NCBI GenBank assembly: GCA_017399265.1
Contig: JAFQDL010000009.1
Coordinates: 130,078-194,077 of the forward strand
Reading direction: 5' to 3'
From: Clostridia bacterium
GTDB lineage: Bacteria > Bacillota > Clostridia > Christensenellales > UBA1242
DNA: 64,000 nucleotides
Position numbers and translations under genes: made by a program. Positions 1 to 64,000 of the stretch are shown here, one piece after another. Position 1 is the stretch's first letter, and each line of letters starts with the position of its first letter. Under the pieces are notes generated by a model. The model made no database searches. It worked only from the letters and a program-made list of their open reading frames with translations, and was not told the origin of the DNA.

Positions 1-1
1 G

Positions 2-3000
2 TTGTATGGGACTCCGTTCTATGGCTGCTCTAGCCTTACAAATACGATAGTAGGGACTGGTATTTGGGATAATGAAAATTTGGCCGATGGTGCACCTTTG
101 CCAACATACGATTGGAATTATGCATTTAAAGATACATTGTCTGACAATATTACAGTAACTATAGAAGAAGGGGTTACAACTATTCCTGAACAAGCGATGT
201 ATACACAAAGTATGTATAAACTCGTACTCCCTAGTACGCTGGGCAGTAACATACAAGAAGGTGAGCAAGCTATTGGCAAGGCTGCATTCCTTGGATGCGG
301 CAACCTTGAAACAATCGATTTCTCAAGAGCAGTAAACTTAACTCAAATTTATACGCAAGCATTTTCTAAGTGTTATAGTCTTAGTGAATTGATATTACCT
401 TCAAATATTGAGATATTATCTGAGTCTTCATTTAGTAATTGTACATCACTGGAAACTATAACATTTACAGGCAATGCTTTAGATGCAATAGGTAAGACAG
501 CATTCTACAATTGCCCAAGTCTTACTAATATATATCACTATGAAAATGGTTCCAAAGTAGAAGGATTCCCTACAGGGTTAACTACTATTAGTAAACAGGC
601 GTTTGCATATTGTTCCTCTTTATTAAAAGTACTTCTTCCTAGTACTATTACTGCAATTGGCGAACTTGCTTTTAGTTATTGTCCGTCCATTACTACAATG
701 TCTGTGGCTGTTGATCCTAATATGTCATCTTCAGATGTAGTATATATGAGTGGTGCAAATGGGACAGAATACAATTGTATTATTCATGTAGGAAACAAAG
801 CAATAGCATATGCATGTAAAAATACGACATTCCCTAGCTCTACTTATGTGTTAAGAGTTGGATCATATGCGTATACTGGAAATACAAGTATTACAAGTAT
901 AACTATACCAGCACACATTACAAGAATTGCTAAGTTTGCGTTCCAAGATTGTACTAATCTTAAAAATGTAAAAATTGCAGAAAGCAATTCAAATTTACAA
1001 ATAATAGAAAATGGAGCATTTAGCAACTGCTCATCTTTAGAGACTATTAACTTATATTCTTGTACTAAATTAAGACAAATAGGTACAGTTGATAATGGAT
1101 TAGATTATACATCAGGGGCTTTTTCTAATTGTTCTAAACTTTATCAAATAGGAACTACTCAATATCCTAACAGCCTACCAAATTCTGTAACCACTTTGGG
1201 CGATTATACTTTCTATAAATGTGTTTCATTAGGCCAAGTTAACCTATCTACAAAACTAACGGCTATTGGTAAAAGCGCTTTTTATCAATGTAGTGGATTA
1301 ACCTCTATATCCATACCATCTAGTGTATTAACGATAGGAAATCGTGCTTTTTATCAATGTACAGGTTTACAAACTGCTACTATCTCAGAAGGTGTAGAAA
1401 CAGTTGAAGCTTCTGCTTTCTACGGATGTAAGAACTTGGAAACATTAGTCATCCCTAACAGTATTACAACTATTGGTTCTTCTGCATTCGGCGGTCTAGC
1501 TAGTTTAAAAACAGTAACAATTAATCAAAATGTCTTAAATTATAATTCTGATAGTTCTTCAAACCTAAGTAAAGGCTTTGCGGGGGTGTTTGGATCTACT
1601 AGTGGCGCTAAGACGGTAACAATTGCTGGTGGTGCTACGACTATAAAAGCTCACGCATTTTATAATTGTGCTAATATCATCACTGTTAATCTGCCTAATA
1701 CCGTGGAAAGTATTGATTCACATGCATTTAATGGGTGTACTGGCCTAACTACTATAAACCTTCCCAACTCTTTAAAAACTATATCTAATTTTGCATTTAG
1801 TGGCTGTACGAGTCTTACAAGCATATCTTTACCAGCTTCTGTGACTTCTATAGATGGTAGAGCTTATAATGGCTGTATTAATATTGAGACTATAACTGTG
1901 GCTAGTGGCAATACTATATACAATGATGGCGGTGGTAATAATATTCTTGTTAAAGTTGATGAAAATAGTATTGTTCTTACATGTAAAAACTCAGCAATAC
2001 CGGGCAATGTAAACAAAATTGGCGCTTATGCATATTATAATAGAGACGACTTAACTAGCTTTGTAATACCAGCAAATATAACTAATATAGGAAGCTATGC
2101 ATTCTACTCATGTTCGGAACTTACGAGTCTAACGATTTCAGAGGGAGTGCAGGCTATAGGTTACCAAGCATTCTTTAATTGCAGCAAACTAACAAGTATT
2201 ACTATTCCTTCTAGCATAACATCTGTGGATCAAGCCGCATTTGGAAATTGTACGGGTTTAACAGAAATTGTTGTAGCAGATGGTAATACCAAATATTCTG
2301 ACATGGATTGCAATATTATATATGAGTTGTCTTCAGACAAGCTGATTGCTGCTTGTAATAATTCTTCCATACCTAATACTACAAAGTGGTTAGATAACTA
2401 TTCATTTGCGGGCTTGGATGGTATAACTACACTTGTGTTACCAGACAGCCTTGAGGATATTGGTGGATATGTATTCCAGTACTGTGAGAATTTGGCATCT
2501 ATAACTATCCCTAGCAATGTTACTTATTTAAGGTGGGGTGTGTTTAGAGGTTGTAGTAGTCTTACTACTGTTACAATCAAAGAGGGCTCACAAATAGAGC
2601 ATATTGGACCGCATGCGTTTGATGGTTGCAAGAGCCTAAACAATATCAATTTAGATGTTTGTACTTTACTCGTTGATATACAAGATTACGCATTCTATAA
2701 TTGTGATAATCTTACTACTATTACAATACCTGCAAGTGTCACAACTATAGGACAAGATGCATTTAGTTTTTGTGATAAAATACAAACTATAACGTTTGCT
2801 GCAGGCTCACAACTAACAACAATAGAAGATTCTGCATTCAGTTCATGTGTTGCTTTGACTAAGATAACAATACCAGCTAGCGTAACAAGTATCGGTAAAA
2901 ATGCATTTGTTGGTTGTAGTAAACTAACAAATGTAACATTTGAAAACACGACAGGTTGGTACTACACAAGTACAAGTACTGCTACAAGTGGAACTAGTAT

Positions 3001-3091
3001 TACAGTTACTAATACATCAACCAATGCAACAAATTTAAGAAATAATGGTTCATCTTCTAACTGGGGGCAATATTATTTAAAAAGAAAATAA
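2..3091 (+). CDS. Leucine-rich-repeat (BspA/LRR_5-like) surface protein, N-terminus cut by window edge
   Basis: Frame is open from the window edge (1029 aa). Dozens of ~23-25-aa units fit I.IP.SVT.IG..AF..C..L..I. Thr/Ser-rich C-terminus. A hairpin terminator overlaps the stop. Confidence 0.8.
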   Translation: MYGTPFYGCSSLTNTIVGTGIWDNENLADGAPLPTYDWNYAFKDTLSDNITVTIEEGVTTIPEQAMYTQSMYKLVLPSTLGSNIQEGEQAIGKAAFLGCGNLETIDFSRAVNLTQIYTQAFSKCYSLSELILPSNIEILSESSFSNCTSLETITFTGNALDAIGKTAFYNCPSLTNIYHYENGSKVEGFPTGLTTISKQAFAYCSSLLKVLLPSTITAIGELAFSYCPSITTMSVAVDPNMSSSDVVYMSGANGTEYNCIIHVGNKAIAYACKNTTFPSSTYVLRVGSYAYTGNTSITSITIPAHITRIAKFAFQDCTNLKNVKIAESNSNLQIIENGAFSNCSSLETINLYSCTKLRQIGTVDNGLDYTSGAFSNCSKLYQIGTTQYPNSLPNSVTTLGDYTFYKCVSLGQVNLSTKLTAIGKSAFYQCSGLTSISIPSSVLTIGNRAFYQCTGLQTATISEGVETVEASAFYGCKNLETLVIPNSITTIGSSAFGGLASLKTVTINQNVLNYNSDSSSNLSKGFAGVFGSTSGAKTVTIAGGATTIKAHAFYNCANIITVNLPNTVESIDSHAFNGCTGLTTINLPNSLKTISNFAFSGCTSLTSISLPASVTSIDGRAYNGCINIETITVASGNTIYNDGGGNNILVKVDENSIVLTCKNSAIPGNVNKIGAYAYYNRDDLTSFVIPANITNIGSYAFYSCSELTSLTISEGVQAIGYQAFFNCSKLTSITIPSSITSVDQAAFGNCTGLTEIVVADGNTKYSDMDCNIIYELSSDKLIAACNNSSIPNTTKWLDNYSFAGLDGITTLVLPDSLEDIGGYVFQYCENLASITIPSNVTYLRWGVFRGCSSLTTVTIKEGSQIEHIGPHAFDGCKSLNNINLDVCTLLVDIQDYAFYNCDNLTTITIPASVTTIGQDAFSFCDKIQTITFAAGSQLTTIEDSAFSSCVALTKITIPASVTSIGKNAFVGCSKLTNVTFENTTGWYYTSTSTATSGTSITVTNTSTNATNLRNNGSSSNWGQYYLKRK

Positions 3092-3115
3092 GACTACTAT
3101 TGTAGTCTTATTTTT
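3089..3115 (+). terminator. Intrinsic terminator of LRR gene
   Basis: taagactac / gtagtctta 9-bp stem, tatt loop, then TTTTT. The stop codon lies in the stem. Confidence 0.75.
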
Positions 3116-3338
3116 CTTGATATAGATCCTATTAAGATTTACAATTAAATATTATTAGTAAGAGTAATTGAGCAAAGAAAAAAACAGCACCTTCAGTAGC
3201 GCTGTCTTCTTTGATTTTTGATTTTTAAATAGAATTTTTTTGTTTTAATTTTGTTTTAAAAATTTAATATGATATTAAATTTGTTTAATTAATTTTTTTT
3301 TGTGAGGTCTTAATTACTATAAAACCTGTACCTTGTTC

Positions 3339-3623
3339 TTATTCTCCAACATATGGAATAAGTGCCATGAATCTAGCACGCTTGATAGCAGTAGCTAATT
3401 CTCTTTGGTGCTTTGCGCAAGTACCAGTTTGTCTTCTTGGAAGGATTTTACCTTTCTCAGTGATGTATTTTCTTAATTTGTTAACATCTTTGTAGTCAAT
3501 AGTTTCAACTTTGTCTACGCAGAAAGTGCAAACTTTTCTTCTAGAAGATTTCTTATATTTCTTTGGCGCTGCTTTTTCTTCAACAGGCATTTCTGCCATT
3601 TGATTTTTCATTTCTTCGCTCAT
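3339..3623 (-). CDS. rpsR: 30S ribosomal protein S18
   Basis: 94 aa with the bS18 core CTFC..IDYKD...LRKYI...GKILPRR.TG.CAKHQR.L..AIKRAR. AAGGAG SD upstream. Conserved rpsF-ssb-rpsR order. Confidence 0.95.
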
Positions 3624-3653
3624 CTTAAATCTCCTTATATTCTTATTATTTTA

Positions 3654-4046
3654 TTAGAATGGAAGGCTGTCGTCAGAGATTGGTTCTAATTTTGCTACTT
3701 CTTCTGTAGAGTCAGCTCTTACAGAGTCAGATTTAGTAGATATGAATTCTACTTCTTCTGCAACAACTTCTGTTACATATCTCTTAGTTCCATCATTTGC
3801 ATCATATGATCTAGTTTGGATATTTCCAACTACTGCAGTCTTGCTACCTTTCTTTAAGAATTTGTGGCAGTTGTCTGCTAGGTTTCTCCAAACAACAACA
3901 TTGATAAAATCTGTTTCTCTTTCGCCTTCGGCGTTAGCATATCTTCTTGAGATTGCTAGAGTGAATCTGCATACAGATACACCATTGTTAGTTGTAGTTA
4001 ATTCTGGATCTTTAGTAAGATTACCGATTAATATAACTTTATTCAT
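3654..4046 (-). CDS. ssb: Single-stranded DNA-binding protein
   Basis: 130 aa. OB-fold N-terminus MNKVILIGNLTKDPE. Acidic tail ending DDSLPF. Sits between rpsF and rpsR. Confidence 0.95.
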   Translation of the reverse strand: MNKVILIGNLTKDPELTTTNNGVSVCRFTLAISRRYANAEGERETDFINVVVWRNLADNCHKFLKKGSKTAVVGNIQTRSYDANDGTKRYVTEVVAEEVEFISTKSDSVRADSTEEVAKLEPISDDSLPF

Positions 4047-4094
4047 ATTTTCTCCTTGAATTTTACATTAGACTTATGTAAATTAATTAAAAAA

Positions 4095-4376
4095 CTACTT
4101 CTTTAAGCATAGACATCTAACAACTGATTCGTCTATACGCATAGCAGCTTCGATTGTTTGTGGCAATTTTGCAGGTGCTTCAAATTCTAAAAGCACATAG
4201 TATCCTTCGTTCTTGTAGTTGATAGGATAAGCAAATTTCTTCATGCCCCATTTGTTAACAACAGTCATCTTTCCATCATTTGCTTCAATTATCTTAACAT
4301 ATTTGTCGATTGTAGCTTCTTTAGCCTCATCAGTAAGGCTTGCTGGAAGGATAGTAAGCAATTCGTATTTGTTCAT
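4095..4376 (-). CDS. rpsF: 30S ribosomal protein S6
   Basis: 93 aa starting MNKYELLTIL, with the NKWGMKKFAYPI motif typical of bS6. AAGGAGG SD. Confidence 0.95.
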   Translation of the reverse strand: MNKYELLTILPASLTDEAKEATIDKYVKIIEANDGKMTVVNKWGMKKFAYPINYKNEGYYVLLEFEAPAKLPQTIEAAMRIDESVVRCLCLKK

Positions 4377-4450
4377 TATTTACCTCCTTATGGTCTTATT
4401 CGGACTATTTTATAAATAGCCAAGTCGATAATTTACAATTATCGCTAAGT

Positions 4451-4479
4451 ATTATATCAGATAAATAGCATAATTGCAA
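4451..4479 (-). promoter_or_regulatory. Putative sigma-A promoter of rpsF-ssb-rpsR, followed by a ~65-nt 5' UTR with two hairpins
   Basis: Minus strand reads TTGCAA, 17 nt, TATAAT. The UTR has hairpins at 4426..4444 (cgataatt/aattatcg) and 4402..4421 (bulged 7-bp stem). Confidence 0.55.
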
Positions 4480-4774
4480 CCCTTTTTAAAAATTAAATTT
4501 ACTATTCTATTGTTTTATTTTTTTCAACAAATTATTAATATTTTGTGATTTTATTCAACAAACATTCTAAAATATTAGCAAATATTGCTTGTGATAAAAA
4601 GCAAGATGTTATACACTATTATTATGCGTTCGGCATAAATATTAATAATGATATATAGCAAATAGTATATCAATGTGCTTGAGTATTATATAAGATTTGT
4701 GATATAATATACCAGATAAAAAAGTATTTATCTGCTGCAAGTATTTGCAAAAAAAACAAAATAAGAGGTTTCTA

Positions 4775-5575
4775 ATGGAAGCGAAAAATCCGGTTACGAC
4801 CAATTTGTTGGCCATTGCTAGTCATCATGACGATATTGAAATAATGGCGATGGACGGAATATTAAAGGCGTATGGAAGCAAAAAATATGCATTTTATGGC
4901 TGTGTGGTAGGCGATGGTTCTACTTGTAATAAAAGCGGTAAATATGCGGAATTAAATGATAAAGACATGATGGAAGTGCGTAATCAAGAACAGATTAGGG
5001 CAAGTGAAATAGGAGAGTATTCTAAACTATATCTTTTAAAGCACACGCCTAATGAAATCGTTGATGCGGAAAATAAGTCTATTATCAAAGATATCAAGAA
5101 GATAATCGAGGAATTAAATCCCGATGTTATTTATACACATAATGTTTTTGACCAAAATCCTTCGCACAGAGCATTGACACTAAAAGTGATTGATGCAATA
5201 ATGGATATGCCAGAAGAATTAAGACCGAGACTACTTTATGGTTGTGAAGTGTTTAGGGGGCTTGATTGGTTGCCAGATAGATACAAGGTAACCTTTGATT
5301 TGTCCGAGAATAAGGAATTGCAAAATAGATTAATTGGTGTTTACGACTCTAGAGCAGAAGGTTTTAAAGATTACACAAAAGCAGTTATGGGTAGAAAATT
5401 ATCTAATGCTACATTAGAATACAATGCGGCTAGCGAGACGGAAGATAAGCTAATATGGTATGGTATAAATTTAACATCAGTTATCCAAAAGAATATCCCT
5501 ATTAAAGAATTCTGCGTCAAAGTCTTAGGTGACTTTAACAAAGAATTGCTTGACGGATTAGAAATAAGTGAGTAA
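4775..5575 (+). CDS. PIG-L/LmbE-family deacetylase
   Basis: AIASHHDDIEIMA matches the PIG-L (A)HPDD-type metal motif region. Start moved to the ATG at 4775, which follows an AAGAGG SD. The tracked start at 4745 is TTG with no SD. Confidence 0.7.
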   Translation: MEAKNPVTTNLLAIASHHDDIEIMAMDGILKAYGSKKYAFYGCVVGDGSTCNKSGKYAELNDKDMMEVRNQEQIRASEIGEYSKLYLLKHTPNEIVDAENKSIIKDIKKIIEELNPDVIYTHNVFDQNPSHRALTLKVIDAIMDMPEELRPRLLYGCEVFRGLDWLPDRYKVTFDLSENKELQNRLIGVYDSRAEGFKDYTKAVMGRKLSNATLEYNAASETEDKLIWYGINLTSVIQKNIPIKEFCVKVLGDFNKELLDGLEISE

Positions 5576-5580
5576 AAAAA

Positions 5581-5608
5581 ATAACTACTTTTTTAGTAGT
5601 TATTTTTT
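5581..5608. terminator. Bidirectional terminator between convergent genes
   Basis: ataactact / agtagttat stem, flanked by an A-run upstream and a T-run downstream. Confidence 0.75.
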
Positions 5609-5628
5609 ACATCATATGTTAAAAACGG

Positions 5629-6081
5629 CTATTTTGCCGTTTTTTTAGTAGTAATTTTCTTTTTTGCTAATGGTTTACCGTCTTTACTGCAAACATGCTC
5701 ACATTGTTCTGTGGTTGTTTCTACACATTTTGTATTTTCATTGTTAGAAACTTTATTTGACTCCTCATTCGCTTTTTTAAAGGTTTCACTTAATTCTGTT
5801 TCGTTAGATTTGTTATCTTTAATTTCTTCATCTATTATATTTTTAGCATTGGCACGTTCCTGCTTTAGTGTTTTTTTCAAGGCTTTAAAGTATGCTTTCT
5901 GTGCTTTTTCTAGTACTTTAATAATATATTCGTTGTGAACGCCTAAAAACGATGTGCCTATCTTACCTTCGTTAGTAAGTACAATATTAAGTACGGTGCA
6001 GCAGTTCTCATCAAATAGTATTCCGTCTTGTTTGCTTTTTATAATAACATTTATATCATTATCAATATGACTTAAATCCAT
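5629..6081 (-). CDS. Hypothetical protein with Lys/Glu-rich C-terminal half
   Basis: 150-aa ORF. It abuts ychF (10-nt gap) on the same strand. I recognise no family. Confidence 0.5.
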   Translation of the reverse strand: MDLSHIDNDINVIIKSKQDGILFDENCCTVLNIVLTNEGKIGTSFLGVHNEYIIKVLEKAQKAYFKALKKTLKQERANAKNIIDEEIKDNKSNETELSETFKKANEESNKVSNNENTKCVETTTEQCEHVCSKDGKPLAKKKITTKKTAK

Positions 6082-6091
6082 TCATTACTCC

Positions 6092-7192
6092 TTAAACGTT
6101 AAATCTAAATAGTACAACATCTCCGTCTTTTACAATATATTCTTTACCTTCTATTCTAACAAGCCCTTTTTCTTTGGCTGCGGCAATTGATCCACAAGAT
6201 ATCAACTCTTCGTATGATATTACCTCTGCTTTAATAAAGCCTCTTTCGAAATCGCTATGAATTTTACCGGCAGCTTGCGGAGCCTTTGTGCCATTTACAA
6301 TTGTCCAAGCTCTTACTTCTTTTTCGCCTGCGGTTAGATAACTAATTAATCCTAATATCTTATATCCAGCTAATATTAGTTTGTCCAATCCAAAAGAGTC
6401 TATTCCTAAATCATCTTTAAATAGTTCCAATTCTTCTTCAGACATATCGGACAATTCTTCTTCCATTCTTGCACAAATAGTTATACATTCGTTGCCTTCC
6501 GATTGCGCAAAATCTGCAACCTGCTTTGCTAAATTCAAGTCTATGCTATCTGGATTGCCAAGTCCGCTTTCGGAAATGTTAGCACAATAGATAATTGGCT
6601 TAGAAGTAATTAGGAAAAAACTATTAATTAATTCCTTTTCTTCTTTTGTAGCATTATAACTTCTAACAGGCTTTTCATTTTCCAAAACTTCTTTTAGTTT
6701 ACCCAATAATTCTACTTCTGCAGCAAGTTTTTTGTCTCCGCCTCTTAGACTTTTTAGAGACTTATCATATCTTTTAGTTACCATCTCTAAGTCTGCCAAT
6801 ATTAGTTCCAAATTAATATCTTTAATATCTTGTAATGGATCGATTTTCCCTTCTACGTGAATTATTTTGCTGTTTTCAAAGCATCTTACCACATGGATTA
6901 TTGCGTCTACTTCTCTAATATGGCTCAAGAATTTATTTCCCAAACCTTCACCCTTGCTAGCTCCTTTTACTAGGCCCGCTATATCTACTACTTCTAAAGT
7001 TGCAGGTGTGATTTTTTGAGTACTATATAGATTACCTAGAACATCTAAACGAGAATCTGGTACGTTTACAATTGCCACATTTGGTTCGATTGTACAAAAC
7101 GGATAATTTTCACTTGGTATGTGATTTTTTGTAATTGCGTTAAATAAAGTACTTTTGCCTACATTTGGTAGTCCTACAATACCTACTTTCAT
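6092..7192 (-). CDS. ychF: Redox-regulated ATPase YchF (Obg-family GTPase/ATPase)
   Basis: 366 aa. Has GIVGLPNVGKSTLFNA P-loop, FCTIEPN, DIAGLVKGAS and a TGS-like C-terminus (DGDVVLFRFNV). Confidence 0.95.
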   Translation of the reverse strand: MKVGIVGLPNVGKSTLFNAITKNHIPSENYPFCTIEPNVAIVNVPDSRLDVLGNLYSTQKITPATLEVVDIAGLVKGASKGEGLGNKFLSHIREVDAIIHVVRCFENSKIIHVEGKIDPLQDIKDINLELILADLEMVTKRYDKSLKSLRGGDKKLAAEVELLGKLKEVLENEKPVRSYNATKEEKELINSFFLITSKPIIYCANISESGLGNPDSIDLNLAKQVADFAQSEGNECITICARMEEELSDMSEEELELFKDDLGIDSFGLDKLILAGYKILGLISYLTAGEKEVRAWTIVNGTKAPQAAGKIHSDFERGFIKAEVISYEELISCGSIAAAKEKGLVRIEGKEYIVKDGDVVLFRFNV

Positions 7193-7283
7193 TATGTCAC
7201 CTCTAAATAATTTATCAACCTATTCTAACAGATTAATAAGAATTAAACAAGTACTTTAATAACTTTTAGTATGAAATAAAAAA

Positions 7284-7310
7284 ATCCACAATTTTATTCT
7301 AATTGTGGAT
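7284..7310 (-). terminator. Intrinsic terminator of 7316..7960 gene. Arms are identical to the palindrome at 35675..35699.
   Basis: atccacaatt-N7-aattgtggat hairpin, followed on the minus strand by a T-run (the A-run at 7278..7283 on plus). Confidence 0.7.
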
Positions 7311-7315
7311 AACTC

Positions 7316-7960
7316 TTATTTAATAATTCTCCATTTCCAAAGCCAAGGTGTTTGAGTGGCTTTGCCACGCAATACTTGGACAATCTGGAATACTTTAGTT
7401 ATAGTAGTAAGAATTATAATTCCTATACCAAGCAATACTAATCCGTGTGCAATAATTTCTTGTGCTGGCGGGAATTTTATTAATTTGCCACATGCAATCG
7501 CAGCTACTGCAATAACATCAAACAAAAATATTTCCAATGCCTCGTTTACATGTAGTCTTACGAATGAACTTTTTCTGTTTATAAACAATGGAATAAAAAA
7601 CAAAAGGTAAGCAAGCCAAGTATACTTCTTTTCAGATTTAACATTGTCTTGTTTTATTTCCTTGTATTCGTTTACTAAATTGGAGTCAAGCTCATTATCA
7701 TTTAACTCATAATCTACAGCGACTTGAGGAGATTGTTGAGAATTTTCCAAAGGAACAGGCCCTTTAGCGCTTGTCTCCATATCCAAATCAACATATTTCT
7801 CAGTAGTGGTTGCTTCTGGTTTTTCAGATCTAACTACATTGATAGATTGTTGTAATCTTTGAAATGCGGAGTTTAAACTATTAACTTTTTTTACTTGGTT
7901 TTTATTGGTAGATTCTATTGTCTCTGTGGTAGAATTATGATTTTCAAACTGATTATCCAT
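7316..7960 (-). CDS. Membrane protein, DUF4870-like C-terminal 3-TM domain with polar low-complexity N-terminus
   Basis: 214 aa. The C-terminal half (YTWLAYLLFFIPLFINRKSSFVRLHVNEALEIF...) resembles the DUF4870 pattern. Family call is from memory only. Confidence 0.55.
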   Translation of the reverse strand: MDNQFENHNSTTETIESTNKNQVKKVNSLNSAFQRLQQSINVVRSEKPEATTTEKYVDLDMETSAKGPVPLENSQQSPQVAVDYELNDNELDSNLVNEYKEIKQDNVKSEKKYTWLAYLLFFIPLFINRKSSFVRLHVNEALEIFLFDVIAVAAIACGKLIKFPPAQEIIAHGLVLLGIGIIILTTITKVFQIVQVLRGKATQTPWLWKWRIIK

Positions 7961-8047
7961 AGTACTCCTTAATGATAATTTTTTAATAGTATAACTTAAA
8001 TTTAAACAATTACAAAATATTTTTTTTGCAATTTAATTTTTTAAAAA

Positions 8048-8833
8048 CTATATTTTGAATATTGTTAATATTATTACTAAAAATATTAAATAAAAAGAGA
8101 AGTAATATAGCTTTCCCTTGTTAACCAACTTTGTCATCAGTTTGATGCTGGCAAGGCCAACAACAAATGCGATTATAAAAGACATTACAACGGGTATTAT
8201 TTCAAAATTGATAGGCGTCTTTAATGTTATACATTCAATAATTTCCATTATCAAGGATGCAAACACAATAGGTATTGATATTAGAAAACTATATTTTGTT
8301 GCATCTTCTTTGCGCACGTTACATAGCAGTGCACAAGCGATAGTGGTGCCACTACGACTAATAGCAGGAAAGCATGCTATAGCTTGAGATACACCTATTG
8401 CGAAGGCTGACTTTTTATTAATGTCTAGGTTACGTATATCAATGCTGGATAAATGGGCGTTTTTATGTAAAATTTGTGAAACAAACAAAATAATTGCTGT
8501 AATTATAAATCCGATATTTAGCCATCTGCCATCGAATGATGATTCAATAATTGGCTTGATAAATAGAACAATTGTACACGTGGTAATAGTTGTAATTAAA
8601 AGATTTATATTCGTTTTACAAAAAGGTTTTTTTATTAGTTTGACGAGGTCGTTCCAATAATATATCAATATTGATAGTAACGTGGCCGCATGTAGAACAA
8701 CGCTTAATAAAATAGTGTTTTCTTCTATATTAAATATTTTGTATAACAAAACCAAGTGTCCGCTACTACTAATTGGTAAAAATTCAGTAACACCTTGTAT
8801 AATTGCAAGTAAAATTAATATCCAAATTGTCAT
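8048..8833 (-). CDS. uppP: Undecaprenyl-diphosphate phosphatase
   Basis: 261 aa, polytopic. N-terminal GVTEFLPISSSGHL and central SRSG motifs are typical of UppP/BacA. Confidence 0.9.
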   Translation of the reverse strand: MTIWILILLAIIQGVTEFLPISSSGHLVLLYKIFNIEENTILLSVVLHAATLLSILIYYWNDLVKLIKKPFCKTNINLLITTITTCTIVLFIKPIIESSFDGRWLNIGFIITAIILFVSQILHKNAHLSSIDIRNLDINKKSAFAIGVSQAIACFPAISRSGTTIACALLCNVRKEDATKYSFLISIPIVFASLIMEIIECITLKTPINFEIIPVVMSFIIAFVVGLASIKLMTKLVNKGKLYYFSFYLIFLVIILTIFKI

Positions 8834-8849
8834 AACTACTCCTTAAAAA

Positions 8850-8872
8850 AACTACTCTAATATAGAGTAGTT
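8850..8872 (-). terminator. Intrinsic terminator of 8916..10352 gene
   Basis: aactactcta / tagagtagtt 10-bp stem. The A-run on plus is a T-run on minus after the stem. Confidence 0.7.
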
Positions 8873-8915
8873 ATTTTTATTATACGAAGTATTGAAGTAT
8901 ATAATTCCTAAATTA

Positions 8916-10352
8916 TTATTTTTCCATGGAGAACTCAAATGCACCATTAAGGTCGCATTGGTTGAATATTTCTGCGCTTTCTTTTACCTTCTCTTTGGCT
9001 ATTAACAAATCTATTAAAGGTTTGTTTTGTGACGCCTTTAACGATTCGGCCTCATATCTTTTAGAATATTCTGGTGCAAACTCTCTCATAAAATATGTAA
9101 GAGATATTGGATACAAGTAATTCAGATATTTACCTGTAGTTCCCTCATCTATTTTGTTAGGGGAGTACTTGCTTTTCTTTACAATGTTTGCTTGTTCTTT
9201 GTATTTTGTGTTTAGTACTTTTTTTGTTGTTTCAAATTGTAAAGCTGTTTCATCTTTTCCTAGCGCTAATTCGCATGCGGAAATTATTTCATCTTCTTCT
9301 AAATGTGATAGGAATTTCAACATAAGGGGTACAGTATTTGTCTTACCAAAAGTTTCTTTGAATGACTTTGCTACACTTTCCACTTGTTTACGACTATGCT
9401 CATATGCAAAATAATTTATAAGATGACATGCGGACGGATTGCTGTGTTTTAACATTTTTTGGATCCAATGAGTATGAGAGTCAAAATTATCTAAAAATCT
9501 TTGCCCCTCAAGATGTGTCAATATCTCTATATGAGTGTAATCATTATTAGGGATAGTATCTAAAATATACTGATTATAGTTTTTAATAACTTCTTTTAAG
9601 TTTTGTAATACTTTAGGCTTTAATATTAGATCTTGAAATCCTCTACATGTACTTTCAAAAAATTCTTCTTTTTCGTCTTCCAAATACGATGTTAATTTTA
9701 CTAGCAATTCCTGATACTTTTCTTCTGGCTGCAGTTTTGAAATGTCGATTATTAAAGATTGTAATTCGCCCAAAGAAGTGTAGTAAGCATCGTGTTCGCA
9801 ACCAGAAAGTATATATAGGGCATATTGCAAGTCTTCGTTTTCTCGTATTTCAGGTAGTTCTTCTAGCGCTGCAGTACTCTCATAAATATTGCCTACAAAA
9901 TTCGCTTTTTTCTTAGAGTGCTTGCTTATTTCTTGAGCATGATGGGTTATTTCGTGTAAAGAAGTAAGTAGCATACTTGCGGGATTGTCACTTAGTAGGG
10001 TTTTAATATTTAATTTCATTAAGTCTGGTAGATATGTGCCATGATTACTTTCTGAAGATGGTAAAAGACCGAACTGGATAGAAGGGCACCTTAATTCAGC
10101 AAGGTTATAAGATACATAATCTTCTGCAAGTTGTCGTCTCTCAAATAGATCCATATATTCCCACAATACAAGACGAGCAAGTATATCTGCCTTTAAGGTG
10201 TCATTATCTTTGCTAGCTGTTATTAACTTGCTTTTTGTGTAGTGGTTGGATTTTTTATCTTTATACTTGATATAAAAACCTTCAAAATCTAAATATTGTA
10301 GTTTTGGTCGCTGTTTTCTTAGTTCTTCTATTGTATATTTTGTATCTCTCAT
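8916..10352 (-). CDS. Hypothetical protein with HExxH motif (possible metallopeptidase-like)
   Basis: 478-aa ORF. Its only recognisable signature is LHEITHHAQE (HExxH). Confidence 0.5.
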   Translation of the reverse strand: MRDTKYTIEELRKQRPKLQYLDFEGFYIKYKDKKSNHYTKSKLITASKDNDTLKADILARLVLWEYMDLFERRQLAEDYVSYNLAELRCPSIQFGLLPSSESNHGTYLPDLMKLNIKTLLSDNPASMLLTSLHEITHHAQEISKHSKKKANFVGNIYESTAALEELPEIRENEDLQYALYILSGCEHDAYYTSLGELQSLIIDISKLQPEEKYQELLVKLTSYLEDEKEEFFESTCRGFQDLILKPKVLQNLKEVIKNYNQYILDTIPNNDYTHIEILTHLEGQRFLDNFDSHTHWIQKMLKHSNPSACHLINYFAYEHSRKQVESVAKSFKETFGKTNTVPLMLKFLSHLEEDEIISACELALGKDETALQFETTKKVLNTKYKEQANIVKKSKYSPNKIDEGTTGKYLNYLYPISLTYFMREFAPEYSKRYEAESLKASQNKPLIDLLIAKEKVKESAEIFNQCDLNGAFEFSMEK

Positions 10353-10414
10353 TACATGTATCCTTTTAATACTAAAAGTATAACACAGAAAATCATCTTG
10401 TCAAGAGGGGATTT

Positions 10415-11278
10415 TTATGTAGCCGTTATAGCATTAATTGCGTTAAGGGCTGTAATAGGTACATCTTTATTCTTTTCAAATGCATCAGCCAAATTTTCTT
10501 CTGTTAAAGGGTGAGGAAGGTTTGGGTTACCCACTTCAATAGTATATGCTGGCACTTGCAACTTCTGAGAAACCCAGTCAGAATATCCGCCCGTTGATGC
10601 AATAGTTTTAATAAGTTCATATCCAGTAACTTGGCTTAGCTGCAATCCTATATCAAAATCCCTTTGTAAATTATCTTCATTTAATACTTCAAATCCATAG
10701 TATATAACTTCACCTTTTGTGTGATAGGATATTGTTAAAGCAGGTTTAACTAATTCAGTAAATTGTATAAGTGTTAAGACTTCTTTTTCTGAATTGGGAT
10801 AGTATCCAACAAAATTTCCGGGAGCAACACAGAATACATTTTGGCTTCCACCTCCCCATAGTGCATCAAAATTTACGTTTAAATCTACCCCAAGTCCATT
10901 TGCTTTCCAAAGCCCAAAGTCAGTATTTCCATTATTTATAGCAAGTAGTATCTCTTGTAACTTAGGGCAATAAGCCTCAGTTATTCCGTCAAGAACTAGC
11001 CTAACACCATCTGGGTTTGAGCAAAGGACAAAGTATATTCCGCCTTCTATAGTTGGAGATGTATCTGATAAATATCTTGCTTGTTCTACCACCACAAGAC
11101 TTGATAAATACTCTCTTGCATGAATTGCGGCTTCAATAATAATTTGATTTCCAGAATACTCTCCATAATGGCAGTAATATATTGGTTCGCCAAATGTACT
11201 ATTGCCTAAGATTCCAAAATCCAAGTTTGGCAACCCTTTTAACGATTCAATGTTTGATTTAAACTCCTGATATGTCAT
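10415..11278 (-). CDS. M14-family zinc carboxypeptidase (gamma-D-Glu-DAP peptidase-like)
   Basis: IIIEAAIHAREY matches the M14 HxxE zinc motif, with a later HTKGE region. Start set at ATG 11278, 8 nt after GAGGT. The tracked start 11296 is TTG. Confidence 0.75.
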   Translation of the reverse strand: MTYQEFKSNIESLKGLPNLDFGILGNSTFGEPIYYCHYGEYSGNQIIIEAAIHAREYLSSLVVVEQARYLSDTSPTIEGGIYFVLCSNPDGVRLVLDGITEAYCPKLQEILLAINNGNTDFGLWKANGLGVDLNVNFDALWGGGSQNVFCVAPGNFVGYYPNSEKEVLTLIQFTELVKPALTISYHTKGEVIYYGFEVLNEDNLQRDFDIGLQLSQVTGYELIKTIASTGGYSDWVSQKLQVPAYTIEVGNPNLPHPLTEENLADAFEKNKDVPITALNAINAITAT

Positions 11279-11357
11279 ATAATTTACCTCATACAAATTT
11301 ATAATTTATATGACAATTTATTTAAAGGTGTGAAAAAACCAGCTATATAAAGCTGGT

Positions 11358-12515
11358 CTATTTCAATTTATTAAGATTTGTAAAGTAATTAGTTATATTA
11401 CATTTTGCAAGACGTTGAAGATAATTATTAGGATTTATTGCATAATTGTTATCAATAACTATTTCTGTTGCAATTGCACCCAAGAATCTACTTTCAAATT
11501 TTCCAGGTAGTTGAGATAATTGCATTAGTATTTTTTTAGCAACGTCTTCAGAGTAAGAATTTATTAAGAACAAATATATATTGGAAAAAGTCTTAGAAGA
11601 AAGTCCCGAAAGCATCATTTTAATAATTTTTGCATTAATAAATTTTAAGTTTTTAGTATACATGCTTGGGAAAATGTGCCAAGCACTAAAAGTGCTCCAG
11701 CCGTTGATTACAAAACTTGCCCCAAAGTCTATATGCCTACTTGTTGTGTCCAAAAATTGTCTGTTTACAAAATGTGCATAGCCAGGATATACATTGCTTA
11801 AATATTGCATATGTAAATCGTTTTGATCAACTTTACCATTTGGACAATTAACAGTAAATGTATTAGTTAGTTCACTTGTGATATTGCTTCTGAATTTGCC
11901 AAAGCCAAATGAATTGTTGAATTTTAAAATATAATCTATTTTGTGATCGCCACCCCAAAGGTTTAATGTGCTTGCGGATTTTTCTATCTTTTTCTGTAAT
12001 TCTTCTAAAGATGTACGCACCTCATATTCTTCAAGCAATTTTGGTTGGATATTAAACTTGTAATTTTTGGCATAATTTTTGCATTTTTTTATTACTTTAC
12101 CATAAAAAGCTCCTAGAACAGTTTTATAATAAGATTTGACCGGAGCGAATGTCTTACTTTTTAATCCTACTTCCAAAAGGAATGTCAAAAGACTCTTGTA
12201 TATAGGTTTGCAAGACATAATCTTGTCTTCATAGTAGTCTTTTAATTCTTTAGGAATGAAAAGTAAGTTCTGTAGATTACTTTTTAAGAACTTTGTAAAA
12301 TGATCAAACTCTTCTTTAGAAGTAAAAGTTTTTAAGTGATCAATAACTTGTTCCAGCGAAAAATATTTATTAAAAAAATTTATCTCGCTATTAATAATAC
12401 TGCGTTCTTTAGAAGTTAAATTATTTGCGAATTGTTTTACATCGTTTAAGCAAGATTTGTCAAATGCAATCTTATATCTCCAATCTTTAATATATAAAAC
12501 ACTCATATTTTCCAT
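11358..12515 (-). CDS. Hypothetical protein
   Basis: 385-aa ORF, 6 nt downstream of the galU stop on the same strand, so probably co-transcribed. I recognise no family. Confidence 0.5.
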   Translation of the reverse strand: MENMSVLYIKDWRYKIAFDKSCLNDVKQFANNLTSKERSIINSEINFFNKYFSLEQVIDHLKTFTSKEEFDHFTKFLKSNLQNLLFIPKELKDYYEDKIMSCKPIYKSLLTFLLEVGLKSKTFAPVKSYYKTVLGAFYGKVIKKCKNYAKNYKFNIQPKLLEEYEVRTSLEELQKKIEKSASTLNLWGGDHKIDYILKFNNSFGFGKFRSNITSELTNTFTVNCPNGKVDQNDLHMQYLSNVYPGYAHFVNRQFLDTTSRHIDFGASFVINGWSTFSAWHIFPSMYTKNLKFINAKIIKMMLSGLSSKTFSNIYLFLINSYSEDVAKKILMQLSQLPGKFESRFLGAIATEIVIDNNYAINPNNYLQRLAKCNITNYFTNLNKLK

Positions 12516-12521
12516 TTTTCC

Positions 12522-13385
12522 TTATTTTAAATCTAAATTTTTAATATATTCAACGATTTCTTCTTTTATGTCTTCGTTCTTTAACGCCATATATATATTG
12601 GAAGTTATAAAACTTTTTTTATTTCCAAGGTCAAGTTTGTGGAAATTGTCTAGCATTTTGCCATATAAGAAACCATCATGTATAGCTAAGCAATATGCGT
12701 CTGTTATACCTACTTCTAGATTGACTTCAGGACACTTGTCTATATAATCGAATATTCTTCCATCAAGAACAGCGGGACCTGCATTTGCAATATTGCTTGG
12801 TGCCTTTTCAATGCTAGGTTTTTCCACAAATTCTTCAATTTTATAATAACTATCATTAGTTTCTCTCTTTACTATTCCATATAGAGGGATATCTTTTTCA
12901 GCTACCTCAACAGTACTAATTACAAAATCCCCATGTTTTTCATATTCATGAATTAGTTCTTTGAATACATTGCTACTATCTGAATAGAATGTCTCATCGC
13001 CAAAACACATCACAAATGGTTCGTTATTAACCCAATCTTTGGCCATGTTGATTGCATGACCTGTGCCTTTTGGAACTATTTGACGTTTGAAATAAATATT
13101 GGCTAAATTTTCAGTTCTTTTAATAGTTTCTAATGCTTGAGTTTTGTTAGTAGCCTTAAGCCTTTCTTCTAGTTCTATATTTCTATCAAAATGGTTAACT
13201 ATACACTCTTTGTTCCTGCCAAGGATAATCATTATATCAGTAATTCCAGCCTCAGATAATTGCTCTACAATTACTTGAATTAGTGGTTTGTCGATCAATG
13301 GCAACATTTCCTTTGGAATGCTTTTGCAAAAAGGTAAAAATCTAGTGGCTAGTCCACCACAAAGTACAACTGCTTTTTTAATCAT
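12522..13385 (-). CDS. galU: UTP--glucose-1-phosphate uridylyltransferase
   Basis: 287 aa. KAVVLCGGLATRFLPFCKSIPKEMLPLIDKPLIQ matches the GalU N-terminal nucleotide-binding signature. Confidence 0.9.
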   Translation of the reverse strand: MIKKAVVLCGGLATRFLPFCKSIPKEMLPLIDKPLIQVIVEQLSEAGITDIMIILGRNKECIVNHFDRNIELEERLKATNKTQALETIKRTENLANIYFKRQIVPKGTGHAINMAKDWVNNEPFVMCFGDETFYSDSSNVFKELIHEYEKHGDFVISTVEVAEKDIPLYGIVKRETNDSYYKIEEFVEKPSIEKAPSNIANAGPAVLDGRIFDYIDKCPEVNLEVGITDAYCLAIHDGFLYGKMLDNFHKLDLGNKKSFITSNIYMALKNEDIKEEIVEYIKNLDLK

Positions 13386-13551
13386 AAAATATTACTCCTT
13401 ATACAATTAAACTATATTCGAAAGTTACATTTTTTGCAACTTATTTTAACAAAGTAAAATTTTTTGATGCAAATAAATGTATCAAAAATATTTGTATCAA
13501 GTTTTATTTTATGCTAAAATCTTAAATAGTAAAAAAGGAGAATTAAAAATT

Positions 13552-14091
13552 ATGAAATTTGAAGAAAGCAAATCATATAAAAATTTACAAGAAGCATTTG
13601 CTGGTGAAAGCCAAGCAAGAAATAAATATACATATTTTGCATCAAAGGCAAAAAAAGAAGGATTTGAGCAAATTGCTGCATTCTTTGAAGAAACTGCAAA
13701 CAACGAAAAAGAACATGCAAAATTGTGGTTCAAACTTCTATGCGGTGGGGATATCCCTACAACTGAAGAAAATCTTCTTGCTGCAGCGGAAGGCGAGAAT
13801 GGTGAATGGACAGACATGTATGACAGAATGGCAAGAGAAGCCGAAGAAGAAGGTTATACAAATTTAGCATTCAAGTTCAGAGAAGTAGCTAAGATAGAGA
13901 GAGAACACGAACAAAGGTACAGAAGACTTCTTGCCAATATTAAAGAAGAAAGAGTATTTAATAGTGACAATGACGAACTTTGGATTTGTAGAAATTGTGG
14001 ACATATTCATGTTGGGAAATCTGCACCTAAAGCTTGCCCAGTATGTGCTCATCCACAAAGTTATTTCGAAAGAAAATCAAATAACTATTAA
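13552..14091 (+). CDS. rbr: Rubrerythrin
   Basis: Ferritin-like ExxH pairs ([17 protein letters not shown]). C-terminal rubredoxin CRNCG...CPVC. Start set at the ATG after AAAGGAG (13552). Confidence 0.9.
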
Positions 14092-14102
14092 AATTATAAA
14101 AG

Positions 14103-14132
14103 CATTAATACATAAAGTATTAATGTTTTTTT
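14103..14132 (+). terminator. Intrinsic terminator of rbr
   Basis: cattaatac / gtattaatg 9-bp stem plus T7. Confidence 0.8.
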
Positions 14133-14135
14133 CAT

Positions 14136-14164
14136 TTGACAAATAATTAAGCATATGATATATA
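14136..14164 (+). promoter_or_regulatory. Putative promoter of ABC exporter pair
   Basis: TTGACA, 17 nt, TATATA. Confidence 0.45.
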
Positions 14165-14250
14165 AGAAATGAATTAATATTATTAAGTAAGATAAGAGTA
14201 AAATCTTGTTAGATTTTTCTCTTTTTTATCGAAATATTATAGAGGTGTAT

Positions 14251-16014
14251 ATGATAAAAAAATTAGCCAAAAGTATTAGACAATACAAGAAACAAACAAT
14301 ACTAACACCTATTTCTGTTGCTATAGAAGTAGTATTAGAAGTTCTTATTCCATTTATCCTTGCCAATCTTCTTAATTATCTAGACGCTGTAAATGCTGGA
14401 ACTTCTACCGCAGATATGGGAGTTATACTTAAATATGGAGGACTGCTTATACTTTTTGCATTAGTATCTTTATTCTTCGGTGCTTTTTCTGGAGTTTGTG
14501 CTGCTCGGGCTTCCACGGGTTTTGCAAGAAATCTTAGGTCTGATATGTATAAGAAAATACAAAAATTTTCTTTTTCAAATATAGACAAGTTTTCCACATC
14601 AAGTTTGGTAACAAGAATGACGTACGATGTTAATTTTACTCAAAATGCCTTCCAAATGCTTATTAGAATTGCTGTTCGTGCACCAATGATGTTGGTATTC
14701 TCGCTTATTATGGCATTTGTGATTAGCCCGAATATTGCATGGATATTCTTAATTGCAATACCAGTACTTCTTGGTGGCTTGCTATTTATTATGTTCAAGG
14801 TCAAACCTATCTTTTACAAAGTATTTAAAAAGTTTGATAAATTGAATGAGGTGGTTCAAGAAAATGTACGAGGTATAAGAGTTGTAAAAGCATATGTAAG
14901 AGAAGAGTATGAGAAAGAAAAATTCAAAGATGTAAATGAAGATATATATAAAAATATCACAAAAGCACAAAAAATAACCGCTTACAATGGACCATTAATG
15001 CAATTGTGCTTATATACATGTGTTGTATTAATTTGTTTAGTTGGAAGCAAGCTAATCGTAGGTAGTAATTCTACCCTTCTTCAAATAGGTCAACTTTCCA
15101 CACTTATCACGTATGCAATACAAATACTTAGTAGCCTTATGATGTTGTCAATGGTGTTTGTAATGATAACTATGTCGAGAGAAAGTGCAAGAAGAATAGT
15201 AGAAGTATTAGATGAAGAACCCGATATAGTATCTCCAGAAAATGCTATCACAGAAATCAAAGATGGTAGTATTGAATTTATAGATGTTAATTTCAGTTAT
15301 GCCAAAGATATTAACAAATTGTGTTTAAGTAATGTTGATTTGAAAATAGAGTCGGGGCAAACAATAGGAATAATTGGTGGTACAGGTAGTTCTAAATCCA
15401 CTTTAGTGCAATTAATTCCAAGGCTGTATGATGCCACATTTGGAGAAGTTAAAGTAGGTGGAGTGAATGTAAAAGACTACAATCTAGATGTATTGCGTAA
15501 TCAAGTAGCATTTGTGTTGCAGAAGAATGAATTATTTAGTGGTACTATTAAAGACAATCTTCGATGGGGAAATGAAAATGCGACAGATGAAGAGATTGTT
15601 GAAGCATGTAAATTAGCGCAAGCCCATGAATTTATAGAAAGTTTTCCAGACAAATACGATACTAGGATTGAACAAGGCGGAACTAATGTTTCTGGCGGAC
15701 AAAAACAGAGGCTTTGTATAGCTAGGGCATTGTTAAAGAAACCTAAAATAATTATTTTTGATGATAGTACAAGCGCCGTTGATACAAAAACGGATAGTTT
15801 AATTAGAAAAGGTATGGCTGAAGCAATTCCGGGAACTACAAAAATTATTATTGCTCAAAGGATTGCCTCCGTTAAAGATGCGGACAATATAATCGTACTT
15901 GATGGCGGAAAAATAGTGGCACAAGGCAAGCATAAAAAGCTCTTAGATACATGTGAAATATATCAAGAGGTATACTACTCTCAAATAAAAGGGGGTAAGA
16001 ACAATGGAAAATAA
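14251..16014 (+). CDS. ABC exporter, fused permease/ATPase (heterodimer partner 1)
   Basis: 6-TM N-terminus. Walker A GGTGSSKST, signature VSGGQKQRLCIARA, Walker B IIIFDDSTSAVD. Start at ATG 14251 after GAGG. Confidence 0.9.
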   Translation: MIKKLAKSIRQYKKQTILTPISVAIEVVLEVLIPFILANLLNYLDAVNAGTSTADMGVILKYGGLLILFALVSLFFGAFSGVCAARASTGFARNLRSDMYKKIQKFSFSNIDKFSTSSLVTRMTYDVNFTQNAFQMLIRIAVRAPMMLVFSLIMAFVISPNIAWIFLIAIPVLLGGLLFIMFKVKPIFYKVFKKFDKLNEVVQENVRGIRVVKAYVREEYEKEKFKDVNEDIYKNITKAQKITAYNGPLMQLCLYTCVVLICLVGSKLIVGSNSTLLQIGQLSTLITYAIQILSSLMMLSMVFVMITMSRESARRIVEVLDEEPDIVSPENAITEIKDGSIEFIDVNFSYAKDINKLCLSNVDLKIESGQTIGIIGGTGSSKSTLVQLIPRLYDATFGEVKVGGVNVKDYNLDVLRNQVAFVLQKNELFSGTIKDNLRWGNENATDEEIVEACKLAQAHEFIESFPDKYDTRIEQGGTNVSGGQKQRLCIARALLKKPKIIIFDDSTSAVDTKTDSLIRKGMAEAIPGTTKIIIAQRIASVKDADNIIVLDGGKIVAQGKHKKLLDTCEIYQEVYYSQIKGGKNNGK

Positions 16015-17917
16015 ACATAAAGCAACTAATATAAAGAAAACATTGTCTAGATTAATGCAAAGAATTTTCTTGCCACACAAAGCAAAATGGGTAGTTGTTG
16101 TGATTTGCATAATTATTAGTGCACTAGCCGGTGTTGGTAGTTCATTATTTTTAAAATATTTAATAAACGATTGTGTTACACCATTATTAGAAACTGTAAA
16201 CTTAGGGTTAGAGCCTAGCTATACAAAACTGATTGTTTCCGTATTATTTATAGCAGGAGTCTTGTTGTTAGGCACTATAGCATCATTTATATACAATAGG
16301 ATAATGATCCTTATTGCTCAAGGTACATTGAGGAATATAAGAGAAGAAATGTTTGGCAAAATGCAAAAACTACCTATTAAATATTTTGACTCTCATACAC
16401 ACGGCGAAATAATGAGCTATTATACAAATGATGCGGATACTTTAGAGCAAATGATAGCACAAACTTTACCTAATGCACTATTTTCTATTTTCCAAATAGT
16501 ATTTTCATTTATTTCTATGCTAAGTGTAAGTATATATTTAACTTTAATAGTTATTGGTGTTTTAGTGCTTATGATGTTTGTAGTTAAATTTGTTGGAGGA
16601 AAGAGTAGAAAACACTTTGTTATAAAACAAAACAGTTTAGCAAAAGTAAACGGATTTATTGAAGAAATGGTCAGTGGTCAAAAGGTTGTAAAAGTTTTTT
16701 GCCATGAAGATAAAGCTCAAACAGGGTTTGATGCAATAAATGACGAAATGACAAAACACTCATGTATCGCAACAGAGTATGCAAATATGTTTATGCCGAT
16801 CATGGGGAATATTGGATATTTACAATATGTTTTAATTGCTATAATAGGTGGCGCTTGTGCTATATTTGGATTGCCAAATCTATCATTGACTGGATTTAGC
16901 TTATTTAATATAGGTGTCATAAGCTCATTCTTGTTGTTAAGCAAATCTTTTACTCAGCCAGTTACTCAAGTCTCTAGTCAAATAAACAATATAGTTATTG
17001 CTTTAGCAGGTGCAGAAAGAATATTTGACTTTATGGAAGAAGAACCAGAAGTAGATGATGGATATGTCACTCTTGTGAACATGAAAGAAGATGAAAACGG
17101 GGAATTGGTAGAGACTGATGAACATACTCATATATGGGCGTGGAAACATCCTCACAAAGATGGTAAAGTGACTTATACCGAAATGAGAGGCGATGTAGTG
17201 TTTGAAGATGTGGACTTTGGTTATGTGCCAGAAAAAATAGTACTACATGATGTTTCTGTGTATGCAAAACCAGGTCAACAAATTGCGTTTGTGGGTTCAA
17301 CCGGTGCAGGCAAAACTACAATAACTAATCTGCTTAACAGGTTTTATGATATAGCAGATGGTAAGATTAGATATGACGGAATTAATATTAATAAAATAAA
17401 GAAGAATGACTTAAGACGTGCTATTGGAATGGTGCTACAAGAGACAAATTTATTCACAGGCACTGTTAAAGATAATATTAGGTATGGCAGATTAGATGCT
17501 ACTGATGAAGATATTTATAAGGCTGCAAAGTTGGCAAACGCAGATGATTTTATCCAAAGATTACCGGAGAAATACGATACAATGTTAACTGGAGATGGGG
17601 CAAATTTGTCTCAAGGACAAAGGCAGTTACTTGCAATTGCTCGTGCAGCCGTAGCAGACACTCCAGTTATGATTATGGACGAGGCTACGTCTAGCATAGA
17701 TACGAGAACGGAGAAACTTGTTCAAAAGGGTACGGCACTATTGATGGAGGGTAGAACTGTATTTGTGATTGCGCACAGGTTATCCACAATTCAGGACGCA
17801 GATGTAATAATGGTGCTAGAAAAAGGTGTTGTAATAGAAAAGGGAAATCACGAAAAACTAATCTCTCAAAAAGGCAAATATTATCAGTTGTATACTGGGA
17901 AATTCGAACTTGACTAG
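16004..17917 (+). CDS. ABC exporter, fused permease/ATPase (heterodimer partner 2)
   Basis: Overlaps the upstream partner by 11 nt. Has GSTGAGKTT, LSQGQRQLLAIARA and IMDEATSSID. Confidence 0.9.
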   Translation: MENKHKATNIKKTLSRLMQRIFLPHKAKWVVVVICIIISALAGVGSSLFLKYLINDCVTPLLETVNLGLEPSYTKLIVSVLFIAGVLLLGTIASFIYNRIMILIAQGTLRNIREEMFGKMQKLPIKYFDSHTHGEIMSYYTNDADTLEQMIAQTLPNALFSIFQIVFSFISMLSVSIYLTLIVIGVLVLMMFVVKFVGGKSRKHFVIKQNSLAKVNGFIEEMVSGQKVVKVFCHEDKAQTGFDAINDEMTKHSCIATEYANMFMPIMGNIGYLQYVLIAIIGGACAIFGLPNLSLTGFSLFNIGVISSFLLLSKSFTQPVTQVSSQINNIVIALAGAERIFDFMEEEPEVDDGYVTLVNMKEDENGELVETDEHTHIWAWKHPHKDGKVTYTEMRGDVVFEDVDFGYVPEKIVLHDVSVYAKPGQQIAFVGSTGAGKTTITNLLNRFYDIADGKIRYDGININKIKKNDLRRAIGMVLQETNLFTGTVKDNIRYGRLDATDEDIYKAAKLANADDFIQRLPEKYDTMLTGDGANLSQGQRQLLAIARAAVADTPVMIMDEATSSIDTRTEKLVQKGTALLMEGRTVFVIAHRLSTIQDADVIMVLEKGVVIEKGNHEKLISQKGKYYQLYTGKFELD

Positions 17918-17995
17918 TTTCTTCTATATTTTATTTGTAAAAAATGCAAAATTGTGGTATCATATTTGAAATTAATTTTTTAAAGAGGTTAAAAA

Positions 17996-18667
17996 ATGGG
18001 AAGTTTTGTAACGAATGGAATGAGAGAAGCTACAGATTATTGTAGTGCCAGAGTTAATGGATATTCTATTAATGATTTTGTAAAAGATGATAAAAATTAT
18101 AAATTTTATAAAAAAGTTCTACAAGCCGGTGGAGAATTAAATGGTTTGTTACCAGCAATGCAATCACAAATACCTGACAGATCATATGGTACACATCCAT
18201 TAGTACAAGTTGATGGCTGGGCTCAAAGTCCATATCTAAAAAATTGGTGTTCTGGAATAGAAAGTATAGATTTACAGCCAAATGAAGTGCCTTATGTTAT
18301 GTGTATGATAGATGCTATCGGGACAATGGATTTTACAGCATTCGCTGAGCATAGTGACTCTCCAGAGTTTACAGAGCATACAAAGGATTTTTTCTATGCG
18401 GTTGCTGGATTGCCTAAAGAATTTTTTGGAGTGGGGGACGCAAAAAATGTAGAAGTTGCAACGGGTGTAATTTCAAAAGTTCTACCATACATGATGAAAT
18501 GCTCTTATACTGCAAATATGCCAGAAACAGATAAAGAAACATATAAAGTTCTATGTGACGATTTTATGAATGATTTTAAAAAGGGTTTTGAAGAAATGAA
18601 ATCAGTAATGCACAATTCACATCAAGCCTTTGAGGCAGAGCATGGAACAGATGTGTTTCAAATGTAA
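17996..18667 (+). CDS. Hypothetical protein
   Basis: 223-aa ORF with an AGAGG SD and its own terminator. I recognise no family. Confidence 0.5.
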   Translation: MGSFVTNGMREATDYCSARVNGYSINDFVKDDKNYKFYKKVLQAGGELNGLLPAMQSQIPDRSYGTHPLVQVDGWAQSPYLKNWCSGIESIDLQPNEVPYVMCMIDAIGTMDFTAFAEHSDSPEFTEHTKDFFYAVAGLPKEFFGVGDAKNVEVATGVISKVLPYMMKCSYTANMPETDKETYKVLCDDFMNDFKKGFEEMKSVMHNSHQAFEAEHGTDVFQM

Positions 18668-18684
18668 TAATTAACAATTAAAAA

Positions 18685-18717
18685 AAGTCTTAAAAGTATA
18701 TCTTTAAGACTTTTTTT
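18685..18717 (+). terminator. Intrinsic terminator
   Basis: aagtcttaaa / tttaagactt 10-bp stem plus T-run. Confidence 0.75.
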
Positions 18718-18804
18718 ATATTTATATTCCAAACTTTCGACAGTTGTTTGTTAAATAATTATAAATAGGTTAAAATATAATTATAAATTTCTAAAGGATA
18801 AGAT

Positions 18805-21345
18805 ATGAAAAAATTTGTAATAATAGATGGTAATAATATTTGCTTTAGGTCGTATTATGCATTACCCCTTCTTGCCAATTTTGAAGGTGTAGTGAGCAAT
18901 GCGGTTTTTGGTTTTGCAAACACCTTAATTAAAATTATAGAAACAGAAAACCCCGATTATATTGCTGTTGCTTTTGATAAAGGAAAAAAGACATTTAGAC
19001 ATCAGCTGTATAAAGATTATAAAGCAAAAAGACGTCCAACGCCGCCAGATTTGATAGCGCAAATTCCTCTTTTAAAAGAAATGTTAAAAACCATGAATAT
19101 TAAATATTTGGAGTTTGATGATATCGAGGCTGATGACATAATTGGAGTACTATCCAGACGATTTGAGACAGAGAATATTGTCGTGTCGGCAGATAAAGAT
19201 GTTTTGCAATTGATTAATCGCAATACTATAGTTTATGCTCCTCAAAAAGGCAGTGATTCCGTTGTGTATAACGAAGAGAAACTGCAGGAAGTATTTGGCA
19301 TAAGCCCAAAGCAGATAATTGATCTAAAAGCTATTATGGGTGACTCTTCGGATAATATTCCAGGTGTAAGTGGTATAGGTGAGAAAGGAGCTTTGACATT
19401 GCTTCAGAATTATACTGATTTAGATGGCGTATATGCGAATATAGAGAATATAAAAGGTAAAACTCAAGAAAAATTATTAAACGATAAAGAGTCTGCATAT
19501 TTTTCTAAAGAATTAGCCACCATCATAACTGAGCATAACTTTAAAGCATCATTAGAAGATTTTACGTATTCTTACCCATTTGGTCAAGAGACGTTAGAGT
19601 TTTTTAAAAGATATCAATTTAATTCACTTCTTAGAAAAGAAGAGATATTCTTAAACTCCACAACAAAAGAAATAGTACAAGATGTAGATATTAATGTTGT
19701 TAATGTAGAGTCGATAAAATATTTTTCTTTTAAATCGGTCAAAGAGTTAAATGAAATATCTATGTATCTAGATGATAATGTTTTTAGTTGTTGGGACGGA
19801 GACACAGAATATAATTTTAATCTTAAGCCAGATTTAATTAATCCAACATTTACATTAGAAGAAGTTATAGACATATTTAAAGACGTTATAGAATCTAAAG
19901 ATGTCGCAAAAAATTTCTTTGATGCAAAAGATTTTATGCATAGAGTGTCAAGTTGTGATGTAAAAGTAGGAAGGGTGGATTTTGATTGTGTAGTTGCAAA
20001 ATATTTAATTAACGCAAATATGAAAGTTGGAGACTTAGAAAGCAACATTGATGCAATGCGTGTCAACTCAAATACTTTTGCTTATGCAGTATATGCAATA
20101 AAAGAAAAGCTTGTGGAAAAGTTAAAAGAATTAGAGTTGTCTGAATTATATAATCAAGTAGAGTTGCCGTTGGTGCCGATATTATACAGCATGGAAGAGG
20201 CTGGAGTAAAAGTAGATAGCGAAGAATTGGACAGATTAGATAAAAAATATTTGTCAGAATTAGAAACTCTTACAAATGAGATTTATCAGATGGCGGGGAC
20301 CAATTTTAACATAAATAGTCCAAAACAATTAGCAGAAGTGTTATTTGGCAAATTGGGATTGAAGGCTAAGTCTAAGAAAGAGAGCACCAATCAAAATGTT
20401 TTGCATGAGTTGATTGGTCAGCACCCTATTGTGTCTAAGATACTAGAGTATAGACAATACTACAAGTTACACTCGACATATATTAGAGCATATATTGATT
20501 TTAAAGACGAGAATGACAAAGTTCATACCATATTTAACCAGACGCAAACTGCAACTGGCAGATTATCTAGTGTCGAGCCAAATCTACAAAACATACCTGC
20601 CAGATCAAACGAAGGCAAGTCTTTGAGAAAAATATTTATTCCAAGCACTCCAGATGGGACATTAATTAGCGCCGATTATTCTCAGATAGAATTGAGACTA
20701 CTTGCTCATTTTTGTGAAGATGAAAGGCTTATAAATACGTTTAACAATGACGAAGATATACACGCACTGACTGCTAGTGAGATTTTTGGTATCCCTATGC
20801 AAATGGTAAGTGATGATATGAGACGAAGTGCAAAGGCCATTAATTTTGGTATAATTTATGGAATTTCTGACTGGGGCTTGAGTCAAAATATTGGCATTAC
20901 AAAGTTGGAAGCAGGGAATTATATAAAATTATATTTTGAAAAGTATCCAAAGATTGAAAAATATATGAGAGAGAATGTGGAGTTTGCGAAAGAGAATGGA
21001 TATATTAGGACTCTACTTAAGAGAATTAGATACATTCCAGAACTAAAAGGTCCCAAAATTAAACAACTTTTTGGGGAAAGAGTTGCAATGAATATGCCTT
21101 TACAGGGCACAGCTGCTGATATTATAAAATTAGCAATGGTTAAAGTATACAACACATTCAAGAAAGAAAATTTAAAAAGCAAATTGATACTTCAGATACA
21201 CGACGAATTGGTGGTTGATGCGGTATTAGGAGAAGAAGAAAAAGTGATAGGTATACTTAAATCGTGCATGGAAAACGTAGTAGATCTGAAGGTTAAGCTA
21301 CTAGTTAATGTCGCTGCAGGCCAGAATTTAAGTGAAGCTAAATAA
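18805..21345 (+). CDS. polA: DNA polymerase I
   Basis: 846 aa. 5'-nuclease N-terminus (DGNN..FRSYYA, GDSSDNIPGV). Family-A polymerase motifs (DYSQIELRLLAH, KAINFGIIYG, QIHDELV). Confidence 0.95.
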   Translation: MKKFVIIDGNNICFRSYYALPLLANFEGVVSNAVFGFANTLIKIIETENPDYIAVAFDKGKKTFRHQLYKDYKAKRRPTPPDLIAQIPLLKEMLKTMNIKYLEFDDIEADDIIGVLSRRFETENIVVSADKDVLQLINRNTIVYAPQKGSDSVVYNEEKLQEVFGISPKQIIDLKAIMGDSSDNIPGVSGIGEKGALTLLQNYTDLDGVYANIENIKGKTQEKLLNDKESAYFSKELATIITEHNFKASLEDFTYSYPFGQETLEFFKRYQFNSLLRKEEIFLNSTTKEIVQDVDINVVNVESIKYFSFKSVKELNEISMYLDDNVFSCWDGDTEYNFNLKPDLINPTFTLEEVIDIFKDVIESKDVAKNFFDAKDFMHRVSSCDVKVGRVDFDCVVAKYLINANMKVGDLESNIDAMRVNSNTFAYAVYAIKEKLVEKLKELELSELYNQVELPLVPILYSMEEAGVKVDSEELDRLDKKYLSELETLTNEIYQMAGTNFNINSPKQLAEVLFGKLGLKAKSKKESTNQNVLHELIGQHPIVSKILEYRQYYKLHSTYIRAYIDFKDENDKVHTIFNQTQTATGRLSSVEPNLQNIPARSNEGKSLRKIFIPSTPDGTLISADYSQIELRLLAHFCEDERLINTFNNDEDIHALTASEIFGIPMQMVSDDMRRSAKAINFGIIYGISDWGLSQNIGITKLEAGNYIKLYFEKYPKIEKYMRENVEFAKENGYIRTLLKRIRYIPELKGPKIKQLFGERVAMNMPLQGTAADIIKLAMVKVYNTFKKENLKSKLILQIHDELVVDAVLGEEEKVIGILKSCMENVVDLKVKLLVNVAAGQNLSEAK

Positions 21346-21409
21346 AAAAAGACTAACAGTCTTTGAAGTGAGCCCTAGGGGGCTTGCTTTTTTTGTTTGC
21401 TAGTTCTTT

Positions 21410-22666
21410 TTAAAATCTATAATACTGTGGGTGTATAATATGTAGTTCTGCTTGAGGATTTATCTCACCCAAGGCTTCATCAAGTAACATGTTGCCTCTA
21501 CCAATACTCATATACCCATATTTCTTTTTGATTTTTCCTATTATATTATCTAGTTGTTCAGATTTGGCAATTTGATGGTTGGTTGTTAACAGATTGGTTT
21601 GCATAACTTCACTAAAATCTTTAAGTCTAATACCAATAGCGCGAATAGGTGTGCTTAAATCATAAGATTTTTCAAATAGCTCTATAGAATATTTAGCGAT
21701 GTCGTTACATGTGTCTGTTGGATAAGGTAACTTCATTTGCCTCTCAATACTATTTAACTCAAAATCTTTAATAAATATTTGTATTTCTTTGCAATAATAA
21801 TTTTCTTTTTTTAGTCTGTTTGCTACACATTCAGAGAGTGTGTATATTACAGTTTTTACCTCTTCGATAGTTGTTAAATCTTTTGGACAAGTTGTGCTAT
21901 TGCCTATCGACTTAATTTCATCTTTATCTGAAGAATGTTTTACAGGGCTTAAATCTAATCCGTTGGCAAATTCCCAAAGCCTTCTACCCATTACACCAAA
22001 ATATTTTTCTAGAAATGTTACATCTGCATTTGCAACATCTCCAATAGTTTTGATATTTAATTTCTCTAATTTTTTATCAGTTGCTCGCCCTACATACAAC
22101 AAATTATTTGCAGGCAAGCCCCATATCCGATCTTTGAAATTTCCTCTAGTTATAAGTGTTATAGCATCAGGCTTTCTTAAATCACTACCAAGTTTGGCAA
22201 ATATTTTGTTAAAGCTTACTCCTATACTAACAGTTAATCCAAAAGTCTCTTTTACCTCTTTTCGTATCATTTCAGCAATTTGCATGGCCTCTGTATAATC
22301 TTTAGCATTTTTGCTTATATCTAGCCAAGATTCGTCTATTCCAAAACTTTCTACATTGTCGGTGTATTTTAAATATACTTGCTTTATTTTTTTAGAAATT
22401 TTTTGATAAACGGATAATCTTGCAGTTATTTTTGTTACCTTTGCCTTTCCTGCTATTTTAGTTTCGGCTTCGTATACCGTTTCTCCAGTCCGTACGCCAA
22501 ATGATTTGGCTACATAATTTTTGGCAAGGACTACACCATGCCTTTTTTCCTGATCACCGACTACGAGTACTGCGTCTTTTCTTATTTTAGGGTTCAGCAA
22601 ACACTCAACGCTAGCATAAAAATTGTTTAAATCACTATGTAAGATAAATCGTCGTAGTATTTCCAT
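21410..22666 (-). CDS. dinB: Y-family DNA polymerase (Pol IV/ImpB-type)
   Basis: 418 aa. N-terminal HSDLNNFYASVE and SIDESWLD motifs are typical of DinB/UmuC polymerases. An SOS box lies in its promoter. Confidence 0.85.
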   Translation of the reverse strand: MEILRRFILHSDLNNFYASVECLLNPKIRKDAVLVVGDQEKRHGVVLAKNYVAKSFGVRTGETVYEAETKIAGKAKVTKITARLSVYQKISKKIKQVYLKYTDNVESFGIDESWLDISKNAKDYTEAMQIAEMIRKEVKETFGLTVSIGVSFNKIFAKLGSDLRKPDAITLITRGNFKDRIWGLPANNLLYVGRATDKKLEKLNIKTIGDVANADVTFLEKYFGVMGRRLWEFANGLDLSPVKHSSDKDEIKSIGNSTTCPKDLTTIEEVKTVIYTLSECVANRLKKENYYCKEIQIFIKDFELNSIERQMKLPYPTDTCNDIAKYSIELFEKSYDLSTPIRAIGIRLKDFSEVMQTNLLTTNHQIAKSEQLDNIIGKIKKKYGYMSIGRGNMLLDEALGEINPQAELHIIHPQYYRF

Positions 22667-22691
22667 GATACCCCCTTTTTACTCTATAGAT

Positions 22692-22721
22692 ATTATATCA
22701 AACATATGTTCGATTTGTCAA
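22692..22721 (-). promoter_or_regulatory. dinB promoter with embedded LexA (Cheo/SOS) box
   Basis: Minus strand reads TTGACA, 18 nt, TATAAT. The spacer contains CGAACATATGTTTG (22699..22712). This matches 13 of 14 positions of CGAACRNRYGTTYC. Confidence 0.7.
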
Positions 22722-22757
22722 TATAAAAACAAAAAAAGCAAAAATGATAATTTTGCT

Positions 22758-23330
22758 TTATACTCTAAATGGGTGTAGTTGTATGTATTCTCTAAATATA
22801 TCAAATGAGTTATTTTTTAGTCGGTTTGCTGTTTGTTGTTGGTCTTCCGATAGAGGAGTCGCTACAAGATTGCTCAAATTTTCCGTTAAATCAATAAAGG
22901 CTTCAATGGTCCTATATATTAGTTGATTGTAATTACAAAAAGTATACCTTTCAATACTGCATGATGTAAAAAATTGTTCATTAAATAATTCTCTGTCCAC
23001 TTGTAATGTTGCGCTAATTCTTTGTAACATTTCTTTTTTGGAAGACGAGGTTTTGCTAATAGTGTTTTCTACCAGATTGATTAGGCTGCAGTAATTAGAA
23101 CTAATAAGGCTATATAGTCTATAATTTTCATTTATATTATTTGGAGTGGGTTGGATATTGTTCGGATTTTCTTCCTGTAAAATATTTGTATTTTTCATGC
23201 TTTGCTCCTTACGAAAATAATTCAAAAATGTTGGATTATTTTCTGATTTTGCATATTCAAGATTTAATTTTTCTACTATTTCGTCATTAAGATGTTCTGG
23301 ATAATCGTTATAAATATTTTTCATTACCAA
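22758..23330 (-). CDS. Hypothetical protein
   Basis: 190-aa ORF. I recognise no family. Confidence 0.45.
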   Translation of the reverse strand: MVMKNIYNDYPEHLNDEIVEKLNLEYAKSENNPTFLNYFRKEQSMKNTNILQEENPNNIQPTPNNINENYRLYSLISSNYCSLINLVENTISKTSSSKKEMLQRISATLQVDRELFNEQFFTSCSIERYTFCNYNQLIYRTIEAFIDLTENLSNLVATPLSEDQQQTANRLKNNSFDIFREYIQLHPFRV

Positions 23331-23491
23331 ATATATATGAATTATTAGTTAAAAAATTTCCTAAAAGATAAAAAAAGTGTAAAAATACAAAATTCAAATG
23401 TTTTTTAAAAAGTTTTTTTAAAAAGTTATATATAGTGTATACTATATATATATCATAAAAAATGTACCAAAGAAGTATTAGAGGTTGTAAT

Positions 23492-26400
23492 ATGAAAAAG
23501 TTTTGGAAGAAATTAGTTTCAGCTGCTGTTGTAACTATGTCATTAAGTATGGCAGGGTGTTCTTGCGGAGAGAGTAATATAGAAGTAGTTTTAAGTTACG
23601 GCGGTAAAATGTCTTCTCAGAGTTTTGAAATCGAGAAAAATAGCGTGTTTGAAAAACCAGCTAATCCAACTCTGGAAGGATATGTATTCGAAGGGTGGTA
23701 TGCAGATAGTGAGTATAAAACAAAATTTGATTTTTCCAAGTCTTTATCATCGTCTACTTTAATATATGCAAAATTTTCTCAATTAAGTAATATAACAAAA
23801 CCAAATACAACCTTATCAACTGATGGTTATGTTCTTTACATACTTAATGAAAAAAGTCATTATTTGGTAGGTGAGTCATTAACATTAAAATTAATAGTTG
23901 CTCAAAGTCATAATTTTTCTATTCCTAGCTTAATTGTCAATGGCGAGGCAATAGAAGCTGCGACGTTCTTTGAGGGTGATGAGGGGTATGAGTTTACTTA
24001 CAACTTAGCAGATTTGCAACCGGATACAGAGATAAGTGTAGATGGCGTTAGTATAAACACATATCACATAGATTTGCCTACAATTACAGGTGCGGTTATT
24101 ACACCTTGTGAAGGATTTAATGCAGATAGCGTAGAATATGGAAGTTCTTTCAAATTCACTATTGAATGTGTTGATGGATATGAAAAAGAATCAGTCAAAG
24201 TAAAATTGAATGGAGAAGAGATTCATAGTTATAATGGAATATATGAAATAAAGAATGTAGTTGATGATAATAATATATTAGAAGTATCAGGTATCAAAAA
24301 ACAAAGACTAAATATTAGTTATTATGAAAATAAAAATAATTTGCCAGTTGTATCGAATACTTTATCAACAAGTAATTTTACTATCACTGCAACGCAATTA
24401 AATAGTATTGAGTATGGAGAAGACTTTGTTTTTGATCTTGAAGTAACTAATCCAAAGTATTTTCTTAGTGATCTTTGTGATAATAAAGATGCCATTGAGG
24501 TTTTGGTGTCCGGTAATAAAGTGGAATATTCTATTGAAAAGGTTCGTGACCAGATTTACGAAGTAAAAATAGAAGGGAAATATATCGTATCAAATATTGA
24601 GGTAATGGTTTTATCTGAATTATTTGAGTTAAATACTTATACTGTTAATATTGCAGATACTAATCTTAATTCAAATGGCTATAGGCTAAAATTTATTAAA
24701 TATTCTTTTGAAGGACAAGAGACTTTAATTAATTCTGATGATAGAAGTATTAAAGTAAAATATGGTTCTAAATTATTTGTAAATATAGAGTATGACGTGG
24801 CTTACTATAATGCACAAAACCTTAAATTATCTTTTGGTGGATATTCATTTAACTATAATAATAAAGAAATATCTTTTGACATTTATCAAGATGGAGAGAT
24901 TAAGGTAACAGGATTGGAACTAAATCATAATACTGTTTCCTTGCCAAAGATTGATGGTGCTGTTATCCAAGGCATAAATGGCTACACCAATAAAGCATAT
25001 TGTAAGAATACAGATAATCTATTAGCAAATACGTTTGAATTTGCTATAGAGATAAAAGAAGGATATGAGAAGAAAAGTGATTTTGCTGTTGGTTATGTTA
25101 AAGGTGGTGAAACCATATATCTTCAAGAAGATAATGGCAAATATACAATAACAGATATAGACGAAGACATATCTATTTCAGTTGTTGGAATTGGGAAAAA
25201 TATTTATAGTATTGGCTTGCCGATGAATTCAAAATTTGAATGCGTTAACGATATAGACTTTGTTGATGCAACTGATGCAACTGGTAGAGTAGAACATGGA
25301 GATGGCGTAATTATAAAAGTTGAATTTAAAGAAGGCTACAACAATTCATTTAATAACATATTGCTATCTGTCAAGAATGCACATGTGTCGGTTAATAATA
25401 TTGAGGGCAATATAATTTATTATAATCTTTGGAATATTACTGGAAATATTACTCCCGAAGATTTTGAAATGACAGGCTTTGCAAAAAATAGATATACAAT
25501 ATCAATTCCTCAACAAAGATTAAACTATAAGTTGTTAAATAGAGATTTGCAAGAAGTTTCATTAAATTATAGATTAGAGTATGGCAAAGAAGTCTATTTA
25601 ATAGTTAGCAAAGATGCAGCGTATACGAAAGCAGACTATGTAGTGTTAATTAATGGCGAAGAATATGTACCAGAAAACGATATTATATATATACAATCTG
25701 TAACTTCAAATATTGAAATAGAGATATTGGGGATTAATGAAGTTAATACATATTCAGTCAACTTTTATGCATCTGATGGAGAAACGCTTCTTTCGTCTGC
25801 AACTTATACACATGGTAATCAAATAACAATACCTAATAATACAGAAGAAATAGAGTATTATCAATTTACTGGTTGGGACGTTTTTGATACTAGTGGCACA
25901 TTAATTAAGTTTGTAGAGTATTCGAAAGATTTAAATATGTATGCTGATGCAGACGTTAATATAGTAGCTCATTTTGATGCAATACGATTTGTAGTTACTT
26001 ATGATTTTGGTAGTGGATATATTAATGAGCATATAGATAATACTTTAAATCCGGAATATTTCACATGTGAAAGTTTTTCAAATGGCAACATTGTATTTGA
26101 TAGTTCCAAATACGAGTTAGATGGATACACATTTGATTATTTTGTTCTTGCAGAAGATATGCAGACATTAAATGGTACTATTTTGGCAGGAACTAGGATA
26201 GACGAGATAAAACCTGAAATGCTTTGCGATATAAAATTAACTGCTGTATGGATAATTACAGTTGGCGAAAACGCCAATTACACTAACTTGTCAGACGCTG
26301 TAAGAAATGCAGTGGAAAATGATACTATAAAAATTGTTGACAAGTATTTGTATGAAACGAAAAGTGTTTCTATAAACAAATCGTTAAATATTATAGGTGT

Positions 26401-28138
26401 AGATGATAGGACAAGTATTTATTCAGATGCTTTGGCTCCAGGAACTCAAATAAATGGATATTTATCATATCTATCTATAGGCAACACGAATAAAGTAATC
26501 AATGTTTCTTTAAGTAATATTTATCTAGAATATGAGTGCCCAACAACAACTTATGATGCTGTATGTGTAGACGCATATAATTGTAATCTATCATTAAATA
26601 ATATGTTAATTAAATCCAATTCTAATTCATTAAATTATGTTGGCAGTGGCGATATATATAATCAAGATGGTGTTCTAATATCTGGTAGAACAAGCTTGGC
26701 TGTAACCAATTGCGAGCTTGATGTTAAGAATAATGAAAATTATCAAAGAGAGTATGCTGTTAAAGTAATGGCTCTAGGTGAAGGTGTAGTTGTTAATCTT
26801 AACAATACAAAGATATCACATTTAGCAACTATTGATGGATTTAAGGGTATATGGATAGCAAAAGAATATAAAAGGTATCAGAGTACTGAAGATGAAGTTA
26901 AGGTTAATACTTATGGTTTAACATTAGATATTGATGGTGTAACATTTGTTGCTAATTCGTATAGCGGTGATGAAAAATCTGCTATATATTCTCAAATTAA
27001 CAGTGTTTTGAACGTTAGAAACACAACATTATCAAACATTGTTAACTCAAACAATGTTAGAGCTTGGACGAATTTTGTATTAATTGATCATAAGACAAAT
27101 TTAACAAGCAGCACTGAAGCTAACAGCAATATTATGGCATCTGATATATCTAAGTATGATTATTTATACTCAGAAGATAGCGGCAATGTGTTTAATGCGG
27201 TAAATATTGTAAAAATTAAATATTATGACATTATGCTTGGTGGAGATGTATCTATATACAATACTATTCTAGACGGAATAGTTGATGAATGGATAGAATT
27301 CTATGGTGGCAATACAATAAGTTATATTCATGCATATGACAAACTAAAATATAAGCCAAGAAGTAGTAATACAGATATTATAGTTAATACAGAAATTTCT
27401 GTTGCTGAAAATAAAGTTATAGATTGCGGTAAATACAATATAATATTTAATAACAAACTAACTAATGATGGTAATATAAATTGTGCAGATTTCGCTACTA
27501 ATTCTGTATTTGAAAATTATGGAGTTGTGTCGACAACATATCTTACTATTGAGAAAGATAGTTCTACAACAAATTCAGGCAAGATAGCCTCAAAATATTT
27601 TAATATCGATGGGGTTTTCACAAATGCTTCAGATGGCAATATAGAAACGAGTAGCAGTATAACTATATATAGCTCAACAATTACTAATAATGGGACAATT
27701 AAAGCTAGTTCTATAGATCTAAGCGCACCATGTAATTTTACTAATTATGGAGACATTGAAGTAACGGGTAGTTTTTCACTTAATATGCCATATGGTTCTA
27801 CTATTACAATAGATGAAAATGTGGTATTTAATAACTACGGCACGCTAAAAGCTAATTATATATATAATGGTGGCAAAATTAACAATTATGAATTGTTTGT
27901 AGAAGAAGAAATGCAAGCGAATACTACAACAAAGATATTGTCCAACTATGGTGTTTTAATTATAGAGGGCAAAGTTTGTGTTGAGGATTCTTATTATGAT
28001 TCAGAAATCTCTAGCCTTACTATTAACGAACAAGCAATATTAGATTTGAGTAATGTAAAAAATTTTGATAGAATCAATGGAACAGTTACTGATAATGGAG
28101 GAAGCATTATAAAACCAGAAGCAATTCCTGAAGAATAA
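23492..28138 (+). CDS. Giant surface lipoprotein with List-Bact-type repeats, tandem Ig-like modules and a C-terminal beta-helix-like region
   Basis: Start at ATG 23492 after GAGG. Signal peptide with lipobox LSMAGC. GYVFEGWYADSEYKTKFDF and YYQFTGWDV resemble Listeria-Bacteroides repeats. At least 6 ~90-aa modules share I.LP...GA.I...EGYEK. The Asn/Ile-rich C-terminal third looks like a parallel beta-helix. Confidence 0.8.
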   Translation: MKKFWKKLVSAAVVTMSLSMAGCSCGESNIEVVLSYGGKMSSQSFEIEKNSVFEKPANPTLEGYVFEGWYADSEYKTKFDFSKSLSSSTLIYAKFSQLSNITKPNTTLSTDGYVLYILNEKSHYLVGESLTLKLIVAQSHNFSIPSLIVNGEAIEAATFFEGDEGYEFTYNLADLQPDTEISVDGVSINTYHIDLPTITGAVITPCEGFNADSVEYGSSFKFTIECVDGYEKESVKVKLNGEEIHSYNGIYEIKNVVDDNNILEVSGIKKQRLNISYYENKNNLPVVSNTLSTSNFTITATQLNSIEYGEDFVFDLEVTNPKYFLSDLCDNKDAIEVLVSGNKVEYSIEKVRDQIYEVKIEGKYIVSNIEVMVLSELFELNTYTVNIADTNLNSNGYRLKFIKYSFEGQETLINSDDRSIKVKYGSKLFVNIEYDVAYYNAQNLKLSFGGYSFNYNNKEISFDIYQDGEIKVTGLELNHNTVSLPKIDGAVIQGINGYTNKAYCKNTDNLLANTFEFAIEIKEGYEKKSDFAVGYVKGGETIYLQEDNGKYTITDIDEDISISVVGIGKNIYSIGLPMNSKFECVNDIDFVDATDATGRVEHGDGVIIKVEFKEGYNNSFNNILLSVKNAHVSVNNIEGNIIYYNLWNITGNITPEDFEMTGFAKNRYTISIPQQRLNYKLLNRDLQEVSLNYRLEYGKEVYLIVSKDAAYTKADYVVLINGEEYVPENDIIYIQSVTSNIEIEILGINEVNTYSVNFYASDGETLLSSATYTHGNQITIPNNTEEIEYYQFTGWDVFDTSGTLIKFVEYSKDLNMYADADVNIVAHFDAIRFVVTYDFGSGYINEHIDNTLNPEYFTCESFSNGNIVFDSSKYELDGYTFDYFVLAEDMQTLNGTILAGTRIDEIKPEMLCDIKLTAVWIITVGENANYTNLSDAVRNAVENDTIKIVDKYLYETKSVSINKSLNIIGVDDRTSIYSDALAPGTQINGYLSYLSIGNTNKVINVSLSNIYLEYECPTTTYDAVCVDAYNCNLSLNNMLIKSNSNSLNYVGSGDIYNQDGVLISGRTSLAVTNCELDVKNNENYQREYAVKVMALGEGVVVNLNNTKISHLATIDGFKGIWIAKEYKRYQSTEDEVKVNTYGLTLDIDGVTFVANSYSGDEKSAIYSQINSVLNVRNTTLSNIVNSNNVRAWTNFVLIDHKTNLTSSTEANSNIMASDISKYDYLYSEDSGNVFNAVNIVKIKYYDIMLGGDVSIYNTILDGIVDEWIEFYGGNTISYIHAYDKLKYKPRSSNTDIIVNTEISVAENKVIDCGKYNIIFNNKLTNDGNINCADFATNSVFENYGVVSTTYLTIEKDSSTTNSGKIASKYFNIDGVFTNASDGNIETSSSITIYSSTITNNGTIKASSIDLSAPCNFTNYGDIEVTGSFSLNMPYGSTITIDENVVFNNYGTLKANYIYNGGKINNYELFVEEEMQANTTTKILSNYGVLIIEGKVCVEDSYYDSEISSLTINEQAILDLSNVKNFDRINGTVTDNGGSIIKPEAIPEE

Positions 28139-28146
28139 CAGAAAAA

Positions 28147-28177
28147 AACTTGGAAAATTTACATTCCAAGTTTTTTT
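28147..28177. terminator. Bidirectional terminator between convergent genes
   Basis: aacttggaa / ttccaagtt stem, with an A-run before and T7 after. Confidence 0.75.
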
Positions 28178-28215
28178 GTTGTCTTAATATAAGATAATTA
28201 TAAATAATCAAATTA

Positions 28216-29508
28216 CTATGGAGTAATTCTATTAGGTCCACGGAAGATATATGTTGCTTCTTTGATAGTAGGAAGATTAAGTAGTTTTGCAAGCATTCTT
28301 GCAATTCCTAGTCCAATTCCGCCATGAGTAGGACAACCATATCTAAAGAATTCTAAATAGTCGTTCATTATTGCTGGATCTATACCTTTTTCAGCAATTT
28401 GAGCTTTAAGCACTTCATATCTATGTTCTCTTTGAGCACCTGATGTGATTTCAATACCCTTCCATAGAAGGTCGAAAGATTTACAAAGTTTAGGATTGTC
28501 TTCGCATTTCATTGAATAGAATGCTCTTGCTTCAAATGGATATTCTGTAATATAGACAAAGTCGCTATTGTACTTTTCTTTTACATATTGACAGATTAAT
28601 TTTTCGCTTTCTGGATCAAAGTCTACTTTTTCGCCTTTGTATCCATATTCTTTTTCTACGATATCAAGTGCTTCGTGGAATGGAATTCTAGGGAAATCGC
28701 ATTCTGGAATATCTATCTCAACATCAAAAGTTTCTTTTAGTTCAGTGCTATGAGCGTCTTTTACTGCTTGTAAAGCATTACGTAATGCACCTTCTAAATA
28801 ATCCATTACATCATGGTGAGATTCAATATGGCTGATTTCGAAGTCAAAACCAATGAATTCTGTAGCATGTCTGTTAGTAAATGATGACTCAGCTCTAAAA
28901 TAATCACCTATTTCAAAAACTTTATCAAATCCACTAGCCATTGCCATTTGCTTGTATAGTTGAGGGCTTTGAGTAAGGTAAGCAGGTTGTCCGAAATAAT
29001 CTAGCTTAAATACTTCACTTCCGCCTTCGCTTGATTGAATAGTGATTTTAGGGGTGTGAATTTCAATAGCGCCAGTGCTAATCATATAGTCTCTGATACC
29101 TTTTTCCAAAGTAGTATTTACTCTAAAGATAAGGGATTTGTTGCCATCTCTTAGGTCTATCCATCTGTGATTTAATCTTTGATCAAGGCTAGCTTCTTTT
29201 GTAATAGGAAGAGCATCTGCAATACTATCTACTGTAAGAGTTGTTGGGAAGAATTCAATCCCACCCATTTTTACATATTCAGATAGAACAGCTTTACCAG
29301 TTACAGTGATTACACTGTTTGCAATTACATTAGATAATTTCTCTGTCATTTCTGGATTAGTAGCTTTGTCAATTGTGATTTGTATTTGTCCAGTGATATC
29401 TTTTAGGACAATAAATATCATATTTTTTGGATTTCTTATTCTTTCTATCCAGCCACTAAGTTTTACTTCAGTCTCTGGTACAATGTCTTTGATATAAGTT
29501 CTTTTCAT
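28216..29508 (-). CDS. aspS: Aspartate--tRNA ligase, short archaeal-type (type 2) form
   Basis: 430 aa, class IIb. Has LTQSPQLYKQ (QSPQ is Asp-type, Asn-type has QSGQ), FRAESSFTNRHATEF motif 2, and a C-terminal GGIGLGIARM...FRGPNRITP. Confidence 0.8.
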   Translation of the reverse strand: MKRTYIKDIVPETEVKLSGWIERIRNPKNMIFIVLKDITGQIQITIDKATNPEMTEKLSNVIANSVITVTGKAVLSEYVKMGGIEFFPTTLTVDSIADALPITKEASLDQRLNHRWIDLRDGNKSLIFRVNTTLEKGIRDYMISTGAIEIHTPKITIQSSEGGSEVFKLDYFGQPAYLTQSPQLYKQMAMASGFDKVFEIGDYFRAESSFTNRHATEFIGFDFEISHIESHHDVMDYLEGALRNALQAVKDAHSTELKETFDVEIDIPECDFPRIPFHEALDIVEKEYGYKGEKVDFDPESEKLICQYVKEKYNSDFVYITEYPFEARAFYSMKCEDNPKLCKSFDLLWKGIEITSGAQREHRYEVLKAQIAEKGIDPAIMNDYLEFFRYGCPTHGGIGLGIARMLAKLLNLPTIKEATYIFRGPNRITP

Positions 29509-29588
29509 AAAGTTTATTTCCTTCTTTTATATTTTACCTTTGTATAATACTACAAAATTAAATTTATTTCAACATTTTTAATAAATTT

Positions 29589-30368
29589 TTAGGTGCAAAG
29601 TTTGTTTGTTGCCCATAGAACCCAGCTTCTAGGGACAAATCTACTTAAGAAATACATCATTTTATGTTTTCCGCCAATTATATACATTGGTTTATATTTC
29701 TTTTTATTAATAATCTTGTACATTCTATTCGCACACACCTCTGCTGGAATTCTCTTATTTTCTCTGCCGTCTACTTTTTTAGTTGCTTTAACAACAGCAT
29801 CGCCATATCTTTCGTTGGTTGCAAATTCTTTTACTCTGTTTGCGGTGAAATTGGTTTTGATGTCTCCAGGACAAATTGTGCATAGGTCGATACCCAGATT
29901 AATCAATTCTAATCTTTGTGCATAAGTCATACTAACGACAGCTGCCTTTACGGCTGCATAGTGAGCTCTATAAGGAACAGGGAAGAATGCCATTGCGCTG
30001 CCCGTGTTCACAATCTTTCCACCTTTTTGCATTATTGGTAGTGCATATTTCGTGCAATTAACCACTCCGAAATAATCGACATCAAATATTTTCTTGCTTT
30101 GCTCAGTTGGTATAAGTTCTGTTATACCACTCATGCCAAAACCTGCATTATTTAGCAATATGTCTACTCTACCAAATCTTTTTGTAATATCTGAGAAAGT
30201 CTCTTTTACTTGTTCTTCGTTAGATACGTCGCAACTATATTGCATATTGTCTTCTGGATTAGCATCAAGTGCTAAAACAATTACTTTATCATTATCTTCT
30301 CTAAATTTTTCTGCCAAAGCTTTACCTATTCCGCTTGTTCCGCCAGTAATCACCACTATTCTATCCAT
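29589..30368 (-). CDS. SDR-family oxidoreductase
   Basis: ITGGTSGIGKALA (TGxxxGxG), NNAG, and YAAVKAA (YxxxK). Confidence 0.85.
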   Translation of the reverse strand: MDRIVVITGGTSGIGKALAEKFREDNDKVIVLALDANPEDNMQYSCDVSNEEQVKETFSDITKRFGRVDILLNNAGFGMSGITELIPTEQSKKIFDVDYFGVVNCTKYALPIMQKGGKIVNTGSAMAFFPVPYRAHYAAVKAAVVSMTYAQRLELINLGIDLCTICPGDIKTNFTANRVKEFATNERYGDAVVKATKKVDGRENKRIPAEVCANRMYKIINKKKYKPMYIIGGKHKMMYFLSRFVPRSWVLWATNKLCT

Positions 30369-30502
30369 AAGTTCTCCTATAAATTATTTGATAATGTAAT
30401 TATATCATAATACGCTTAGAACTTAAAATTATTTTATAAATCTTTGATTTTTGCAACAAATTCTTAAATTTTATGTTACAATAAAAATATAGGAATAAAG
30501 AT

Positions 30503-30961
30503 ATGAAAAAATATAAGACAATTACAGAAATAATAAGCCAATGCGTGATTGACATTGAAGAAGATATAAAAAATTTAAAATTTATAAGGTGTATTGACTT
30601 TATAGATATATTTCCTGTATCCGAAGAACATAAATCAGTGTTAGATAAAGAGGCTTTGGAAATGGCTACTATTGTTGACAAAACTGAACAAGGGAACTTC
30701 TATGTGTTTAATGAACCCATAGCAACTAGATTTGGTCAAGTAAAAATCTGTAAGATTAGAAAGTTTGATGAAACTAGACTTAATTGGGTGGCTGCCCCTG
30801 ATTTTGCTACAACTAACTATGATAAATTTTTAGAACTATACAAAAATGATGTAAGATTTAAATATATTGAAAAGCCAACCTACAAAGGCTTAGAGTTTAA
30901 AACAGATAAAAGTTTAATCTATTTTTTAGACGAACTTACAACGGATTATTATAATATTTAA
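30503..30961 (+). CDS. Hypothetical protein
   Basis: 152-aa ORF, first gene of an apparent three-gene plus-strand unit with the HIT protein and a hydrolase. Confidence 0.5.
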   Translation: MKKYKTITEIISQCVIDIEEDIKNLKFIRCIDFIDIFPVSEEHKSVLDKEALEMATIVDKTEQGNFYVFNEPIATRFGQVKICKIRKFDETRLNWVAAPDFATTNYDKFLELYKNDVRFKYIEKPTYKGLEFKTDKSLIYFLDELTTDYYNI

Positions 30962-30974
30962 TAAGGAGTAATTT

Positions 30975-31433
30975 ATGATTTGTAAACATTGCAATATTGA
31001 TGAGAGTAAACTTATTTATAAGGGTAAATATTGGATTTTATCTTTTCATAAACAAGACTATTTGGGAAGATGTGTGCTTTCTACAAATAGACATATTGAT
31101 AATTTCAATAAACTGACTGATGAAGAAATCATTTCTTTGCGAAATATGTTAAAAGCTATAGAAAATGAATTGGAAGAATTATTTGGCTGCACTATGCTTA
31201 ATTGGTGTTGTAATATGAATAATGTATATGCAGAAGACAAACCAGAGCCACACGTCCATATTCACATAAGGCCACGATATAAAGATGTAGTTAATGTTAA
31301 TGATATAATGTATAAAGACAATGAGTTTGGTTCTCATTATGACAGATTTGCAAAAGTTCAATTTGATGATGAAACCATTGAATTTATTTATAATGAAATG
31401 AAAGAAAATTTTAAAAAATATATTAAGGAATAA
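30975..31433 (+). CDS. HIT-family (histidine triad) protein
   Basis: PHVHIHIRPRY matches the HxHxHxx triad. AGGAG SD. Confidence 0.8.
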   Translation: MICKHCNIDESKLIYKGKYWILSFHKQDYLGRCVLSTNRHIDNFNKLTDEEIISLRNMLKAIENELEELFGCTMLNWCCNMNNVYAEDKPEPHVHIHIRPRYKDVVNVNDIMYKDNEFGSHYDRFAKVQFDDETIEFIYNEMKENFKKYIKE

Positions 31434-31437
31434 TAAA

Positions 31438-32148
31438 ATGAAGAATGATTTTATAGTTAAAAATTTCTCAGAGAAAGAGGCTAATAATCTTAAAACGATT
31501 TTAATTGCTGTGCATGGCTTTTCTAGTTCAAGAAATTCATTTGTTTTTGAAAAAATTGCACCAACTTTAAAAGAAAATAACATAGGTATAGTTTGTTTTG
31601 ATTTACCAGGTCACGGACTAAGAAAAAATGAAAAACTAAATGTAAAAGCTTGTCTTGATAGTATTAAGGAAATCGAAGATTGGGTAAAAACGTTTTACTC
31701 AGGAACAATAAGTCTTACTGGAGCAAGCTTTGGTGGATTTTTATTGCTTAGATATTTGGAAAATAACACAAGTCAATATGGTAAAGTTATATTGAGAGCT
31801 CCCGCTTTGGAAGAATATTATATTTGCAAGGAAGATACTCTAGAAAATTGGAAAGAAATGATTGAATGCTTAGACAAAGGTGAAAACTATTTTAGAAATG
31901 GTATGGAAGTTGATGTCTCTATGATTAAAGACTATTTTAAGTTTGATATTTGGGGGGCTTTAGATATAAAAGAAGATGTAAAACTTATTTATGGAAGTAA
32001 AGATATATCGGTAAATAATGAAAATATTTTTAAATTGGCAAAGATGAAAAATTGGGATTTGTATAGATTGGACGGAGCTGACCATTTTTGCAGACGCCCA
32101 CAAGATGTTAAAAGGATAGTAAAGATATTTATTGATATTTTAAATTAA
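31438..32148 (+). CDS. Alpha/beta-fold hydrolase
   Basis: HGFSSS, the nucleophile elbow GASFGG, and a C-terminal DGADH (probable His of the triad). Confidence 0.75.
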   Translation: MKNDFIVKNFSEKEANNLKTILIAVHGFSSSRNSFVFEKIAPTLKENNIGIVCFDLPGHGLRKNEKLNVKACLDSIKEIEDWVKTFYSGTISLTGASFGGFLLLRYLENNTSQYGKVILRAPALEEYYICKEDTLENWKEMIECLDKGENYFRNGMEVDVSMIKDYFKFDIWGALDIKEDVKLIYGSKDISVNNENIFKLAKMKNWDLYRLDGADHFCRRPQDVKRIVKIFIDILN

Positions 32149-32260
32149 AATAGATTAAAAATTATTGACTAACACAAACAAAAAAGATAGATTATCAAAT
32201 TAGAAAATCTATCTTTTTTAACTACTTTCAAAATCATTAGATCTTAAAACTTTTTTTGTT

Positions 32261-32725
32261 TTACACTTCCATTTCGTCAACAAATTTTCTTATGCTTTGT
32301 ACTCTTCTCTCAAAACTCTCGAGTTTGCCTTTTTCTTTTTCAAAGTGCTTTTCTCTGTAATCAAAGCATTTATGCGAGTTGCCGTCATTAAAGTGGGCAA
32401 CCACAGCCACACAATGTCCCTCATCTGATTTTTGATATTCAAACTTTTCAAATGTATTTATATTAAAACATGCATCATTATTTAATAATCCAAAATGAGC
32501 CCTATATGTGTTATCAAAATGTGAATGTAGAAAGCTTAATACTGGCTCAAATGGATAAGATAACATACTTTGTTTTTTGCTAATTTCAATTACTTCTCCA
32601 GTATTTAATCCAGCAATAAGAAATAATTTGTTGTTGTCGTCACGGGCAGATCTAATAAAATTAACATTATTTGGATTTTGTATTTTCTCAACTGCATCAG
32701 CATTTGCCATTATAAACATCTTCAT
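32261..32725 (-). CDS. Hypothetical protein
   Basis: 154-aa ORF with a GGAG SD. I recognise no family. Confidence 0.5.
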   Translation of the reverse strand: MKMFIMANADAVEKIQNPNNVNFIRSARDDNNKLFLIAGLNTGEVIEISKKQSMLSYPFEPVLSFLHSHFDNTYRAHFGLLNNDACFNINTFEKFEYQKSDEGHCVAVVAHFNDGNSHKCFDYREKHFEKEKGKLESFERRVQSIRKFVDEMEV

Positions 32726-32875
32726 ATTTATTTTCTCCTTGAAATTATTTGTAAATTTATTTTAATACAGGATAAGCCAATTGTCAATACCCAAAATTTT
32801 TAAGGAACATGCTTTTTGAGGTGTAAGAAACATGTGTGAAAATTAAAGTAATTTTTACAATATTCTTAAATTCGC

Positions 32876-32902
32876 TTGACATATCATAGGGGGGGGTAAA
32901 CT
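32876..32902 (+). promoter_or_regulatory. Putative promoter with a G8 homopolymer in the spacer
   Basis: TTGACA (32876..32881), then tatcata plus G8 (32889..32896) giving a 15-nt spacer, then TAAACT. The tRNA promoter at 40544 uses the same two hexamers with a 17-nt spacer. Confidence 0.45.
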
Positions 32903-32927
32903 AGTTGTGAGTATAATAAGGAGTATT

Positions 32928-33650
32928 ATGGCAATGACAAAAAAATATAAGATAATTACAGCATCTGTTGCCAGTGTGCTAGTGTTAATAATTGCCGGTC
33001 TTGCAATCGGATTAGTATTAGTTGCTCAACAAGTGCAGATGACAAACTCTGTGTCGGTTACGTATACAGCCAATAATGTAGAATGTGAGATAACAATATA
33101 TGCTATTCATTTCTTAGATGGGCGACATAACGATCTTGAAGCTGCGACTTATACAGAGGAATTACTTGAAAATAGGAAGCTTGTAGCAATACAAGAAAGG
33201 GATGAAGAAGGTGCTATTATTAGTGATGTTTATTCAGTTACAGATTATATAAAAGCTTATGAAAATGAAGGGAGTGTAGGTGCTACAAGTTTTACTAGAA
33301 GATCTCATACATTTGATGTTGTAGACCTTCAAGTGATTGAAGATCCTTATAATGAAGGCATAACCATTTCTTCATCTGTTGGTTATTTCTTTGTGGTGAA
33401 AAACACTTCTTCATTTGGTATTGTTGCTTCTATAGATAGAGAAATATATGCAAAAACAGCAGATCAAAGAAATAATATGGAAATAGCAGGTGGTGTATAT
33501 TATGAAGATGGGCTCGATACTACCACACATGAATCATATATTGCTCCTAACGAGGAGTCGTTGATACTTGGATATATAGTAATGGTAGGAGATATTAATG
33601 AGGATGCTTCTTTAAATGTAGATCTTCCTTTATTAGTTGAAAAAGCTTAA
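32928..33650 (+). CDS. Membrane-anchored (signal-anchor) protein, paralog A
   Basis: Start at the ATG after AAGGAG. A TM anchor is followed by QQVQMTNSVSVTYTANNVEC. 42 of 51 N-terminal residues are identical to the protein at 37855..38652. Confidence 0.7.
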   Translation: MAMTKKYKIITASVASVLVLIIAGLAIGLVLVAQQVQMTNSVSVTYTANNVECEITIYAIHFLDGRHNDLEAATYTEELLENRKLVAIQERDEEGAIISDVYSVTDYIKAYENEGSVGATSFTRRSHTFDVVDLQVIEDPYNEGITISSSVGYFFVVKNTSSFGIVASIDREIYAKTADQRNNMEIAGGVYYEDGLDTTTHESYIAPNEESLILGYIVMVGDINEDASLNVDLPLLVEKA

Positions 33651-33700
33651 ATATCAATAAATAACAGCAAAAAGTGATAGTGAAAAACACTATCACTTTT

Positions 33701-34231
33701 TTATTTTTCAAATTTTTCTTCAAATCTTTTTGTTGCGTCGATTATTGTTTTAATAGCAACTTTACGATCGCCAATTTCTTGAACTATTACTTTCTTATAT
33801 TCTAGTTGTTTGTAGACTTCTAAGAAGTGTTTTAGTTCATTCATGATGTGATGAGGAAGTTCTGATAAATCTTGAACTTCGTTCCATTGCGGATCACCAT
33901 AAGGGATAGCAATTATTTTCTCATCTTGTTCATCTCTGTCTTTCATTATAACTACACCTATAGGATAGCATCTAACTAAGCAATTTTGATGAATGGGTTG
34001 ACTGCATAAGACAAATACGTCTAGCGGGTCATTATCCTCACTATATGTTCTAGGGATAAATCCATAGTTCATAGGGTAGTGAGTAGATGTGTATAGTACT
34101 CTATCTAGTATAATTAATCCTGTTTCTTTATCTAGTTCATATTTGTTTTTGCTGCCTTGTTCAATTTCAATACACGCAACAAAGTCTTCTGGTTTAATTC
34201 TGTCTTTTGATATTTCTTTCCAAATGTTCAT
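33701..34231 (-). CDS. ppa: Inorganic pyrophosphatase, family I
   Basis: 176 aa with KYELDKETG, YPMNYGFIP and DPLDVFVL motifs. Confidence 0.9.
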   Translation of the reverse strand: MNIWKEISKDRIKPEDFVACIEIEQGSKNKYELDKETGLIILDRVLYTSTHYPMNYGFIPRTYSEDNDPLDVFVLCSQPIHQNCLVRCYPIGVVIMKDRDEQDEKIIAIPYGDPQWNEVQDLSELPHHIMNELKHFLEVYKQLEYKKVIVQEIGDRKVAIKTIIDATKRFEEKFEK

Positions 34232-34290
34232 ATTAGTTTTCTCCTTATTTTTAACAAAATGAGGGGATTAATAAATCCCCTACAAAATAT

Positions 34291-35565
34291 TTATCTAATT
34301 ACCTCTAATCCGCCCATGTATTTTCTAAGTACTTCTGGGATAGTTACAGAGCCATCTTCATTTTGGTATTGTTCAAGTAGGGCAGGGAACAATCTAGAAG
34401 TAGCAAGTCCACTAGCATTAAGAGTGTGAACATATTCAAGTTTCTTAGTTTCTTCATTTCTATACCTAGTATTGTTTCTTCTTGCTTGATAATCTCTTGC
34501 ATTACTTGCACTACTTACTTCTTTGTATATACCCATGCTAGGGATCCAAATCTCAATATCATAAGTTCTGCACATACTAGCACTGCAATCACCAGCTGCT
34601 AATTTGCTTAATTGATAATGAAGGCCTAGTTTTTGCACAATTCTTTCTGCTTTGCCTACCAACTCTTCGAATGCTTTGTCGCTGTCTTTTGGAGTTGTGT
34701 ATTGTACCATCTCAACCTTATTGAATTGGTGACCTCTGATCATGCCTCTTTCTTCTGATCTATAGCTTCCTGCTTCTCTACGATAGCATGGAGTATATCC
34801 TGCGAATTTCTTAGGAAGATCGCTTTCTTTCAATACTTCGTTTCTATAAATATTAACTAATGCAGTTTCTGCTGTTGGAAGTAAGAATTTGCTATTTTCA
34901 GATTTGTTATCAATCCAATACACATCATCTGCAAATTTTGGGAATTGTCCAGCACCAAGTCCACATTCATAGTTAAGCATATGTGGAAGAAGAAGGAATT
35001 CATATCCATCAGCTAAGTGTTCATCAATGAAGAAATTGATAAGAGCCCATTCTAGTCTTGCACCAAGACCTCTATATATCCAGCTGCCATTTCCTGCAAG
35101 TTTAGCGCCTCTTTCGTAATCAACAAGGCCTAAATCTTCGCAAATTTCGATATGAGATTTTGCCTTGAATGAGAAGTTAGGCTTTTCTCCCCATACTTTA
35201 ATAACCTTATTGTTCTCTTTTTCTCCTGCAAGCAAATCTTCATCTGGCATGTTAGGAAGGCTAAGTAAGAAATTTGTAATTTCTTTATCTAGAGTTGCAA
35301 TCTTTTCGTCCAAAACAGAAATCTCTTCACCGATTTTTTTGGTGCTTGCAATTATTTCTGATACATCTTTACCTTCTTTTTTGTACTTAGGTACTAAAGC
35401 ACTATTGGCATTTCTTTGTGCTTTTAGTTTTTCCACCTCAGCGATTAATTCTCTTTTTTCTCCATCTTGCTTTAAGAAAACAGTAAAATCTGCTTCGTAT
35501 CCTTTTTTAGCAAGGCTATTTTTTACATAGTCAGGATTTTGTCTAATTAAATTAATGTCTAACAT
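34291..35565 (-). CDS. serS: Serine--tRNA ligase
   Basis: 424 aa. MLDINLIRQNP coiled-coil N-terminus, then class II motifs (FRREAGS-like YRREAGSY, GLATSR). Confidence 0.95.
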   Translation of the reverse strand: MLDINLIRQNPDYVKNSLAKKGYEADFTVFLKQDGEKRELIAEVEKLKAQRNANSALVPKYKKEGKDVSEIIASTKKIGEEISVLDEKIATLDKEITNFLLSLPNMPDEDLLAGEKENNKVIKVWGEKPNFSFKAKSHIEICEDLGLVDYERGAKLAGNGSWIYRGLGARLEWALINFFIDEHLADGYEFLLLPHMLNYECGLGAGQFPKFADDVYWIDNKSENSKFLLPTAETALVNIYRNEVLKESDLPKKFAGYTPCYRREAGSYRSEERGMIRGHQFNKVEMVQYTTPKDSDKAFEELVGKAERIVQKLGLHYQLSKLAAGDCSASMCRTYDIEIWIPSMGIYKEVSSASNARDYQARRNNTRYRNEETKKLEYVHTLNASGLATSRLFPALLEQYQNEDGSVTIPEVLRKYMGGLEVIR

Positions 35566-35674
35566 TTTCTTCCCCCAAATTAATAATTATGTATTTATTT
35601 TAATCCTTTTTCTAAATAATTACAAATCATTTGATAAGATAAATATTTAAAAATTAAATATTATTGTAAAGTTA

Positions 35675-35699
35675 TCCACAATTGACTTTGAATTGTGGA
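35675..35699. repeat. Perfect 9-bp-arm palindrome tccacaatt-N7-aattgtgga in the serS/GT4 divergent intergenic region
   Basis: Arms are identical to the hairpin at 7285..7309. The left arm is part of TTATCCACA (35672..35680). There is no T-run in terminator position on either strand. Confidence 0.8.
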
Positions 35700-35789
35700 A
35701 AAAATAGTTTAAAATAATTCTAAACAGAAATAGTATACAATGCAATGATTGTCGTTGTCAATAGTTAAAAATTTAAGCAAGAGGGGAAA

Positions 35790-36929
35790 ATGGATAAAAA
35801 ATTAAGAATATTACAAGCAATAGATGAATTTTTACCCAATATTAATACGTCTATTAGAGCAATAGACAATTACACAAAGAATTTAAATGATAAAGCTGAG
35901 GTAATAGTTGCTGCATTATCTGATAAAGAAGACGTGTTTCAGTATTTGCCATATAACGTTGTATATTCCAAATCCAAAAGCCAGTTGACAAATAAATTAC
36001 TAGCTTTGGATTTTGATATATTACACGTACACTCAATTGGTATAATGTCAGACATTGTTTTAAAATTGAAGAAACAAAAACGAATTCCTGCAGTCATATC
36101 TGTGCATAAGAATTATATAGATATCATCAACAATAACAACTCAAGTTTGAGTGCGAAAATAAAGATAAAGAAACTAATAAAAAAATTAAATGCTTTTGAT
36201 GAGGTTTTTGTGCCGTCGCCATATGTTGCACAAGATTTGAGAAAATATGGATTAACTAGTATGGTGTCGTATATGCCACTGGCTAGTGATTTAAATGTAA
36301 ACAAAGATTTGACACAATTGAAACGACAGGCGAATAAGGAATATGATTTAACCCAACAGGATTTAGTGCTTGTATCTGTCTGTAATTTAAATAAATTCAA
36401 AAGATTGGATTTTGCACTAGAAGCTTTGAGTTTGGTGAAAAAACAAGGGGTTGATTTCAAATATTTTATTATAGGCAAAGGTTCAGAGTTTGACAATCTT
36501 AAACAATTGACTAAAGACTTGCATTTAACTAATAATGTTAGATTCACAGGCTATATGGAAGATGAAGATATGGCAAAATTAGTTGCTAGAGCCAATCTTA
36601 TGCTATTCCCGACTACGTCAGATATATTTGGACTTTGCAAGGTTGAGAGTGCAGGGTTGGATACTGCAGGAGTATTTATTAAAAACTCATACGTTGCCCA
36701 TGATATCTTTGACGGGATCAATGGCTTTACATCTCACAACACTTCACAAGATTTCGCAAACAAAATCGTAGAGGCATTAAAAGATAAAAATAGGTTGTTT
36801 GAAATAGGGCAGAATGCAAATAAAGAACTATATGTTGACTGGGATACATGCACTAAAATATTGTTCGAAAGAATGCAAGGTATATTAAGTGAAAATAAAG
36901 CAGTTGATAAGATAAAAAATAAAAATTGA
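35790..36929 (+). CDS. Glycosyltransferase, GT4 (GT-B) family
   Basis: 379 aa. The C-terminal half has the GT1/GT4 pattern (FIIGKGSE..., FPTTSDIFGLCKVESAGLD). Confidence 0.8.
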   Translation: MDKKLRILQAIDEFLPNINTSIRAIDNYTKNLNDKAEVIVAALSDKEDVFQYLPYNVVYSKSKSQLTNKLLALDFDILHVHSIGIMSDIVLKLKKQKRIPAVISVHKNYIDIINNNNSSLSAKIKIKKLIKKLNAFDEVFVPSPYVAQDLRKYGLTSMVSYMPLASDLNVNKDLTQLKRQANKEYDLTQQDLVLVSVCNLNKFKRLDFALEALSLVKKQGVDFKYFIIGKGSEFDNLKQLTKDLHLTNNVRFTGYMEDEDMAKLVARANLMLFPTTSDIFGLCKVESAGLDTAGVFIKNSYVAHDIFDGINGFTSHNTSQDFANKIVEALKDKNRLFEIGQNANKELYVDWDTCTKILFERMQGILSENKAVDKIKNKN

Positions 36930-36954
36930 GAGTGGTTGTTACTCTCAATTTTTT
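36925..36954. terminator. Bidirectional terminator between GT4 and deoD
   Basis: attgagagt / actctcaat stem plus T6. The stop codon lies in the stem. Confidence 0.75.
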
Positions 36955-37674
36955 CTAATTTAATTCAACTGCCATATTTAAAGCGATTTCAATCATATTA
37001 AAAAAGGTATTTTGCCTGTCTTCGCTGTTCAATGCTTCTCCTGTGACTATATTATCTGATACAGTGCAAAGAGTGATTGCTTGTTTGTTAAATTTGTCAG
37101 CATTGATATATAACGCAGCACTTTCCATTTCTACTCCTAGCAAATCATGTTCTTTTGCAAGAGCAACAGAGTCTCTATCAGTGTAGAATGTGTCTGAGCA
37201 CATGATAGTTCCTGCATAAGTATTGATTTTTTTCTTTTTTGCAATCTTTTTAGCAAGAGTGGCTAATTTTTTAGAGCCGTCTACAAATGTCTCTCCATGC
37301 TTCATGTAGAAATCATCATAATTGGTGTTAGTAAAACTCTTTTCACCTATGATAACAGACTGTAGTTTGATTTCTTCTCTAAGGGCGCCTATTGAGCCAA
37401 TTCGTATAATATTTTCGACATTGTAGAATGCAAATAGTTCGTAAGTATATATTCCAACGCTGGCAGGGCCCATGCCATGTGCCATTACTGTAACAGGTAC
37501 TCCTTTGTATGTACCAGTATATCCCTGAACTCCTCTCACGTTGTTTACCAATTTCGCGTTTTCAAGGTATTTTTCTGCTATCATTTTGCTTCTAAGAGGA
37601 TCTCCTGGCATTAGTACAGTTTTTGCTATTTCTCCTAACTTTGCACTATTATGTGGTGTCGGTGTTTTGTTCAT
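36955..37674 (-). CDS. deoD: Purine-nucleoside phosphorylase, DeoD type
   Basis: 239 aa with TPHN...VLMPGDPLR, NNVRG..GYTGTYKG and HGMG motifs. Confidence 0.9.
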   Translation of the reverse strand: MNKTPTPHNSAKLGEIAKTVLMPGDPLRSKMIAEKYLENAKLVNNVRGVQGYTGTYKGVPVTVMAHGMGPASVGIYTYELFAFYNVENIIRIGSIGALREEIKLQSVIIGEKSFTNTNYDDFYMKHGETFVDGSKKLATLAKKIAKKKKINTYAGTIMCSDTFYTDRDSVALAKEHDLLGVEMESAALYINADKFNKQAITLCTVSDNIVTGEALNSEDRQNTFFNMIEIALNMAVELN

Positions 37675-37854
37675 AATACGTCGTTCCTTTTTGATTTATT
37701 ATTATGACTATATTACCATAAATCTTATCTTAATTTAAGCAAATAAGTCCAACTTTTTATTTTACAATATATTTTTATCAAACCTGGTTATTTTATTTGT
37801 AAAATTGCAGATATATAAGATATAATGTTTATAACAATTGTTAGGAGAAAAATT

Positions 37855-38652
37855 ATGACAAAAAAATATAAAATAATAGTGTCTGTTGTCGCTGCCTTGT
37901 TGGTGTTAATAATTGCAGGCTTAGCCGTTGGTTTGGTATTAGTTGCACAACAGGTGCAAATGACAAATGCTGTGTCTGTAACTTACAGCGCAAATAATGT
38001 AGATTGTTCTATTATAGCAGAGGGGGCATTAATATCTGGTGAAAGCTTTGAATTGGTACAAGACTCAATACATCAAAATATAGGTGCTTATGATTTAGTT
38101 ACTGGTTTTGGCTCAATAATTCCTATAATAGTAGATGGTGAAGAGCAGGAATCTGCTATTGATGTAATTAAACCACATGACACCAATACAAATGGATTGG
38201 ATTATTTACATTTAGAGAAAGAATTTAAAGACGTGGCGTTGAACCCAGTGCCAGTAAGAGAGAATAATGAATATGGTGGCAAGATTATTGGGTCTACTTC
38301 GTCTTTCGCAATATATGTATTTAGAATTCAAAATAACAGCACAAGGGACATAAATGTAGATATTTCTTATGATGCAACTGTAAATACAAACATTTCCGTA
38401 AAAATGTTTGTAAATGAAACAAATCTGTATTACGATGAGGAATATCTTGGTGTATTGGCTGAAGATACGAATTGGTATGAATATGGTGTTCAAAATGGTA
38501 AAAATGAGTGTGTAATTAAGGGGAATGATGAGAATTGTGGGGAAAATTCTGCTATATGTTATTTTGTACTTAGGGCTGAAGACATTTCTCAAGGTGCAGA
38601 ATTTATAGGCAATTTGCAAATAAAACTAGATAATGTAACGCCTGCTGTATAG
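37855..38652 (+). CDS. Membrane-anchored (signal-anchor) protein, paralog B
   Basis: Start at ATG 37855 after AGGAG. The N-terminal 51 aa are near-identical to 32928..33650. The C-terminal domain has diverged. Confidence 0.7.
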   Translation: MTKKYKIIVSVVAALLVLIIAGLAVGLVLVAQQVQMTNAVSVTYSANNVDCSIIAEGALISGESFELVQDSIHQNIGAYDLVTGFGSIIPIIVDGEEQESAIDVIKPHDTNTNGLDYLHLEKEFKDVALNPVPVRENNEYGGKIIGSTSSFAIYVFRIQNNSTRDINVDISYDATVNTNISVKMFVNETNLYYDEEYLGVLAEDTNWYEYGVQNGKNECVIKGNDENCGENSAICYFVLRAEDISQGAEFIGNLQIKLDNVTPAV

Positions 38653-38672
38653 GTATCATATTAAAAACAAAA

Positions 38673-38701
38673 AAGAAAGCATCAACTGATGCTTTCTTTT
38701 T
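38673..38701. terminator. Bidirectional terminator
   Basis: aagaaagcatc / gatgctttctt 11-bp stem, flanked by A- and T-runs. Confidence 0.8.
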
Positions 38702-40448
38702 ATGCACTCTGGTTGGAGTTGTTATATAATTCTCTATAATAATCATTTTTATCCATTAATTCGTCGTGGCTGCCATTTGCAACTATTTTGCCATTTTTTA
38801 AGATATATATTTTGTCGGCATAAGTTATTGTTGATAATCTATGAGCAATAAGTATAACAGTGACCTTGTTTTTAAGTTTTTCTATAACTTTCATTATCTC
38901 TCTTTGGTTTGCATTATCAAGTGCACTAGTTGCTTCGTCAAAGATTAATATTTTAACGTTTCTTGCCAAGGCTCTTGCTATACATAGCTTTTGCTTTTGC
39001 CCTCCGGATAATTGACAAGCATTTTCTCCTATTATACTATCAAGTCCTAAAGGTAGGTTTTTTACTACATTATATATATTTGTTTGTTTACATAGTTTGT
39101 ATATTTCTTCGTCGGTTATTTCCGGTTTGATTATTTTAAAATTTTCTCTAATTGACATATTAAAGATATATGGGAACTGATTAACTACTGCAATATTGTT
39201 TTTGATAAATTCTCTGCTAAGATTTTCAATCTTTGTGTTATCATATAGTATATCTCCAGAAGTTTTGTAATACAAGTGTGCTATAAGGTTAATTATTGTA
39301 GATTTTCCCGATCCGCTTTCGCCTACAAATGCCACAGTTTGTTTTGGGAGTATTTCAAAACTAGCATTTTTCAGAACCTTAGTACCATTATCATATTCGA
39401 AATTTACATTCTTAAATGTTATTTTTCCTGTATAGTGCTTTAGTCTAGTCTCGCCATATTTATCCATATGATAAATACTTTTATCTGTTAGCATAAATAT
39501 TCTATTGGCATATACGATAGCGCTTCCGATGTTTAATTTTAAATTTTCTAGAATGTTTGCAAAATCTAATATATTACCTCTGTACAAATAGCAAGTGTAG
39601 AATACAAGAGGTGTGATGCTTTCCATTCTTAAGAAATATACGCAAAGGACAATGAATAAAAAGTTGCAAATATTTCTAGTGATTATTGTTAAATTACTAA
39701 GTCCTGAGCCATAATACCATTCAATATTATCTCTGTTACAATATTCTATTTGGTCTTTTCTTAGAGATTCTAATGTTGCGTCAGCACAGTTTAGCGTTTT
39801 TACGTCTTTTACGCCTCTAACAACTTCTATAATTCTAGAATTGACGACCTCTGCTTGTGCTCTAACAGCAGGTTTTAATTTTTGGAAATAATGTATTCTA
39901 AGTTTACTCATTAATATGGTGATAATGATTGTAGCGACTAAGAACAATCCAAGCCATGTGTTTAAATAGAATATATATACAACGTATGCAGCTTTTTTAA
40001 GGAGTTCTACAATCCATGTGGTTACAGCTTTGAATTCAGTTGATAATGCATCTATATCCGCAGTTAGTCTAGTGACAATTATTCCGCTTCCCATTTTATC
40101 GTAGTCTTTCATTTCAATGTCAAGTGAATTTTTTAAAATCATTTGCTGAATATCCACTTTTGTTCTGTTTTCAAGCTGTTTGTAGAAGAATGTGTTAATA
40201 AAGTTCAATAGCCCATTAGTTGTCGTGATTATTAGTGCATATAGTGCATATCTAATAGCCAGTTTGTATTCTGCACCTTCCATGATAGCAGAAATCATTT
40301 TTGCAACAAACATAGCTTCAACAAAGTTTAAAGTCGCCTTAATACAAAGTATTACAATATATCCTATAAAAAATCCAATATGTTTTTTGTAATATCCAAA
40401 TAGTGCTCTAAATCCATAAGTATTAGTTTTATTTTTCTTCTTACTCAT
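38700..40448 (-). CDS. ABC exporter, fused permease/ATPase (homodimeric type)
   Basis: 582 aa. TM N-terminus, GESGSGKST, LSGGQKQKLCIARAL, LIFDEATSALD. Confidence 0.9.
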   Translation of the reverse strand: MSKKKNKTNTYGFRALFGYYKKHIGFFIGYIVILCIKATLNFVEAMFVAKMISAIMEGAEYKLAIRYALYALIITTTNGLLNFINTFFYKQLENRTKVDIQQMILKNSLDIEMKDYDKMGSGIIVTRLTADIDALSTEFKAVTTWIVELLKKAAYVVYIFYLNTWLGLFLVATIIITILMSKLRIHYFQKLKPAVRAQAEVVNSRIIEVVRGVKDVKTLNCADATLESLRKDQIEYCNRDNIEWYYGSGLSNLTIITRNICNFLFIVLCVYFLRMESITPLVFYTCYLYRGNILDFANILENLKLNIGSAIVYANRIFMLTDKSIYHMDKYGETRLKHYTGKITFKNVNFEYDNGTKVLKNASFEILPKQTVAFVGESGSGKSTIINLIAHLYYKTSGDILYDNTKIENLSREFIKNNIAVVNQFPYIFNMSIRENFKIIKPEITDEEIYKLCKQTNIYNVVKNLPLGLDSIIGENACQLSGGQKQKLCIARALARNVKILIFDEATSALDNANQREIMKVIEKLKNKVTVILIAHRLSTITYADKIYILKNGKIVANGSHDELMDKNDYYRELYNNSNQSA

Positions 40449-40543
40449 CTCAAAAGACCTCTAAAATTTATCCTCGTTTAGTCATTATACACCACTTTCG
40501 TAATATTTATCAATATATTTTTATAAAAAAATACAAAAAACTA

Positions 40544-40572
40544 TTGACAATTGATTTCGTTTATAGTAAACT
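40544..40572 (+). promoter_or_regulatory. Putative promoter of the tRNA pair
   Basis: TTGACA, 17 nt, TAAACT, about 20 nt upstream of the first tRNA. Confidence 0.5.
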
Positions 40573-40591
40573 TAACTCGTCTAAAATATGT

Positions 40592-40668
40592 GGCGGCGTA
40601 GCTTAGTTGGTTATAGCGTTCGGTTCATACCCGAAAGGTCGTAGGTTCGAATCCCACCGCCGCTACCA
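40592..40668 (+). tRNA. tRNA with CAU anticodon (elongator Met or lysidine-dependent Ile2, not initiator)
   Basis: The cloverleaf folds by hand: acceptor GGCGGCG/CGCCGCT, anticodon arm TTCGG-TTCATAC-CCGAA, T-loop TTCGAAT, encoded CCA. It lacks the three G-C pairs of an initiator anticodon stem. One A-C mismatch in the T-stem. Confidence 0.8.
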
Positions 40669-40682
40669 AATATAGAATATAT

Positions 40683-40757
40683 GGTCCCATGGTCAAGTGG
40701 TTAAGACACTACCCTTTCACGGTGGCGACAGGGGTTCGAATCCCCTTGGGACTACCA
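40683..40757 (+). tRNA. tRNA-Glu (UUC)
   Basis: Acceptor GGTCCCA/TGGGACT, anticodon arm CTACC-CTTTCAC-GGTGG, T-arm AGGGG-TTCGAAT-CCCCT, encoded CCA. Confidence 0.85.
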
Positions 40758-40758
40758 C
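40737..40758. repeat. 22-nt direct repeat, copy 1 (3' end of tRNA-Glu)
   Basis: cgaatccccttgggactaccac recurs exactly at 40930..40951. Confidence 0.9.
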
Positions 40759-40766
40759 AAATTGTT

Positions 40767-40792
40767 ACCTTGCTTTTAAGCAAGGTTTTTTT
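40767..40792 (+). terminator. Intrinsic terminator after tRNA-Glu
   Basis: accttgc / gcaaggt stem plus T6. Confidence 0.75.
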
Positions 40793-40929
40793 ATTACACG
40801 TTGTCCCTTTTGGGATTTGGCAAGTCTAGCAACTTGCCTTAACAACATGAGTTGTTAACGAACCCCTGGGTATTCGGGACCCCGTCAGCTTTGCTGCCAC
40901 CCGAAGTGTACGACTAATAGTCGCATAGA

Positions 40930-40951
40930 CGAATCCCCTTGGGACTACCAC
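40930..40951. repeat. 22-nt direct repeat, copy 2 (orphan tRNA-Glu 3' end)
   Basis: Exact copy of 40737..40758, with no tRNA body upstream and its own terminator downstream. Confidence 0.9.
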
Positions 40952-40957
40952 TTTTAA

Positions 40958-40983
40958 TCTCTATCTTTTGATAGGGATTTTTT
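40958..40983 (+). terminator. Intrinsic terminator after the orphan tRNA-Glu 3' end
   Basis: tctctatc / gataggga stem (one G-U pair) plus T6. Confidence 0.65.
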
Positions 40984-41072
40984 CATATTTGCAAAAAGTT
41001 GATAAATTTGAGAAAATTTAATAGAAAATTGTGATAGGTGTGATATAATTTTTATGTAGGAGAGTTTTATAA

Positions 41073-42260
41073 ATGAAAAATTTTAAAATATTTTTAATTA
41101 TTTTGGTTATGGTATTTATTCCAATTTGTTTAACTGCTTGTAAAGATAATAATACAACTCAACCATTAGATACTAAACCAGCAAGGTTAGATTCTCCTGA
41201 ATTGTTATGGGTTGATTCAACAATAAAATGGAATTGTATAGAGAATGCATCTAAATATGAAATTGTAATTAATGATAAGGTTATTTATACTTACAACAAT
41301 TATATTGATATAGAAGTAAATACCCAGATAAAAAATTATAAAGTAAAGGTTAAAAGTATAAGTGAAAACAATAATTATTTAAATTCTGATTTTAGCCAAG
41401 AACTAGAGTTCAATACTATAAAACTTTACAAGCCACAAATATATATTTTGATTAATAATGAATCACATACCGTTACTGTAAATTGGACTACAAATAATAG
41501 ATTAGCAGATTCGTATAAATTTATTATAAATGACAATGAAGAAAAAATTGTATCAGTCGATGAAATTTTCATAACAGAAGATGAACATATGAAAAATCTT
41601 ATTGAAAATTATATTGAGTGCAGTTACACATTACAAGGTGAACTTTTTGATGTTGGCAACAATACAATAAAAATTCAAGCACAAAGTGATAATAAATATT
41701 ATTTGTCATCAGAAGTCTCAAATAGTTATGCATTTTATAAAAATCCACAATATACGAATATTAGAGTTGAAAACGGGTTGTTAAAATATGGAGAAAATTC
41801 AATCTACAATACTGAGATATGGGATGCAATAACTCCTGATTATGATTTTCCAGTGATCAACAAAGAAAACACACCAAATTATACGTCAATTAGTGATAAT
41901 CGGTTATTATGGTCGGATCCAGTATATGTGAATATATATAAAATTCATAGTCCTAAGATTGTTGAACATAACATTAATCAAAATAAACTAGAATTAACAA
42001 TACAAGGATATGATCCACAATATGTTGGCAATGAAAATAAATCGATTTTAGGTTATGACTATAATAAATTGAAAGTTATTGTGTATACATCGGCTTTTTC
42101 TTTTACCTATTATGTAGATTCAAAATGTTTAGACATTGAGAAGATTATTGTTGACTTATCTACAAATAATATAAGTCCATCAAATGTAAGAAAAATTGAA
42201 TTAGTTGCAATGAAAGAAAATTACATTTCATCAAAAATAGTTGAATATAGATTAAAATAG
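41073..42260 (+). CDS. Lipoprotein with FN3/Ig-like repeat character
   Basis: MKNFKIFLIILVMVFIPICLTAC is a signal peptide plus lipobox. Asn/Tyr/Ile-rich beta-type sequence with repeated W..N/W.TNN segments. Confidence 0.7.
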   Translation: MKNFKIFLIILVMVFIPICLTACKDNNTTQPLDTKPARLDSPELLWVDSTIKWNCIENASKYEIVINDKVIYTYNNYIDIEVNTQIKNYKVKVKSISENNNYLNSDFSQELEFNTIKLYKPQIYILINNESHTVTVNWTTNNRLADSYKFIINDNEEKIVSVDEIFITEDEHMKNLIENYIECSYTLQGELFDVGNNTIKIQAQSDNKYYLSSEVSNSYAFYKNPQYTNIRVENGLLKYGENSIYNTEIWDAITPDYDFPVINKENTPNYTSISDNRLLWSDPVYVNIYKIHSPKIVEHNINQNKLELTIQGYDPQYVGNENKSILGYDYNKLKVIVYTSAFSFTYYVDSKCLDIEKIIVDLSTNNISPSNVRKIELVAMKENYISSKIVEYRLK

Positions 42261-42550
42261 AAATAAAAAATAGTTGAAACTTTAAATCAAATTCTATATG
42301 GGTTACTATACCCAAACGCATATTCAAAAGACTTGACTAACAAAAATGAAACTTAGCTATAAGTTTTAAAATAATGAAAAACATAAACCTTCAACCTTTG
42401 TGTTCTCAAAATTTTAAATTTTTGAAAGTTTGCAAATTATAAATTTTTACACTTTGAAATTGCAAAATTCACGCCAAATTTCAAACTTTGATAAAAGATT
42501 ATCAAAGCATAGTTGATAATTAGCAGTACACCTTGGGATTACCAGTATTA

Positions 42551-42578
42551 AAAGAAAGCTATTGGCTTTCTTTGTTTT
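42551..42578 (+). terminator. Orphan intrinsic terminator in a 400-bp ORF-free region
   Basis: aaagaaagc / gctttcttt 9-bp stem, then gTTTT. No annotated plus-strand gene ends immediately upstream. Confidence 0.5.
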
Positions 42579-42664
42579 GTAGTTTCTCACCAGATTGTTT
42601 TAAGGTTAATTTAATTGACTATTTTATGTAATTGCGATAATATGTTGAATTTGGCGAGGCTAAC

Positions 42665-42862
42665 ATGACTGAAGATAATAACATAACTACTAAATATGGT
42701 TTTATTACTGATGGAATGTTTAGAGAAAACTCATGGGAAGTTATTTATGCAGACCAATCAGTAGTTGCGGCGATAGCAGTGTTTGCAACAGATATAAAGC
42801 AAAGTGCTAATTTGACAGGTAGTTTGTCATTAAATATTACATATGGAAATATGTGGGCTTAA
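42665..42862 (+). CDS. Small hypothetical protein (65 aa)
   Basis: ORF with a weak GAGG SD. No recognisable motif. Confidence 0.35.
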   Translation: MTEDNNITTKYGFITDGMFRENSWEVIYADQSVVAAIAVFATDIKQSANLTGSLSLNITYGNMWA

Positions 42863-42993
42863 TAAGTAAATTAACGGGATTTATATTAGTCCGGTTTTTT
42901 ATTTCAATCTCTATAAATACTTTTGCTAATAAATTTACAAAGATACAAAAGAGTTGTATAATTTAAATAGATAATATAGCAAAGGAGATTGAT

Positions 42994-43971
42994 ATGGCGA
43001 AAACAAAAACGTTGGAATGTAAAGATTTGATTAGTGTGTTAGTTCCTATGTATAATGTAGAGAAAACAATTGCTAGGTGTGTAGAATCTATTTTGAAGCA
43101 AACATATACCAACTTAGAGATAGTGTTGTTAGATGATGGCTCAAAGGATAAAACGTATGAGATAGCCAAATCTTATGCAGATAAAGATAGTAGAATTAAA
43201 TTATTGCATAAAGAGAATGAGAGGAATCTTAGCAAGACTAGAAACTATCTACTTGATAACTATTCTGGAGATTATGTAATATGGGTGGATAGTGATGATG
43301 TATTACAAAAGAACTATGTAGAAAAACTTTACAATGCCATAATCAAATATGATGCAGATATGGCTTGTTGTAGATACAAGGTTCAATTAGCCAATATGCC
43401 TATTCTTAAATTAAAGCCAACAAAAGAATTAATTTTTGAAAATGAAGATATTATTCCCCAAATGATTTTGAATAATAAGATATATTTTGTTGTGTACAAC
43501 AAGATTTATCGTAAAAGTTTATTACAGGGGGTTAGGTTTAAGGACACTGTTAAGTATGGTGAAGATTTAGTATATTGCTTGGCATATGCAAAAAAGTGTA
43601 AAAAAGTGGTTACCATTAGTGACAAACTTTACCATTATATTCTACGTCCAGGATCAGAAATTAGACAGAAGTTTTCGGACAAGCACATTTCATTTATTAA
43701 TGCGCTAGAAGAGATTGTTTTGACTGAGGAAGATGAGAATATTAAGAGTGTCATCAAAGCATGGCTTGCATTTTCTTGTAGCACATTAACCTTACTAGCG
43801 AAAATCACTAAATTCAAAGATAAAAACTATTTAAACAAAATGAATTATTATTCAAACCTATACATGCCTGATTTGTTAAAAAATAAAAAAACCAAGAGGT
43901 TTTATAAAAGAGTTATGCGATTAGGTAAAATAACATGGGCTAAGCCAAAGGCAAAAACTATATATGGATAA
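42994..43971 (+). CDS. Glycosyltransferase family 2
   Basis: ISVLVPMYNVEKTIARCVESILKQTYTNLEIVLLDDGSKDKT plus DSDD, the canonical GT2 (GT-A) signature. AAGGAG SD. Confidence 0.9.
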   Translation: MAKTKTLECKDLISVLVPMYNVEKTIARCVESILKQTYTNLEIVLLDDGSKDKTYEIAKSYADKDSRIKLLHKENERNLSKTRNYLLDNYSGDYVIWVDSDDVLQKNYVEKLYNAIIKYDADMACCRYKVQLANMPILKLKPTKELIFENEDIIPQMILNNKIYFVVYNKIYRKSLLQGVRFKDTVKYGEDLVYCLAYAKKCKKVVTISDKLYHYILRPGSEIRQKFSDKHISFINALEEIVLTEEDENIKSVIKAWLAFSCSTLTLLAKITKFKDKNYLNKMNYYSNLYMPDLLKNKKTKRFYKRVMRLGKITWAKPKAKTIYG

Positions 43972-44872
43972 TTTGTACAATAGATTAAACGAATACTATA
44001 AAAACAAGTTTGGAGAGCGTGTATTAAAAATATGTGTAGATGGTGGCTTTACGTGTCCTAATAGAGACGGAACCAAAGGGGTTGATGGCTGTATATTCTG
44101 TAGTGAGCGAGGAAGTGGTGAGCATATCAAGTATAGAGATGTTTCAAATCAGATAGCAGAGCACTTAGCCAGTTATAGAGGGCAGAGAGCAAATAAGTTT
44201 ATAGTGTATTTCCAAAATTTTTCTAATACATACGCCAATATAGAAAAATTAAAATCTGTTTATGACAAGGCATTTGTATCAGATAAAATAGTAGGTATAT
44301 CAATAGCAACTAGACCAGATTGTATTAACAATGAAGTTGTTAATCTTTTAAAAGAATATAACAAAAAAATATTTGTCTCAGTTGAACTTGGGTTGCAAAC
44401 AGCAGATGATAATATTATGAATATATTGAACTTGAAATATACAGTGAAAGATTTTAAAATGGCAGTTAGTCTTTTAAAAGATGCAGGAATAAATATTGTA
44501 GCGCATATGATGTTAGGGTTGCCACAAGAATCTAAGGAGAGTATAGATAATACAATAGAGTTAATTAATGATTTGGGTGTTGATGGGATTAAAATACATA
44601 ATACGTATGTAGTTAAAAATACAAAGTTAGAGGAATTATATATTAAAGGGCTATATAAACCGTTAGAACTAAATGAATATATAGAAAAGTTGGGTTATGT
44701 GCTTGCTAGATTAAGTCCCGACATTGTTATTCACAGGTTGTCCGGAGATGCAGAAAAAGACAAGTTGGTGGCGCCAGATTGGGATTTGCATAAGAAATGG
44801 ATAGTAAATGGGATAACAAAGTATTTGAAAGATAATAATCTCAAGCAAGGAGTATTGTACAAATCTGCATAA
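43964..44872 (+). CDS. TIGR01212-type radical SAM protein (YhcC-like)
   Basis: 302 aa. GGFTCPNRDGTKGVDGCIFCS is the non-canonical Cys cluster context I recall for this family. Overlaps the GT2 stop by 8 nt. Confidence 0.75.
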   Translation: MDNLYNRLNEYYKNKFGERVLKICVDGGFTCPNRDGTKGVDGCIFCSERGSGEHIKYRDVSNQIAEHLASYRGQRANKFIVYFQNFSNTYANIEKLKSVYDKAFVSDKIVGISIATRPDCINNEVVNLLKEYNKKIFVSVELGLQTADDNIMNILNLKYTVKDFKMAVSLLKDAGINIVAHMMLGLPQESKESIDNTIELINDLGVDGIKIHNTYVVKNTKLEELYIKGLYKPLELNEYIEKLGYVLARLSPDIVIHRLSGDAEKDKLVAPDWDLHKKWIVNGITKYLKDNNLKQGVLYKSA

Positions 44873-44994
44873 TTCTGTGCAAAAAAAAATAAATTAATTA
44901 CATATTTGAACAAAATATTTAATATTTGTACAAAATAAGTTGTATATTTGAATTTTATGTGTTATAATGTGTCCATAATATAGGAAGGTGAAAT

Positions 44995-45696
44995 ATGGAA
45001 CTTTATACACTATTTATTTCTAATGATTATGACAAGTTAGAAGAATTAAGGAATGTATTAACAAATTGTAAAGTGGAAATGCTAGATTACAAAGCTGCAA
45101 TTTATAAACTAGCTTTATATGGTAGATCTAGAATGGTTATTATATTGGATAGAAATTATAAAGACTACGAGTTGCTAGCGGAAAGAATAGGAAGTAGTTT
45201 TAGATTTTTTAATCATTTTTGTATCATATTTATAGACGATATTATAAATGTAGAAACATCTAAAATATATAAGAATATTAAATATGTTCCACAAAACACG
45301 TATCGTGAAGATATAAAAAAGTTAGTAGAGGAGTACTCAAAAGAGGAAAATAGAATTCTGATGAGAAGTTCATATTATAGAGAAATCTTAATATCACTAG
45401 GATTTAATTCAAAAATGCAAGGATTTGGTTATTTATTAGAGATTAGTAGCCTTGTAGAAATTGGATATAAATTAGATGAGAAATTAATAGCCCCAACACT
45501 TTATGAAAAGATAAGGCGTAAAGAGAATATTAGTGTCAGTAATATTGAAAGGAATTTGAGAACTCTCATATCTGCAGCTAAGAAGAATGGTCTGGCTAAC
45601 AAATTGGAAAATCTTTCTAAGGTGTCGAAGATTACAAACTATGTAGTAATAAAATATATTTATGACATATTTTTTAGTTACGTCAATTTAATTTAA
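44995..45696 (+). CDS. Spo0A_C-like DNA-binding domain protein with a degenerate receiver-like N-terminus
   Basis: The C-terminal region ILISLGFNSKMQGFGYLLEIS...LYEKIRRKENISVSNIERNLRTLISAAKK mirrors the Spo0A C-terminal pattern (GxxxxxKGxxYLxE ... LY..IA.K.N...S.VER.IR.AI). Call is from memory of that pattern. Confidence 0.5.
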   Translation: MELYTLFISNDYDKLEELRNVLTNCKVEMLDYKAAIYKLALYGRSRMVIILDRNYKDYELLAERIGSSFRFFNHFCIIFIDDIINVETSKIYKNIKYVPQNTYREDIKKLVEEYSKEENRILMRSSYYREILISLGFNSKMQGFGYLLEISSLVEIGYKLDEKLIAPTLYEKIRRKENISVSNIERNLRTLISAAKKNGLANKLENLSKVSKITNYVVIKYIYDIFFSYVNLI

Positions 45697-45750
45697 ATAT
45701 TTGTAGAATTTACTTGAAAAATGTTGTATAAAATGATATTATCATAATAC

Positions 45751-45875
45751 CTATTAAGAGTGTGTTAGGGACAGCCCCTTTGATCACACAGCAACCTGAC
45801 GATAGTTAAGGTGCTAAAGGCTGAACGATGGGATAATATGGTTTTTGCTCCCATCGATCGATGGGAGTTTTTTTG
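45751..45875 (+). promoter_or_regulatory. SAM-I (S-box) riboswitch with terminator, upstream of metK
   Basis: TTAAGAG...AGGGAC.GCCCC..TGA...CAGCAACC...AAGGTGCTAA fits the S-box core. The expression platform ctcccatcgatcgatgggag plus T7 (45849..45875) sits 13 nt before metK. Confidence 0.8.
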
Positions 45876-45888
45876 TGGGAGTGTGTAA

Positions 45889-46983
45889 ATGAGAAGAATA
45901 ATAACAAGTGAATCTGTAAATATGGGGCACCCAGACAAAACCTGTGATATTATAGCGGATTCTTTTTTAGACGAGGCTTTAAGGCAAGATCCTAATAGTC
46001 AAATGGCGGTAGAGTGCGCAATAAAAAATAATAAACTTTTTATATATGGTGAAGCTACTACTACAGCGAATATAGATTATGACAAATTAGCAAAAGAAGT
46101 TCTTTTAGATTTGGGATATGATTGTGACTTTGAGATTACAAAGGAATTAAGCGTTCAGAGTCCACAAATTAATAAAGCGGTTGTTGGTGAAGAATTAAAG
46201 GCAAACGATCAAGGGATTATCTATGGATATGCTACAAACGAAACGGAAGAATTTATGCCAATGCCTATTATTTACGCACATAAGTTAATGAAAGAGTATG
46301 ATATATTTAGAAGAAAGGACACAAGGTTTAAATCTGATGCAAAATCTCAGGTGTCAGTAGAATATGAAGGGGATAAGCCAGTAGCTATTAATACGATACT
46401 TGTTTCTGTTTCTCATATCTCTGGACTAGATAATGCAACAATAAATTCTGAGATTATTAACAATGTGATAAAGCCAGTATTTAGCAAATGTGCTATTTAT
46501 AACGAAGAAAATGTTAAGATAATAGTAAATCCAAGTGGTGAATTTTCCATTTGGGGAAGTTTTGGTGATAGCGGCTGTGTAGGCAGAAAAATAGTTGTAG
46601 ATACTTATGGCGGTGTTGGAAGGGTCGGAGGAGGTTGCTTTAGTTCTAAAAATGCAACCAAGATAGATCGTAGTGCGGCATATTATGCAAGATATGTAGT
46701 AAAGAATATAGTTGCTAATGGATTAGCAGATAAGTGTGAAATACAATTATCGTATGCTATTGGTATAGCTGAACCAGTTAGTATATATGTAGATACTTTT
46801 GGAACTGAAAAGATTGCAGTAAGCAAAATATACGACTATATAAACAACAATTATTCTTTTTCTGTATCTAATATCATAAAGGAATTAGATTTGTTAAAAC
46901 CAATATATAAGCAAACTGCATGTTTCGGACACTTTGGAAGGCCAGAGTTTGCTTGGGAAAAAATAAATAAATTTCAAAAATAA
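45889..46983 (+). CDS. metK: S-adenosylmethionine synthetase
   Basis: 364 aa with SESVNMGHPDKTCD, GDQGIIYGYA-like DQGIIYGYAT, and DTYGG motifs. Confidence 0.95.
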   Translation: MRRIITSESVNMGHPDKTCDIIADSFLDEALRQDPNSQMAVECAIKNNKLFIYGEATTTANIDYDKLAKEVLLDLGYDCDFEITKELSVQSPQINKAVVGEELKANDQGIIYGYATNETEEFMPMPIIYAHKLMKEYDIFRRKDTRFKSDAKSQVSVEYEGDKPVAINTILVSVSHISGLDNATINSEIINNVIKPVFSKCAIYNEENVKIIVNPSGEFSIWGSFGDSGCVGRKIVVDTYGGVGRVGGGCFSSKNATKIDRSAAYYARYVVKNIVANGLADKCEIQLSYAIGIAEPVSIYVDTFGTEKIAVSKIYDYINNNYSFSVSNIIKELDLLKPIYKQTACFGHFGRPEFAWEKINKFQK

Positions 46984-47054
46984 TTAAAAAGAATAACTAA
47001 GATATTTACGTACTAAAAATAATATATAAATACAATTACATAAAGGACAATATT

Positions 47055-47444
47055 ATGCAAAACATATTAGAAAGGTTAAAGAGCTTTTCGCTAAAGCAGA
47101 ATAATAATCATATAAGTATTACAATTCCATTGGTGATAGTGACAGATGGCGGATTGTTAGATTTAATAATAGAACAAATTGATAACGGGTATAAAATTTA
47201 TTGCCCAAGAGATTTTTTTAGCGAAGCTAATGGTAGTCAAGAGTTTTACTATAGTATTTTTGAAAATAAAGATAAAAGTTATCATTACGAAATGAAGATA
47301 CAAGACAATATCATATATAAAGAATTTTCAAACGAGTATAATATTGTAGTTGCATTGAGCGAAGTTATTAGATTCTTTGTTCTGTTTGATGATTTTATCA
47401 TAAATAACGGTGTTGTAGGTAATGAAGAAGATTTTGCTAATTAA
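47055..47444 (+). CDS. Hypothetical protein
   Basis: 129-aa ORF followed by a hairpin at 47489..47521. I recognise no family. Confidence 0.45.
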   Translation: MQNILERLKSFSLKQNNNHISITIPLVIVTDGGLLDLIIEQIDNGYKIYCPRDFFSEANGSQEFYYSIFENKDKSYHYEMKIQDNIIYKEFSNEYNIVVALSEVIRFFVLFDDFIINNGVVGNEEDFAN

Positions 47445-47654
47445 ACTATAAAATATAATGAATAGATTGCTTTTTCTATATGTGTATGATATACTACCAT
47501 TGTTTTTCAAGGGTAGTATATTTCTTTAGAGGAGATCGTCTTGGTGTATAATGAGATTATTGATTTCCATTAAGTAAAAAATGATCTATCCTGGAAAATT
47601 TTTCACACAAGCAAGGTCTTACAAAAACATGTTGGGTGTATAATCAACTACAAT

Positions 47655-47734
<80 letters not shown>

Positions 47735-47747
47735 TTTAAATAAATAT

Positions 47748-47771
47748 CCACCAGCTTAGCTGGAGGTTTTT
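47748..47771 (+). terminator. Terminator after intact tRNA-Arg (island-borne)
   Basis: ccaccagc / gctggagg stem (one mismatch) plus T5. Confidence 0.6.
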
Positions 47772-47774
47772 CAT

Positions 47775-48428
47775 ATGCGGGCATAGCCTATGTTACTAGC
47801 ATAGCGAAATCGCTTACCCCCTGTCTGCCACTCGCGACGCTCACCTTTATTTTTTAAATGGGTCTATTAATTCCGTTATTGTCATTTGTTCTGCCAACTT
47901 ATTTTCTTTTAGTTGGTTCGCGATATATTCTTTTATTCTCTCAGTGTTTTTACCAACCGTGTCTACATAGTAGCCACGGCACCAAAACTCTCTGTTTCTA
48001 TATTTAAATTTCATATTTGCAAATTTTTGATAAATTAGTAAACTACTTTTACCTTTTAAGTACTCCATAAAACTGCTTATGCTAGTTTTAGGAGGAACCT
48101 CAACTAACATGTGAATATGGTCTGGGCATAATTCTGCTTCAACGATATTAACGCCTTTCCATTCACACAACGACCTTAGAATTGCTCCTATATCTCTCCT
48201 ATATTTTCCATATACTACCTGTCTTCTATATTTTGGTGCAAACACAACATGATACTTGCAATTCCAAGTCGTGTGTGCTAAACTATTAGTGTCTTTCATA
48301 GACATTTTCTCCTTATGTTCTAATATTACGTCTGGGCAGACTACATATTTTAACATAAGGAGTTTTTTTTGTTCAACGGTAAACCTCCACTGACCCCCCA
48401 GACTATCTGGGGGTTTTCTAAAACAAAA
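47775..48428 (-). mobile_element. IS200/IS605-family insertion sequence (tnpA only), boundaries approximate
   Basis: A Y1 transposase gene is flanked by GC-rich subterminal hairpins (cccccaga/tctggggg at 48387..48405, agcga/tcgct near 47813). The size of ~0.65 kb fits IS200. Confidence 0.55.
47847..48305 (-). CDS. tnpA: IS200/IS605-family Y1 (HUH) transposase TnpA
   Basis: AHTTWNCKYHVVFAPKYRR, the HUH motif PDHIHMLV and a C-terminal YIANQ. Start set at ATG 48305 after AAGGAG. Confidence 0.9.
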   Translation of the reverse strand: MSMKDTNSLAHTTWNCKYHVVFAPKYRRQVVYGKYRRDIGAILRSLCEWKGVNIVEAELCPDHIHMLVEVPPKTSISSFMEYLKGKSSLLIYQKFANMKFKYRNREFWCRGYYVDTVGKNTERIKEYIANQLKENKLAEQMTITELIDPFKK

Positions 48429-48431
48429 AAA

Positions 48432-48450
48432 TAGGGAGCTTGAATCCCTA
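48432..48450 (-). terminator. Terminator closing the island operon
   Basis: taggga / tcccta stem. The A-run on plus (48424..48431) is a T-run on minus after the stem. It lies 4 nt past the M16 stop. Confidence 0.65.
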
Positions 48451-48453
48451 TTT

Positions 48454-49671
48454 TTAATGTTGAACGATTGAGTTATACCAATTGTTGTTTAACGAGTTAC
48501 AAAAGTTAATAAATTCAGTATATGTTATATTTTTTATGAGTCTAATTAATTTTTTATAGTTTAGTTGTGACGAATATATACAATAACATTCGCTGACAAA
48601 TTGAGCAAGAGAGTTGTTAGCTGAAAACTCCTTGGCAAAATTTAAAGATAATAATGTTTTTGACTTTTCAAATTCACTTAAATTTATTGTTAGTAGATTG
48701 TCCTTAGACAAATTTGCCTCTAATAAAGATATGGTTTCTTTATATTTATCAGAACTAACATGAGCAATAACAGTTAAAGAGGAGTGATTGGTAAACATAT
48801 CACTATAAGAGTATACTGAATACACTAAACCTTTATCTTCCCTTAAACTTGTAAATAACCTACTGCTTAGTGAGCCTCCTAATATCTTCCCTAATATTTT
48901 TAATTTTAGGAAATCTTCAAAAGTATTAGTTGGATAAATATATCTTTTACCAATTATAAATTGTTTATTGTTTAAAACTTCATCTGGTAATAATGAGCTG
49001 TCCTTAAATTTAGGCAATTTACAATCATTATCATATACTTCGCTTTTGATTAATGTGAGTTTGTTTATAATATATTTTTTGATTGTATGTGTGATTTTCC
49101 CAGATATTGTAACAACCAAGTTGTTATTACGATAATACTTCTTTTTAAAGTCAATTATATCTGACAAATTTGGAGAGTCTTTAAATTTTCTATCAGTAAC
49201 TGAATTTTGCATGGCGCAATCGTATATATTTTTATTTAAAGTATCCTTTAAAATATCAATTGGCGATTTTCTATACAATTCTATTTCTTCGTTGATAATT
49301 TGTATTGCTTTAGCATATTCTTGGTTATCATAAAAATCGTTTGTGAGCAAATCTATAAATAAATTAAAAGAGCTCTTAAATTGATTTGTTAAACAATCCA
49401 TAAAGAAATGGGTGAATTCCTGTTTTGTACAAGCATTTATTTGTGAGCCGTATTGCTCTAATTCGTTTATAATGTCTGAATAGTTTTTATTTTGTGTTGA
49501 TCTTAAAAATAAATGTTCTAATAAGTGAGCAAATCCTCGTTGATCTTCATTTTCATCTTTATTACCAACTTTATAACAAAAATCAATATTAATATATTTC
49601 TGATTGTTTTTTATAAATATTATTTTTATACCATTTTTTAACTTAATCATATTAACCACCGTAATTTTCAA
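48454..49671 (-). CDS. M16-family (pitrilysin-like) zinc peptidase, candidate leader peptidase
   Basis: FAHLLEHLF is the inverted HxxEH zinc motif. ~400 aa. An alternative start at ATG 49650 lies right after the upstream stop. Confidence 0.8.
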   Translation of the reverse strand: MKITVVNMIKLKNGIKIIFIKNNQKYINIDFCYKVGNKDENEDQRGFAHLLEHLFLRSTQNKNYSDIINELEQYGSQINACTKQEFTHFFMDCLTNQFKSSFNLFIDLLTNDFYDNQEYAKAIQIINEEIELYRKSPIDILKDTLNKNIYDCAMQNSVTDRKFKDSPNLSDIIDFKKKYYRNNNLVVTISGKITHTIKKYIINKLTLIKSEVYDNDCKLPKFKDSSLLPDEVLNNKQFIIGKRYIYPTNTFEDFLKLKILGKILGGSLSSRLFTSLREDKGLVYSVYSYSDMFTNHSSLTVIAHVSSDKYKETISLLEANLSKDNLLTINLSEFEKSKTLLSLNFAKEFSANNSLAQFVSECYCIYSSQLNYKKLIRLIKNITYTEFINFCNSLNNNWYNSIVQH

Positions 49672-50845
49672 GTTGTTTAATAAGCTCTATAATCTTATAA
49701 GATATTTGTTCTATTAAATCTTTAGGGAAGTCACACATACTTATTCTAATCTTAAATTGTTTATCATTGAAATTTTCGTAACCATCTAATGCTATGAAAT
49801 CAAAACCAAAACTTACCGCATGGTATATGCCAATATCATTATTTTCTTTACAGAAGTTTATAATTCTATCTTTCATCGTTGCAAGTTCAAGATTTTTGTT
49901 TGAAAAATTATATAAGCAAAACTGTTTATGATTAGGGGAATTTAACACCATTCCATTTTTATTAAATAATGAAACCATATACTCGGTATTATTCTCAATG
50001 CCAGTTAACCTCTTTTCATTTAAACTTACAAATTGTTTATCTATCATAAATTGAGGAAACTTTTCAGGAGGCAAGCATGCCCCTATAACTCCTATTATAT
50101 GTCTACAGTCTTCTATAATCTTTCCTAAATTATCAATATATATAGATTGATTATATAAAAATGTTACAGAACCCATATGTGAATACTCTGTAGCTCCCAT
50201 ATCTAATTTTGTATGACTTCTAACCAAAATACAAGGTTTATTTAACTCATTAACAATACGATTAATCGTGTTGATATATTTATTTGATAAATAACAGGTG
50301 GTATCTATAATTATGTAGTCATAACTTTCCAATATATCGCTTGAAATGTTAAAACTAAAATCACTAGCAATAGAGTCTATATAAAGTGCTTTTGATGTAT
50401 ACTCAATGTTTTTTGTAAGATTGGAAATCAATTTTATTGTTTCGAAGTATGTTTCACTATACATTAAATCAATTCTTATATTGTTATAACAAATTAAACT
50501 GGTCAGCAACGATGCAATAGCGGACATTCCACAATTTGTAAAATAATGTTTGTATAAAAATCCTGAATATCCATAAAATTCTTCCACGAAATTATTTACT
50601 ACAACTTGTCCGTTAAATCTTTCATAAGTGTAGTTATATTTTAAATTTTCTTCATCTATGCTAAAAGATGATTTGTTAGATAAATCATGGTAATACTTAT
50701 CAAAATTATAGAATTTCATTTCTTTAATCAATTTCTCTTTATTCTGCAAAAAATCTATAGAATTCTTTAAATTGAATTCCTGTTTTTTTCCACAATATTT
50801 AGATAAAATATTTAATTCTTTGTTTTTATCCGCTATGTATGACAT
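49652..50845 (-). CDS. Hypothetical protein with weak resemblance to fold-type-I PLP enzymes of the Cys/Met-metabolism family
   Basis: 397 aa. NCGMSAIASLL resembles the (S/A)SGMAAI segment, and VRSHTKLDMG resembles the HS.TK...G Schiff-base-lysine segment. By-eye motif match only. Confidence 0.35.
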   Translation of the reverse strand: MSYIADKNKELNILSKYCGKKQEFNLKNSIDFLQNKEKLIKEMKFYNFDKYYHDLSNKSSFSIDEENLKYNYTYERFNGQVVVNNFVEEFYGYSGFLYKHYFTNCGMSAIASLLTSLICYNNIRIDLMYSETYFETIKLISNLTKNIEYTSKALYIDSIASDFSFNISSDILESYDYIIIDTTCYLSNKYINTINRIVNELNKPCILVRSHTKLDMGATEYSHMGSVTFLYNQSIYIDNLGKIIEDCRHIIGVIGACLPPEKFPQFMIDKQFVSLNEKRLTGIENNTEYMVSLFNKNGMVLNSPNHKQFCLYNFSNKNLELATMKDRIINFCKENNDIGIYHAVSFGFDFIALDGYENFNDKQFKIRISMCDFPKDLIEQISYKIIELIKQLENYGG

Positions 50846-50855
50846 TTGCTTTCCC

Positions 50856-51362
50856 TTATATATTTTTAAAAGTTATTACCAATCTATTTGGCTTTGGGTA
50901 GTTTTCAACAAAATTATCGTTTGTATAGTTTTTTACAGCTTTAAGCCAAAATTTTTTCGTTCCTTCGCTTCTAGGAACAGGTCTTATTTCCCAATTACCC
51001 TTATACATATCAAAGATTTGTTTTACAATTATTTCACCATATCCTTTTTTCTTATATGCATTTAATATAAACATCTCAGAAAAATCATAGCAAGGGGTAT
51101 CTTTTTGTTTATCTAAAACCATAAATTCATCATCAATTAACACAAATCCACCAATCTTATTATCTATGTATATCAAGTAAGCATATCTATTTTCTTCAGT
51201 AAAATAATAATCTATATAATTATATTCAAACAAACCATGCTCATTAACATCCATAGGTAAAGAGGCAGTTATATCATGCATATATAGTTGAAATAGATTT
51301 TGTAATATTGATTTGTCTTTAGATTCAATCCTAATTAATTTTATATTATTTTCCATATTCAT
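50856..51362 (-). CDS. GNAT-family N-acetyltransferase
   Basis: 168 aa. Motif-A-like NAYKKKGYGEIIV, and overall length and pattern of small GNATs. Confidence 0.65.
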   Translation of the reverse strand: MNMENNIKLIRIESKDKSILQNLFQLYMHDITASLPMDVNEHGLFEYNYIDYYFTEENRYAYLIYIDNKIGGFVLIDDEFMVLDKQKDTPCYDFSEMFILNAYKKKGYGEIIVKQIFDMYKGNWEIRPVPRSEGTKKFWLKAVKNYTNDNFVENYPKPNRLVITFKNI

Positions 51363-52476
51363 TTTCTCCTACATCTTCAATTTCTTTTAATTCATGTCCA
51401 ACAAATTTGCCATCTTTCATAATTGATTCATCATCAATTTTTATTTCTCCACCACCATATTCTGGTGTAAACATCTTAACCATATCCCAATGTATGCTTG
51501 CTCTGTTGCCATTATCACTTAAATCATGACTATTTCCTAACGCTAAATGGAATGATCCTAATATCTTTTCATCAAATAAGATATTGCTCGTAGGCTTTTT
51601 TATATTTGGATTTGTTCCAATTGCAAATTCACCTACAAAACGATTTCCTTCATTACTATCTAATATCTGTAATAATAGTCTCTCATTAGTGTTGGCTGAA
51701 GCATTTATAACTTTTCCATTTTTGAATTCTAAATACACATTTTCAAATCTACTACCTTGATATCTTGTAGGTATGTTAAATCTAACATATCCATTCATGC
51801 TAGTTAAATCTGGAGCAATAAATATCTCTCCATCTGGCAAATTTATAGTACCAGAGCAAATGGCTGATTTGCATTTTGTTACATCAAAGTCAAGTTTTGT
51901 ACCTTCTGCTTCAATTTGAACATGCTTGCCTTTATCTAAAATCCTTTTTAGAGGTACCATTTTTTCATATAATTTTTCATAATTTGTATTAACTGCTTTG
52001 AAAAACATATCCTCATAAGCTTCAGTACTCATACCAAACTGCTGTGCTGATGTAAATGATGGATAGTCAACGGTAATCCATCTTAGTTTAGGAACTATTA
52101 TTTCAAAGTTGATTGGTTTAAAATAATATTTTTGATACAAAGCTCTTTTATCTGCAGGAACACCAGACATGTCAAAACAATTATCGGAATCCATCATGTT
52201 GATATATACATCAACTTTGTTAAGCAATGCTGCCTTCGAATCTCTCATTATTTCAAATTGCTCTTTTGAACCATGCTTTATTAGAATGCTTTTTATGTCA
52301 TTTTCTTCTAAACATACTAAAGGAATAGCACCACGAGCGTCTAAAAGTTTTATCATATACTTTAACATATCAGTACAATTTTTAGTTGAATCTATTAAAA
52401 CCTTTTCGCCTGGTTTTATTTTTAAAGAATAGTCCACTATAGTTCTAGCCATTCTTTTTAATCTTTCATCAATCAT
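51346..52476 (-). CDS. M29-family aminopeptidase (AmpS/PepS-like)
   Basis: 376 aa. N-terminal L.R.A..IVDYSL.IKPGEKVLI and C-terminal GEFAIGTN...H.ALG are typical of M29. Its ATG directly abuts the upstream stop (TAAATG). Confidence 0.75.
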   Translation of the reverse strand: MIDERLKRMARTIVDYSLKIKPGEKVLIDSTKNCTDMLKYMIKLLDARGAIPLVCLEENDIKSILIKHGSKEQFEIMRDSKAALLNKVDVYINMMDSDNCFDMSGVPADKRALYQKYYFKPINFEIIVPKLRWITVDYPSFTSAQQFGMSTEAYEDMFFKAVNTNYEKLYEKMVPLKRILDKGKHVQIEAEGTKLDFDVTKCKSAICSGTINLPDGEIFIAPDLTSMNGYVRFNIPTRYQGSRFENVYLEFKNGKVINASANTNERLLLQILDSNEGNRFVGEFAIGTNPNIKKPTSNILFDEKILGSFHLALGNSHDLSDNGNRASIHWDMVKMFTPEYGGGEIKIDDESIMKDGKFVGHELKEIEDVGENEYGK

Positions 52477-53385
52477 TTATTCCTCCTTTTTAAACATATT
52501 TGCCAATGTACTTTCCACATCCATGTATTGTTGTTCAAGTTTGGTTTTAAAGTGGTTAGTAACTTCTAAACTAATATCTTTTAACTTATCTTGAAGTTCA
52601 GTCATGTCAAACTTATTAATACTATTTACAAAACAATCTTTAGTATATATGTAATATTCATTATCCACCAAATCAAACCAAATTGGTAATATGATTTCTG
52701 TATTTAAATAATAATTGGCAACATCATATCTAGACCATAAATCACTTAAAAATTGAATATGGTAATTAGTGTTTTCGTATAATATAGGCAACATATCTTT
52801 TATCTTATATAAATTAATTGGTTCTAATTCACTATTCAAAGCACGACCTTCATTTGATTGATTTACTATTTTTACTTTTCTAACATTCAAGTAGCTTATC
52901 AACATTTTTGAAATATCATACAAATCATCAACGTTATAATTATTAGCAGTAAATTGTAAATATGTAATTTTATCAATTTCTTTCAAATAGTCTAATGTTT
53001 TTAATAAGTTTTTAAATGAATAGTTATTGCCTCTAACAAAGTTATGATTATGTTCCAATCCATCAATACTCAAATAACAAGCATCCACTAAATCAAATAA
53101 TTCTTTATTTAATATCATTCCGTTTGTAAATATATCAACTTTACCAAACCCAATGTCCTTAGCATATTTTACTAATTCAACAATATGTGGAAAAGTTGTG
53201 CATTCGCCACCCGTAAACATTATTTCGTTGACTCCGCCATCAAATAGAGTTAATAATAATTGTTTTGCACTTAAAAATATTTTATCAAAATCCTCATCAA
53301 CATTATAAGAAGCATTCATATAGCAATGTTTACAATTTAAATTACATCGATGTGTTAAAATTATGTTAACTCTGTTACATTTCAT
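52477..53385 (-). CDS. Radical SAM enzyme without SPASM/twitch extension
   Basis: LTHRCNLNCKHCY (CX3CX2C) 12 residues from the start, and FTGGE. Start set at ATG 53385 behind AAGGAGG. Overlaps the upstream stop by 11 nt. Confidence 0.85.
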   Translation of the reverse strand: MKCNRVNIILTHRCNLNCKHCYMNASYNVDEDFDKIFLSAKQLLLTLFDGGVNEIMFTGGECTTFPHIVELVKYAKDIGFGKVDIFTNGMILNKELFDLVDACYLSIDGLEHNHNFVRGNNYSFKNLLKTLDYLKEIDKITYLQFTANNYNVDDLYDISKMLISYLNVRKVKIVNQSNEGRALNSELEPINLYKIKDMLPILYENTNYHIQFLSDLWSRYDVANYYLNTEIILPIWFDLVDNEYYIYTKDCFVNSINKFDMTELQDKLKDISLEVTNHFKTKLEQQYMDVESTLANMFKKEE

Positions 53386-54196
53386 TTGCAACCTCCTTAA
53401 TATATTCTGCAACTGGAAAATATTGAAAAGGATAGTTAGGCAAATATTCTACAAAGACTCTCTTACAACATTTAATAAACATTTCATATTCTTTAGATTT
53501 TAAATAATTTGATAACACTCTTTGAAAGTTGTCATTTTTTATATTGCCTAAATACAAGTTCTTATTTATTATCATATGAGGGTATAGGTTATAATCTTTA
53601 TCTATCAATATTACTTTTGGAAGTCCACTTATCTTTTTATGACATTTCCAGCCATCACACAAATAACAATTGCAAGGATGTTCTTTTAAAAGACTTGTAG
53701 GTACAATATAATTTCCTATGTTTAACAATTTATTAGGAACTCGTTGAAACAAGGTATTTAAGCAATCATTTATTTTATATATATTTTTCACATCAACTTC
53801 TGGCTCAATAATAACATTAACATTGTTATTTGTTAAGTCAACAAGCTTTTCTATATTAGATTCATTTAAAATCACTTGATTATAAATATTATTTTTATTA
53901 ATTTGTAAATCAGAATTGGTGTTTATAAAAATAATGTTGTCGGAAATATCAAAAGTTAAATCATCAAGCAAATCTGTTTCTATAATGATTGGTAATTTAA
54001 CTGATTGTAATGTATTTAACAATTCTTGCAAATAGTTGCTTGAAATTTTTACATAAATTCTTTTAAAGTTCAAATCAACTAAATCTTCAAAATATTGGCT
54101 AAAGAATTGTTCATATTCCTCAATTGTGTCTAATTGCAATCTTAAAGTTGCATTTTCCATATCTAAATATTTAATATTTTTCATCTGCAACCCCAT
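53375..54196 (-). CDS. Cys-rich accessory protein, degenerate radical-SAM/SPASM-like (no CX3CX2C)
   Basis: 273 aa. It has no SAM-cluster motif. The C-terminal CNCYLCDGWKC followed by VILIDKDYNLYPH...LGNI resembles the first half of a SPASM/twitch domain. Overlaps both neighbours. A start at 54196 or 54184 is possible. Confidence 0.55.
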   Translation of the reverse strand: MGLQMKNIKYLDMENATLRLQLDTIEEYEQFFSQYFEDLVDLNFKRIYVKISSNYLQELLNTLQSVKLPIIIETDLLDDLTFDISDNIIFINTNSDLQINKNNIYNQVILNESNIEKLVDLTNNNVNVIIEPEVDVKNIYKINDCLNTLFQRVPNKLLNIGNYIVPTSLLKEHPCNCYLCDGWKCHKKISGLPKVILIDKDYNLYPHMIINKNLYLGNIKNDNFQRVLSNYLKSKEYEMFIKCCKRVFVEYLPNYPFQYFPVAEYIKEVANEM

Positions 54197-55373
54197 TAAT
54201 TATGCAATAAACGTCATCTTCTGCATTTAAACTGTTATGTAATATATTTGCTCTAACTCTACAACCGCCACTACAGTTTTTACATTTATCAGTTTTCTTA
54301 TTACAACAAAAATTATATTTTGATGTAAGAATTTTCCATATTTGCTTAATATCAAATGCTTGTATTGTTCCTAAAATATTGCAGTCATTAGTCATGCTAG
54401 GGCAAGGGTACACATTACCATTAGACTTAATATAAACAAATCTATCTCCAATGCCACAACCTACAGATATTGCATCTTTATTTATTATGTTGTAATGATT
54501 TTCATAAATATCTTTAATAATTTTTGCAGATTCTTGAATTGAATTGTCTAAATCATTTGCTCTTCCTTCTGGAATGATTACATCTAAAACACTTTTAACA
54601 TTTAGAGAGTCTATAAATCCAATCATTTCTTCTATATGTTCTTTATTGTGTTGTCCAACCATACTATTAATAGTAACTGGTATATTATTGTTTTTTAATA
54701 TTTTAATTGCCTCTATCGTTCTTTCAAATGATTTTGGCATGCCTCTAAATTGATTATGACATTCTGCATGACAAGAATCTACGCTTGTAACAATTTCTTT
54801 TACTCCATATTTCTTAAACATATTTAAGAAGTTGTCATTAAATAAAGTTAAATTAGTAAATATTCTAACTAAAAATCCATTCAAATAACAATATTCCAAT
54901 AGTTTGTCTAAATCTCTGTACATAAGAGGTTCTCCACCAGTAAAGTCAATTTGATATGTTCCATATTCTTTGGATTTTTCTAGAGTAGAGATAATGTCTA
55001 AATAATTTAATTCTTGTTGTTCAGTTGAAGAAAAACTTCCATAACAATGAGCGCATTTTAGGTTGCATTTGCTTGTAAGCTCAAAGAATAATCTAGCACA
55101 ATTAAATTCTTTAACATCTTTAATATTTTTAATAACATTAGAGCTTTCATAAGTTATTACATTTAAAGAAAGAAGATTGTTAATAATCTCCGAAGAGTAT
55201 TTATTAGAATAAAAACTTTGAATGTTTGTATTATCTTTAACATCTTTTAACAAATCAAACATTTGCTCATTAATGTTATATGTTGTTTTTGTTTGTCTGT
55301 CAAAAATAAAGCATTTATGCTCAAATTTATTATTAACTATAACACAACTATCGTTAATATATAAGTTTCTCAT
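54171..55373 (-). CDS. Radical SAM/SPASM-domain peptide maturase with N-terminal RRE-like (PqqD-like) domain
   Basis: 400 aa. About 95 residues precede TSKCNLKCAHCY (CX3CX2C), then FTGGEP. The C-terminal part is CGIGDRFVYIKSNGNVYPC...CCNKKTDKCKNCSGGCRVRA (SPASM pattern). TAGGAG SD. Confidence 0.85.
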   Translation of the reverse strand: MRNLYINDSCVIVNNKFEHKCFIFDRQTKTTYNINEQMFDLLKDVKDNTNIQSFYSNKYSSEIINNLLSLNVITYESSNVIKNIKDVKEFNCARLFFELTSKCNLKCAHCYGSFSSTEQQELNYLDIISTLEKSKEYGTYQIDFTGGEPLMYRDLDKLLEYCYLNGFLVRIFTNLTLFNDNFLNMFKKYGVKEIVTSVDSCHAECHNQFRGMPKSFERTIEAIKILKNNNIPVTINSMVGQHNKEHIEEMIGFIDSLNVKSVLDVIIPEGRANDLDNSIQESAKIIKDIYENHYNIINKDAISVGCGIGDRFVYIKSNGNVYPCPSMTNDCNILGTIQAFDIKQIWKILTSKYNFCCNKKTDKCKNCSGGCRVRANILHNSLNAEDDVYCIINGVADEKY

Positions 55374-55400
55374 TATTTACTCCTATTTAAAATAAGAAAA

Positions 55401-55428
55401 GGGTGCAAAGAACTTATTCTCTGCACCC
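55401..55428 (-). terminator. Hairpin/attenuator between precursor peptide gene and maturase genes
   Basis: Minus strand reads gggtgcagagaataagttctttgcaccc followed by ttttcttatttt. It starts 13 nt after the peptide stop. Confidence 0.65.
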
Positions 55429-55440
55429 ATTCTTGTGGAA

Positions 55441-55530
55441 CTAGTTGCAGTGGCAAGTTCCAACAGCCATTTTAGCTTGAGAATCATTAGTAGCAACTAC
55501 AGTAATTGTTGGTGTTACTTTTTGTTCCAT
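55441..55530 (-). CDS. Candidate RiPP precursor peptide, 29 aa (MEQKVTPTITVVATNDSQAKMAVGTCHCN). Not in the supplied ORF track.
   Basis: Hand-translated from the minus strand. ATG at 55530 lies 7 nt after AAGGAGGA, TAG at 55443..55441, and a hairpin follows. It sits immediately upstream of the rSAM/SPASM gene, and its only Cys residues are in the C-terminal CHCN. Confidence 0.65.
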   Translation of the reverse strand: MEQKVTPTITVVATNDSQAKMAVGTCHCN

Positions 55531-55592
55531 ACAAAATTCCTCCTTTTACTAAAATATGTATATCAACTCAATGTTTTGAGAATATACCTTGT

Positions 55593-57545
55593 TTATAACT
55601 CTAGAGGGTCGTAGGTTCTTTGACTATATTTAACCCTATGAGTTCTACCAGGTTGTTTATCCAGCAATTTACAAGTTTGACCCATTTGTGTTTGAATAAA
55701 ATCTATTTCATTTCTTGGATCAAATCCAGCAAATTGGTTTTCTTTTATAACTTCAGTTGGTTTATAGCTATCAAATTCAAATATGATTTTACCCAAACCA
55801 CTTGTAAGCACTGGAAGTGTCTTTAAAATCTTAGATGAATCAAGTGCCGAACACTTTCCATGAACAACAATTGATTCTTTGCCGTATTCAATATTTGTAA
55901 TTGTTGCACCTTGGTTACTTAACATTGATATTACCGCTTTCAAATCTCTTTCATTTGTTATTAAATCATATTTATTATATGGTTCTAACAATTTAGCTCC
56001 AGACTCTTTTAACGCTCTATACAAGGCAATAGGCGTTGCAATATTAAAGTGCATAGGTTCAGATATTACGCTGTCGCTTCTAGCACTTATTAGTGATATC
56101 TTACAATCTGTCAACTCCCATCCGTGTAGTGAATTTTCTTTATAGTAATTTATCAATCTTTCTATTTGCTTTACATATTTAGGATGAATTGTTTCTTGTT
56201 TCACTTCATCAACAAACACAACTCCTTCACCACGTTTTAGCGGTGTAACTCTAAATTCAACAGCAGAACAGCTTGTATAAGATGCTTTACCTGTAGACTC
56301 TTGTATAGGAGTTTCTTTATATATAACACCAAAATCCTTTAATTCAACATCAACAGCAAATCTTTCAGCAATAAATTGTCTTATAATTTCGGCTTGCACT
56401 TGCCCCATAACATTTATTTTTAATTGAGAGGTTTTTTCATTATATTGGAAATTAAGATAAGGATCCTCAATTGTTAAAATCTTTAATGCATTTACCGCAT
56501 TTTCAATTTCGCCTTCTTTTACAACAACTTCTACACTATATAAAGGTTTATGGAAATTCAACTTTGTGTGAGGCGGGTATTTCCCAATAACTTGACCACA
56601 AACCAAATCTGAACCTTGAATTATTGCAACATCACCTTGTTGAATTGTATCAACTTCCATTAATTTATTTCCATTTGCAACTAACAAGTTTTTAATTTTA
56701 AAGCTTTCGCCATTAATGGTTAATGCTTGTCTTTTAGATATTTCTCCACCAAATATTTTAACGTAAGCATTCTTTATACCATTATCCACTCTTACTTGAT
56801 AAACTAATGCTGATAATTCATCTTGTTTTTCATGGCTGATATTTATTTGAGATAAGAAATCAAACAATCTGTCAACACCCAAGCCATTCAATGCACTACC
56901 TGAAAATACTGGCATTACATTTCCACTTTTCAAAAGTTCGAGTAAACGCTCCAACGATTTAACTTTTTTATTATTTACATATTTGTCAAAAGTATCTTCA
57001 TCAAATTCTGCTAATTGTTCTGTTATTTCATCGTTGCTAAAATTAACAATCTTGCCATTATCAACTTTATTTATGTATACAAATCTTCCATGTAAATTTG
57101 TATCAAAATCTTTTTTAACTCTAGATAACGACGCTCCAAATCTATCCATCTTGTTAACAAATACTATTGTAGGAATATTATTTTCGCTTAAAGATTTGTA
57201 AATTTGATAAGTTTGTGCTTCTACACCTTCCACTCCAGATACTACCATGATAGCACAATCCAAAACACTCATAGATCTTTCAACTTCTGCAACAAAGTCA
57301 ATATGTCCTGGGGTATCTATTAAATCATAATTATTCTTGCCCGCAGAAAAAGATACTAATGAGGATCTAACAGTAATTCCTCTTTCTTGTTCAACTTTTA
57401 AGTTATCGGTTACTGTGTTTCCATGATCAACTCTTCCAACAGATTTAATAACGCCTGCCGACTTAAGTAATTGTTCAGTTACCGTTGTCTTTCCTGCATT
57501 TGCATGAGCAAACACACCAATTGTAATTTTATTTGGCATATTCAC
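55593..57545 (-). CDS. Tet(M)/Tet(O)-type ribosomal-protection-like translational GTPase
   Basis: 650 aa, Tet(M)-like length and shorter than EF-G. Has G1 AHANAGKTT, DTPGHIDF and NKMD. The C-terminal GWELTDCKISL...LLEPY... aligns by eye with Tet(M) domains IV and V. Confidence 0.8.
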   Translation of the reverse strand: MNMPNKITIGVFAHANAGKTTVTEQLLKSAGVIKSVGRVDHGNTVTDNLKVEQERGITVRSSLVSFSAGKNNYDLIDTPGHIDFVAEVERSMSVLDCAIMVVSGVEGVEAQTYQIYKSLSENNIPTIVFVNKMDRFGASLSRVKKDFDTNLHGRFVYINKVDNGKIVNFSNDEITEQLAEFDEDTFDKYVNNKKVKSLERLLELLKSGNVMPVFSGSALNGLGVDRLFDFLSQINISHEKQDELSALVYQVRVDNGIKNAYVKIFGGEISKRQALTINGESFKIKNLLVANGNKLMEVDTIQQGDVAIIQGSDLVCGQVIGKYPPHTKLNFHKPLYSVEVVVKEGEIENAVNALKILTIEDPYLNFQYNEKTSQLKINVMGQVQAEIIRQFIAERFAVDVELKDFGVIYKETPIQESTGKASYTSCSAVEFRVTPLKRGEGVVFVDEVKQETIHPKYVKQIERLINYYKENSLHGWELTDCKISLISARSDSVISEPMHFNIATPIALYRALKESGAKLLEPYNKYDLITNERDLKAVISMLSNQGATITNIEYGKESIVVHGKCSALDSSKILKTLPVLTSGLGKIIFEFDSYKPTEVIKENQFAGFDPRNEIDFIQTQMGQTCKLLDKQPGRTHRVKYSQRTYDPLEL

Positions 57546-57731
57546 ACCTCACGAAATTATATGCATTATAACATAATATGATAATAAAAGCAATACTAAA
57601 TTAAAAATTTATAAGCAGATACTAAAAATGTCAAATTGTACCCAAAATGGAAAAGTGGGCAAAAGTGCACCATTTTTGCACCGAGATTTAGGTGGCGGAT
57701 GTGTTTATGGTGGAAAAGTTAGACAAGTTAG

Positions 57732-57760
57732 TTGACATTTTGCATCAGTTTGATTATAAT
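57732..57760 (+). promoter_or_regulatory. Perfect-consensus sigma-A promoter pointing out of the island toward attR
   Basis: TTGACA (57732..57737), exactly 17 nt, TATAAT (57755..57760). There is no plus-strand ORF downstream before the tRNA fragment. Confidence 0.5.
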
Positions 57761-57817
57761 GTTTGTCATAATTGACGAAATGAGCGTTAGAAAAGATATT
57801 TAAACGATTTTTGGGCG

Positions 57818-57865
57818 CTCCTAAGCGATAGGTCGGATGTTCAAATCATCTCGGTTGCACCAATT
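57818..57865. repeat. 48-bp direct repeat, right copy (attR-like, displaced 3' part of tRNA-Arg)
   Basis: Exact copy of 47687..47734. The upstream sequence cannot form the acceptor, D-arm or anticodon-stem 5' strands, so it is not a gene. Confidence 0.9.
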
Positions 57866-57878
57866 CCTTTGGATAAAG

Positions 57879-57930
57879 ACACTATGATTAAAGATTGCAT
57901 TGCGAATGCAGTTTTATCATAGTGTTTTTT
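57879..57930 (+). terminator. Compound hairpin terminator after attR, probably the original tRNA-Arg terminator
   Basis: The outer stem acactatgat / atcatagtgt (10 bp) encloses the inner stem tgcatt/aatgca, then T6. Confidence 0.65.
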
Positions 57931-58088
57931 ATTTTTTAATATTAACTTATTTATCTATCTTTTTAATATTTAATGAATATAACATGTAATTTATAGTTTG
58001 TATAGATTGCAAATCTTAATTAAGATGACGATGGCTCAAAAAAATATATTTAAGCATAAAATGGAACAAGAGCGTTCGGGGGTGTGCT

Positions 58089-58601
58089 ATGTGGACGATA
58101 GATTACATTTTGTCCCAGATTTGTGTTGTTGTTGCTGTTGTTGCTTTGATAATTACTTTTTTTACATCAAATAAGAGAGTTATTTTAATATTGAGCCTAG
58201 TAGATGTTTTGGCATACATTTTTCAATTTCTACTTTTGAATCAATATACAGGTGCGTTCTTAAATGTAGTAGGATTGATAAGAGTTTTAACACTGTATAT
58301 TGAACATTCTAAGGGAATATATACCAGTATTTTGACAATCTGTTTTTTAAACTTTTTATCTATATTAGTAGGTGTAGTTACATTCGTCGGGTATTATTGT
58401 ATATTTGCTATAATTGCCGAATTTTTAGACACATATGCACTTTGGTCGTATTCTATACTTGGTTATAGATGGTGTGCTTTTTTTGCAAGTTTGTTTTGGA
58501 TAATATATTTTATTTTCTGTAAATCAGTTTTTGCTATAGGTTTAGAAATTATTCTTATGGTAATGGCACTATTTGGTATTGTCAGGTATTATTACAGATA
58601 G
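58089..58601 (+). CDS. Small polytopic membrane protein (YgjV-like)
   Basis: 170 aa with 5 predicted TM segments. The family call rests on general resemblance only. Confidence 0.5.
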   Translation: MWTIDYILSQICVVVAVVALIITFFTSNKRVILILSLVDVLAYIFQFLLLNQYTGAFLNVVGLIRVLTLYIEHSKGIYTSILTICFLNFLSILVGVVTFVGYYCIFAIIAEFLDTYALWSYSILGYRWCAFFASLFWIIYFIFCKSVFAIGLEIILMVMALFGIVRYYYR

Positions 58602-58708
58602 CATTTAATTCAGTTTCAAAGTAAATTTGTTTTGTTAATATTATAAAAGATGCTACAATACTACTATAAATAATGTTTTTTTATACATTCAACATACAAA
58701 GGAGAAAG

Positions 58709-59581
58709 ATGTTAAGTAAACTTCTTGCATATTCATTAAGCAAATGTTTAAAGTCGGAAAAACTTGCAAAAGATAGTCCGATACTTTTTCTGTTAGATAC
58801 TTTGGTTTCTGTATGTTTTGTATGCGGTGGAGCTTTTATATTCTTATTAACATTGAAGCTATTTGTAGGCTTAAGGTTGGGAGATTTAGTATTAATATCT
58901 TCTACGTTTTTGCTTGAATTATATGTAGTTTTAAAATGTGTGTCTTTAAATTCGTATAAGTTAAAAATTGGCATTGATAAAGATATTGAATGTGATAAAG
59001 GTGTTATATTTTATACTAAATCTATAATTAAAGATCAGTTGTCGTTAGTTTTACCATTTTTAATGATTTTTGGAATGTTTGTAGGTGCAGATATTAATTT
59101 TTACATACATAGTATCATTTCTGTTATTAGCTTGTCTTTGATGTTAGGCGCTTGGATTTTATTGCTAATAAATGCCGTTGATTCTATAAAAAAATCTTTT
59201 AAAAACTTAAGTCAAAATAAAGAATTTGTTATAACAATTCTTTTGTTAATAGTATCTGCAATATTTATATTAATTTGCAGAGGTCTTTCTGTCGGCCATA
59301 TATCTAGCGCTAGCTTGTTAGAGTTTATTAATCAAACATTACTAACTATTCAATCGTCCGTATTTGCAGTAAACAGCAATGTATTAATTTGTATAAATAT
59401 TCTTACATTAATATTAATAATGCAAGGGCTTGTACTATTTATTATTTTCACAATATTCGGAACTAAAAATTATATAGAGAATATTGTAATTAAGTGTAGT
59501 GCAAGAATTGATACAGAAGTAAAAAAATATTACAATAATATTTTAAAATCATGTTTGGCTCGCAGCCCAACCGCTCTATAA
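58709..59581 (+). CDS. Polytopic membrane protein, hypothetical
   Basis: Start set at ATG 58709 after AAGGAG. Multiple TM segments. Confidence 0.55.
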   Translation: MLSKLLAYSLSKCLKSEKLAKDSPILFLLDTLVSVCFVCGGAFIFLLTLKLFVGLRLGDLVLISSTFLLELYVVLKCVSLNSYKLKIGIDKDIECDKGVIFYTKSIIKDQLSLVLPFLMIFGMFVGADINFYIHSIISVISLSLMLGAWILLLINAVDSIKKSFKNLSQNKEFVITILLLIVSAIFILICRGLSVGHISSASLLEFINQTLLTIQSSVFAVNSNVLICINILTLILIMQGLVLFIIFTIFGTKNYIENIVIKCSARIDTEVKKYYNNILKSCLARSPTAL

Positions 59582-59651
59582 CAATTCAATTTTTACTAAA
59601 GGATTGTATAGTTTGAGTTTAATTTCTCAAACTATAATAGAGAGGATATTT

Positions 59652-61868
59652 ATGATTTATGCAATTATGGTTCTTGGAATTGCAATGTTATTATTTGCAT
59701 TGATCTTTATTGAAAAGAAGTTCCCAAAGAAAATACATAAGTGGATAAAAATAATAACTTTTATATTCATACTTACATATGCATTTAGATTATTGAATTT
59801 TGATAAATTTGATAATATTATTGGTTTGCAGTGTGACTACATGTCTAAGGGTATGGTTGCATGGATGATGTTGTTAAAGACCATGCTCCCTGTAGCAACA
59901 ATAGTTACCGCTATAGAACCTTTTAGAACAACATATACAACAAAAAATATATTAAGATTTTTTGTTCCAGTTGTTACTTTGTTAAATATTATAATGTATA
60001 AACAAAACCTAATGATGTTTTTTGGGACATCGAATGTATCTGCATTTACATTAAGGGGTATATTCTTTGCGACAGAGTTAATCTTTATGGGCGGGATTTC
60101 CGCATATTATCTTTATAAATTTATTATAAATTTTGAAAAAAGTAAAAGATATCTTAACCCATTGAAGTGTATTCTTGCAATATTGGGTCTAATGATTGCT
60201 TGTTTACCAGTAAATTTTTTCCAAACTTTGTTTGGTATTTTTGGAGAAGAAGCGTTAGATTTTAATTTTACTCATAGGGCAGTAATATATTTAAGTTTTA
60301 TAATACCGTTACTTATTTATTTTGGTTTCCGCAGAAAGAGTAAAGAAGAATGTAAAACATTACTTATTTATTTGGCTACTTCTTGTTTAATAACTTTTTG
60401 CTATACCATTGATATAAACAGCTTGAATTATACTAATCTGCCACTACATTTATGTAACACAGGTGTGTTTTTAATTTTTATTGCATTTGTATTTAATATT
60501 AAAAGTATTTATTATTTTACATTTTTTGTGAATGTTATTGGAGCATTATTTGCTATGTTTATGCCTAATTATTCTGGGAGTTTATTTATAGCAGAGAATA
60601 TTAGGTTCTGGTATAATCACATGTATGTGTTCTTTTTACCAGTATTAGCAATGGTGTTAAAGGTTTTTCCAAGACCAACTTTTAAGATGATAAAAGGGGC
60701 CATAGGAGTTTTTACGATATATTTTATATCCATGATTATTGCAAATGCGTGGATCAATACATTTGCGTCAGTAGATTATTTCTTCTTACAAGGGGATACT
60801 ATTTCTAAACATGCACAATTCTTGACAGATTGGAAGAATTTGTATATTTGGAAAGTTGTAATTAGAGGTGTGGCATATTCTACTTCATGGTTATTTGATA
60901 TATTTGTATATGTTGGATATGTGTTTTTAATGTTTATAATATGGTTGGTGTATGACTATTTGTTTAAAGCCCAAGACCATTATACACGTTTGAATGAGTT
61001 AGATAAGATTGATATGTTAAATATTAGGCAGTTAAAGAAGCGTTTAAATGGGGACTTAACTCTGCCTATTAATATAAGAGGAAAAAATATGATTAATATA
61101 AGTCACTTTACAAAAATTTATGCTGGCAGTGATAAAAAGGCGGTAGATAACTTTTCTCTAAAAGTAAAGAATGGACAAGTGTTTGGTTTTATTGGACATA
61201 ATGGTGCAGGCAAATCTACATTAATCAAAAGCTTAGTAGGAATACAAAGCATCACTGGTGGTAAAATAGAAGTTTGTGGATATGACATAACCAAGCAGCC
61301 ATTGCAAGCAAAACTAAATATTGGATATGTGTCAGACAACCACGCAGTTTATGAAAAGCTAACTGGTAGAGAGTATTTGAATTATGTGGCTGACTTATAT
61401 TTGGTTAGTAAACAAGATAGAGAAGAAAGGATTGAACGATATTCAAAGATGTTTCATTTAGAGAATGATTTAGACAGGGAAATAAAAGGTTATTCGCACG
61501 GAATGAAACAAAAGTTAGTTGTCATCGCGTCTATTATACATAATCCAAAAGTATGGGTGTTAGATGAACCATTAACAGGATTGGATCCTGTAAGTAGTCA
61601 TCAAATAAAAAGCTTAATGAGAAAAATGGCGGATGAAGGACATATTGTATTCTTTTCCAGCCACGTTATAGAAGTCCTTGAAAAACTTTGTGATAGAGTA
61701 GCAATAATCAAACAAGGTAAATTAGTAGGAGAATATTCTAGTGAAGAACTAAAGGCTAAAAAGATGTCGCTAGAAGATATCTATTTAGATTCTGCTGATG
61801 ATGTAGTAGAAGATGATGTTAAGTCTTTGATTGTTGCAGGGAATAAAGGATCTAAAGAGTCTAATTAA
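59652..61868 (+). CDS. Fusion protein with an N-terminal ~460-aa polytopic membrane domain (LPLHLCN motif, YwaF/TMEM164-like) and a C-terminal ABC ATPase
   Basis: Start at ATG 59652 after AGAGAGGA. The C-terminal part has GHNGAGKST, YSHGMKQKL and VLDEPLTGLDP (ABC-2-type ATPase). Confidence 0.8.
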   Translation: MIYAIMVLGIAMLLFALIFIEKKFPKKIHKWIKIITFIFILTYAFRLLNFDKFDNIIGLQCDYMSKGMVAWMMLLKTMLPVATIVTAIEPFRTTYTTKNILRFFVPVVTLLNIIMYKQNLMMFFGTSNVSAFTLRGIFFATELIFMGGISAYYLYKFIINFEKSKRYLNPLKCILAILGLMIACLPVNFFQTLFGIFGEEALDFNFTHRAVIYLSFIIPLLIYFGFRRKSKEECKTLLIYLATSCLITFCYTIDINSLNYTNLPLHLCNTGVFLIFIAFVFNIKSIYYFTFFVNVIGALFAMFMPNYSGSLFIAENIRFWYNHMYVFFLPVLAMVLKVFPRPTFKMIKGAIGVFTIYFISMIIANAWINTFASVDYFFLQGDTISKHAQFLTDWKNLYIWKVVIRGVAYSTSWLFDIFVYVGYVFLMFIIWLVYDYLFKAQDHYTRLNELDKIDMLNIRQLKKRLNGDLTLPINIRGKNMINISHFTKIYAGSDKKAVDNFSLKVKNGQVFGFIGHNGAGKSTLIKSLVGIQSITGGKIEVCGYDITKQPLQAKLNIGYVSDNHAVYEKLTGREYLNYVADLYLVSKQDREERIERYSKMFHLENDLDREIKGYSHGMKQKLVVIASIIHNPKVWVLDEPLTGLDPVSSHQIKSLMRKMADEGHIVFFSSHVIEVLEKLCDRVAIIKQGKLVGEYSSEELKAKKMSLEDIYLDSADDVVEDDVKSLIVAGNKGSKESN

Positions 61869-61886
61869 TTTTAAAGAGGGTAGTAT

Positions 61887-63497
61887 ATGTTTGAAAGAAT
61901 TAAATTATTAACCCTTTTACAATTAGGAGGGCGTAAGAAAAAAGTAGTACATAATAAAAAACAACTATTAGTATCTGTTTTATTAAAACTATTGACTATA
62001 GTGGCGATTACGCTAGTAATGTACTTTGCTTTTAATTTTATAAAAAATTATTTTAGTTTCCCTATAAACAAGAGTGTATTAACGTTTGTATTGTTTATTT
62101 CTCAATACATAAGTATTATCACTAGTACTAGCGCATTAATGTCGATACTATATAATAGTAAGGATAATGCAATACTATTAAGTTATCCAGCAAAACATAA
62201 TGAAGTATTTATAAGTAAATTAGTGGTTTCATACTTGGAGCAATTAAACAAAAATTTATTTGTATTGCTACCATTGTTTATAAGTTTTGGAGTTCTAAAT
62301 CAAGTAGCATTTTTCTATTATATAGCATCATTTATAATGTTTTTAGTATTACCAATATTTCCAGTGTTTATAGGTGCTATTTTATCTATACCACTTGCGT
62401 ATATTAAGAAATTATTTAAAAAATTCCCCGTGTTATATGTGATATTAATTATAGGGTTGATTGTTGGAGTGTTTTTCTTAATATCGGCATTTATCGATGC
62501 AATACCAAAACCACTAAGACTTGTTGCGATTTACAACAAATTTATAAATGGTTTTTTAGAGTTTGTCAGTTCAGCTAATAAATTTGCATTGTTTTACAAT
62601 TTTGTTACAGATATAATGTATTCCATTAATATATGGCTTAATAGTTTGTGGTTAATACTTGTTCTTTCAGGAATTGTTTTGCTGACTAATTACATTTCCA
62701 TGCCATTGTATTTCAATTTGGCAAGCAAATCAAATGAGCATCAAAATAGCAATAAAGTAAAAAAGTTAAAACCAGTAAATCAAAAGACTACGTTTACTGC
62801 ATTCTTGACTAAAGAACTAAAGTTAACTTTTAGAAATATTAATAAAGTCATCAATGATTACGCGTTGATTATACTTATGCCTATTATACTGTTCATTATG
62901 AATGTCGCGTTGAGTGCTATTATAGTTACAGATTTAGGACGCGCTATAATAGCAGGGTTTAACATTATCGTTGGAATGGTTTTGGTGAGTGCATGCAATA
63001 CGCAGAGTGCTACAGCTATTACAACTGAGGGTGGCGAGTTTGTTTTGTTGAAAACTGCGCCATCTAAAACATCAAATATGGTTTGGGCTAAGATATTAAT
63101 TAATTTTATTGTAAGTACATTTTTTATATTATTAAGTTCATTGCTTATGACAATATCAAATGCGGTTACCATTCAAAACATTTGGCCAATTTGTGCCATT
63201 ATGATACTTGTCAACTGGTCGCATATTCTTATGTCATTTCAGTTTGACTTGCTAAATCCCAAACTTAGAGATTATGCAGAATCAGGAAAAACTGACAACA
63301 ATCCTAACGCTAACAAATCTGTATTAGTAGGATTGCTGATAGGCATAATCATTGGTGCATTAGCAATATTCTTATTTAATGAAGATATGATTTTAGGTTG
63401 GTATAAAATAGTAACTATAGCGCTAGCTTTCTTTATATTGAGGTTGTATTTATTTGTGAAGAACCTTAGAGTATTCTTTAAAAGGATAGAATACTAG
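61887..63497 (+). CDS. Multi-pass membrane protein, putative ABC-2-type exporter permease
   Basis: 536 aa with about 10 or more TM segments. Lies directly after the ABC ATPase fusion with a GAGGG SD. Confidence 0.6.
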   Translation: MFERIKLLTLLQLGGRKKKVVHNKKQLLVSVLLKLLTIVAITLVMYFAFNFIKNYFSFPINKSVLTFVLFISQYISIITSTSALMSILYNSKDNAILLSYPAKHNEVFISKLVVSYLEQLNKNLFVLLPLFISFGVLNQVAFFYYIASFIMFLVLPIFPVFIGAILSIPLAYIKKLFKKFPVLYVILIIGLIVGVFFLISAFIDAIPKPLRLVAIYNKFINGFLEFVSSANKFALFYNFVTDIMYSINIWLNSLWLILVLSGIVLLTNYISMPLYFNLASKSNEHQNSNKVKKLKPVNQKTTFTAFLTKELKLTFRNINKVINDYALIILMPIILFIMNVALSAIIVTDLGRAIIAGFNIIVGMVLVSACNTQSATAITTEGGEFVLLKTAPSKTSNMVWAKILINFIVSTFFILLSSLLMTISNAVTIQNIWPICAIMILVNWSHILMSFQFDLLNPKLRDYAESGKTDNNPNANKSVLVGLLIGIIIGALAIFLFNEDMILGWYKIVTIALAFFILRLYLFVKNLRVFFKRIEY

Positions 63498-63508
63498 GAG
63501 GTGGGCTT

Positions 63509-63967
63509 ATGAGTAAAAAGATATCATTAATAATTTCTGTAATAGTTGCATTTATGGGTATAATACTTGTTTCTATTTTTGGTAAAGTGCCGGAATATTT
63601 ACTTGAAAAGGTAAAAATGGAAAAACTATATTTTCAAGATAAAAATATAGTTTTAGATGATGGAGACAAGATATATTATTTTGCACTAAGTTATGGAAAC
63701 ATGAGTTTAAATGTTTATGATATGATAGTGTATGAGCCCAACAATACTACTGACATATCAGTAAGTTATACACTTAGCAATTACGACATTGCTAAAATAA
63801 CACAAACAGGCATGTTAACATTTGAGGAACATGCAATAAATTCATTTACTAGTTTAGAGGTGACGATTGCATCTCAAGATTCAAGCAATTTATCGGATAA
63901 GCTGATTATTAGACATATAAATCTAAAAGATAAAGATTCTGCAGAGTTCGATGATTTTGAAATTTAA
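63509..63967 (+). CDS. Membrane-anchored hypothetical protein
   Basis: 152 aa. An N-terminal TM anchor, then a soluble domain. AGGAGG SD, 12 nt after the upstream stop. Confidence 0.55.
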   Translation: MSKKISLIISVIVAFMGIILVSIFGKVPEYLLEKVKMEKLYFQDKNIVLDDGDKIYYFALSYGNMSLNVYDMIVYEPNNTTDISVSYTLSNYDIAKITQTGMLTFEEHAINSFTSLEVTIASQDSSNLSDKLIIRHINLKDKDSAEFDDFEI

Positions 63968-63986
63968 GACTAGATAGGAGGAAAAA

Positions 63987-64000
63987 ATGAAAAAGATAAA
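63987..64000 (+). CDS. Start of another CDS, cut by the window end
   Basis: ATGAAAAAGATAAA follows TAGGAGGA. Only 4 codons are visible. Confidence 0.3.

Follow-up and report, generated by a model that had tools for sequence, protein, structure and literature searches.

The stretch of DNA analyzed here (64,000 nt, hereafter the window) carries on its minus strand a 29-codon open reading frame (ORF) that ends 67 nt before the start, at position 55373, of a gene for a 400-aa radical SAM (rSAM) protein with a SPASM-type C-terminal domain. The features of the region are collected in Table 1, wherein the genes from that for a TetM-like GTPase through that for an IS200 transposase form a tight co-directional array. 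The original prediction, made from the sequence alone, held that the ORF probably encodes the substrate peptide of the adjacent rSAM enzyme. Its reading of the ORF, the Shine–Dalgarno (SD) sequence, the hairpin with its T-tract, and the downstream rSAM gene held in every respect when the minus strand was read again from 55250 to 55700. The description of the ORF as unannotated is true only of the gene track that had been supplied, and exact look-ups find the same 29-aa product called publicly on 65 contigs, where it is always unnamed or “hypothetical,” as are its relatives in public assemblies. That prediction also overlooked a conserved unit that includes the TetM-like GTPase, the second rSAM, the pseudo-rSAM, the M29 peptidase, and the PLP enzyme, as well as a GNAT acetyltransferase that belongs to the unit in all but one subgroup (L009/L015), in which it was not detected.

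Table 1. Features of the minus-strand cluster, in window coordinates; functional roles are proposed or predicted.
Feature	Position	Strand	Description
TetM-like translational GTPase, 650 aa	55593..57545	(-)	Proposed self-protection factor
Shine–Dalgarno sequence AAGGAGGA	55538..55545	(-)	Separated from the ATG by 7 nt (ATTTTGT)
Precursor peptide gene (very probable)	55441..55530	(-)	ATG at 55530; encodes MEQKVTPTITVVATNDSQAKMAVGTCHCN (29 aa); TAG stop ending at 55441
Putative leader	~residues 1-20 of the 29-aa peptide		PTITVV block is the proposed recognition segment
Putative core	~residues 21-29 of the 29-aa peptide		Holds the invariant C26-H27-C28
Stem-loop and T-tract	55391..55428	(-)	Between the precursor and rSAM/SPASM genes
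Putative rSAM/SPASM maturase, 400 aa	54171..55373	(-)	Predicted RRE at ~residues 1-75; CxxxCxxC at C103/C107/C110; SPASM-type C-terminal domain
Likely pseudo-rSAM protein, 273 aa	53375..54196	(-)	C-terminal half SPASM-like; no CxxxCxxC; overlaps the 311-aa rSAM gene
Second radical SAM protein, 311 aa	52477..53412	(-)	No SPASM domain; probable partner of the 273-aa protein
M29 aminopeptidase, 376 aa	51346..52476	(-)	Peptidase_M29, E = 1.4e-51; leader-trimming candidate
GNAT acetyltransferase, 168 aa	50856..51362	(-)	Position varies between loci
Likely fold-type-I PLP-dependent enzyme, 397 aa	49652..50845	(-)	K213 (in SHTK) and D181 invariant; CHCN clusters only
M16 (insulinase-type) peptidase, 405 aa	48454..49671	(-)	Window's own subclade only
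IS200 transposase	48356-47847	(-)	In the co-directional array

The 29-aa peptide contains exactly two Cys residues, located on either side of a His within its final four residues. It lacks a Gly-Gly motif and has no match among Pfam and NCBIfam models. A promoter scan 5′ of the ORF returned no convincing site, base composition revealed no GC shift over the cluster that would signal a genomic island, and no match to the rSAM protein was found in a plasmid collection.

To examine how widely the ORF is maintained, one genome per species together with metagenome contigs was scanned, yielding 36 orthologous loci (L001-L015 and L080-L100), and relatives of the peptide were gathered by exact look-ups and by motif scans of the compared loci. 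Orthologues of the 400-aa rSAM protein form about 57 clusters sharing 34-93% identity, and their sources are all either metagenomes of gut or rumen or MAGs bearing the name Bacilli, Firmicutes, or Clostridia. A homologous ORF is intact in all 34 of the other loci that cover the site (35/35 with the window), and each of the 35 ORFs is preceded by an SD-like site matching five or six of the six bases of AGGAGG. The ORF accompanies the rSAM gene in every orthologous locus covering the site, down to an enzyme identity of 36%. Two of the 36 loci do not cover it: L084, which has lost both the peptide and the initial ~23 codons of the rSAM gene, and L099, which is a chimeric fragment. At the most distant locus (L014, 36% rSAM identity), the peptide has been relocated between the second rSAM gene and the GTPase gene, where it keeps its own SD and hairpin. 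Frames terminated by CHC that also bear PTI(T/S)VV are confined to these loci within the 1.95 Mb of compared DNA. The precursor gene is genetically locked to the enzyme set.

The pattern of nucleotide change indicates that the encoded peptide is what has been conserved. The ORF exists in 26 nucleotide versions with zero stop codons or frameshifts, and its invariant residues are specified by both synonymous codons (CCA/CCT, ACA/ACT, TGC/TGT, and CAC/CAT). Likewise, the Ser that follows CHC is encoded by TCA in one subclade and by AGT or AGC in others. These synonymous codons at invariant positions, together with an unbroken frame, mean that conservation tracks the reading frame rather than the RNA. 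The third codon position varies most (0.37 vs 0.22 for positions 1 and 2), and within clades pN/pS is ~0.1-0.4 for most pairs that have several differences. Pooling across clades gives a pN/pS of only 0.54, a value that is inflated because synonymous sites are saturated. Between close relatives (rSAM identity of 87-88%), 2 of the 90 nt of the ORF are changed, with more divergence in its flanks. The ORF is therefore under purifying selection at the protein level, and it is very likely a genuine precursor peptide gene, with its translation and modification remaining inferences.

Pooling of the loci and cluster members provides 57 distinct peptides of 27-37 aa that share a common order, wherein a basic and variable N-terminus is followed by (K)PTI(T/S)VV, a variable spacer, and a conserved tail of 8-10 residues. 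The invariant positions of the alignment, in the numbering of the window's peptide, are P7, T8, C26, H27, and C28. The tails are clade-specific and read MAVG(T/V)CHCN, MAV(A/S)SCHCSA, FACASGTCHCSA, and VSFASCHCSN, with H-C-N or H-C-S present in all 57 peptides. In 25 peptides the cysteines of CHC are the only ones, and a third Cys is thus not essential. Between the Pro and the first Cys of CHC the spacing is 18-21 residues, with 44 of the 57 peptides at exactly 19. This near-constant spacing might reflect a set reach from a leader-binding site to an active site, although such a geometry is only inferred.

A stem-loop begins 12 nt past the stop codon (55428-55401; a 12-bp stem with six G-C pairs and a 4-nt loop) and is followed by TTTTCTTATT. 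It is the sole terminator-like site between 54900 and 56000, a region that when shuffled gives 0.4 +/- 0.8. Every clade has a hairpin after the stop codon (z = -1.6 to -7.5), and its stems are unrelated in sequence between clades (GGGTGCA..., GCATTGGC..., GAGAAACAGG..., and GAAGCAC...). The hairpin is thus a separate element conserved in structure, and it does not account for why the ORF is conserved. Conceivably it acts as a partial terminator or as a transcript-stabilizing element, a role that we infer.

The enzyme encoded downstream is predicted to be capable of binding a leader. An AlphaFold2 model of the 400-aa rSAM protein (pLDDT of 90.8) places three strands (residues 10-15, 20-25, and 30-33) and three helices (36-47, 52-58, and 61-69) at its N-terminus. 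Because this three-strand and three-helix layout matches that of a RiPP recognition element (RRE), the protein likely carries one at its N-terminus, as predicted by the model, and binding of the peptide by this domain is an inference. The top PDB folds matched by the model are SkfB, SuiB (including its complex with SuiA), CteB, and TigE, and the alignment of family profile HMMs runs across the RRE regions of both CteB and SuiB. Residues N15, F22, I34, N35, F39, and L67, the CxxxCxxC motif, and the SPASM cysteines are invariant over 40 orthologues. The Pfam SPASM model scores 21.2 bits, narrowly below its cutoff of 21.5. Among NCBIfam models, AhbD reaches 135 bits and StsB 122.6 bits vs cutoffs of 500-850, and the protein falls far under the cutoff of all curated RiPP-maturase families in that collection. 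As a consequence, the type of bond that the enzyme makes cannot be read from homology.

All clades among the 36 loci compared retain five components, namely the peptide, both of the rSAM proteins (400 and 311 aa), the 273-aa protein, and the TetM-like GTPase. Retention is nearly as broad for the M29 peptidase, with L014, in which it was not detected, as a possible exception, and for the GNAT, which was not detected in the L009/L015 subgroup. Gene order differs, such that the GNAT gene follows that of the M29 peptidase or lies directly 5′ of the peptide, and the GTPase gene is first or in the middle. The M16 peptidase was rejected as a core component, since it is restricted to the window's subclade; it matches PqqF weakly. 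The peptide and the cluster enzymes all stay under the cutoffs of specific NCBIfam families. No conserved transporter or exporter was found in the cluster among the loci compared, an absence that would favor an intracellular cofactor over a secreted antibiotic.

Two of these proteins could be assigned only through distant relationships. The 273-aa protein, for which Pfam, NCBIfam, and a single-sequence PDB search gave no match, is limited to this cluster type (51 relatives, none of them a named protein). Its C-terminal half aligns to the SPASM hairpin of the cluster's own rSAM proteins (hhalign probabilities of 81% and 74%), and the distant relatives recovered by an exhaustive profile search are true Radical_SAM proteins in which the matching part lies after the rSAM core. 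In one clade its cysteines have also been lost. We consider it likely that this protein serves the 311-aa rSAM, which has no SPASM domain, as a pseudo-rSAM partner, an inference in keeping with the overlap of their genes. For the 397-aa protein, a PDB sequence search with either a single sequence or a profile gave no match, and distant homologues bear PF01053. Its structural model (pLDDT of 92.6) resembles methionine gamma-lyases, AONS, SPT, CalE6, and LmbF. Together with the invariant Lys and Asp residues listed in Table 1, this model-based evidence makes a fold-type-I PLP enzyme the likely assignment.

The residue that follows CHC is matched to one of two additional enzymes. All CHCN clusters (11 loci and the window) encode the PLP enzyme and none has a third rSAM, whereas all CHCSA and CHCSN clusters (18 loci with three core types) encode a third rSAM/SPASM protein and none has the PLP enzyme. 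No exception to this pairing occurs among the 29 loci and the window. The gene for the third rSAM lies directly 3′ of the first rSAM gene, and its product has MftC as its best NCBIfam match (123.9 bits over the full length, below the cutoff of 265) and aligns as a profile to anSME over its whole length. MftC and anSME each target one particular residue within a peptide, located at the C-terminus in the case of MftC. The correlation between tail and enzyme is confounded by phylogeny and may reflect just a few evolutionary events; even so, it is what would be expected were the chemistry to take place at the final residues, as the original prediction inferred. One further tail, CHCNT, was rejected as a fourth functional type, as it comes from an orphan GNAT and peptide remnant that has lost all of the enzymes and that ceases to be homologous to full clusters within the hairpin.

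These comparisons bear on each part of the original prediction. It had proposed that the ORF be sought beside homologues of the rSAM gene and examined for conservation of a C-terminal C-H-C-N and for purifying selection. The ORF was found at every locus that covers the site, C-H-C proved to be invariant with the following residue being N or S according to clade, and the signature of selection is present in the synonymous codons at invariant residues and in within-clade pN/pS values that are mostly 0.1-0.4. The idea would have been refuted by an ORF that is absent or disrupted in orthologous clusters, or by conservation that follows RNA structure; the frame is intact in 34 of 34 covering loci, and conservation is at the codon level, with hairpin sequences that are unrelated between clades. 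Its assignment of the peptide as the substrate of the adjacent rSAM is strongly supported by comparison, through co-occurrence, conservation at the codon level, and the predicted RRE. A Thr/Val-rich leader is supported by the conserved (K)PTI(T/S)VV block and by the variable spacer before the tail, and a core made of the C-terminal residues is supported by the conserved tail and by its match to enzyme content in the 29 loci and the window. The leader/core model with a C-terminal core is therefore likely, with processing itself inferred. The suggestion that the Cys residues are crosslink donors or metal ligands is plausible, with no data on a bond or a metal. We judge thioether formation at Cys to be as probable as not, a bond that is inferred and has not been measured. 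A crosslink centered on His is also kept open, because the His is invariant and because H-C-N and H-C-S fit an aromatic-X-X pattern, and this remains a rather unlikely possibility that no measured crosslink supports.

The component that distinguishes the cluster is its GTPase, which was found in every locus long enough to show the gene. It has the full EF-G-type set of Pfam domains (GTP_EFTU, EFG_III, EFG_IV, and EFG_C) with legible AHANAGKT (G1), DTPGH (G3), and NKMD (G4) motifs. Residues 7-597 align with TetM/TetO (300 bits, E ~3e-88), and the best EF-G alignment scores 199 bits. The protein resembles Tet(M), Tet(O), and Otr(A) in domain set and in an alignment that runs nearly end to end. 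It differs from them in that it falls under the NCBIfam tet_protect cutoff (452 bits vs 775), has another loop in domain IV, and resides in a RiPP operon. The domain-IV loop of TetM is the part that reaches the tetracycline site. Across 30 orthologues of the cluster GTPase, the TetM domain-IV tip GLYYSPVSTP, including the YSPVS of loop III, is absent and is replaced by a family-specific loop, which reads G(K)SDSVCSDP in most CHCN loci, ARSDSVISEP in the window's subclade, and GKCDNVGSDP in the CHCS clade. Otr(A) is a ribosome-protection protein in the biosynthetic operon of oxytetracycline producers and offers a precedent for self-protection. Because the cluster GTPase resembles such proteins and likewise sits among biosynthetic genes, it can be read as guarding the producer from a product that targets translation. 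This reading rests on analogy without bioactivity data, and we consider that the odds lie slightly against a ribosome-targeting product with GTPase immunity. The GTPase may instead do something other than confer immunity. Neither “ribosomal protection” nor TetM is mentioned in a review of translation-targeting RiPPs (PMC7136475).

Among known systems, the closest parallels are the precursor and maturase pairs of sactipeptides, ranthipeptides, and streptide (SkfA/SkfB, CteA/CteB, StsA/StsB, and SuiA/SuiB). These have a short precursor encoded directly 5′ of an RRE-bearing rSAM with a SPASM or twitch domain, Cys residues in the core, and a hairpin that separates the precursor gene from that of the enzyme, and their maturases are the top structural and sequence matches of the 400-aa rSAM. 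The cluster is unlike them in confining its core to the final few residues, wherein an invariant His separates two Cys, in combining two or three rSAM proteins and a pseudo-rSAM with an M29 peptidase, a TetM-like GTPase, and a PLP enzyme, and in having no dedicated exporter or protease-transporter. Membership in thioether families (AlbA, SkfB, StsB, PapB, and SCIFF) is not met, as StsB gives 122.6 bits vs 625, AlbA gives 82.9 vs 850, and the rest are below cutoff.

Triceptides bear three-residue cyclophanes formed on aromatic-X-X motifs, including His examples made by HtkB on HTK and by HaaB on HAA, and links from His C2 to a beta-carbon are among them (PMC11499958). The H-C-N and H-C-S motifs formally fit this pattern with His in the first position, and the third position (Asn or Ser) varies between clades. 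Unlike in triceptides, the motif of the cluster peptide occurs once, at the extreme C-terminus, with an invariant flanking Cys. In the Foldseek comparison, the triceptide synthase ChlB comes no higher than 32nd (E = 1e-10), after SkfB, SuiB, and CteB, and the NCBIfam search gave no family-level hit.

Mycofactocin (MftA/MftC) and PQQ (PqqA/PqqE/PqqF) share with the cluster a small product drawn from a few peptide residues, chemistry at the C-terminus, an RRE-bearing rSAM/SPASM enzyme, peptidases that include an M16 member, and the lack of an exporter. However, no genes for MftB, D, E, or F or for PqqB, C, or D were found in the clusters, and the MftC cutoff of 265 bits is reached neither by the 400-aa rSAM (84.8 bits) nor by the third rSAM (123.9 bits). 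Mycofactocin also differs in having a C-terminal Val-Tyr in place of a CHC core and in lacking a ribosome-protection-type GTPase. A 2023 review of RiPP leader proteases (PMC10885120) does not mention M29 enzymes. The family was not found in the literature searched or among Pfam and NCBIfam models. Its pathway logic is likely that of RRE-dependent rSAM RiPPs, in an apparently undescribed family whose unusual conserved part is the TetM-like GTPase.

Taken together, these findings make it likely (a probability of roughly 0.8) that the ORF encodes the precursor of an undescribed rSAM RiPP pathway of gut Firmicutes, with its chemistry and target inferred. Under this proposal, the hairpin after the ORF would result in more precursor mRNA than enzyme mRNA. 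The RRE would bind the PTITVV segment and thereby place the C-terminal tail in the active site, where two enzymes, the 400-aa rSAM and the 311-aa rSAM paired with the pseudo-rSAM, would put radical crosslinks on the tail in the form of Cys thioethers and/or bonds from the His ring to a beta-carbon. A clade-specific enzyme would then tailor the residue after CHC, with the PLP enzyme acting on Asn and the MftC-like third rSAM acting on Ser-Ala or Ser-Asn. The leader would be removed by the M29 aminopeptidase, joined by the M16 peptidase in the window's subclade only, and the GNAT would acetylate the freed amine to finish the product or to detoxify it. The TetM-like GTPase would shield the ribosome of the producer, which implies a small product that targets translation.

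The alternative that survives best, although we consider it rather unlikely, retains the same precursor but has it yield an intracellular peptide-derived cofactor or metal-binding molecule, by the logic of PQQ and mycofactocin, with a GTPase that is not an immunity factor. This possibility is consistent with the lack of a conserved transporter, with a reactive site at the extreme C-terminus like that of MftA, with MftC as the best full-length match of the third rSAM, and with the weak PqqF match of the M16 protein. Moreover, the exopeptidases and endopeptidases could degrade all except a tiny core, and C-H-C is a classic metal-binding triad. Against it, the accessory genes of mycofactocin and PQQ are absent and all scores are under family cutoffs. 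The operon of every clade holds a TetM-type GTPase, which does not belong in a cofactor pathway, and strains vary by cluster loss, IS insertion, and truncation, as suits an accessory competition trait.

A second alternative casts the ORF as encoding no enzyme substrate, but a regulatory leader or an arrest peptide that would attenuate the rSAM operon or the GTPase gene through the hairpin, in the manner of tet(M) and erm leaders. The ORF is short, a terminator-like hairpin follows 12 nt on, and an operon lies just downstream; a short leader peptide also regulates the tet(M) of Tn916. However, two amino-acid blocks at a set spacing are conserved across clades whose hairpins are unrelated, the hairpin lies outside the ORF, and no alternative antiterminator pairing was found. 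In addition, the neighboring enzyme has a predicted peptide-binding RRE, the tail residue covaries with the tailoring enzyme, and the GTPase gene is three or more genes distant in most loci. We therefore regard this explanation as very improbable. That the ORF arose by chance in AT-rich intergenic DNA is all but excluded, for although it has only 29 codons and chance ORFs of at least 25 aa are common in a window of 27-31% GC, it is intact in 35 of 35 loci, in 26 nucleotide versions with a strong SD throughout and codon-aware substitutions.

A bolder form of the preferred rSAM RiPP reading is that a tiny rSAM-crosslinked CHC product binds the ribosome near the decoding center and that the GTPase is its dedicated immunity factor. 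On present evidence we would not wager on this form, though it falls only a little short of an even prospect. If correct, it would represent the first RiPP with immunity of the ribosomal-protection type, and it would supply a native function for a lineage that is sister to the tet(M)/(O)/(W) resistance genes and shares their gut habitat. The constant presence of the GTPase hints that tetracycline-type ribosome-protection proteins natively guard against peptide-derived translation inhibitors in the gut. The minimal C-H-C core and the clean split between Asn with the PLP enzyme and Ser with the third rSAM should ease experiments on new radical chemistry. The RiPP family is tractable and is common in human and ruminant gut metagenomes, and exact look-ups in public assemblies find the commonest variant of the peptide on 760 contigs.

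The loop in domain IV of the TetM-like GTPase that is the counterpart of the YSPVS tip of TetM differs according to the peptide clade with which the GTPase occurs. The loop reads SDSVCS in GTPases that accompany CHCN peptides, with SDSVIS in the window's own subclade, and CDNVGS in those that accompany CHCS(A/N) peptides. This difference might reflect co-evolution with the product, or it might reflect nothing more than shared ancestry.

In the most divergent cluster (L014), the peptide gene MIKITFKKKKIKEPTISVVELDEKLASVSFASCHCSN lies directly upstream of this GTPase rather than upstream of the rSAM. Two other loci (L167 and L168) retain only an orphan GNAT gene and a peptide gene whose tail is altered to CHCNT, wherein every rSAM, the GTPase, and M29 have been deleted. 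The homology of these remnants to intact clusters stops within the hairpin that follows the peptide ORF.

Some strains carry a decayed cluster. The gene for the 400-aa rSAM is split by an insertion sequence encoding a 396-aa transposase in L097 and is broken into two ORFs in L095, whose counterpart in L084 lacks its 5′ end; L084 also lacks the peptide. A 1252-aa ORF in L099, which joins an N-terminal fragment of an rSAM to a GLUG-motif protein, probably reflects either chimeric assembly or gene disruption.

A homologue of the PLP enzyme of the cluster (38% identical) is encoded in a different small-peptide operon, which is present in L160 and also in L161 and L162, and is carried by a Mob/resolvase element. 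The ABC-F protein encoded in the L160 operon represents another ribosome-protection-type family.

Features of the GTPase loop, related loci, and window surroundings.
Sequence	Position	Feature
Window	56050-56100	GTPase domain IV loop
Window	45748-45867	SAM riboswitch
Window	45889-46983	metK
Window	47655-47731	tRNA-Arg(CCT) gene
Window	47847-48356	IS200/IS605 transposase gene
L014	5822-5935	Peptide gene
L167	9477-10116	GNAT-peptide remnant
L168		GNAT-peptide remnant
L097	2210-3400	Decayed cluster
L095	1208-2409	Decayed cluster
L084	3400-4300	Decayed cluster
L099	59-3817	Fusion ORF
L160	within 3879-12147	29-aa ORF MIKFIKSLFSKKLDKNDLELLAICETHRS; PPDK_N/PEP-utiliser protein; ThiF protein; 343-aa unknown; PLP enzyme; SBP_bac_5 protein; ABC-F ATPase
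L016	6826-8211	Streptococcus catagoni rSAM/SPASM
L165	11205-11408	67-aa ORF

No GC shift was found across the cluster in the window, the distal end of which is flanked by a tRNA gene and a transposase gene. The SAM synthetase gene metK, which is preceded by a SAM riboswitch (57 bits), is located a few kb from the cluster, which includes two SAM-consuming enzymes; this arrangement is ordinary.

The closest match to the rSAM/SPASM enzyme in a named, cultured species is that of Streptococcus catagoni (27% identical). The 47-aa ORF upstream of its gene has the C-terminal end ...ELKGRCPPTG and belongs to a different peptide family. According to public gene calls, the first rSAM gene of L165, a locus of the CHCSA clade, is separated from the third by a 67-aa ORF.
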